Shown: positions 1-64,000 of the stretch, one piece after another
Layout of the letters: each line of letters begins with the position of its first letter
Numbering within the stretch: the stretch's first letter is position 1
Source of the DNA: Gekko japonicus
Lineage: Eukaryota
DNA length: 64,000 nt
Reading direction: 5' to 3'
Assembly: GCF_001447785.1 (NCBI RefSeq)
Contig: NW_015164666.1
Location: 1,413,971 to 1,477,970, forward strand
Made by a program: the position numbers and the translations under genes
The notes under the pieces: model-generated
Told to the model about the DNA's origin: nothing
Database searches by the model: none
What the model saw: only the letters and a program-made list of their open reading frames with translations

Positions 1-439
1 TAGCTATTAGTGAACCTGGAACAGGAGTGAGGATACACAATACAAAAATCTTTCAAAGTTACAGAAGCAAAAGTCATGGAATTATAGAGGGAATGTAGAA
101 ATGCAAGATGAGGAAAAGAGTCTAGAAAGATAATGTGATGGGTGAAGAGAGCAAAGGTATATCTACAAACAGATAAAACAGCTACAACTTGGTAAAGAGG
201 GTTATACATGGTGGTCATTGATGAAAGGAGGAGGATTAACAATTGCAAACCTTGAAGAGAGAAACAAATGCAATAATCTATACCTGGTGGGGCTCCAAGT
301 ACAATGGAAGGGAAGGATGTAATTTCATTCATAGGGACTCTACTGAAAGAACAACTGGAACTCTCAGATTCTCTAATCTTTTATCACCCCATTTACTATG
401 GACAGGCTTTTGCCGGAGGAAAGATACATGGGATTGGTG

Positions 440-930
440 ATTCCTATGTGTGTTTATTCAAGCTTGGACCGGTCCAGATTTGACATTCAACCATAATCAT
501 TACTACATTTGACCTGATGAAGTACTTCTGTTGAAACGGGCAGAAATCTGGTTGTTTGTAAAGTCTCATCTTCTGATCTTCTGATTGCTATTCTCCTGAA
601 TGTTTTTCATGGAATAATTGGACATTACTCCACTGGGAAGTTATATTTTGGATTTGGTCAATACCGTTTTGATTCCACATTATATGCTGAGTTCTCTTGA
701 CATCATTTACTGTGATTTAATATGTATCAGTATGTTAGGAGGTTCTATAACTTTAATGGTTGTATTGATACTTGTATTTCTATCTAGTTTTGTTTGAATT
801 TGTAATTATTTGTTATCTTATGGATAAAAGAAACATACAAGCTTTCTGTGCTATAAATATTTATTATTGCTATAAAGATTTACACATATCATTAGTGACA
901 TATCTGTTCAGCCCTGCTTGCAATGCTTCA
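440..930 (+). mobile_element. Probable Penelope-like element 3' region
   Basis: CTGATGA...GAAAC hammerhead-like core at 514-537 followed by a long T-rich UTR-like tract. Confidence 0.4.
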
Positions 931-1039
931 CTTTCTCTCTTTGGATCATTCTGCACCACAGTCTTATTCTCAAGTCAACAGAGTGGGCACATAGATCCTT
1001 CAGAGTCCCAGCAATTATCTTTTATGTTATACCAGCATG

Positions 1040-1330
1040 GAAGATATAATGCACAGGCCAAGAGAGAACGGATGGTTTACCCTTTGCAGCCAATTTACAA
1101 CATGGAAAAAAGCCCCCTCCCCCATTTCTCAACCTGGTATGATAGAATTTGGGAAACAATAATTATGGGAAATGTCATCACAATTAGAAGGCATGGCTAT
1201 TCTACATTATACTACTAGTTTTCTAGAAAATCTACATTTTTGAAGTGCATGGATGCAGCAAAAGTATACCTTTGACTCTAGTTCAGTTTTTATCTATTGG
1301 GGGAAAGTCTGTGATACAGTTATAACATAC
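1040..1330 (+). mobile_element. Degraded L1-like LINE ORF2 C-terminal fragment
   Basis: Translation PLPHFSTWYDRIWETIIM resembles the W..P....W...IW....M motif of non-mammalian L1 ORF2 ends. Confidence 0.45.
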
Positions 1331-3103
1331 TGTTGCACAGGTCCAGTCCTCAGTTTCTATGCCCTGTCATTATTGCATACATATTCTTATCATCTGATTC
1401 GTTGCAGCAGCCTATCTCCTGTCCCTACTCTCAGTCCCCCACCCTTGATAATTTGAGGAGCAGGATTAAAAATGGGGGGGGGGATGGCATCAGCGGAAAC
1501 AGTTTAGGAATTTCCCACATTTTTATGGTAATCACCATGGAAATTCCTAGAGTGTCTGCCAGAAATGACATCACATTTCCCCTGAAATTCCATCCTCCCC
1601 AGGTACTACCCCAAAAATCTCTCAGCATGTGCCAGTGCAGTGTTGGCTGAGTTACCAACACTGAATTACCCTGTTGGGAGACCTGATGCAGCAAATCTGC
1701 TAAATTGCCTCTAATTTCCAGGGAACATCTTCTGCAAACCTCATCCCCCTACAATAAGACAGCACCTGAATCTCGCCTGACTCTGCTTAGAAACTCCAAG
1801 CTGTGCTTCTCAAATTGGAAATTACATGCTGAGGAATTGTGCTGATTTTCTAGTGGCAGAAAATTGGTAACAAAGTGGTTCCTGGAAATTTAGGAAGTAC
1901 AATGGGGAAAGGAAATGGGGTGGGGTGATGTAAACTGTTACTATATTGGCTGGCAGCTCTGTAGCCTTATCAGCTTTTCTACTGGCAAAAGAGGAAAGAG
2001 GAATTCTTTTAAACCACCAAAAAAGGCTATATTGGGGTTGCTGGACCAATGTGGACAAAGGGGGGGGACAGGAAGGAGGGGGATTGGGCCTGATGAAGCA
2101 GGAAAACTGGAAGGATGCAGCCCTCTGCTATAACGGTTGGCAGTAGCACCACAATTGAATAGTGAAGAACTACCCTTACATGGATTTCTCTTATAGCACC
2201 TGGAAGAGCTTCTTTAAATTCATTGCCAACAAGTTCCAGTGTCACCGTTCTCATTACATCATCCCAAAGGTCTCCCTACTTTTTATCCTTAGCTTGATCA
2301 TCTACTTGTGTAAATATTTGTTCAATTTCCTTTAAATGTACAAGCCTGTACAAAGCAGATCACTGGAATGTATGAGAAGTTGGAAGTCAGTGAAACATTA
2401 GGTAATGGGAGGAAGAGGAGAAAAATTCTGAAATCAAGGGAGACGGGGGATATTAAAAATGGTTACGTCTTCCTAAAAACTCACAATAAATAATACAAAA
2501 AGTATACATACTTATTTTATCAGTGGAGAAAAGGGATGAGCTCCTGGGCTCCCACCATGTTGTAACAAGAAGGTCCCATATGTGGCCTCAGGCTCCAGAG
2601 TCTGTCCCACCCAGATGCCACACTTATGCACAGGTATGATTTCTTTTACCAGCCTGACTAGTATGGATACAGTATGGCAGCCCCTCTCCCATAGAGCTGA
2701 GAGGAGGTCTCTCCCCAACCATCTTCACATGGCCTGTTATTTGCCTCTTTGAGCCAAATTACTCTGTGATACAATTATAGGCTTATGCTTTGGCCCTACA
2801 GTGTAGCTAGTGGGCTGTTTGTTTTGTTTTTTAAATCATCCTCTGCATATTTAACTGGTTCAGAAGTGTCCCTCCCCCAGGCTGCTTTAAGCTTCAGTAA
2901 AAAGTCCACACATCAGTAAAAAGTCCTTCCATGGTCTCACTGGTACAACACATACAAAAATAACACCCTGGTGTCGAGCTTGCCTCAAATTTAACAAGGG
3001 CAGTCTTTTGAAGAACTAACAATAGTGTCTTAAACTGTATCCACTGTTCTATAAGCACAAATACAAACAGAAAATGAGATTTATGCATTTGCTAATGAGG
3101 CAG

Positions 3104-3450
3104 TGGCTGCGGTGGCTCAAGTAGTTAAGACGCTGAACTGCAGGCTGTGGAAGGTCGGTAGTTCGGCAGTTCGAGACCTGAGTGTGCCGCATGATGGGGT
3201 GAGCTCCCGTCTCTAGTTCCAGCTCCTGCCAACCTAGCAGTTCGAAAGCAAGAAATTGCAAGTAGATAAATAGGTACCTCTTCAGTGGGAAGGTAACAGC
3301 GTTCCGTGCGGCTTGGTGTTTAGTCATGCCGGCCACATGACCACGGAAACATCTTCGGACAGCGCTGGCTCTTCGGCTTTGAAACGGAGATGAGCACCAC
3401 AACCCTAGAGTCGGATTCGACTGGCTTTTGAGCAAGGGAACCTTTACCTT
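3104..3450 (+). mobile_element. Sauria SINE (Squam1), full length
   Basis: tRNA-like head; body GCTCCTGCCAACCTAGCAGTTCGAAAGC...GTAGATAAATAGGTACC; (ACCTTT)n tail; TSD TAATGAGGCAG 3093-3103 / TAATGAAGCAG 3451-3461. Confidence 0.88.
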
Positions 3451-3654
3451 TAATGAAGCAGCCATTTGAAAGACAACAAACCAGATGATCCAAAGAATTT
3501 AACCTAACAAAAGATATTTGTAAGTTTCAGGAGAATCTCTCATTGCTATATGTTTTTATTCTTGATAGTGCCTTCTGCTGGTCCAGTATTTCCTATGGTG
3601 ATGCCTTAATAATGCATTTAGGACTGTTCCAGATGGTTCAGCAAAAGAATATTC

Positions 3655-4066
3655 CAGGGGTCCCTACTGTGTTGTCTGTGATCCCCATGGCACCCACGGT
3701 AGCTTTCCTGGTGCCCACCAAGTGTTTTTAGAAAGTGGGTGGGGCCAGGTGGGGTTCTTCTCTAGCAGGGCTTCTGATTGGCTAATGGAGACTTGATTGG
3801 CTGGCAAATTTAAATAACATTGTTTTCGCGACAGCTGCCAGCACAGTGTTGGTTTTATTCTCTTTCACACTTCTCTTTCTCAGTGCATTAAAAAAATATT
3901 ATTATTATTCCCTGCACTTGGGCTTCCTCTGTGTATGGTTCCACCTCCCAGGCAGCCATTTTATGGTTGGCTTTGCCTCCCATGGCAGCCATTTTGTGGT
4001 TGTGCCCACCAATCTGTATCAGGATTCCAAAGGTGCCCAGAGGCTCAAAAAGGCTGGGGACCTCTG
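3655..4066. mobile_element. Non-autonomous hAT-like DNA element
   Basis: Termini CAGGGGTCCC...GGGACCTCTG; internal homology with the copy at 5482-5969. Confidence 0.7.
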
Positions 4067-4983
4067 TCCCCAGGTGTGTGACAGTAAATGCTATAGATTT
4101 TAGAAAGAAGTTACAAATCCTGGTGATGAGCTGTTTACCAATAAATGTATGAACAATGAGATTATTTGTTTAGTATATTAGAAAGATAAACCAGAAAATG
4201 GCATTTAAAGAGCCACAGTGAAATTGTAAAAAAAAACCTTCTTGTCCTTGTAGATTCCTTGTAAACTTTTGTGAAAGCAGCTAAAAATGAGCATAGGTCT
4301 CTTTGGAGAAGCAGCCAGTAATGTTGAGAGCCTGCTTTATGAACTAACTGGACATATCCAATAGATCACACGGCTGGAGCTCGGTTCCTTTGAGAAGACA
4401 GCTGACAGGAGGTGGTATTAGTGGTACTCTTCAAGGACAGTCCCACATAAAAATGTGAGGCTGTAGACAACCATCAACATTACAGAAATATGAATAATGG
4501 TTCCTAAACTGAAAACAACATTTAACTATTGATGGAACTGCCATTTTGAAGTATTGGTAGACTACAGCCCTCTTCCTTTTTGTCTTTCTTTTTTTAAAAA
4601 CTGTAGATCAGATTTTTAAAACTGCAGCTTATGGTTACAAATCGTTCTATTGCTAGTCACTGTTAACTGGTGGAGAAGTTGAGGAAAAAATGCAGAGGAC
4701 CTTTCCAGAGTATGGGTGAATGTTGAATGAAAAGGTGACATGTTCTATGCTGTCTGTCAGTCAGCCACTGTGTTGGTTTAAGTTACAAAACTCTCAGTGA
4801 TACTGAGCATATGGAGTAGTGCTTGCTCACAACTTAGGAATCCTTTTGTAGGAGCGAAGTTTTAACTGGAAGCCTTTCAAACAGCCTTCTCAGTGTCTCC
4901 AGAAGGGTAGTGCACAACACAAGCTAGTATGCACTGCCTCCTTGTGGCCAGAAACAACAGTAGCTACTTTGGTAATTTCCCAC

Positions 4984-5201
4984 GTATGTGTGTAAAGTGC
5001 CATCAAGTCACAGCTAATTTATGGAGATCCCAGGAAGGGGCTTTCAAGGCAGGTGAGAAGCAGAGGTGGTTTGCCATTGCCTTCCTCTGCAAAGTTTTCC
5101 CTGATAATTTCCTTTTCCAAGTAGCAACCTAGCTTAGCTTCTGCGATCTGACAAGATTGGGCTGTATCACGCCGTCTTCCCTTCACACTTGTTGTTGTTG
5201 T
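4984..5201 (-). mobile_element. 5S rRNA-derived SINE (older copy) with RTE-like tail
   Basis: Minus strand reads GCCCAATCTTGTCAGATCGCAGAAGCTAAGC (5S-like), then GAGGAAGGCAATGGCAAACCACCTCTG...GACTTGATGGCAC and a CA-rich tail. Confidence 0.7.
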
Positions 5202-5209
5202 TCAGTCGC

Positions 5210-5358
5210 AGTCGAGTCAGACTCTTCGCGACCCCATGGACAAGATCACGCCAGGCCTTCCTGTCTTCCGCCGTCCTCTGAAGTTGGCTCAATTTCATGT
5301 TCGTTGCATCTATGACACTGTCTAACCATCTCATCCTTTGCCGTCCCCGTCTTCTTTG
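5210..5358 (-). mobile_element. BovB (RTE) LINE 3' end
   Basis: (CAA)n tail; TTCAGTCGC...GACTCTT.GCGACCCCATGGAC...CACGCCAGGCC...AACCATCTCATCCT matches the BovB 3' end; CACACT on both flanks. Confidence 0.85.
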
Positions 5359-5481
5359 ACCACACTACAGGCAGGCAAACTGGAGATGTTTTAAAAGTAT
5401 GCTATTCTCTGTGGCGTTTTCTCTATTCTCCAGATGGATTTGATTCACTTTCTTTCTGTATATTAAAGGATCCTCAAACAC

Positions 5482-5969
5482 CAGGGGTCCCCCAAAGTCC
5501 ATATTTGGTGGTATAAAATAGACACAGGCCATTTTCTACAACAGGACCCTAAATATGGGACCCCCTGGTGCCTGCCAAGCATTTTTAGAAAGTGGGTGGG
5601 GCCAGATGGAGCTTTCCTTTAGCGGGGCTTCTGATTGGCGACAGATGATCTGATTGGCCAAGTTTTAAAAGAACCCCAAAAGCATTGTTTTCAACAGCAG
5701 CTGCCGTCACAACACAAAGATCTTCACTGAGGCACTGAAGCCTCTGTATATATGCAAGAAAATATTTTAAAACAATATGTTTATCTTAAAAGGCCTCCTG
5801 TTAAGAAGAGCTTCTGTCTGAAATATTTGTGTGACTATTACAGTTATGCATAGCCTCACTTCCTGACATTTTGTGGTCGGCTCCTGCAGCAGCCACTTTG
5901 TCGCTGTGCCCAGCAATCTGTGTCAGAATTCCAGAGGCTCCCAGAGGCTCAAAACGTTTGAGGACCTCT
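5482..5969. mobile_element. Non-autonomous hAT-like DNA element (same family as 3655-4066)
   Basis: Termini CAGGGGTCC...GGACCTCTG; approximate 8-bp TSD TCAAACAC/TCCTACAC. Confidence 0.7.
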
Positions 5970-6002
5970 GTCCTACACCAATCTGTCCAGCTGTGCTTTC
6001 AT

Positions 6003-6052
6003 TTAAAAAAAAACATTGCATTTAAAAAAACATTGCATTAAAAAAAAACATT
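6003..6052. repeat. Short tandem repeat, about 3 x (TTAAAAAAAACATTGCA)
   Basis: Seen directly. Confidence 0.8.
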
Positions 6053-6440
6053 TTATAACAGTTTTATAAATGAGAAGCTATGAAGGGTCTTCTGGCATGA
6101 ACTATGGAAATCAAGTAAATCAATCCAAACATTTTTCCTTTTATGTTCTTGGGAACTGTGTTCTTTCTGTGGTAATTTGTAACAGCCAATTTCATATTTT
6201 AACCTATGAAAATTACAAAAGAGCCACCATGATGTAGTGGATAGAGAGGCTAGGATCTCAGAGACCACTCAATTATGGCATTTTCTGGGTCATCTTGGGC
6301 CAGATATACTCTCTTAGCTTAACCTAACTCACAGCATTTATTTATATTATTTATTTATTTATTGCATTTTTACCCCACAACACTATTTAACACTATTTAA
6401 AAGTGCTTTTTTTATTACATTCATAGCCTACTCTTCTTGA

Positions 6441-6744
6441 GAGCCAGTTTGGTGTAGTGGTTAAGTGCGCAGACTCTAATCTGGGAGAACCAGGTTTCAT
6501 TCCCCACTCCTCCACTTGCAGCTGCTGGATGACCTTGGGCTAGCCATAGTTCTGTCAGAGCTGTTCTCTCAAGGACAGTTCTGGAAAGAGCTCTATCAGC
6601 CCCACCTACCTCACAGGGTGTTTGTTGTGGGGATGGGAAGGGAAAGGAGATTGTAAACTGCTCTGAGACTCCAAGTGAAGGGCGGGGTATAAATCCAATC
6701 TCCTCCTCCTCCTCTTCTTCTTCTTCTTCCTCCTCCTCCTCCTC
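6441..6744 (+). mobile_element. tRNA-derived SINE (Squam3-type) with (TCC/TCT)n tail
   Basis: A box TGGTGTAGTGG, B box-like GGTTTCATTCC, core CCCACCTACCTCACAGGGTG. Related copies at about 7300-7532(-), 13975-14100(+), 32045-32290(-), 53007-53275(-). Confidence 0.85.
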
Positions 6745-6844
6745 AGTGCTCAGAGCATACTTCATGGTCCTTATTTTATCCCCACAATAACCCAGATCCA
6801 CCAAGGCCAAATCAGAAACTTGGCATACAGAGGCAGACTCCCTG

Positions 6845-6942
6845 TAATTAATACTTTACGGCAATCATAATATTTTGGTTGTTTTGTAAGTGTTAACTTA
6901 CAAAATAACCAAAATATTATGATTGCCGTAAAGTATTAATTA
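6845..6942. repeat. Near-perfect inverted repeat, 47-bp arms, 4-nt loop
   Basis: 6845-6891 is the reverse complement of 6896-6942 with one mismatch. Confidence 0.95.
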
Positions 6943-7299
6943 TAAAGCCAAGAAAACATAATTATATATCTCTTGTTCATCGTGGATTGAGTCTTCTTAC
7001 AGATGGGTATTGTATTAAATTGGCCTCTCTTTTTAAAGCCCTCCACCAAGCGCACCAAATTTTCTGTTCTCAGGAGCTTTCAGTTTAAATACATCTGACT
7101 AATGGTAGAACACTCCAGTGCATCTGATGAAGTGAACTCAGAGAAGGTTATCCTGGTATAAAAATTGTTAGTGTTCAAGGTGCCACTAGACTCCTGTTTT
7201 GTTTTGATTATGGAAGGCATTACACGGAGTGCAAACCCATCAGCTTCTTGCATAGTGAAGATCCACTTGCTGCATTTGAAAAAGTGGGTTTTAGACGAT

Positions 7300-7532
7300 A
7301 AGAGATTGGATTTATGTCCTGCCCTTCACTACCTGAAGGAGTTTCAGAGCAGCTTACAATCCTTTTCCCCTCCCCTCCCCACAACAGACACCCTGTGATG
7401 TAGGTGGGGCCGAGAGATCTCTCTGGAGAACTGTTCCTGAGAGAACAACTGACCCAAGGTCACCAGCTGGCTGCATGTGGAGGAGTGGGGAATCAAACCC
7501 AGTTCTCCCAGACTAGAGTCCATGTTCCTAAC
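7300..7532 (-). mobile_element. Squam3-type SINE
   Basis: Reverse-complement homology to 6441-6744. Confidence 0.8.
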
Positions 7533-7917
7533 TGTTATGTTCTGAGTTATTTCTAAGCTGTTTGGCTATGGTTTGTGTTACGGTATCCTAGTTTCCTCTG
7601 TTGTGATTGGCTGTGTAATAAAGACCTTCTAGTGGTCCTAAAGCCATACAGAGAATCCTATCAGAAAGCTCCGCTTAGGACCAATCAGAACTCATGAAAG
7701 TAGTTACATTGTATATAGTTCAGTTTGGAACAGTATAAGTTTGGATGCCGCTCTTCGCAGAGGCAAATTAGAGCTGAGTAATGTTCTGAATAAAAGCCAC
7801 TTGTTCCTTTGGTTCTGATTCCTTGCCCTTTCCTCTTTCTTGTGGAGATCCTCAGCTACATGCTCTGAAAGCAGGAGACTTGCTGTGGCCAGGAGGGCAT
7901 TTCCCTTCCCCATAACA
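7533..7917 (+). mobile_element. Probable solo LTR
   Basis: Inverted ends TGTTATG...CATAACA with internal CCAAT, TATAAG and AATAAA in LTR order; no clear TSD. Confidence 0.6.
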
Positions 7918-8922
7918 AATGTGCATACACACTCCCCCCCCCCAGTGCACCAGGGAGCTAGGAGAGAAAGCAGCAGCCTGTGTCCCCGTCGCCTCTGCCG
8001 TGGCTCTTTTTCCAGCTAGGGAACCAGCCACAAGCTCAAAAGGGAGACATCACTGGCTTGCAGGCAGTGGTGCCCAAAGGGAAGGGATGTAGTCTCAGCT
8101 CCTGCTTGGCTCCTGCAGCGGCCTTGATGCTGCCTTCCCTCTCTGCCACATCCTGCCAGGACCTACTGCAGCCACCTGGCCTCCGCTCACAAGTGTTCTC
8201 CAAGTCCTGCACAGCCTCTCTCCCCCCTCTTCGGACATCTAGTTTCTGTGGTCCACCTGCAGCAGCAGCTGCTCTCCAAGCTGGTGTCTCTGCATAATGT
8301 GGTGTCTGGAACTGCTTGGAACTGAAGTAGAAAACACCACACATTTATGTGTCCGGTATTTTCTCAATCCCGACCCCCCCCCCCCCCCGACAGAACAGTC
8401 AAATACTGAAATGGCCGGTTCGAAACAGGACAGCTGGCCACTTTACTGGCAGCTTGCAAGAGTGGAAAATCTGATTGCTTCCATTTGAAATGCAATCTTT
8501 CTGATTAAAAAAAAACATGTACAGGTAAAGAACAGCTTACAAAAATCCATCCTCTTTTGAGCCCGAAATAAGGATGGGTGTAAGAAAAGCAAACCATGCA
8601 GATCCTGGATGACCTAGAAAGGAGACACTTAAAAAAAAAATGCATGCAACCATGGTAGCCTTTTATAGGAAATAAAATGTTAGGATGTTCTTAAAATGTC
8701 TTAATCTTCATTTTAAGAGGGAAAAACAGAAAAGAAGGTGGGACTAGCAAGTGATCAAAGACTGGAAACATCTTCTGCTGTTCCCAGTCATGGGGAGGCG
8801 GGCCATGAGATGATAAGGACAGATACTGAGGAGCTGGAAGTGATTTCTGTTATTCTGTGGTGTGGAGACCAAGCGTGGGAAGTAAAAGGTTTTCCTCATT
8901 TGCTCAGCTGGCTGCTTTCATC

Positions 8923-20704
<11,782 letters not shown>

Positions 20705-21051
20705 NNNNNNNNNNNNNNNNNNNNNNNNNNNNNNNNNNNNNNNNNNNNNNNNNNNNNNNNNNNNNNNNNNNNNNNNNNNNNNNNNNNNNNNNNNNNNNNN
20801 NNNNNNNNNNNNNNNNNNNNNNNNNNNNNNNNNNNNNNNNNNNNNNNNNNNNNNNNNNNNNNNNNNNNNNNNNNNNNNNNNNNNNNNNNNNNNNNNNNNN
20901 NNNNNNNNNNNNNNNNNNNNNNNNNNNNNNNNNNNNNNNNNNNNNNNNNNNNNNNNNNNNNNNNNNNNNNNNNNNNNNNNNNNNNNNNNNNNNNNNNNNN
21001 NNNNNNNNNNNNNNNNNNNNNNNNNNNNNNNNNNNNNNNNNNNNNNNNNNN
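20705..21051. other. Assembly gap (347 N)
   Basis: Run of n. Confidence 0.99.
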
Positions 21052-23897
21052 ACAAGAATCCAATGCTTTTAGGCTTTCCTGGGGTATTTTACTTGTTTTG
21101 CTTTATTATGGAACCCCATTTCTGCCCCTAACCCATCCATATTAACTTTTTGTAGCATCAAACACTTCAGGGCCAAGATTAGACTGCAGTGTTTCCAGTT
21201 GCAATTTCAACATGATTTATCCTGTATAAGAAATGCTGTTAGTCATATCATCTTTACAACACAGAAATGCAAACATGTTTTACTTCTAGGTACCAGCTGC
21301 ATACTACAGATCATAGTAGTATGCATGTAGAAATTTTCTAATAATGTGGAGGTAAAAGCTGCTACAGTCCATAGGATATACTCAAATACATTTGCATAGG
21401 GCTGCCTCTTTGGTGAAAGAGCATAAAACTTGTTGAAGAAGCTAACTGAGAGCTGGAACAGAAAGAAGTCCCCAAACAGCAGAAAGCTAACTTCTAGAAA
21501 GTACCCATCTATAGATTAGAAAAATGGTATAATTATAGGGGATGTTGGCCTCAATTATTTAATATTTTTGTAACTAAAGCATGTTAATGTTGTTTACTGT
21601 ATGACAGATCATAAAACTTCATAGGTAATCCAATTTATAAAACCCCTGCACCCAATACTTGACCACACTATCAAAGGTTCTCCCTAAGATTGTTGGAGCC
21701 CTTAGTAAGGATGGAAAGGCCCCTTTATTAACAAGCTATCAATAGCACTGAAGCAAGAATGGAAGCTGTAAGATTGACACTGGCAGAACAATAATGCTGC
21801 CAGGCAGTGAATATATATTAGGTAAATCCAGAGTGCAGCCAGATAGTCTATTATAGCCAAATAAAACAGAAGTCCAGTGGTATGTCAACGACTTAGCATT
21901 TATTTGAGCATGAGCTCTCAGGAGCGCTCACTTCTTCAGAAGCAGAAGATCCAAGCCAGAATCACATATTTCTGTCTTTTAAATACTCAATCTGAACATC
22001 CCTTTCAAAGGTAGACGTTTTTCCTGGTAGTAATATCCCTGTTACAGGGAAACGATAAACATCATTTTTTAATTGCAGTATAAACTGCTGCATACACCAA
22101 AATTTGTTAAGCTTACCATATCAACTTAAGCAGTGTCATTCTGAATGATAACAGATGAACTATAACAGATGAAAGGGAGCTGCTTAAAGCTGAAATCCTG
22201 TGTCCATGTAACCACAACTGAAAGCCAACTAATATAGTTAGGCTTATTTCTGAATTAAGGCGTATATACTCATATTACATTAGCAATTCCCAACTGTTCT
22301 AACTTTATACAATGGTCTCATCTCAAAAACTATAGTTAACAGTTTCAAGTAAATGGGACCAGCACTCAATTCAGAAGACACATGCATTGCTGTCACTGTA
22401 AAATAAGTTTATTAGTTTTAATCTGTTGTATTTATAGTAACATTCCATAATATTGCATACTGTTCAAATGTGTGGATTTATTCAGTTAGTTTCCAGTTTG
22501 CTTTTAAAGATGTAGTATTAAGTTACGGATAATCATTTTATAACACAGTAACAAGAGTAAATGTAAAAACAATCCTTGTAAGATCTCCATAATCTTTGAA
22601 GTACTTTCATAATCTACATTTTATCTTCAAAGGAATTTGCAGAGAAATAGGACCAAAATACTACAAGGTAAATTATCAGGCTCAAGCTGATTATTCTAGT
22701 TAACAATGGACAATTTTTTTTCTTCAAGAGACTGATCTACAAAATTTTCTAAATGTAAACCTATTTGAATGAAAGCCAGTTACTTCTCTGCCACTATTTT
22801 AAAAGGGAAGCCATAAAAGCAAAATAAAGAAATTTTCAAAAATGAAGTGCAGGAATGGAAAAAAATATTTAGTAGAAAACTAGAAGGCTTTATATATCTG
22901 AAATATCTTGCAGAACACATACTTGGCATGATTGCATAGATTAAATAATCATAATCCAAATTCAAGCAATTATGTGAAAATTTCTTTTAACCAATACTAG
23001 GAAAACACTGAACTAGTTAAAGTATTTTGAGACTTTTTAAAGAACCTCAAATTAGAATCACAGTTCTAGAGGACAGTACAGAGTACAGGTGACATTCTTA
23101 TGTGTTCTGCCTAAAGGCTACATCTGCAGTTCTCCTGATTATACAAGGCTTCTGTCTCATATGTAAAAGAACAAAATTCATGTTCAAATGTTATGTAGTA
23201 ATATTTAAGTTCAAAATTAAACATGTCAACATTACATCTTCACCAAATGGGATATTCTAATTTGTAACACTAGAAAATCCTTTTAGGTTTTTTTTTAAAA
23301 GCATTCTTCTCTTTGAAAAATAGGGAAGAACAGGCACAACTGGCAATTTTGTAACAGAATAAAAAGCTTTTTAGAAGCAATGGAATATCCTGTCAATGCA
23401 GATCAATTTTTACATACTAGAATTATTCTGATCATATTTCATTATTGTTTCTTTAGCTTGCCTTTAAATGAATGTCAGGAGACAAATATTAAGCTACAAT
23501 TAAGAGAATAAATTCACAATTAAGAGTTGTCACTTTAAAGTTCTGGATAATGGTACTTTCCTACACATTCCTTTCCCTTACAATACTCTGTTTCCATTGA
23601 AGTACTTGAGGCTGTTTTCTTCAGCTACAGCTGTTTGAGTAATTTACAGATGACTATTAACCTTATAAGAGCTTCTTCAACAGCAGTCTTCAACACCATA
23701 ATCCTGGATAGTGCTGGTATGTGGCTTCCAAGACAAATTGTGGTCCCAATCCAGAGTTCCACATGCACAGCACAAAGTTATATATCTGCTCCTGCATTTG
23801 CCATTTCCATAATGGAGTATGAAGAGCAGAAGCTTCTCATAGACTCAAGTAAGTATTCAGAAAGCACAGACCACTTGGACACTCTTGCACCCTGCCT

Positions 23898-24090
23898 CAG
23901 GGGCTGTGGTGTAGTAGTAGAAAATCTCCTTGGCATGCAAGAAGTCCTAGGTTCAATCCCCAGAATCTCTGGTTAAAAGGATCAGGTTGGAGGTGGTGTG
24001 AATCATTTCTCCCTAACCCACTGCCAGACAAAGTAGACAATGCTGACCTCGACAGACCAAGGGTCTTCTGACTCAGTATAAGCCAGCTTT
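23898..24090 (+). mobile_element. tRNA-derived SINE (Squam2-type)
   Basis: B box GGTTCAATCCC and tail GACCAAGGGTC...TCAGTATAAG.CAGCTT; related copies at 30531-30718 and about 62850-63020. Confidence 0.75.
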
Positions 24091-25546
24091 GTAACTGAAG
24101 AGCATTTCATTTAATTATTTATAACTACTGATCTCCTACTGGAGGAAGAAATAGTGGTCAGAATGCTTTCTCGCAACTGCTATGCGTGGTGAACAGGAAA
24201 GTTGCCAGCTGCAGCTTCTTTCTCCATGCAATTGCTTCAAGCAGGTCTGCTAGGCAGCTCCTTGAACAGATCACTCTCACCCATGGCTCAAAAATCTGTA
24301 CTTGATCTCAGTAGATACCAGAGAGCCAAAGGTTCTGCTCTGCTAACACGACAGGGTCCTTAGGCCGGCAGAAGGCTCCATATCCAGTTGCTCATAGACT
24401 TTTTTGCTTGCTTTTAGCTTAGCATTATGCAACTAATTGCAAATATTTTAGAATATTTTTTTTAAAAATCCCACACAGATCTAGCAATTTCTAGTTAACC
24501 AAATCAGAGAACTGCCAGCAAGAAAAAAAAGGCAGAGATTGAAACTCTGCAACAGAATGGCTTTGAAGCTTCCTTGTAGTAATTTTGTATAAAATGCTTG
24601 GCATTAGACATTGTGTACATAGTCAGAAATATTTTTGTGTTCAAGCACCTACTATATTTACAGCAAAACCAAGTTTCTTTTCTTCAGTTTACTGCTAAAG
24701 TTGCTCTGCCATAGCACTACTGTAAAGTTACAGCAGGGAACACTGTAAATGCTAGTTTAAAATATAGGATTAAAAACAAAATAACTTTAGACCCCCACTT
24801 CCCCAAAATGAAATGTCATATTAGTGTATTTGGTCAATTACAGTATATTGACTTTGTATAAATAAAGCATGTCATCAGCATTTCAAGAAAAAAGAATATT
24901 GCAGAGTTCTGAACACTTTGGTAACATGTAGGTTAAACATGGAGCCTTCAATTCACAAACCCTACTCTATGCAACTGTGGAATCCCTTCCCTTGCCCTCA
25001 CAAGAATCCAGTGAGCAGTACAAAAACAAGTTTAAAGGAATAAACTTTCTCCAACTTGCAGTGAAAGCTGCCAAATGGCCTTAAAAAAACCCTGGCACAG
25101 TGTGCCTTTAGTAGAAACCAGCTGAGCAGTACCAGTTTCTCAGAGCACACAGGGGAAACATGACTTCCCTACTCAGGTCTGCACAGCCTGCTGTTTAAGG
25201 TAGAGCTACAGTGACTGGTTGAAACCTCAGCCACCTTATTCACAATACCACTGCAGAACAAACAGAGGAAGAGAAAACTTTCATTACTTAGCTAGGCAGC
25301 AGGGCCTACATATCACAAATTAAAAGAAGCTACATCTTTTCACACAGCAGGAAAACTTGTTTTTGCTATATTTCAATGCTATGTCATATAATCAGCAGTG
25401 TGCCCTAGTAAGTGTTATGCTTTCAAATATAAATATATTTCACCAGTTTATCGCAAAGTATCACACATAAAACTATATTTTCACTATTTAAATAAATACT
25501 TTTTCACATTCTAAGTATAGCTTTTGCTAGGAACTCATATACATGT

Positions 25547-25578
25547 CATATATATATATATGTATATATATATGTATG
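25547..25578. repeat. (TA)n microsatellite
   Basis: Seen directly. Confidence 0.9.
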
Positions 25579-25962
25579 TCTCACTTTAGTTCTGAAGCAT
25601 TTTTTTTGCTCCAGAGTAAAGAGGTAGATTCAGTATAGACTGGGCACCCAAAACCCTACAGCCAGAATTCAAAATGTCAACAGCTGTTTATGCATAATTA
25701 TACAGTTCTAGTAACTGCTTGAAAACTCTGCAGTCGTAGCTAATGAGAACATTATTCAAGCTCTGCAATTTTTTAAAGTTGTGATTAGTGTATCTGGACT
25801 AAGACCATGGAATCACGCACAAGTATAAAGAATGAACAAAAAGTTGCATCTGGCAGAAAACTCAAGTGCACAGGCTGCTTCTGTATCTGTCTTTAGAAGA
25901 ACATTCTCATCTTCCTTGGCGCTGACCATCAAGCAGAAGTCTGCAGAATTTGTATTTAACAG

Positions 25963-26150
25963 TTACAAATGAAATCCCTCCATTGGAGCTTCCTGCTGCT
26001 GAAACAGAAATTGCTGCTCGTTTTCATCCACTTGTGGAACAATATTGGCATCCTCCTCTTCCACACCAAAGTAATGTTCAATAAGATCAAATGCTTTTTG
26101 ATAGATCTCCTGGTTTTCGTGACTCTGAAGAATTTCAATTTTATCTAGTC
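25963..26150 (-). CDS. KPNA5: KPNA5 exon 14 coding part to TAA stop
   Basis: [62 protein letters not shown]. Confidence 0.96.
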
Positions 26151-29100
26151 CTGAATTTGAGAGATCACACAGATTGTGTTTCAGTTCTATAGATTCTGCT
26201 CCCATACATTTTTTTCAGTAATAAACAGTATTAACACTCATTGGTTTTAATTTAATACATAGTAAATGACTATTTTATAATCCACTGAGTAAAATCCCAT
26301 ATTGCATACATGTCTCTGCTATCGACTGGTCCAAAGGCTTTATTCTACAATTCAAATACTACAAATGTTACCACTGAGTTTAGCTGGAATCCTTTGGGAA
26401 TGCTCACTATGGACTATGTGAACTGTATTTTCTACCCCTCATACAAAATGGAAGAAAGCTTAAACATCTACTATGGATTCTCTATCAGATTAAACAAAAT
26501 AAAAAAGAGGAAAGCCTAAAGTTTAATGAGTCATTTCCAATGGTTTTCATGAGGAGAAAAAAATTAAGAATTCAAAGCAGAATATGGTTAAGTTTCTCGT
26601 AAAACTAAATTTGCAATGTTAATGTGCTCAGTGTATAATTATGTGCTCATTCAGTTGCTACAGCAAACCATAGTTAGGTGCTTGGAAGAGCAAACACAAA
26701 CCACACTTATTCATGCTATCCTGGTAAAGCTGAGGAGGGTCTTGTACTCTCCATATCTGATGGAGTTTAATTGACTGTTTGACCCAGTGAGGTGCTCTGG
26801 GAGTTATGCTGGGCTCCGTGCTGTTACTGGAGCTTAGCTATCTTTTTCCATCTCCAACTACCATGGAAGCTGGCCCCCTTCCTCAACTCAACCTGGCCCA
26901 GCTGATCCATGTTGCAGTAACCTTAAGGCTAGACTACTGTAGCATGATCTACATGGGACTGTTGCCATCTTCACCGACTGGCAAAGTTTTGGTGCCACTA
27001 CTGAGAAGGCCCTCTTCCTAGCTAATCTCAGAAGGCAGGGGCACCTGAAACAGGACCTCCGAAGATGACCACAGTAGTTGGACAGGTATATAAGGGAGCA
27101 GGCAGTCCTTCAGGTATATAGCTTTGAATGTGAACAGCAGGACCTTGAATTGTGCCTGAAAATAGCTTGGAAGCCAGTGCAGTAGAGCCAAGACTGGAGT
27201 GAAATGGTCCCTACGACCAACTCTAGTCAACATCCTGGCAGCAACATTATGCACCAACTGAAGTTTCTGAACACTTTTCAAGGGCAGCCCCCACACAGAG
27301 CACACGGCATTAATCTAATCTCAATGTAACCACAGCATGCACCCACGGCGGCCAGGTCATTTCTGCCAGGAAAGGTTGTAGCTGGCTCACCAGTTGAAGC
27401 TGGTAAAAGGCACTCCAGGGTAAAGCCACCACCTGCTTACCCAGCTGTAGCCCTGGGTTCAAGAGCACCTCAACACTATGAAGCTGCTCTTTCAACAGGA
27501 GTGCAGCCCCATCCAGAACAGGTGACACCTTTAATCCTTGGTGGAAAGACCTTCCTATTGGTTTTCTTTTTTTTGGGGGGGGGGGGATTTGGAGGCTGGG
27601 TATAAGATATTAACAGTATTATTAAGTAATATTGTTATATCTTCTCTGTTTTGTTATGGTTCTAAACAACACTGTAACCCACTTTCAGTCCTTTTAGAGA
27701 AAGGCATGCTGAAAGCACCATAAATAACTCTATGATAACCACAATTTCTTACCATATGCCTCCTCTATACGGGCACAGTAAGGGTTAACACCAATTCCAC
27801 TTTGCTTAGATTCTTGTTCTCCGTGTCGTAGAATATTTTCAAGTCCATTCAATGCCACCTGGACGATTTTAGAATCCATAACAGTCAGAAGATCACAGAG
27901 AGGCTTGGTACAACCTAATGCCACCAAGTAGCTTTGGTAGAACAGAACAGATTTTTTTTTTAAAAGAGGGGAGAAAGATTCAGACAGCAAAAAAAAGCAG
28001 GTCCATACAGAATCTATTCAATATAACTTATTCCCAGGAAAGTGTTCTTCAGATGGCAAAGCTGGCTGACCACATTTATTTAGTTATAACTGCACCCCAC
28101 GATTAAGCTCTTTTAGTATTCTTTCAGAGGCAACATTGAGGACACTTTCGGGAATGCTGTTAAACACATACATACATATACCACTTGTATACTTAAGTAA
28201 CATATAATGTAGCTAAGTTTTTAACTGAACAAACTGACCTAGATAAGCATCTGTTTCATATGAATGGCATGGGAAGTACTGAACTGGCCTTAATAATGCT
28301 TATTTTTGTTCAGTTTCCACTTTTTACTGTGGAAAATTTGTGTGCTTTACTGTCCTTCAGATGCAATTTCTAATAATCTGACAACATGAATATGTTAATA
28401 CGGCCCAGAGGAAACATCATACAATTATAAGAAAATTAACATTCTATTCCCATCTCTTGTTACTATATATCCTGTCACAAGAGAGGTGGGCAAATCTCCA
28501 CCCATGAAAATAAGGAAGCGGTAGAAATGTCCAACCCGTCCCCTTTTCCAGTTTCTGTAGCTGTTCTCAGCCACTCTATCCTCAATACTATTGCCTCATT
28601 CACTGCACAGTCCTAGCCTAATTGAACAAAATGGTGTCACGTTATATAGCCAGACCAACTACATAACTGCACTGACTAAATAATGTGAAGATGCACTCCC
28701 TTCTCTTCTAGCAATTAAACTGCTGGAGAGAGGACCACAACACTGCCTGGACAACTGGCTGAATCTCCCCATGGTGTTATACTATTGTGGTTTCACGGCT
28801 GCCTTTGCACCACCTGAAGACTGGGCAGCAATGTCTGGCTAACTAGGTAACACAGATTCTTCCCCACTGCACAATAAGAGAACATTTCCTCCTTATTTGT
28901 ACCTGCAAACGAGCGATATTTCAGCTAAGTTCTTACAATAAAATCCAGTTAAGCTTTATTCTGAGAAATCCAAAATCAAATGTTATGGAAGCAGATCCAA
29001 TAAATTCAAACTTGAGATATTCTTCATACTAAGAACATGAAAGTGTTTAAACTGTCTATTTTTTAAAATGCTGCATTTCTATCTTCAAATGATATTCAGG

Positions 29101-32100
29101 CAATAATCATCAGATAAAACCAACAGGAGTGAATAAGTCTTTACATTTCCACAGGGGAAAAATAGCATTAAAAGGTGATAAAGATACCTTTTAGGTATAA
29201 AAAAAGATAATGTATTGTGGTTAGAGAAAATTAGTGAAATTTAAATTACCCTTCTGTGAGCTGTTTTCATTTATATTATAACAAGAAGCGGAGACCTGTG
29301 ATACTCGCGGGGGGGAGAGAAGGAGCTCCACGTGGAGGAGGAGGAAGCAGCCGCAGGTGAGGCCCGGGCCCGCCAATCCTTCTCACCCCCCCAACTCCCC
29401 CTGCATCGGCCGCAAGATCTGCGCAGCTCCCAGCCGCTGGGCCCACCAATCCTTTTCCCCGACCCCCGTGCCAGTGGCAAGGCCTGTGCGGCTCCTGCTG
29501 GGCCCACCAATCCTTCTCCCCTGCACCGGCAATGAGCAACATGGGCCCGNNNNNNNNNNNNNNNNNNNNNNNNNNNNNNNNNCACCAGCGGTGAGGCCCA
29601 AGTGGCTTCCAGCCACCGGGACCGCCGAGCCTCCCCCGCAACAGCCAGAGCGTTCTCTGCGCATGCGCAGGGAAAACTTTTAATTTGGGGGGATTTAAAT
29701 ATACCCCATATATTTTTTTCAACTTTTTAGATTTTTCTGCACACCTGGGGACTGCTCCAAGTGTGCAGGAAAATCTCTCTTGACTATAGATGCTATTTAA
29801 TTATTTGCCTTGGAAGATGATAGCTGGAATCCAGAAAAGTGAAGAATTCACAAACGAGCCCATTCACCAAGCTGATGTGATTTTATTTTTTTTTGGACTC
29901 TTCCTTCCTTTTTGCACTGTTACAAATGATTTTTTAAAAGACTTCAGAAACCATGATGTGCATGCAGATCTCACAAGCATCACAACCTGAAGTTTAGGAA
30001 GCTCTAGCAATATGTATAAGATTTCACATGGACTAAGAACATGGAAAAATTATCCATGAGATCAATTACCTGATCTGTTCAGGAGTCCCTCCTGATGTTG
30101 CATTAGTGATGGCCCAGGCTGCTTCCTTGATAGTACGAAATTCAGCTTTTTGAAGAATTTCAATCAGTACTGGAAATATATTTGCATCTATGACAGCCTA
30201 GGGAAAATGTGATACGACAGCATGTGATGGCCAGTAACAAGACAAAGGGCAAACTTTGAACAAAAGGCTGGACAGAACTAGGAGGTACCAACCTGTCCTT
30301 GCCAGCTACCTCTAACTAAGCAATTAAAAAGTGACTTTAAACTACAAGTGGAAAAACACCAAAATGCCGTCTCAATCAATAACAGGTTCAGATGTAGCAA
30401 AACAGAGAAAAGGAGAACTCACAGGTTAATCTGAATTTCTATTTTCCCTCTCTGATGCTGGCCAAAGATTTAGATTTTGAATACCACCCAAAGAAAAGGG
30501 GAGAGAAACTAAATGCTGCATAATAGCTGATGGGGTTGTGGCTCACTGACATGGAGAAGGTCCCAGATTCAATCCCCGGCATCTCCAGTTAAACGGATCA
30601 GATATGAGGTGATGTGAAAGACCTTGGGACCCTGGAGAGCTGCTGCCCATCTGAGTAGACAATACTGACTCTGATGGACCAAGGGTCTGATTCAGTATAA
30701 GGCAGCTTCATGTATTCAATATACAAATACGAAAAGTGTATACTGAATATTATATACAATACCTGGATCTGAGCTCTGTTTCCCGCAGTAATATTAGAAA
30801 CTGTCCAGCATGCTTCCTTCCGAATAGATTCCTTGGGACTACTCAGTAAATGTAAGAGACAGGGTAATGCAGAGCAATTTAGAATTACCTAAAATAATTT
30901 GAAAGATGAAAAGTTCTGCCTAAACAACGTAAAACAAAGACAGTCCATATAGCTGAAATAACCACATTTTTCATAAGTATAGTTTACTCTGTCAATAATT
31001 TATATAGATATCATTACACTGTTTTCATTTTGTGTGCAGGAATGTTTTTACCCATTTTGGAAAAAAAATATATACCAGATTCCAATAAAAAAATGAAGCC
31101 TCAGGAGAAAATACAAAGGTATAATTAACCAAGGAAACAACGTATTTAGGTTTTCAATTCTGAGGGATAACTGGCATAATGAAATATGTTACAGTGCTTA
31201 TGTGCACATAAATTCAAAGTACTGGATCCAAACAACTGTGAGTCACTGTCATGGAAGCACTAGCTGAAAAGTTTGTATAAAGCAACAATTTTCAAAAAGG
31301 GGTCTGCAAAGATCACCCAGGGGAACCATGTATTCTTCGCAAATAAAGAGGGTGAGCCCTTCTTGTACATTGTAGGTAACATGAAAAGAAAGCCCTTTCA
31401 GCCTGCCAGGATGCCATCAGTGATTCTACCTCACGGGAAGGAATCTGCTTTTACAGTTCTTGAAGGGAGTTCACACAGCTCCCATGATCTGCTGTCACCT
31501 ATTCCCCTGATCACCTGGAAACACTAGCCAGAAAATGTGCTGACTGGTTGCTGGGAACCAACCAATCAGTCCCAGGAACTCTGACTGATTGAGTGGCAAC
31601 ATGGAAGTACACTCCCTATTTCAGTCATCATGGTTACTCCTGGTGTAAAACAGAACTGCTTTCAGTATTTTTCAGTTAAGTACCAGAAGTATGTGATGCT
31701 GGTCTATTTCTATGAGTGAAAGTTCCTCCTCCCCCATTCCCACTGCAATTCAGCTGCCTTCTGACTAAAAGTAATAGGACAATTGCTTAGACTCGCCATT
31801 CTAATCAAGGGATATGATTAAAACTTGGCCTAAAACCATTTCAGTTGTTGCCCAATAGCATCAAGTACCCTCTGTGACCATCTTGTAAGGCCACATACAG
31901 ACAACAGGCACATTTTTCTTAAACTTGTTTTTAAAATATAAGTGATGTGGTTTTCACTGTAGCATTTTGAGGACACTGGAAGACAGAGGCTTTCACGGGG
32001 CATGCATGGCTATCTGAAAAGGGGCTGTCCAGTGTGCGCTGGGAAGATGAAGAGGAGGAGGAGGAGTGTCTCAGAGCGGCTTACAAACTCCTTTCCCTTC

Positions 32101-35100
32101 CCCTCCCCTCCCCTGTGAGGTAGGTGGGGCTGAGAAAGCTCTGACAGAAACTGCTCTTTTTCAAGTACAGCTGTGCCAGAACTATGGCTTGCCCAAGGTC
32201 ATCCAGCAGGTGCAAGTGGAGGAGTGGGGAATCAAACCCAGTTCTCCCAGATTAGAATCCGTGCACTTAACCACTACACCAAACTGGCTCACAAACTGGT
32301 AAGGGAGGAAGGAAGGGTTTCCAGGTCCACAAAACATTTTGTATTAAAAGGGGGGTCCTCAGGTAATTAAAGTATGAGAACTACTGCTGTAACAGGTAGG
32401 GTCTGATACAATTCTCATGCAATGCAAGAGCACCTGTTAATTTCATTTCCCTTTTCTAAGACTAAGTGCAAAATGTTAATCAGCCCTTGAATGAACAAAG
32501 AAGTCCTCAGACACGTGGAACATAGTGCTGACTCAAAACATAGTTGCAGCCATGATGAAGAAAAGATGGAAATTAATTCTGTATTCCTACCACTGTTCTG
32601 AAGCATCAGGAATACAGAGCTGAATTTAAGATTACAGATCACTTTGCTGAGGCAGCATTTTAGCTTAAAGATATTTTATTTAATTCATTTATTTAATTGC
32701 ATTTATACCCCGCCCTCCCCGCGAGTGGGCTCAGGGCGGCTTATATAGGGCACGTAGTGCATACAATATAAATGGATAAAACAGTTAAAATTCAATAAGT
32801 AAATAATAAATAAAGATGGTGCTCAGGGTTCCCATACCACAAAAGTAGGTAAGGTAAAAGGAGAAGTAAAATAGGCATGTTTAGTTATTCCCCCTACACT
32901 TAAATCTTAATACAGTAAAAGATGTGTTATCTTGTACCTAGTTAACTGGCAAAATACAGCCCTCTCTGCTGCTATCTGCTCTGTAGTGACAGCAGACGGT
33001 GGAGAACTGAGCTCCAGCTCCAGGCCATGGGGATGCTTGCCTTGTGCTGCTCCCCCTCTGCTTCTTCTTGAAGAAGAGAAGACAGATGAGGGACAGGGAA
33101 TCTTTCTCAGCCATAGGTGCTGCCCACTTATGCTGCGGAGTGACACCCATGGATGGCAGCCCCACATAAATGCCCCACTTGATCATCCACCTGCTCTCAT
33201 TCAACAGCAGAATGCAAAGGAGCAGGCTGATCCCAGTCATGGCTGCTGCCCATCTGGGGCTACTTGGTTTTAAAAGCTTTCCTAATCAGCATATTAAGAT
33301 TATCTGGCAACCCCAATATCTCAGGGATGGGAGTTAACAAAGCTATTTCTATATTTAATTCCGGTGCCACCCCCCAATCTCTTCTCTACTTATAATAAAA
33401 GAGTTTTGGTGTCCCTCCTGGACACGCTTCCACACTTTTCGCCCACTCAGCTGCCACTCTCACAGTCTCCCAATCCCGTGGCTGCATTGGCTCGGCCCCA
33501 CCCACCGAACTGGCGGGCAGCACTTTGCCCTCAGTCTGGAGAGAGCCAGATCTAGCGAGTGGCAGCAAGCAGGGGGAGCACACCTTCGCTGCCCCTCTCC
33601 CTCGGTCACAAGGCCTGCACTTCGTCAGGGTGATAGGTCAGCGGGCTGCACGGCAGAGAAGGCTGCCCAGCGCCTTTCAAAGGCTCCCCCACCTTCCTTC
33701 AGCAGCAGCGCCAGGGAGGGTCTGGCCTGAAGGAAACGAGCTGCGACTCCTGGAAAGCCGGACTCTCTCCTGAGTCCTGGAAAGCCGGACTCTTGGCTCC
33801 TGTGTGGGACTAACTGTGACTAACTGTCCGCTCAGCGGCTGTTGGTAGGCAACCAACTTCTGTCAGTAAAAAAACACTTTCCTGGCAGAATTAACTTAAA
33901 ATGGCTCTCTCCCCTTTTTGCCTCCACCATGGTTGGCTAGCTAATGAGGTGGGCCAGCAACCATCAAACCATTCTCTTCAACCCCCGGCTGTGTGGCTGA
34001 CTTTCTCCTAGGGTTGCCAATCTCCAGGTGAGACCTGGAGAGCTCCCACTGTTACAATTGATCTCCAGATGACAGAGATCAGTTCCCCTGGAGAAAATGG
34101 CTGCTTTGGAGGGTAGACCCTATGGCATTATCCCCTGCTGAGTCCTTCCAGCCCCCCCCCCAGTGTTGCCCTCCACAGGATCCACCCCTCAAATCTCCAG
34201 GTATTTCCCTAATCAGAGCTGGCAACTGTCCTTTCTCCTCAGTGCCTGTTGCTAGGCAACCAGGCTCTGTCACTAAAAGGCCCTTTTCACACCTCTTTTG
34301 ACCTTTGGGAGAAAACTCATTGGGGCCAGTCCTGATAGAGTTGCCAACTCCAGCTGGGAAATTCCTGGAGATTTGAGGGATGGAGCCTGGAGAGGGTGAG
34401 GTCTCAGGAGGGGCGGGACCTCAGACAGGTACAGTTCCATAGACTCCACCCTCCAACCCAGCCATTCCCTCATGGGGAGCCACTGTTGTCAATCTCCAGG
34501 TGGGGGCTGGAGATCACTCAGAATTACAACTGCTCTCTAGGAGGGAGGAGGAATAGATGGAAAGCTGAAGCCAGGGGGCAGATAATGGTAGGTTGATGGT
34601 TGGCTGGGAGGGAGATCAGGTTGCCAACTCCAGGTTGGGAAATTCCTGGAGATGTGAGGGGTGGAGCCTGAAGAGGGTGAGGTTTAAGGGGGGGTGGGAC
34701 CTCAGACAGGTACAATGCCATAGACTCCACCCTCCAAACCAGCCATTCCCTTATGGGGAACCATTGTTGCCAGTCTCAGGGGAGGGATGGAGATCATGCA
34801 GAATTACAACTGCTCTTCAGATGGCAGAGATCAGATCCCCTGGAAAAAATGGTGGACTCTGTGTCATTATACGCTGCTGAGGTCGCCACAGCAAACTGGC
34901 ACTGAGTGCCCAAGGCTGGGGCACTCTCCCAGAGACTCTTTCTAGAGCTCGTTGTATTTATTTCTACAACAAGCCTTATTCCTGGTTAATTAATATTTGC
35001 GTCCAAAATGCCATGGCCTACTTTTAAGGAAAGCTACAACAAAGGAGATGTGAATTAAAATCATAATACATTTGGTCCCTAATGGTATTACCAATTCATT

Positions 35101-38100
35101 TATTGTCCTTTAATTTCATACTTGGCAAAAGAAGGGCAATATGACCTCACTACTTGTGAAACAGTTTTTGTTGCTAAAAATTGCACTCTTTCAGGAATTT
35201 CAATACTCTTCCTCAGATGTGATGAAAAAGAAATATCTATTCTCAACTAAATTGAAATCTGGACAATGTGAACACTGGACTCAATTCAGAAGCAGCACTA
35301 TCCTAACCTGATAATTTGAGGGTGTAATTGAGTGATGAAATATGCTGATGTAATCTCACAACTGTAAAAAAGCACTGTGAGATGTGCTCCTTGAACCTAA
35401 TAAGGTCTGCTTACTTGTGTTTGAATGTCATCACCAGTTACAATGTTTCCAACTGCTCTTAATGCAGGAGACACCACCTTGTAGTCATTGTGCCTGGAAA
35501 AAATAAAACCATTAGAAATTACAAAACATATAGTTTTTAAATATAAGGAGGGAAGCTTGTATCTTCACATATTTACATAAATTTGCATGTGTTTCAAGCA
35601 TTTAAAATGACAGAATGTTACAATGTACATAAGGCCAATAGGTGGGGGATGCAGGTGCTGAGAGAACAGGGGCTTTCCTATGACCTAGTGTGTCTATGAT
35701 TAAGGCAATACATGAACTGCAGCCTTTCCAGCATACACACTTGGAATGCACTATATTAGATACTAGCCAAAGTCACTGACCACTTCTTCATTTCTGGGTT
35801 GGTTGCAAGAAGAGCATATGCCTTTAAAAGGAGTACATGGTTGCCCTGCAAAATTCCATGCCATATCTGAACAGATATTGTGGGGATCTCAGGTCAGCTG
35901 ATTGGGAGGGCTGCTGTCCACTGAAATGGAGCTCTTACTGACTTGTAAGATTTGCTGCATATGTAGCCATGCAGATCTGATTGAAAAGGACTCCATTTCA
36001 ATTGGCACACAAGAGCTCTACCAGCAAGCAATGTGGGAATTCATCAAGACAAAGCAAAACAGGGGAAAAGACTAAGGCTTTTTTACTGTGTTGAATAAAA
36101 AAGCTGATCATATCATAAGCCCTTGCTTTGGGGGAGGGGTAGAGCAATACCATTTCAACTAGAAATCTCAATCTTTAGGAAATTCAATTAGCTTCTTTAC
36201 TACACAAATTAGATATTCTTAATGCAACTGGCATTGGTAATAATTAAAGGAAATTCAATTAGATTCTTTACTACACAAATTAGATATTCTTAATGTAATA
36301 TTCAGAGCATATTGTTCATTAATCTGTCTGGTCATATCACATCACTCAGGCCTCATAATCACAGAGTAGAACAGAAGATTAATTCCCATTGCTTGGACTC
36401 TGGATTTTTAAAATATTATGACATGTATACAGCAGAAAATAGAGACAGCATGCAAAAACAGGCTAACGGTAGTGTTGTGAAGAATTTACAAGCTTCCTCC
36501 TTTGTGTTTAATGCTTGTGGTGTCAAAGACTGCGGGGAGGGTGGGATATAAATGCAATAAAATAAAATAAATAAATAAATCTGGTAGATGGGGGAAAATG
36601 TCAGTCATGGAATTCTGATCATTTACACAAATGCTGTAAGGGGAAAAAATCACAAGGAACCTAAGAACAGGAGGTGATGTCAGCTGTAAAGTAACTGGAT
36701 GCACAGAGGATAATTTTTACATGCTGGAAATAATAACCCACCATATATCTGGCTGCATATACCCACTACAACGACAATGATTTGATTAAAAGGACTCACA
36801 TCAGAAGCTCAACTAATCTTCGGCAGACTCCAGAATCAATAACTGCTTGGATTTTATCATTAGGTCCATCTGAAAGGTAAGAGAGGGCCCAGCAAGCATC
36901 TGCTAATACATCTGGGTCACTGCTAAACAACAGTCTTGACAGAACACCTAAGCAAGGCCGAACCTTAAGAGTTAAAGAAGAAAAATCAGGCATTTCCTCT
37001 TTATAAATTTATTTTGAACACAATTAATATAAGATCTTTTCTAAAGAGCTGAAAATATTTCCATTATATTTGTGCTAATTTATCATGATTTTCTGGAATA
37101 CTAAAAATGATGAGCCTTGCAGCACCTATCTTTAAAAAGAACACCACTAGGCAAAAACAACTTACAAGCAAATAAGCAAGTATATAATGATCACATAATC
37201 ATAACAGCAAGTGTAATGTAATTCAAATAAGCAAAGTAACAAGTATGATATAATGAAATGTAAATCAAATAAGCATAACAACAAGTATGATATAAATCAA
37301 TAGGCCAAAGTGCAAAGATAATAGAAATAGTCAGAGTCTTCTCTAGCATAGAGGCAATATCAAAGTCCAAATTGGAATGCCAATCATCAAATTTTCTGAG
37401 CAAAACGATCTCAGGCTTCATTAGTCTTTAAGGTGCCAAAAGACTCTCATTTAGGCTGCATTTTGAGAAATTCCCCTGGAATTTAGGAAGTATTAGGATG
37501 CAATACAATGTAGCTTTAAATCTGCTTTACCATACTTCAGATGATACATTACTTAATCTACAAATGCATTTTATAGATCATCTGTAAATCATACCAGAAG
37601 CAGTGGTCCAAACAGTAGATTTGAGGTTATTTTCAGGTGCTGGAGCGCACGATATGGTCTTTGCATTAAGCATTCAAATCAAGAGCTATGCAATATCATA
37701 AGAGATTTTCAGTTATGTTATGCCAACTGCATCTTTGGTTTGGCAATCTGATTGTTTAAAAGTCAATACCATCATCATTGCATTTTGAACATATTTTCTT
37801 TTCCTCCCACAACAAAAGTCTACTCGAGATAGCTTGGAAACCATTCTGACATTTCAGGCAAGAATTAAAATTCCAAAAAGATTTTGCCTTTTTACAGAAA
37901 CACAGGTCATTTCAAAGCAATTAATAATACTAAGGATCATTACAGTAGCTTCAAAGATTGTAATGTGATCCCTACCTGACTGAAATCTGGAGGTGGATTT
38001 TTGCCTCTGCAGAGATTGGAAAGGGCCCAGACTGCATTCCTAGTTGTTGTAAGTCTGTTAGAGTATGTCAGTAGTCTATCAAGAAAGATAAAAATGAACT

Positions 38101-41100
38101 GAAAACAGGCACGCTCTCCTCATTTATGCAAGACAGACACAACTGTCATGTAGAAATTACTAACTTTCCAAATATGACCCTCACTCTACATATAACTACT
38201 TCAATTTATTTTGAAAAGAATCAACATTCTGAAAGTAAAGAGTTGTTTGAGCCAAAATGCCAGCAGACTTACATCATCAGTATAGATTCAGGTATTGGTC
38301 TGAAGCAGCAGAACAAAGTTTTAGTCCAGTGGCACCGTTAAGAACCTGAATAAAACTTTGTTTGTCTTAAAGATGCCACTGGACTCACTCATCAATATAG
38401 CTGATTCTCACTGTGGCCACATTTGTTGATATTTATATTCAGAGACTGGGGTCATGGATAGGCAAGACAGGTCTTTCTACAAACCTGAGAAAACGCCTAG
38501 GAGAAATATGAACTAAAAAAAAAAAACCTGGAGAGGTTTAAAACCCCAAAATGATCAAAGGAGCACCTGCAGCTTTAAAAAACAGTTTCCTTCAGTGACC
38601 ATTGCTAAGCAACTACAACAGTATTCCAGACTTGGTATCTGTCAGGAAAAGGCATAGGGACAGGAAGGGCTGTTTTGGCCTTTGAGAGGACTCATTGGGG
38701 CCAGGCTCAGAACAGGAACAACTTGGTGACTAGATACCACAAGTTTTATATGACTCATCCAACACTGGCTACTTTCTACTGTTCCAACAGCAAGCCACCT
38801 TATGAATCCCAGTGTAGTATAGCAATCAGAAGTTTGGATTAGGACCCGAGAAGCCCAAATTTGAATTCCTTACTCAGCTACAGAAGGTCACCTTGGGTTA
38901 GTTACACATTTTCAGCCTAGCCTACATCATTATGTGAGGATACAACGTAATGAGGAAAAGGCAGTTAAGCACCCCTGCAAGCCCCTGAGGATTCCCTACC
39001 ACAGAACTGGGCCATAGTTCTCCTGGGCAGAAGTTACTGGGGTAGAGAAGAGGGGAACTAAAGACAGGGAGTAGATAAAGGTAGTTTGGCTGGTGGGTGG
39101 GTGAGAGAGAAGGAAGCAGGAAAAGGAAGAGCCTACGGATGCTTTCAGGGAAGGGAAATGAAATAGTGGGGGAGGGAGAAATGAGATACTCTTCACAAGT
39201 CTTTGTGGGTGCCCCACTTGTAAGCTCATAATTAACCGTTATCAAGATACCAACCGACAAGCCTATATCTATACAGTTGAACTGTTAAGAGTTCAGTACT
39301 TACTGTAAGAGTGGGGAAAGTATTCCACAGCTTAACACGTAATCTCTACATTCTGCATTGTCTCCAGCAATATTACCAAGAGCCCACACTGCCTTAGGAA
39401 CAAAGGTTTAAATTAATATTCATACATTTAACAAGCACCACAGTACTTATGTAAAAGCCTGTAGCTTACAAAGTATGCATAAAAGGGACTGTTATACAAA
39501 CCAGCTTCACTAGTTTAAACGAAGGTGGCAAGAACTGCAAGACCCTGGAAATGTGTATGTGCAGCCCAATCCTAGAAACTGATGTGATGACAGGATTTAA
39601 GGGATCAGGTAGGAAAATCCCAACACAAAAAGACACCTCCCCCAAACACCACCATCCAACAGAGCTCACTGATAACAATGCAGCAACCACTGAAGGAATG
39701 AATATGCCAGTATTCACTCCTCCAAGGAAAGCTGTATTTTGCGAAGAATATGAAAAGGGGTCACAGGTCAGACAACTATAATATTTGTAATATAAAATAT
39801 ATGACTAATAAAATTAATATAATGCTACTAATAATTCTTAGAAGATTCAATCCTTCTTTATTCTCAAAATTCTTCAGAGCCCAAGACTTTGGCACCACCC
39901 ACTTTATCGTCATGACAAAAATTCACAATGAAGTTACCTGCTCCTGGACATCTTCATGTTCAGAATTCAACAATTTAATAAAAATTGGGACAGCTCCAGT
40001 TTCAATTACTACTTTGGTGTGGAGGAATGTTCCAGATGCTATATTTGTAAGAGCCCAGGCAGCTTCAAACTAGAAGGAAAGTAAGGAGAGTAAATATCAA
40101 AGAAAACATCTTTGCAATGCAGACTTCCAATACTACTTTCTAGGTCTTGTTTCCCATACCAAAATACATTAACAATTGCATTACCTATTTCTTATAAAGA
40201 AATAAAGCAGCACTGGTTTATTAACCTTTTTAATAAGATGTTTACGTAACAGAGGAACAAAGTGTTGGATGTGCACCAGGAAAATGCATGCTAAAATTCT
40301 GTCTGAACCACAAAGCTTCTTTGGTGATTTTGGGCAAGTCATTACATTCACTACAAGTCACTACTTCACAAGCCATGCTTGAGTATCAAATATGCCCATG
40401 TACCCTTCCCTGAGCATCCTGAAGAAATGCAGAACATCAATACAGTGAAATAAATAGAATCCAAGGAATAGGAAAATCCAACATTTGGACCCGGGGGAGG
40501 GGGGGGAGAAGAGTACCATGCCCCAGCAGAAAGACTTTAATTCTGATCTTAGTCCAGCATGTTGGACTCACCTGAAGAGTGCAATTATCACTCCTTTCTA
40601 GAAATTTTACAAATCTCTGCACAACTCCTTGTTTTTGTATGACTTCATCTATTGGAGGATTAGGTTCTGAAAAGAAAGAGTAATTGTAAGGATTAAAACA
40701 GGATACCTCAGCTTTAACTCAGGGCAAGGTTTAACAGATTAAGAAGAGGGTAATTACAAAAAAATCTAAAGGGCAGAGTCAAAACGATGCAATGGCTAAT
40801 GCTAACTTTCATTGAGGAAACTGAATTCCCCTGTTAAGCAACAATGCTCACCAAGTACCCTTTGGCATATTACCATCTTTAAGCCTAACCTAGCTCATAG
40901 GTTCACAGAGAGACAAAAACACTGCTAAAAGCTCTTTTGAAAAGGAGCAGTGTGCAAATACAACAAACTATGATTGGTCTGTAGCAGCAGAAAAGAGTCC
41001 AGTAGCACCTTAAAGACTAGCAAAATTTGTTGTAGGATATGAGCTTTCGGAGTCACTGCTCTCTTCTTCAGATACAGCTAGAATGTGAGTTCATCTGCAG

Positions 41101-44100
41101 AGTGATTTCAGACACCAAAGGACATTAGCAGGCAAATGACACTAGCAGGTGTGATTGGATTAGGTGTGATACGCAGAGAGGTAGTAGGCACATGTCTGTC
41201 ATCCAAGTAAAAATTGTTTAGCTGACTAAAATTGACAGCTATCATCTTATTACGTGTACAATTTATAAACCCCAGTAACTCAGACACTGAAGGTTAAGAC
41301 CATAACAGCATCCCAAAGGTCTATCTAGGTCAGCACTCTGTTTCTAAATTATAACTTTAGATGTCTCTGGGAAGCTTCAGCCAAAAACAAGGCACCGTGA
41401 CGGCTTCAATATCGAAGTGTGAGAACAAACTTATAAATCCCCCTTTCAATCCCAAACTCATTGTGATGGCTTTGTGTGTTCATCCCCTGAATTTAAGACA
41501 AATAATTGTAATAGCTTTGGGAGGCGAAGAGAATGGAGCAGCTTCTCACTGGTCAGCAGAGCTCTTCCTCAGTACGCATAAGAAAACCCTCTAATGAGGA
41601 TCCACAAAACAACTGTGGGGAGGATATTTATTACAGTATACAAGAGAAAAAAACTGCCTCTGTCTGGCCCCTCCCAGCCCTGTGACTTTTTTGGGAGTTC
41701 CCATTTGTCAATCAAATATTACAAGAACCTCAGCATTAGTATCCTTTTCAGATTTTCAAGATGGCATTTTAATTAAAAGTCCAGAAATTAAAACCAGTCA
41801 CAATTAATCATCTAAAGCTTTAGTTTTTCAGTCTGCTGATGAACATTTGCAAACCTAGAATAAGATACAAAAGGATCATACATTTCATGTATATTCATTC
41901 TGTTTAAACTATGGCTATCCCACATAGAATTTTAATAACATGTAAAGGAATTTACTAATATCAATGCCTAGCACATACTTTTTGTGCTTTACAGCATCCA
42001 TATTCAAAGGATGTGAACTCTGTAGCTGATACATGCAGTACTGAACTCAAAATGACAATTAGCTGACATCTTTGCCCAAGCTAATTTTGAAGTTATTTTT
42101 GCTTATCTCCAGTAATTTAAACTCAGTAGACACAAATATAAATTACCACCATAGTAAGTCACTCATTTGTTTCTCAACTTTCAAGCAATTTTTATAAAAA
42201 CAATGGATTCCAAGTCACCGTATGTCAGCAGCTTAATGGACTATCTGCAAAGCACACAGTATTAGATGGATTACTGGCGCAGTAACAAAGAGCCAAATGT
42301 ATGGCTACTGCTATTCAGACTTGCTTGTTTTTATTGTTTTCACAAAGTGTCTTTTGGGTATTTGGCCATTATATCTAAATGAATACAACCACCCATGTGA
42401 TGAAACTGTGGATGAAAAGGTTTAACAAGCTGTGATTTAACACTCTATCTCTACCCCCCCCCCCATGTAATTTGAACGGGTGGGAGCAACATGAGCAACA
42501 GCCATTTTTTTAAAAAAAAGGGAAATAAAACACTGATTTACCTTTAGAAAGTAGTTTTCTAAATCTCTGGGTTGCTGCAAGCTGTTGGTCTGGATCATCT
42601 GAGAAAACCATCTGTATCATATCACAAGTAATTACATCTTCCTAAAAGAGAAAAGAAAAATCACATCACTTTTGCTTTAAACATGTTTGTTACTATAATA
42701 TAAGTTGGATTGGCGCTACCTACCTCAGGTATAGGCACAGTAGAGCTGATATCAGGATCCTGAATAGGACTTTCTTGCATTGACTCATCATTTCCCAGTA
42801 AAGAAACATTTCTGCGTTTGAATAACTAAAGGATGGGGGGAGAAGAAGGTAAAAGAACTTGTCAGGGCGACTGTATGATTATGATCTATGCCAATAAAGG
42901 TTTTGAACTTGAACTTGTCAGGGTTGTTGTTTCTAAATGGGTGGCTTATGTTTAAAATTTCTGTCAAGTAACATCTCATTAGAAATCCACAATAATGTTT
43001 CTCACTTTTAAAACCAATCTGATCAGCCCCATCATCTATTTAACATAAACTCTGTCAAGCTGTGCTGAGTACACTCTTAAACTAACTGTGAAAGTGAATT
43101 TATAATCACAGACCTCAATATGAATTTAGCGGCATATCCACTTGCACTTTTAATCAGATTGGGTCATCTGCAGTGTTGAACACCACTTAGAAAAGACAAG
43201 GGGCAATTTGTTCACAGAGGTGGTAGAGGCTGCATGATTGCACACGATATTCCAGCCTGTTTCTGATTTAACAATGACTTAAGTTATTGCTCTGAATACA
43301 CCCTGTGTTTCAGCTTGAAGCGCTGCATGACCTACAGTACTTAATACCGTAGATCAGAACTGATTTACAGGGCAATCCTAAGTGCACTTCCCTAGGAATA
43401 AGCCCCACTGAATAGACTTGAATAAGATTCTGAGGAGACCTGTTTAGGATGACAGTTGTCCCATGAAGTAGCCAGTGTTTCTCAAAACTTAAAATCACAC
43501 ATTTTATGGAAGGGGATGGTCAGGGCAAATCTGTAATTTAAAAAGGCTGGAGTTTTTACGTGTTCTATCTTATCCCTCAACCCAACACACTTGATTAAGA
43601 TCCTGTGTGTCAAACAATAGAAAATGAACAATGGCAGCACAGTTTTTTAAGGCATTTGGCTGCCACTGTTACAGCTAGAAGCTGGACTAGATAGTGTGCT
43701 CTGATCCAGCAGGGCAATTTTTCAGTTAATTTCCACCTCATGTAAATAAATGTCTGATGGGCTGTAACAACAGTACATCACAAAAGCGGAAGTTGCATCA
43801 TCTCTTTAACATACTTTCTTTTATCAGCATTGTTACTACTTGTAATATTGGCAGACATACTTGTTCTTCTCTCTTCTGTTTCCGAAGCTGAATACCTTCC
43901 TCTTCTCTACGCCGCCGCATCTCTTGGGGATTGAGAGCATTGTTTTTGTAACTTTTCATTCTGCAGTGATCTTTTTCTGGGCTGGTCATGGTATCTATAA
44001 CAAAGGGCAAAAGTTTACACCAAATCCAAACTACATTGTCTTCTATCTGTAGAAAACCCCAGGAAATAACCTAGAGATAACATATGCACTCTGGCCGCAT

Positions 44101-46508
44101 ACAGGAATAGAGATTTTGCATCTTGTTATGTCTATGTAGACAATAGCTCCATTCATGTAGAAAGTTCAGCTATTACCAACATGCTTATGTGGTAATTATG
44201 TTATTTCACAAATATCCTTTTTACTCCTGATTTTAATGCCACACTATATGCAGCACTAATCATCACCTGATCTTTCCTTTCCTGGTTTCCCTGAACTGTA
44301 CTTCAATGGTAGGAAAAATATAACATACCACTAATGTAATTTGGTAAAACCACAAACTAGTTTGGCAAAGAGCAAATGATTGCCCACCCATTACTCTATT
44401 TCCAGAAGTACTTGTTCTCTTTTACTGCTATTATTTTTCATTTGAATGGCCCTATTGGCATACTGCTTCACAGTATTCAAACCTGAATGCAGATGTGCAA
44501 CTATGGATGTTTGCAGATCTTGCCCACATCAGTGCCATTTAACTTGCCCTCGACCCCTACATCAGCCACACTCTTACACACGAGTGCTTTTCCCCCTGAA
44601 GTTGGGAATTGATAAGATTACTATAGAATTATAACAATTTATTGTACAATCTACTAGCTCCCATTTTTTTAAAGTCTCTAGGCTGTTTCATCACAGAATT
44701 ATAACGAGAAAGGTGCAATCTGCATATTTCCCTTTATAACTTCACAACAAAAAGGGCTAGAGACTTTAAAAAAAACCCCAAAGCCTCAAACTATTTATAT
44801 TGTTGCAATAAAACATTATAATGTTGTTGTACCACAGAAAGACTGAAGCATGGAAAGTATGAGGAAAACTGACATGTGGACATTCCATTGCTACGGTAAT
44901 TATTTCTGCATTCACAGCAGTAATGAGAGCTACATGGAAGCAGCCTTAGTGTAAATGAATTCATTAGGACTTGTTCCAAGTAAGAATAATTAGTGATAGG
45001 CTGTTCGCCCTTCTTATCTTTATTCTCTGTGGTATGTACAAGACTGTAGCCATAAAGCAAAACCTTTTAAAAATAAAGAGATGGCTACAGAAGAAACTAA
45101 ATGATATTTGAACGTATTCCATAAGTCCTTTGATATAACGGACTGAAGAGGCCTGACAGCTTCCCTTCCTAGATTACTGAAAGTAGAGGGAGCAAGGCCA
45201 ATGGTGGAGGTCACAGGTTCCAAGAAAAAAATTGCCCTGATAAACAGCTCTCAGCTAATTTTTACCTTCTGTATTCACCATACTGGTATTTGAATATAAA
45301 ATCTACACTGGAATTTTCTTCACACCTGTAGTGGCATATCCTCAATGGCTTATGTGTTCGAACAGTACCACTTATATACCCCCAGAGCTCACATCACCTT
45401 TTGACACACTGCATTTCAGTAGAACCAGTTCACACAGTGATACTAGTTGCCAATTAGGATTGCCAACAAACAAAACCAAAAAAACCCTTCAACCTGTTCT
45501 TCAGCATAGCAAAGTGCAGTTAAAGGTGCAAATCAGCATGTGAAATTTCACAAAATGAAGAAAAATATGTCTCCTTAAAGCCACAAAGATCAACAGAGGC
45601 CAGCTGAGAAGTTGGCCTCTCTCAAAGGGCAGAGGTACATATGAAAGCACAAACTACCACTGAGCAACACTCATCCAGTCTCTGCTGCTCATTAAAGGTG
45701 ACATACCAATACATCTCTTAGGATCACTTTTGGAAACAAAAAGTAATGGAACAGTGGTGCAAGCACAGGGGGGGGAACCACTATATAAAAGGATGAGCTG
45801 ACTTTGAAAGCAAGATTGAAACCTTATAGGCTGCCCATTAAATACACCACTCCTTCACTGTACAGATACCAAGAATAATAGAAGACTTTTGAGGTTTTTC
45901 TTCTCTCACAGACCTGGGGTGTGTAACACTTGGAGAAACTTTTCTTAAACTGAAGGAAAAGCCATCATTGTCAGAGACCCTCAAAGCATAGATAAAAAGA
46001 TTATGCCAGGCAAATCCCTGTCTAAACAGCTGTGGATTCCGCCTCTTTTGAATAGAAGGCTTTGTTTACATGACAATACCTTAGCGGAAGAGAAATAAAT
46101 CGTTTAAGTTAGGCTATTTAAGCACTGCAGCCCTACCAGGTGTATGTTTACTTGAAGGTGACACCCACTGATTTCGGTGGATTCCCTAAGAGAAGGCTCA
46201 CAGGACCGCAACCTTTAGAAAACCTATACCTCTTCTACGCGAACGGAAGAACCCCAAAAGGGCGTGAGCAGCCAGATTATTTATTTTATGCCTGTGCGAT
46301 ACAGCCGTGCGAAGGAAGAAGGTGGCGAAAGCTCCCTTTCCTTTTAAGTGGAGGGACTGGGTGGGAGGGAAGGGCAAGAAAGATTGCGGCACTACATGCA
46401 ATTGACCACCCGGGGGGGGGGCAACTAGGACTAGCCAGTCTCATCACCCAGCACCTACGGACAGAAACATCAACACACACATATTTCACACCCATGCCAC
46501 GCACCCAT
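25963..46508 (-). CDS. KPNA5: KPNA5 (importin subunit alpha-6), 14 coding exons, 539 aa
   Basis: Exon lengths 4+134+102+100+95+132+89+100+164+79+126+128+179+188 = 1620 nt, open frame. IBB domain [41 protein letters not shown]; ARM repeats; KPNA5-type [33 protein letters not shown]; C-terminus [11 protein letters not shown]; synteny with FAM162B and ZUP1. Confidence 0.96.
26900..27530 (-). mobile_element. L2-clade LINE fragment in KPNA5 intron 13 (short inverted piece at about 26900-26960)
   Basis: ORF track shows [13 protein letters not shown]...[12 protein letters not shown]...FKVLL and HAVVTLRLD. Confidence 0.85.
27753..27931 (-). CDS. KPNA5: KPNA5 exon 13
   Basis: [59 protein letters not shown]. 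Confidence 0.95.
29272..29790. mobile_element. GC/CpG-rich non-autonomous element with terminal hairpin; contains a small N-gap (29550-29582)
   Basis: Hairpin AGATTTTTCTGCACAC...GTGTGCAGGAAAATCT shared with about 49438-49484; internal repeats of CCCACCAATCCTT. Confidence 0.6.
30070..30197 (-). CDS. KPNA5: KPNA5 exon 12
   Basis: [42 protein letters not shown]. Confidence 0.96.
30531..30718 (+). mobile_element. Squam2-type SINE
   Basis: Homologous to 23898-24090. Confidence 0.75.
30763..30888 (-). CDS. KPNA5: KPNA5 exon 11
   Basis: [42 protein letters not shown]. Confidence 0.96.
32045..32290 (-). mobile_element. Squam3-type SINE
   Basis: Reverse-complement homology to 6441-6744. Confidence 0.85.
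34008..34880. mobile_element. Cluster of three GGGTTGCCA-type MITE copies
   Basis: TAGGGTTGCCA...TGGCAAC; about 34340-34520 and 34620-34810 are near-duplicates. Confidence 0.8.
35415..35493 (-). CDS. KPNA5: KPNA5 exon 10
   Basis: [26 protein letters not shown]. Confidence 0.95.
36177..36295. repeat. 48-bp direct repeat with 23-nt spacer
   Basis: AGGAAATTCAATTAG[C/A]TTCTTTACTACACAAATTAGATATTCTTAATG at 36177 and 36248. Confidence 0.9.
36800..36963 (-). CDS. KPNA5: KPNA5 exon 9
   Basis: [54 protein letters not shown]. Confidence 0.95.
37976..38075 (-). CDS. KPNA5: KPNA5 exon 8
   Basis: [33 protein letters not shown]. Confidence 0.95.
39304..39392 (-). CDS. KPNA5: KPNA5 exon 7
   Basis: [29 protein letters not shown]. 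Confidence 0.95.
39938..40069 (-). CDS. KPNA5: KPNA5 exon 6
   Basis: [44 protein letters not shown]. Confidence 0.96.
40572..40666 (-). CDS. KPNA5: KPNA5 exon 5
   Basis: [32 protein letters not shown]. Confidence 0.95.
40983..41195 (-). mobile_element. Penelope-like fragment with minimal hammerhead motif (41037-41075)
   Basis: Minus strand reads GTAT-CTGAAGA-AGAGAGCAGTGACTCC-GAAA-GCTC-ATAT...GTCTTTAAGGTGCTACTGGACTC. Confidence 0.75.
42542..42641 (-). CDS. KPNA5: KPNA5 exon 4
   Basis: [33 protein letters not shown]. Confidence 0.94.
42724..42825 (-). CDS. KPNA5: KPNA5 exon 3
   Basis: [34 protein letters not shown]; followed by an 82-nt intron. Confidence 0.93.
43861..43994 (-). CDS. KPNA5: KPNA5 exon 2 (IBB domain)
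   Basis: [45 protein letters not shown]; AG/GT bounded. Confidence 0.95.
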
Positions 46509-47100
46509 GGGGAAGGATGGGCGCCCCTGGCCGCCAACTGCCGCTTTCCCTCTTCCAGACTACCCAGATTCACAATTCAAGATGGCGGCTCCGCCCCGCC
46601 GAAACCCCGCCCCTCATCCTTTCCCATAACCACCCGCGCTCAGGAAAACGAAATGACTGCCAGCTACGAGGAGGGGGCGGGGTTTCCCGTATCCCAGATT
46701 TTGTTGCGCCTTTTGGTGGCCGCGCGAGGAGGCCGAAAGAATTTTGCAAAGGGACCTTGTCTGCTCCCTTTTGCCCCGCATACGCCTCACCTGATGGAGG
46801 AAAAGAAGGCGCGGCCGCCGTGTTGCGCTTTGCTGGTGGGCTGCGGCCGAATTCTCCTGGCAGGTTTGAGCACGTAGAGCCGGGGGGGGGGGGTCATCTT
46901 GTCAGCACGGGTGCAGCGTGGAGGAGCACGGCGATGCTGTACGCCTGGGCATAGTGGGGGTCATCTTCGCCGTGCTGCTCCTTGCTTCCTGTGCCCAGGC
47001 CGACATAGTGCCAAGCTGGGCGTCCCAGTTCCTCTTCTCGCTTGTTCGCCCACCCACGGAGCAGGGGGGACGGACATTCTAGGGTTTGTCTCCGGGATAG
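46200..47100 (-). promoter_or_regulatory. CpG island / KPNA5 promoter
   Basis: CpG-rich, non-repetitive; YY1 motif CAAGATGGCGGC at 46578-46589; GC boxes CCGCCCCGCC at 46591-46600 and GGGGGCGGGG near 46673. Confidence 0.85.
46505..46508 (-). CDS. KPNA5: KPNA5 exon 1 coding part (ATG G)
   Basis: Minus strand ccccATGG|GTGCGT inside the CpG island; supplies the phase-1 G needed for M-D-T-M in exon 2. Confidence 0.7.
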
Positions 47101-47378
47101 CAAATGTGTTTACTTAAATATATCTCAAGCATCCATGTTGTGAAGAGTCCTCACTGAAATCAGTAGAATCTGCTACAGAGTAAATACTGAAATAAACAGT
47201 ATCGAGATATGTTCGGTATTCATTGGGTTTGGTACCTACTGGCTTACCCCAAAACTTTCGTTTCCAAAGAAAATACAAATCCCGTCATACATCTGGGCAC
47301 TTGGTGGAAGTGATGAGAAAGGCAGCAATGCTTGTATTCCAGGCGAATCTTAAAGGTAACAAGGCTAATAGTCTAACA

Positions 47379-47639
47379 CAGGGTGGCCAAACTTGCTTAA
47401 CATAAGAGCCACATAGAATAAACGTCAGATGTTTGAGAGCCGCAAGACACAAACTTTAAATATATTCTCCAAACTCCTTGTCCTCTCTGTCATGCTGGCT
47501 TGTCTTGCAGAAGGGGTTTAAAGAGACAAATTGTGGTAGGGCTTGGAGAACACATTTAATTTTAGATGGGAGGGGGGAGCCATACAATATGTGTGAAAGA
47601 GCCACATGTGGCTCCCAAGCCACAGTTGGGCCACCCCTG
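47379..47639. mobile_element. hAT-type MITE
   Basis: TIR CAGGGTGGCCAA...TTGGGCCACCCCTG; flanks GTCTAACA/GCCTAACA. Confidence 0.8.
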
Positions 47640-47859
47640 GCCTAACACAACTTTTATTAAACGTCAGAAAGTAGCTCTCAGCTAGGAAGGTAAAAATATA
47701 GCTTGTTCTCACAAGGTTGAGCTTGGTTTTATTTAGGGGTGCTGCTGGACTCCAATTTCACTCTCACATCTCTTTGTTAACTCTTGGATTTATGTGCTAA
47801 TTTGCTGCCATCCATTGATACTACAGCCCACCCATTCCAATTTCAACTCTGCATATCCA

Positions 47860-48030
47860 TCTGAGCTCTGAGTGGCCTCTCCTACTGGCTTACCCCCACC
47901 CTCTTTTTCCCAGTAACTAGCTTTTGAGATTTTATTCCAGTTTTGTCTGAAGAAGTGTGTTTTGTACACAAAAGCTTACACTTTGAATAAAACTTCGTTG
48001 GTCTCAAAGGTGCCACTTGACTTTGTTCTC
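47860..48030 (+). mobile_element. Penelope-like fragment with degenerate hammerhead motif
   Basis: CTGAAGAAGTGTG...CACAAAAGCTTA...AATAAAAC...GGTCTCAAAGGTGCCAC. Confidence 0.65.
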
Positions 48031-49359
48031 ATGCAGCTTGAGACTTTACTAAGAGATGCCAGCGTCTGGCAAAGGAAAAGAGAATCTGGGAACTGGGTAA
48101 AAGCAGATGTCTGACAGACCGTTTTGAGGAACTGGACAGTCCCAGACTGTAGAACCAAGAGAATAGAAAATGCTTGCAAGGAGAAACTATATGTTTTAAA
48201 TGTATGTCTGCTGGGCAGCGTTATTCCAGGAAAGCGAAACCTATGTCCTCTGTGCATGCCTGGGGAGTCCTGCTGAGGATTGCTCACAGCAAGGTATTAA
48301 AACTGAATGTAGAGGCAACAGCTTCAGACTCTTTGGGATCTTTATGCTACCCAAGAGTCTCCTTCTGTTGCAATAAAAGTTTGGTCTTTTTTTTTTTAAT
48401 CTCAACTGGCTGTGTTCATTATTGGGATTTGGCACACCAGGCAACGAGCCTGTTTGGCTTAACAGAAGGATGACATGCACAGGCACAGCCTGCTCCCCAT
48501 ACATGTAGGAACTTGTTATAGTAGAGGTCCTATGAAAAATTGAGGTACCTTACAAAGAGCATGGATGCAAGGGAATTTCTCCCCTCCAGCTTTTATTTGG
48601 AGGTGAATTATTTCCTAAATTATATTTGAGAACTGGAATTATTCCTCTCCCCCAAAAAAAGTTGAGTTGAGGGGCTCAGGACCCCTTCCTGCCCCTGCTT
48701 AAGTAATTGCACTGCTGCCACCGAATTTCTCATCAAAGCAAAGATCCCATTGAAGTCTGTCATGAAAAATAGACTCAGCTGGTACAGAAAATGAATATTA
48801 CTATATGGAATTGTGGGGGGGGGTCAAATAGGATCCTGTGGTTCTGCAGAGTTCAAAAAGAACACTGATATTAAAACACAACTGCAGCAAAATAACACAT
48901 TATCATTTTCCCAGAAGGTTGCAAACAGCCTTACCAAAGCCACCAAGTCAGACCATTATGAGAAAAAGGAGAAATGCCAGGTTCATAAGTAAAATATGAA
49001 AGGAGCCACAATTATATAATTTCTTCTGTTTTTGGACAATGTAGATCTGCGAATTTTGGTGTGAGTCAATAAAGTCTTAGGGTGATTCTACTAATCAAAT
49101 GCAATTACCATCTATCTAGTTATCATTTATTTACTTCATTTATATCCTGTGGTTCTTCCTAATGGGGTCTCATTGTTCCCCTTGCCTCCATTTTATCCTC
49201 ACAACAACCCTGTGAGGCAGGTTAGGTTGAGAGTGTGTAGTTGGCCCTAGGTCACCCAAAAAGCTTCCCATAACAGAGGAAAATCAGACCTGGAAAATCA
49301 GACCTGAGTCTTCTAGATCCTAGACCGACATTCTAACTATTACATCACACTAGCTGCCA

Positions 49360-50165
49360 TCTATATACTACTAGCCACCCATGGCCACCATCTGCGGATA
49401 TCTAAATCTGTGGATCGGGGCCATGTGGGGGCTAAAGAGATTTTTCTACACACTTGAGTACTCCCCAAGTGTGCAGAAAAATCTGGAAAGAAAAAAAAAG
49501 GATTTAAATCCCTCAAAAAGTAAAGTAGCAATCTCTGTGCTTGCACAGAGAACGCACCTTCAGTGGTTACTGCAGTCCCTGAGCTGTCCTGAACCAGGTG
49601 GTGGCAGCCCCACAGCTTGGGAGCCAGTAGGGGCACACTGCTAGCAGTGGCACAGCCCAGAAAACCTGCTGGGCCCCGTGGCAGTGGTGCAGCCTGAGAG
49701 CCCAGTTGGGCCCAGCAGCGGCAGCCTGGGAGCTGCACTGGGCCTGGCATCGGTGGCATGGTAACCTGGAGCCATGCTGGGCACAGCCTTGGGGCCATGC
49801 TGAGCCCAGTGTCAGCAGGGCAGGCCAGGAGCTGTGCTGTGCCCGATGTTGGCAGCACATCAGCCCAGGAGCCATTCTGGGCCCAGTGGCAGAGGTGCGG
49901 TAGCCTGGGAGCTGTGCTGAGCCCGGTGGCAGAGGAGAAAGCTGAGTTCAGGAGCCACACCAAACTGCACTGAGGGGGGATATGGGATCCCCCCCCCAGC
50001 TCATGGTAGAAGAGGGTGCCTGGTAGTCAGCAGCAGTGGAGAAGAATGCTGGACTCAGGAGCCCCCCCCAGATCTCCCCCCCAACTGTAAGGGGAATCAC
50101 CAGCAATGGGAGGAGGGATTCCTCCCCACACAAATATTGTGGGTCCCCACATCTTATATTCTAAT
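49360..50165. mobile_element. GC-rich non-autonomous element related to 29272-29790
   Basis: Shared hairpin; internal tandem GCCTGGGAGC/CTGGGCCCAG units at about 49600-49940. Confidence 0.55.
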
Positions 50166-50254
50166 AGCAAAGTCAGTATATGTTTGGATACTTAAATACT
50201 TTAGGTACTGAAATCCTGTGATTCAAAAATCTGAAAACGATAAAAGGAGTGCCT

Positions 50255-51896
50255 ATAGCGGGGGTGGCAAAACTTGCTTAACGTAAGAGCCACATAGAAT
50301 AAACATCAGATGTTTGAGAACTGCAAGACATGAACAAATATTACATGTTTTTATTGGAAAATATGCAAATTTGCTTTTTATTAATATTAAACAAGGCTGC
50401 CAAAAATAAAAACAAAAGTGGTAAAAGCAGATATTGATAATGATATTTATTTGTCCAATGATATTTGTTTGCTTAAGGTCCCGTTCACACGAGGGGATTT
50501 GGGCCGGGAGCAGGACGGTTCGGAGGCGGAGCAAACGGCCGTGATCACACCACAACATCTGGGAAGCATAGTGCTTCCGTCCCCGAACTGGTCCATCCAC
50601 ACGATAAGCCGCATCAAGTTGGAACCACCTACCGAGGTGGTTCATCTCAATGGTGCGCCGCAAACCGGGAGTCTGATCGCCGGCGTGTCCTTGCGCCGGC
50701 GCGATCGTGCCGGGGAGAAAAGGCGGTGCGGCCAGGGGATCCGTGGGATCCCGCCGCGCCGTGTCAACTTTGGCACGCCTTTTAAAAGCCACGCTTTTTG
50801 GCGGCTTTTCCCTGCCGTGTGGACGGGGCCATAGATATTTATCTGTCTGAATGAGAGAGAGGTGGAAAGAATGAAAGAGGTGGCAAGAAATAGAGAGAAA
50901 CAGAAAGCAAATAGGTGGGGAGGGAGGGAGGAAGACAGTGGGAAAGAAAAGGAAAAAGAGAAAGGTGGAAAGAAAGAATATAGATGGGGAGGGAGGGAAA
51001 GAAAGCAAAAAATGGTCGAGGGAAGGGGAGGAAGGAAGAGAGAAAGAAAAAGCAAATAGATGGGGGGAGGAAGGATGGAAGGGAGAAAGATAAAGGTGGA
51101 AAGAATTTAAGAGGTGGAAAGAAAGAAGGAGAAAGAGCAAATAGATGGGAAGGGACAGGAAGGAAAGGAGAAAGACAGAGAGAAAGAAAGAAAGAAGATG
51201 GGGGGAGGGAGCAAGAGAGATGGAAAGAAAGCAAATATATGGGGAGGGAGGGAGAGGTGGAAAGAAAGCAACTTTAAATGTGTTCTCCAACCCACGCTGC
51301 CACGCCGGCCAGCTTGGTGAAGGGATTTAACTTATTTAAATTGAACTTATAAAATTTAAAAAGAGAAGTGCCTTCTCCAAGCTGGTGGGTGGGGCCATGG
51401 GGCAGGGTCTTGGAGAACACCTTTAACTTTAAATGGGGGTGGAGTTTGAAGAATACATTTAACTTTAGATGGAGATAGAAAGAGCCCCCTGCCCCTGCTG
51501 CCATGCCAGCTTGGCTTGGAGAACAGATTTAAAGAGACTAATGCCTTCTCCCAGCCAAGCCAGCTGGTGTGGTGGAAGGGTGGGGTTTGGAGAACACATT
51601 TAACTTTAGATAGGGGGAGAGAGAGAGAGAGAAAACAACTTTAAATGCATCCTCCAAGGCCTTCAAGCTGGGGGGGGGCTTTGACAACACATTTAAAGTT
51701 AAAATTGCTTTCATTCTCTGTTCCACCACCACCACCACCTCAAACCTACCTAGGGAGGGGAACACTGAATGAGGAAGGGAAGACCAATCTGGGAGGCATA
51801 CCTCCCCTTTGCTTTCCCAGCTACCCCACCAGAAGCTGCACAATATGTGTGAAAGAGATGCTTGTGGCTCCTGAGCCTCAGGTTGGCCACCCCTGG
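50255..51896. mobile_element. Long hAT-type element (same ends as 47379-47639) with purine-rich low-complexity interior
   Basis: GGGGTGGCAAAACTTGCTTAACGTAAGAGCCAC...GGTTGGCCACCCCTG; recurrent GGAGAACACATTTAA motifs. Confidence 0.75.
50477..50830. mobile_element. CpG-rich PIF/Harbinger-like MITE nested in the hAT element
   Basis: TIRs GGTCCCGTTCACACG...CGTGTGGACGGGGCC in an A/T context. Confidence 0.7.
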
Positions 51897-51994
51897 CCTT
51901 TTTCTTTAAGCAACAGATTCCTTCAGTGGCTGTTGCTAGACATCCACAGTTTTACAGGTTTCCATTTTTGTGAGTAAAAATGTAGGGGGAGGTG

Positions 51995-53385
51995 GCAAGG
52001 CCCTTTCCAGACCTATTTTGGCCTCTGCAAGAGAAATCATTGGGGCCAGGCCTGGCTCATGTTGCCAGCTCCAGGGTGGAAAATTCCTGTAGATTTTGCT
52101 GTAGAGTCTGAGGAGGACAGGGTTTGGGGAGGGGAGAGGAGAGGCCACAGCTGAATCTAATGCCATAGAGTCCACTCTCCAAAGCAGGCATTTTATCCAG
52201 GGGGGCAGATCTCTGCTGTCTGGAGTTCTGTTGTAATTCTGAGATATTTCCAGATCCCACCTGGAGGTGGCAACCCTAGGCCTGGAAGCAAACTCTGGGT
52301 GACTTGATAACACCCGACTTTATGAATGAACTAGGTCTGGCTGTTTACTATTGTTCAACAGCAGCCACCCCATGAAAGCCACTGTGGTGTAGTGGTTAGA
52401 GCTTCAGAGTATGGCTTCTGAGACCCAGGTTCAAATCCCATCTTGCTGTGGAAGCTCACTGGGTGATTTTGGACCAGCCACATACCGTACTTTCAGCCTA
52501 ACCTACCTCACAGAGTTGTTGTATGGATAAAAAGAAGAGAATTATGTAAGCTGCTTTCATCCCTGCTGTGGAGAAAGGTAAGAGTATCAGTGAAGTTAAT
52601 AAAGAATAAATATAGCTGAAGATGGGAGGCAGATAAAAGGTAGGTTGGTGAATGGCTGAGGAGGAGATAATGAGGCAAGGAGAGGGTACGGGGATTGCCA
52701 AGAGGAGGGAGAGCAGTTAGGAAATTGGGGAAGAGGGGCTGGGGAGGGTGGGTTGAGGAGGAGAGGGACCTCAGAGAAGTATAATGCCATAGACTTCACC
52801 CTCCAAAGCAGCATTTCTTCCAGGGGAAATAGGGTTGCCAGCCTCCAGGTGGGGACTGGAAATTAACACCCAGAATTACAGCTGCTCTCCAGATGCCAGA
52901 GATCAGTTCCCCTAGAGAAAATGGCTGCTTTGGAGAGTGGGCTTTATGGCATTTTACCCTGCTAAGATTGCTTTCCTTCCCAAAGCTCCACCCCCAAATC
53001 TCCAGGGAAGAAGAAAATATTGGATTTATACTCTGCCTTTCACTACTTGAAGGAGTCTCAGAGCAGTTTACAATCTCCCCTCCCCACCCCCAGACACCCT
53101 GTTAGATAGGTGGCGCTGAGAGAGAACTTTTGAGAACTGGTCTTGAGAGAACAGCTCTGAAAGAATTTATAATTGCCCCAAGGTCACACCACAGCAGCTG
53201 CATGTGAAGGAGTGGGGAATCAAACCTGGTTCTCCCAGATTAGAGTCCGCGCTCATAACCACTACACCAAACTGGGATTTCCCAACCTTAATCTGGCAAC
53301 CCTAAAGGGAACTGATCTTGGTAGCTGGGAGATCTGTTGTGATTTCAGGAGATCTCCAGACCCCATCCAGAGGTTGACAATCCTA
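51995..53385. mobile_element. Nested cluster of GGGTTGCCA-type MITEs and tRNA-derived SINEs (52377-52610 +; 53007-53275 -)
   Basis: Homology to the other copies in the window. Confidence 0.8.
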
Positions 53386-54008
53386 GGAGAGAAGGAAACA
53401 GGAAAAGAGGAGATATACTATGGAGGCTTTCAGGAAAGAGGAAATAGTGGGTTCCCAGTTGTACACTTTATAGTGGTCCAGACAGCAATGTTAACAATCT
53501 GCTGTTCTCCTGATTTCCCCATAATGGTCTTTTATTGTTGCTTTTGTGTTGAACACAAGTACAATTTCTGGAGTTTGTGGACAGTCCGTGCTACTGTTTC
53601 CCCATATTCTCAGGATAATGTGTTTTGGCATCTCAGAAAATAGTTTTGGTTGTTAGCCTCTGACCCGTCTGCTATGATTGCCAGTTAAAAATAATTATTA
53701 GTATAATATTTCCACGATTTCAGCATTTCACAATGCTTCCATTTCCACAATCAGGTGCTAATCGTATGTACTGTTTGGTGGGGCACAGGCCCAGATGTGG
53801 CCTGACAGCACATGGAGGATGTGTGAGGAAAATGAGAAAATTCTGCAGTGGAGTAGTAAAAGTCCCAAGTAGCTCAAAGGTGGGGGGAATGAGAAAGTTC
53901 ACCTCTGCCAACATCAGGAAGCAGATTCAGGTAACATAACAAACTTCCCAGGAGGTGAACTAGTTCGATATCCACCGATGAGTGGATCCTGTTCTAACTA
54001 GATGCAGG

Positions 54009-54354
54009 CAGGGGTCATTTCCTGCAGTACCAGGGGGCGGGCACATGCAACAAGCCCTGTCCCCTGCAGCTCTCAGTCAGAGCAAGCAGGTAAGTTGCAG
54101 ACCCCCCCCCCCGTCCAAAACAGTCCAGTGGCACCTTTAAGACCAAGCTTTATTCAGGTACAAGCTCTCCCTCCTCTTCCAGGACAAATCTGCACGCCCC
54201 CCCCCCCTCTATAGCTAGCAATCCAAAACAGTCCAGTGGAAACTGAGCGTGGATGTTGCCTTCCGGTACACTTCCGGTGACGTCAGGGGGCGTGGCATAT
54301 CCAAATAAGTTATGCTAATGAGCTCCTGCACCTCTTTTTCTACAAATGACCCAT
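54009..54354. mobile_element. hAT-like MITE
   Basis: TIR CAGGGGTCATTT...AAATGACCCATG; flanks GATGCAGG/GATGCAAT. Confidence 0.75.
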
Positions 54355-54479
54355 GGATGCAATGCAAGTAATGATGGAACGATTTCATTGCAGAAAATAG
54401 CCCCAGTGTGGAACAGCCCTCACAGTGCAACCCTAAATTGTTGTTTTAGGATTCCGCTGTTATCCTCGCTCTAATTTGT

Positions 54480-55330
54480 TTTTAAACGCTTCATCCCCGA
54501 TATGACCGATTTCCGGTACGCGCTAGCGGCCAGTGGAATGCACTGAGCACTTTCCCAGGGGCAATTTTCTCTATTCTGACCTTCCAGGGCTTGAATGTCT
54601 GGCGTTGAAGACAGATGCCAGCGTAGACCCCAGTCCCCAGTTCAATTTAAAGCCAAGGTTGACGTTTGCGGGGCCGTGAAAAGGCAAAGGAGCCTGAATT
54701 TAACCAATAACTCATACCGAGGCCTATTGTGAAGCACGGAGAGGATGCGGCGTGCCTGGCGCACGCGCACTAGGCTCCGTTTTGAACGGAACAGAAACAA
54801 AACCAAGTGAAGCGGCCCTTCAGGAAACGGGTGGGTGTGCTTGGGTTTTGTTTTCGTGTATTAGGGTTCACGCGAACGGAGAGACGGCGCATGCGCCAGT
54901 TTCTGTACAGGCAAGCGGTCAATCAAGGGTGGTCGATTCCCCTCCTTTAATTCCGAGCAGCTCCGCTTCTACTGCGGTTGGATTTTTAATCCCTTATCTC
55001 TGGGTGTGGCAGCGGACTCGACTCGTCAAACCTCGGTTCCCGCGAGTGCTTTTCTTGGGCGGTCCGGAGACGTGGAAGTGTCCGCGACGGTGTGAAGGAA
55101 GCCGATGTACAGCCAGAGGAGTTCCTCCGCGGGCGCCCAACCTCCCGCTCGAGGTGAGTCACTATCCAAAACGTCCCTTGATTCCTCCGCGGTCCGTAGC
55201 TGGCAACTCAAATATGCTACTCCCATTGGACAGAGCTTTGCCTTTTGCGTCGATATGAACATTCTGTTGCGTTTCTTCTGCGGTGGTTCTTTCGCACACG
55301 CAAGGCCGTGCGCAGCTTCTGGATGCTGCT
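54480..55330 (+). promoter_or_regulatory. CpG island / ZUP1 promoter and exon 1
   Basis: CpG-rich; NRF1-type palindrome GCGCATGCGC at 54887-54896; GGAAGTG ETS-like motif at 55074-55080; strong donor GAG|GTGAGT at 55153/55154. Confidence 0.82.
55105..55153 (+). CDS. ZUP1: ZUP1 exon 1, candidate coding part (MYSQRSSSAGAQPPAR)
   Basis: ATG 55105 to donor = 49 nt (phase 1), in frame with the next exon. Kozak context is weak, so this could be 5' UTR with initiation at 55690. Confidence 0.5.
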
Positions 55331-57753
55331 GCAGGCAATCTGCATGTGCAAACCGAGCCTCCTCCTAGTGGTGGTGTCCTCTCACCCTGAACCCCTGCTT
55401 CCAATGCAGGGCAGCCCAGTAGCTTGGTGTTCAATTGGAAGGAAGCCCAACACTGTTTACTATGGCTTACTTCTAGATAAATGTACATAGGATTGTGGAC
55501 TCTGGTACCAATTTCCTATCCATCTTTACTGGAAACAAAATCCCACTTAATTTGATGTTGGGATCCCCTTTTTCCCCTCTGAGCAGGGGATATGACAGCT
55601 GATCTTTAAAAAAAACTGTTAACAAATGGTAATCTGACTAGTTGTTCACTTAATCTGATCCCCCCTTTCCCTCAGAAAATGATCAAGAGATGTATGAATG
55701 TCCAATGTGTCACCTTGTTTGTACTGACTATCCAGTTCTACAAGAACATGTTGAATTACACTTGGAGGAATCCAGTTTTTTAGAAGGTAAGGGGGAAGAA
55801 TCCAAAATATGAAAGGTACTTTGTTGTTTTTTTTATTTAAAACATTCTGACATTCAGGATTTAATGACGATTTAAAATATTCTGTCATTCTTCTTGATTT
55901 TATTTACATATTGTGGAAAAATGAAATCCCCTAATGTAAACTTTGATTGTTCCGTTAACATATTTTATTTATTTATTATCAAATTTATACCCTGCCCTCC
56001 CAGCCAAGGCCGGCTCATAAAACCGTTGAAGCTGGGGGGGGAATCCACCAGCAGCACCAAGATAATCTTGTGTAGCCCTTTCCTTCTAGGAAAATTTTTG
56101 AAAATGTCATAGATATATTAATGTAATATGATTCTTGAAAATCTCTAATCTGCATTGTCATACATTCTCAGCTTTCTGAAATCTAATAGAATTTCTGTTA
56201 TAAAATATAGCATATTGTAACAGATAATTGGGCATCCAGCTTGTCAAAAATATTTAGTTGGTTGACCAGTTAAATATTTTTAAAGCATTCCTTTTGCTGC
56301 CCCATACAGTGATTAATATCAACATGCTAGTTACAAAAAAGCTAATACTTTCATTACCAGTTACCTTTTAAAATAATTATTGTAACTTTTAACATTGTTA
56401 AGTAAAGTTTGTATAGATTTGAATTACTCATTGTATAACTCCTCTTTGGCTGGTACACTGGGGTCAGCCTGCCGTTAGAATATTTTACTAATGAAATTAA
56501 CATGGAAATAAAATAACAGAAGTTATTAGACCATTTTTATTACTAGAAATTTTGCTGTAACAACATTTCAAGTACTCAGATACCCACTAACTGGTATTCT
56601 TAGAATATTTTGATTGTGGTCAAACAGTAGGTGGTCACTTGCCATCCCTACTGCAGACCAATTAAGTGAAACTTTATTTATTGGAACCATCTTTTGTTGT
56701 ATATTATAGGAAGAAACTTGCATGATCTAGAATTGGCTCAGCATATCCAGAATGAGGAAGTGAGGCAGCGAAGAGAAGCTTCAAGACGAGAGAGAGAAGA
56801 TTTTCAGAAGCTGCAAGTATGATCACATTGGTCTAACTGCTAGATGTATTAGATCAGGGGTGTTGAATTCATTTGTTACGAGGGCCAGATCTGACATAAA
56901 TGTCACTGTGTCGGGCCGGGCCATGTGTGCCATGAAATGTAACACAAGGTACTGGAGATATAAAGTTTATAAAGATGACTTCAGATGCCGGATGGCAATA
57001 GCAGGCATGATTGGATTAGGTGTGATATGCAGACGGGTGGAAATGTCAGCATTGGTGTGATATACAGAGGCTTGGAGAGATCAGCATTGGTAATGAGACA
57101 GGAAACCTAGGTCTCAAGTTGGTAAAGGAGGATTCAGTCCAGGAAGAGGCAAAGAATAAATGGAAATAAGTCTGAAGAACTGAGCAGTGACTCACAAAAG
57201 CACATACCCTGCCACAATTTTGTTAGTCTTTAAAGGTACAACTGGACTCTTTTTCTATACTATTAGAAACCACAACATGCAAAAACCAACGGGGGAACAT
57301 TTTAACCTTCCAAGAATCCAGAGCATTCATTTGCTGACCTAAGAATAGCAGTTCTCTTACAAAAGAATTTCTAAGGGAGATTAGAAACCACAACATGCAA
57401 AAACCAACGGGGGAACATTTTAACCTTCCAAGAATCCAGAGCATTCATTTGCTGACCTAAGAATAGCAGTTCTCTTACAAAAGAATTTCTAAGGGAGATT
57501 AGAAAAAGAGAGTGCTGAATTGCAACTGATCATGAAGCTCAAGACAATGCAGACTACTGGACTGAATTGAGACCTAGGTTTCTTTTCTCATTACCAATGC
57601 CTGCTATTGTCATTTGGCGTCTGAAATCACTTTCCAAGATATAAGGACAGATGGACTCACATTCCAGCTGTATCTGAAGAAGTGAGCAATGATTCATGAA
57701 AGCTCGTGCTTACCCACAAAACCCTATATCTGGAATAAAACGTTTTTGGTCTC

Positions 57754-57786
<33 letters not shown>

Positions 57787-60700
57787 GACAAAGAAAGGTA
57801 TGTGCACACAAAACCTTTGCTGGTCTTCTTAAAAGTCCCACAAGATGCCATTTCCCCCCCTCTCTCCGTCTCTTTCCTTCCCCCTCCCTCCCCAGAGCAA
57901 AGCAGGAAATAGGAGAGACTGGGGGAAAGGAGCTGCGATGTTAGAAGCAGGAAACAGCACAGAGTCAGTTGCTCTCAGGCCGGATTGTGGCCTTCCAGGG
58001 GCCGCATGTGGCCTATGGGCCATCTGTTTGATACTCCTGTATTAGATGCCTTATTTGCTATGGCGTTTTACTTTAGTACTGTCTTCAGAGAAGTTGAGAG
58101 GTCATGCTGCTTTATAAATGTGCAGTACACTACTTGTGTTTGCACAGTTCTATCAGATGGTTATTAAGCTCTTGGTAGCAGTCGGTGGAGCAAAGGGTGC
58201 ATCTCTCTAATTAGGATGCAGAGTTACCCCAGTCTAAACCCTTTGATTTCAGAGAGCTAACACTGGAGTAACTCTGCAAAGGATTGTATTGACAGTAAGC
58301 CACAATATTACAGGGGAGATGGCTTATTTGTTTCATTGTTGTTGTTAAATCACTTCTTAATAGAGAGTTAATGAATTTATTTCAGAAACCTCTTCTCTGA
58401 AAATTTCTTCATATTCTCTAAATACATGAATATTTGACATCTGTGTAACATCTAGTGTTCCCTCTAAGTTGAGTTAGTGTGAGCTAGCTCACAGTGTTTT
58501 AGCCTTTGGCTCACACATTGTTGTCTTTGCTCAGGAAGGACGGCTCCAGAGCAAACTAATTTATGCAGTAGCCAAATTGCTCACTATAAGGCCTCTAAAA
58601 GATACTCAGTCCTCCTCATAGCTCCAATTGGATTTTCTTCTCAGTTGAAACCTCCTCTTTTCACCCTTACAGTGTATAGCACTTAATATGATAGTTCCCA
58701 TGCAGTTGGTAAAAGCCACAAACCATGCCATCCCACAGACATGAGAGGATATTTTCCTCTTTAGGTGCTCCCCAGGTATGCAAAATATGACTTGGTAAGT
58801 TAAGAACAAATACCCTCATGTAAGCCTGATGGAGACTGAAAATGTTTCAAAAAGCACCTAAAAGTTAAGTGTCAGTCAGAGAAAATGCAGTGAGGGTGAG
58901 ATTGGCTTGCTTGAAAGTTTATGAAGACCCTCTGGAGGGGTGGGATTATTCTTCTTTTCCATGATTCCTTGCAGCCCCCCAAACTTATGTACTTGAATAA
59001 AATAACTGTGTTTTGATTGGTTCATTTATCTTTGTTACAGTCCTGTCAGCAAACAGTGAGTTATCCTCATAATAAAAGGTTGTCAGTTTTGCCTGATGTG
59101 TGGCATTCTTCCTGCCCAGTCTCACCCGGTCACCTCTCTGCCATCTTGCCACGAGCCCTGTATCCTCCCTAGGCTTCAATTAGAAGCAGCGGGAGTTCTT
59201 TCACCTTATTGCTCTCTTCCACAGGCAGCAGCTATCACAGCCTTGAGCTGAGCCTCCATCTCCTCCCAGTCCATTATCAGGAGTCTCCCTTTTAACCTCT
59301 GCTGTCTCCTTCCCAACTGGCACCCAATCCCAGGGCAGGTTCTGGCCTAAGAGACCAGTGGCCTTCATTATCCCTTTCCCTTGCCAACACCTGGTCCTTG
59401 CCCTGCCCTTCTCTGACTCCTTTCCACAACCAGGCTGGATAGCCAGAGGGCTACTGGGTCTCTGGGCCCTTCTTACCCTGCTGTGAGCCTGTCCTCCCAT
59501 TGCTTTCAGCAAGCTTGCCCTTCTGCCTGAACTGTCCCCCACTGGAGCCTGACCCCATGGCATCATGCCCACCCCTGCCAGACTGGGCCTGCCCCAGCAG
59601 TCTTGCTGCTGGCCTTGTTGAGTGAGGCTCCCCTCAGCTGTTTCAACCTTTTCCCTCCCCTCAGGGCACTGGAAAGAACGTGCCTAGGTAAGTCTTTGGC
59701 AGCGTGAGCAGAGGAGGCACCCCCCAGTCCAGAGCTATCTCCAGACAGCATACTGGGCTGGCCGGCCTGTACTCTTGGTTTTGGGCCTTTTGACTGCCTC
59801 TACTTACAGCTTCCCATAATCTCCACCTTATGAAAGGACTGTCCTACAGGTATGCATAAAGAAGTTTCAAATAGGACAGGAAGACAGATGTTACATATAG
59901 AATTCTCTTTTAAAAATGGTGAATATTAACTCATCTTTATTCTTTGAGCAGAAGTTAACAGAGTTTCCGTGTTCCACAATATCCTATCAAGCTAGTTTTC
60001 AGTAACTGGAAGTTGGCTGCAAGTTATATCAATCTAAGGTGAAATCAGAAACAGGTCAGCCTCCATTGTAATGTAAAATATTACATGGTGGTATTATACA
60101 GGGATCTTTGTTTACTATAGAAAAATTATTAAGATTCTAGTAATAAATCCATATAATAACAGAAGTTCCAAAATGTCTGTCGTGTTCAGAAATATAATGT
60201 GGGTCATTTTGATATGCTAGGCTAGGCACAGATAACTATTGATATTTGTTGTGATGGACAAATGGCAGTTCCTACCAACAGAGAGACTGAATATGAATGC
60301 TTAACTTTACCATTTTTTTCCTCTCTCACTTTGAAATATTTGTATAACTTTTAGTTGAACAGAATCTGTATAGAAAAATAAGGGCTTAGTTTTACAATGA
60401 ATTATTAAATGAAGTGGTACTTGCTAATGCCAATAACTGATACAGTGTGCCTGTTAAATTATGTATTTTGTTTGTTCAATATTCATACAAACTATTGTAA
60501 TTTATCCTTACCAGAGACAATATGGCGTGGATGGTTCTGGTGGGTACAAGCAGCAGTCATTGAAGAACATGGAAAAGGAAGTAGCTCGGGGAAGAATGAA
60601 GCCTTCTGAGTATCATAAGAGAAAAGCTGACATGATGGAATCTTTGGCTTTTGGCATTGATGATTTAAAGACACGGACTTCAGGTCAGTAGTGCAGAGAA

Positions 60701-62742
60701 AGTGAGCTTCCTCAGAAGCCTGATTTAAAGTAACTAGGAGTCATCCTTAACAGCCACTGCTGATTAGGAGTTGTCTTGTTCTGGGATATGTATGGATACG
60801 GTAGAAAAATGTCTCTTTCTCTGATCTGCCAAAACAGAAATAAAAATTGTATGGACCTCAAGATCTGGTATAGGCATGTGATTCTTATAATCCTTGTTAC
60901 TTGTAGTACTGCTAAAGTACACTGAGTGTGGTTCTTCCAGATTTTGTGACAATTTGTCAGCCCGGAGATCAGACACCCATCAGAGTTTTTAGGTATTCTA
61001 GCATACTTGTACCATTTAACCTCAAGATATGTGCAATTTAGTTTTCCAGGCAAGAGTTTTGGTTCAGTGAATAGTAATAGGAAATATGGACTTCAGCTGT
61101 CTGGCATATATTTTGTGATCCATGTTAAGTATCATAAGAGGGTTTTGCACTTTATTGGATCTCCCTGTGTAATATCTGACAGGCTCATTTATTAATGTAT
61201 TCATGATTTCTTAATGTGTAATGCTAAGTCTCAGTGATAATAACTTGATTGTTTCCTGAAGTGAGTGAACTGTTTGATTAGCTGTACAAAACTGTGTGAT
61301 TCAGGTTCTGAAGCCCAGGATGGATATTTGCTCAGATGTGTTTTTTTTTGTTGGTTTTTTTTGGGACTTTGCTGTTTCCTAAATAAATTGACATTGTATT
61401 ATTACACATTAGCTATTGGCTTCAAGTAGAGGGTCTTTTGCTGACATTTTATCACTCTTACTTGTATATACTTATGGAGCTTAAAGCCCACACCTTATTT
61501 GAAGCCCTTTGTAGAAGTCCTGATTTATGGTTTCTGTAATCAATCTATTATGTTTGCAGTCTGTCTAATATAGTTTCCAATGCATTTACTCAGAAACAAG
61601 TGCTACTGATCTTACTGAAACTTACTTCCAAATATGCTGTATTGCTTTCAAGTCTGAATGAGAGAGATTGCTCTTAAAAGTCCATTATATGCAGTAAATA
61701 AAAGGTTATGGTGTCACTTATTGCACTCTGGTGTCCAAAATATATTACAGTCTATCTTGTTCACAATCAACCATGGCTGAAGGAAAGATTCAAAGCCTGT
61801 CTATTATCCAATTAGGCCACGCTGATTCCATGAGCTTTGCAGAGTTCCACAGTACCATGGTGTCTGGAATTTTCTTTGTTGTTGGTAACATCTGCTAATG
61901 TAAAATGTAACAGATGTAAAGGGGCCACAGTGGCTTAGAGGTTAAGACACTGATCTGCAGACTGGAAGATCTGTAGCTTGGTAGTTCAAGACCCTAGTGC
62001 CGTGTGACAGAGTGAGCGCCTGTCTCTGGCCCCAGCTCCTGTCAACCTAGCAGTTCAAAAGCAAGAAATTGCAAGTAGATAAATAGGTACTGCTTTGGTG
62101 GGAAGGTAACAGCATTCCGTGCGCCTTGGCGGTTAGTCATGCCAGCCACATGACAACGGAAACGTCTTTGGATAGTGCTGGCTCTTTGGTTTGGAAACAG
62201 AGATGAGCACCGCCCTCTAGAGTCGGATTCGACTAGCTTTCAAGCAAGGGAAACCTTTACCTTTATCTTTAATGTGGCTTTAGTGTTTATTTGTGCTGGT
62301 TTCAATACTATTTACAAATCGTATTTATGCACTAATTTCGCAAATGCAAACTGTGGGAACATTGCATCTCCTATCATTTGGAAGTCCTATTTATTTATTG
62401 GTTTACGTTTTTATTACCACTGTGGGAGAAAAGAAACTGGATTTTATTCTGTGTATATCTACTTTGACTAGAACAACACATACAGTATAGTAAACAAATT
62501 TACCTGTTATCAGTACCTGTCTCTTCCCCACCCCCTTTTGTGTTTTTAATCAGGCATTACTGAAGTGCTCAGCCATTACTATCGAAGTGAATCTAAAGAC
62601 ATAAAGCGAGTCTGGCTTTCTATGGGAGTGGATCACTACTATTGTTCTTTAGAAGATAAAGGCTGGGGTTGTGGTTATAGGAATTTTCAGATGATGCTTT
62701 CTTCTCTCCTGAGAAACGGCACCTACCAAGACTGCTTGAAAG
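55105..62742 (+). CDS. ZUP1: ZUP1 (ZUFSP) deubiquitinase, 5' part: join(55105..55153,55676..55786,56710..56816,60515..60683,62554..62742); continues beyond window
   Basis: C2H2/UBZ finger YECPMCHLVCTDYPVLQEHVELHL; MIU-like DLELAQHIQNEE; RQYGVDGSGGYKQQ; catalytic motif DKGWGCGYRNFQM. Phases consistent. Confidence 0.93.
55676..55786 (+). CDS. ZUP1: ZUP1 exon encoding the UBZ-type zinc finger (ZnF4 equivalent)
   Basis: ccctcAG acceptor and AAG|GTAAGG donor; NDQEMYECPMCHLVCTDYPVLQEHVELHLEESSFLE. Confidence 0.92.
56710..56816 (+). CDS. ZUP1: ZUP1 exon (MIU / helical arm)
   Basis: GRNLHDLELAQHIQNEEVRQRREASRREREDFQKLQ; AG/GT bounded. Confidence 0.92.
57262..57505. repeat. Perfect 118-bp tandem duplication
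   Basis: Units start at 57262 and 57380; junction microhomology ATTAGAAA recurs at 57498. Confidence 0.95.
57670..57709 (+). ncRNA. Candidate minimal type I hammerhead ribozyme (Penelope-associated)
   Basis: GTAT-CTGAAGA-A-GTGAG-CAATGA-TTCAT-GAAA-GCTC-GTGC: both conserved boxes, a stem II and a short stem I are present. Confidence 0.55.
57753..57785. repeat. (TCTG)n microsatellite
   Basis: Seen directly. Confidence 0.95.
60515..60683 (+). CDS. ZUP1: ZUP1 exon
   Basis: RQYGVDGSGGYKQQSLKNMEKEVARGRMKPSEYHKRKADMMESLAFGIDDLKTRTS. Confidence 0.95.
61921..62270 (+). mobile_element. Sauria SINE (Squam1), full length
   Basis: Collinear with 3104-3450; (ACCTTT)n tail. Confidence 0.88.
62554..62742 (+). 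CDS. ZUP1: ZUP1 exon with catalytic cysteine (TGT 62670-62672)
   Basis: GITEVLSHYYRSESKDIKRVWLSMGVDHYYCSLEDKGWGCGYRNFQMMLSSLLRNGTYQDCLK. Confidence 0.95.
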
Positions 62743-63889
62743 GTTTGCATTTTGGTATCAATCAAATATTGCCCCATGTGCCGGCTTGTAACACACCTAG
62801 TGATGGAATGGTCTTTTGTAATGGCCTCTCTTGCAGCCTATCTCACCAAGAGGCTGTGAGTCATTGACAGAGGGCATGTTTTGCATGCTCAAGGTCCCAG
62901 ATCCAGTTCCTTATAGCTCCAGTTGAAGGATCCTGGGTAGTCAGAGTGAGGAAAGATCTTTCTTGTCCAAAGGTGAGGGAGAGTTGCTGCCAGTCAAAGG
63001 AGGCAATAACAGTGCTAGGTTTTCCATTTAAAAAAAAAAAGATTTCAGCCTACTGGGAGTTAAAAATTCAAATAGATGAATATAAGTGGAGTCCCTGAGA
63101 TGTTTTCATGTGTGCTGCACCTAACTGGCCAGAAGTATTCTATTAAAATTCATAGGAACCTGATTAACAAAACTCTTCTGGAAGTGAGCTGGTGTTATTT
63201 GCTCAATGCCCAGAATATCCTGGTGTTTCTTGAGACTTCTAAGCACTGCTGTAAGGGCTCCAGTGACAACTGGCACAATGGTAACTTTTTTCCTCCCAGT
63301 GGTGCTCTAACTCTGTTCGTAGGTCTTGGTATTTTTTGATCCTCCTCTTATTATTATTTTATGCATTTGTCTAGCATATTCCAACTATTAAAAATACTTT
63401 ACAATCAGTATGAAGTTGCCTCACAGTGAGGCCACAATTAAACTTGTTCCTGGTCTGTAACATGTTAGGTGGCAGGTGGGGCTCTTGTGACGGAATAGTC
63501 CCTCATTTGGAAAATATCCAATGTCAGGAAAAAAACTAGGCCAGAAACCTTTCCCCTGACATTCAGTTTTCTGTATGCATGCAGTATAGTGGCTTCCCCC
63601 AAAATATGAATTGGAAAGTCATATATTGCCCTAAACAGAGTGTGATCTGATTTGGCATATTTATTTTGACTAAGTAGTAAACAAAATTATAAATCGATGC
63701 GTTTCATATTGGTGTTTTATATTCCACAAAATACTTGATCTAAAAGATTTGATTAGAAAAAGCAATGAATAAAATGTGGTTTGAATGTTCATATAAATAA
63801 GTTTTATGTTGAAATCATTTTTATTGGAATTATATTTGTAAAATTTTAAAGACAATAGAAGATTGATGCCTCTTACATTACTGGTATGG

Positions 63890-63967
63890 CAATCCTATGC
63901 AGAGTTACTCCAGTCTAAGCTTGCTGGTTTCATTGGGCTTGATGTAGAGTAACTTTTCATAGGATTG
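63890..63967. mobile_element. Short hairpin MITE-like repeat
   Basis: CAATCCTATGCAGAGTTAC...GTAACTTTTCATAGGATTG; relatives at about 43372-43450, 46126-46207, 58210-58287. Confidence 0.65.
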
Positions 63968-64000
63968 CATTGCAATTTTAACATATCTCAGGAACTGTGC

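Follow-up and report, generated by a model that had tools for sequence, protein, structure and literature searches.

The ZUP1 gene of the gecko Gekko japonicus raises the question of what became of the first three zinc fingers of the protein (ZnF1-3) and what kind of enzyme is left without them. The initial annotation of the 64,000-nt window analysed here (the window means this whole stretch of DNA) proposed that the exon for these fingers is missing. The answer, which we hold with good confidence, is that gecko ZUP1 is a 403-aa protein with 24 residues ahead of ZnF4, that ZnF1-3 are absent from it as from every sampled squamate, that the first coding exon likely eroded in a squamate ancestor, and that the product is a predicted K63-chain deubiquitinase. 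The structure of the gecko gene, its splicing and the absence of the fingers are direct observations.

Gene structure and transcripts of gecko ZUP1

ZUP1 lies head to head with the 5' exons of an importin-alpha gene (43846-46600, minus strand), which we take to be KPNA5 by synteny, human ZUP1 likewise being beside KPNA5. A separate CpG island, at about 46300-47100, belongs to the importin-alpha gene. The gecko reading frame opens at ATG 55105, with a donor GT after 55153 and an acceptor AG before 55676; the 49 coding nucleotides of exon 1 leave phase 1 and are spliced in frame to the ZnF4 exon across a 522-nt phase 1 intron. Across the window and the next 30 kb of the contig, the complete gene has nine coding exons and eight introns, all of which are GT-AG (8/8); exons 6-9 lie outside the window, on the following part of the contig (L003). 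The intact 403-aa frame is identical to RefSeq XP_015264578.1, and exon 5 matches human ZUP1 structures with E 1.6e-25. Sequence is free of N from 29583 to the window end, and the KPNA5-ZUP1 interval has no gap. The initial annotation had the layout of a short promoter exon and a ZnF4 exon right and had correctly seen no N-gap between them; its extents need correction, with the ZnF4 exon ending at 55786 and the promoter exon starting near 54387. Its claim that ATG 55105 splices in frame to the ZnF4 exon agrees with the gene model, with RNA junction reads and with a retrocopy that joins the same two exons. Feature coordinates are collected in Table 1.

Table 1. Features of the ZUP1 parent locus (window coordinates) and of its retrocopy (locus coordinates).
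Feature	Position	Strand	Evidence or remark
CpG-island promoter and longest 5' leader	54387..55104	+	CpG o/e, RNA depth, retrocopy start
Minor alternative intron in 5' leader, GT-AG, 182 nt	54831..55012	+	7 reads (6 X20, 1 X19)
Likely relic of older squamate start: in-frame GTG, then in-frame TGA	55072..55104	+	By-eye Pogona alignment
Exon 1 coding part, 16 codons + 1 nt; likely eroded 3' end of ancestral ZnF1-3 exon	55105..55153	+	
Intron 1 without zinc-finger exon	55154..55675	+	RNA and profile search
Exon 2, ZnF4/UBZ, 111 nt	55676..55786	+	In-frame skip in minor isoform
Exon 3, MIU helix	56710..56816	+	
ZUP1 feature between exon 3 and exon 5	60515..60683	+	
Exon 5, catalytic Cys185 (human C360), parent-specific E179	62554..62742	+	
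Full-length ZUP1 retrocopy	L002 1188-3240 (G000:C11856)		Intact frame, poly(A), target-site duplication

The promoter and leader region has a CpG o/e of 1.0 compared to 0.23 for the whole window. RNA depth over the leader is continuous from about 54382 in run X20, and the 5' end of the retrocopy is equivalent to parent position 54387. Directly upstream of the leader is a heavily transcribed short repeat (54200-54345; depth near 1900 in X19). Other features of the window include a CpG-rich interspersed repeat at 50480-50830, with 4790 first-look candidates, of which 40 were scored, at 93-100% identity; the window copy is without about 87 nt found in most other copies. A tandem duplication of about 117 nt occurs in ZUP1 intron 3 (57267-57500).

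RNA evidence comes from four of the 21 listed runs (X19, X20, X21 and X5), with 3-12% of each raw run read. The 55153>55676 junction, for which the initial annotation had proposed an RNA-seq check, is present in 33 raw reads from two of the three raw runs (26 in X20, 7 in X21, 0 in X19) and in one X5 contig. Depth is zero across 55201-55473 of intron 1 in 4/4 runs, and no extra ZUP1 exon is reached by any of the eight joints listed for these runs. Exon 2 is skipped in eight reads, which yields RefSeq isoform X2, a finger-less form of 366 aa that also occurs as a cobra model (P0013). This form would be weak alone and RPA-dependent, as human residues 231-578 have been reported to be (bioRxiv 10.1101/2023.01.27.525918). 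There are 13 near-fixed differences between RNA and the window among those shown between 54500 and 56764, and the RNA animals are therefore not from the window's individual or population.

Absence of the fingers and the origin of exon 1

Searches for the fingers were empty wherever ZUP1 lies. A ZnF1-3 profile of 18 turtle, crocodile and bird regions found nothing in six frames of 46000-55700 (best -0.9 bits), which extends to that whole interval the initial reading of no finger-coding ORF in the intron or upstream; no ZnF1-2 relics were detected in the leader or upstream DNA. An assembly search for the missing N-terminus, as the initial annotation had advised, recovered no ZnF1-3 exon with either cat-family or turtle queries: cat-family ZUP1 has no genome match before residue 180, and turtle residues 1-100 have 54 weak C2H2 matches among the best 120 candidates scored (best E 0.0017, 36% identity), none of which is on either ZUP1 contig. 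By genome, RNA, profile and Pfam evidence, gecko ZUP1 is without a human-type N-terminal ZnF1-3. The intronless retrocopy joins the same two exons and is therefore independent proof of a ZUP1 mRNA without ZnF1-3. The claim that ZUP1 has no exon for these fingers thus stands on the direct RNA junction, the retrocopy and empty profile and genome searches. A single-copy CpG-rich stretch at 46860-47130, on the far side of the importin-alpha promoter, was considered as a displaced finger exon and rejected; it has no Pfam match in two frames and no profile match. A collapsed assembly as the cause of the missing fingers is ruled out by the RNA junction, the gap-free interval and the empty profile search.

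GC-rich exons are often lost from assemblies, this assembly is fragmented (191,500 contigs) and a small part of each raw RNA run was read, yet a finger exon absent from the assembly, or lying further upstream and rarely spliced in, is extremely improbable and already largely refuted by the direct junction with its empty intron, the exon join in the retrocopy, the gap-free KPNA5-ZUP1 interval and the agreement of 32 squamate species.

ZUP1 lacks ZnF1-3 in 45/45 squamate proteins from these 32 species, which include geckos, skinks, lacertids, an amphisbaenian, iguanians, a monitor and snakes; the proteins come from two protein searches (33 matches; best 120 of 688) and from cluster members. A single CxxC precedes the catalytic region in 35/45 proteins, 10/45 have none and 0/45 have more than one. 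Annotated squamate ZUP1 proteins (XP_015264578.1, XP_034274562.1, XP_020657849.1) have the gecko arrangement of a short peptide and then ZnF4, with the gecko start about 10-20 residues later than in most other lizards and snakes. Four fingers occur in turtles (P0037, P0045), a crocodile (P0072) and birds (P0050, P0052, P0063, P0067), in which the linker is about 85 aa shorter than in mammals. In tuatara (P0129, one model) ZnF3 is present with an internal Met-Glu. Squamates being short and tuatara having ZnF3, the loss would therefore date to after the tuatara split and before the squamate crown, which has an estimated age of about 190 million years (PMC12629976). Judging from these proteins, loss of ZnF1-3 is old and squamate-wide, and is not gecko-specific. 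The initial annotation was right to describe gecko ZUP1 as naturally shortened at its N-terminus, with ZnF4, MIU, ZHA and the catalytic core still in place; novelty for the gecko lineage falls with 45/45 squamate proteins being short and the gecko protein being already annotated, and the orthologue survey brings its own caveat into force, namely that a short ZUP1 annotated in most squamates is not novel. As a separate matter, some turtle and bird models have only two or three fingers: an intact ZnF3 is missing in softshell and pig-nosed turtle models, and ZnF1-2 are missing in several bird models (P0038, P0048, P0022, P0053, P0044). These may represent recurrent sauropsid finger erosion or incomplete models.

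Exon 1 is probably the eroded end of the old finger exon, not a recruited non-coding exon. Three steps would lead to the gecko state. The ZnF2-3 linker would have shrunk by about 85 aa in the sauropsid ancestor, with the region turning Pro/Ala/Gly/Arg-rich; the squamate stem would then have lost ZnF1-2 and the first half of ZnF3, with translation from a Met inside the ZnF3 helix, one that tuatara still carries internally; and the gecko start would have shifted about 11 codons downstream. Non-gecko squamate N-termini read Met-Glu/Asp, then a basic stretch, often with Leu-Leu; the tuatara ZnF3 helix opens with Met-Glu and continues in this basic/Leu-Leu pattern. In position tests with residues 2-18 of nine non-gecko squamates (first Met left out), the ZnF3-helix window ranks first or second of 70-94 windows in 7/8 sauropsids and fifth in the eighth. 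Its score is reached by 0-5 of 1000 of its own shuffles in 7/7 tested. Against this stand the short length of the homology, about 15 residues, and the ranks of 22-95 of mammal and caecilian windows; the targets are related and so are not independent, and for other reptiles the comparison concerns proteins only. In the gecko, the in-frame translation from a GTG at 55072, which precedes the ATG by 11 codons, lines up by eye with the Pogona N-terminus, and the GTG is likely at the position of the older squamate start; the putative leader relic is not significant alone (178 of 300 shuffles).

The initial annotation implied another route, in which the finger exon was lost entirely and an in-frame ATG arose in a non-coding promoter exon upstream. 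Exon 1 is a CpG-island exon, as such an exon would be, and human ZUP1 exon 1 is non-coding; against this, the turtle and bird finger region begins the protein and itself has many residues whose codons are GC-rich. Gecko peptides do not measurably resemble ZnF3, and the sliding test beat the best-window shuffle null for no single target (9 to 52 of 60 shuffles reach the score in eight sauropsids), both of which would suit a recruited exon. A local HMM of the ZnF3 tail likewise gave no squamate peptide a clear score (best 13 of 300 shuffles), so that among the homology tests the position-specific ones alone were favourable. The resemblance that these find, at a fixed position, between non-gecko squamate N-termini and the ZnF3 helix, and the tuatara Met-Glu at the aligned place, argue for a finger-exon remnant, and we regard recruitment as unlikely.

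An intact ZUP1 retrocopy

A second ZUP1 locus was found by DNA search, in which the match to exon 1 continues into exon 2 without interruption. It is intronless, with nine contiguous blocks matching nine parental exons, and its frame is intact (403 aa; P0001, XP_015275256.1). A poly(A) signal is followed by an A-run, and a 14-nt exact direct repeat (L002 1188-1201 and 3227-3240) forms the target-site duplication. Like vertebrate processed retrocopies in general (PMC13320880), the gecko copy has no introns, ends in poly(A) and lies between target-site duplications; it differs in being full length, with a leader of about 720 nt that carries a CpG island, and in its mosaic divergence. The same source reports that retrocopies are fewer outside mammals and that most are without an intact frame. 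The parental CpG island is kept (o/e 1.01 vs 0.23 for the window). Retrocopy and parent have 29 coding differences, and 18 non-synonymous and nine synonymous codons separate them (dN 0.020, dS 0.040).

The reading that we somewhat favour is of a retrocopy that has not yet decayed, being young or partly homogenised. Divergence is mosaic: 51/1322 sites (3.9%) differ before codon 228 and 4/646 (0.6%) after it, a partition matched by 0 of 300 permutations, and the 3' UTR is identical over 117 sites (0/117 differences). A young copy of a divergent haplotype, cDNA-mediated conversion or a merging assembly path would each give such a pattern. Alone, this reading gives no account of changes at near-invariant sites sitting on the parent, and of the near-fixed differences between the RNA animals and the window, only 2/13 have the retro allele in those animals.

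That the retrocopy is a functional retrogene driven by a promoter of its own, and the parent under relaxed constraint, is possible though doubtful. It would fit the annotated intact frame, the retained CpG island with one deamination-type CpG loss in the retrocopy vs four in the parent, and the polarity of the 18 amino-acid changes, of which 13 are parent-derived, four retro-derived and one ambiguous (p 0.049). The parent-derived P14 is absent from the RNA animals, and without it 12 vs 4 is not significant (p about 0.08); the pairwise dN/dS of about 0.5 on a dS of 0.04 is too shallow for a selection test. A retro-type allele at 55683 occurs in 7/43 reads of X20 and 2/12 of X21 (about 16%), which would also fit a transcribed retrocopy, but it is a single site among the rows shown (23 more rows exist) and could be polymorphism, and RNA reads are mostly parent-type (121 at the exon 3-4 edge, agreement 0.99). 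A run search with the retrocopy sequence listed no RNA run among 18 rows with 0.29-0.36 of words and is not used as evidence. The strong form, in which the retrocopy has replaced the parent, is rejected, with the parent intact and the source of most reads. A wider scenario would have all squamates rely for genome maintenance on a one-finger ZUP1 reached by stepwise exon erosion, with the CpG-promoter retrocopy now the constrained copy in this gecko, the parent drifting near its active site and a handover in progress; we consider it improbable. Evidence of expression and constraint would raise the importance of the retrocopy.

Predicted function and meaning of the short enzyme

Gecko ZUP1 has ZnF4/UBZ, MIU, ZHA, alpha-2/3 and the catalytic triad in the same order as human ZUP1/ZUFSP (peptidase C78; 6FGE, 6EI1); it differs in lacking ZnF1-3 and the long linker (403 vs 578 aa). 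The C-terminal peptidase C78 domain matches PF07910 with E 2e-55 (187.9 bits, cut-off 29.1), and gecko C185, Q313, H317 and D338 align with human C360, Q487, H491 and D512; the equivalent of Y267 is also kept. Residues 59-403 match 6FGE with E 2.6e-163, with MIU, ZHA and alpha-2/3 preceding the catalytic domain, and ZnF4/UBZ is a C2H2 motif at residue 25 that aligns with ZnF4 of other vertebrates. By these alignments, the ubiquitin-binding and catalytic core appears to be retained, as the initial annotation had said. Human L269, G315 and G354 are replaced by V, L and E in the gecko parent. In a 145-row alignment without P0042 and P0127, from which parent and retrocopy were excluded for column counts (143 homologues), parental L140 and E179 stand where Gly occurs in 140/143 and 142/143 homologues, T218 where Lys occurs in 139/143, and V94, at human L269, where Val occurs in 3/143. 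Of V94, L140 and E179, the first is the one confirmed in RNA, by the parent-type reads at the exon 3-4 edge. The human L269A mutant has been reported inactive (PMC5896202), and these three changes speak against full activity of the parent.

In the squamate enzyme, ZnF4, MIU and ZHA would bind polyubiquitin, alpha-2/3 would be the route of stimulation by RPA, and Cys185-His317-Asp338 would carry out the cleavage; loss of ZnF1-3 would cost at most some avidity for long chains. Squamate ZUP1 is predicted to be a K63 deubiquitinase of somewhat lower avidity because catalytic residues are kept and because of published human truncations, and the gecko protein likely still works. Human ZNF4-MIU-cat is active and K63-specific in vitro (PMC5896202), loss of ZnF1-2 slightly raises human activity (PMC5824887), and catalysis is said not to need the fingers, whose effect on long chains is modest (PMC8776766). 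RPA binds via alpha-2/3, with no pull-down by residues 1-269 (bioRxiv 10.1101/2023.01.27.525918), and PARP1 binding has been placed in the catalytic domain (PMC13453636). Of the fingers in isolation, ZnF2, ZnF3 and ZnF4 bind ubiquitin but ZnF1 does not (PMC5862848); because ZnF2 and ZnF3 do so, loss of the fingers may matter in cells.

Squamate ZUP1 is a natural counterpart of the engineered human ZNF4-MIU-cat, with the same domain content. Its value as a test of ZnF1-3, which the initial annotation had stressed, is lessened by the equivalent human truncation having been assayed in vitro and found active (PMC5896202). Finger number varies across the ZUFSP family, with 1xUBZ in plants, none in Mug105 and 5xUBZ in insects, and the available portions of that literature (PMC5824887, PMC8776766) contain no case of vertebrate finger loss. 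Short squamate ZUP1 is already in databases, including the identical 403-aa gecko protein in RefSeq. No paper on squamate loss of ZnF1-3 or on a gecko ZUP1 retrocopy was found in a search that mostly excluded subscription papers; Supplementary Fig. 7 of PMC5824887 may bear on the former.

The short squamate protein is thus genuine and ancient, a variant form of a known enzyme that extends across squamates, and published truncations largely anticipate what it means biochemically. It raises no long-standing question. A vertebrate order without ZnF1-3 supports the biochemical view of these fingers as accessory and narrows the essential roles possible for them, and the squamate state suggests that the part of ZUP1 from ZnF4 to C78 is the core under selection.
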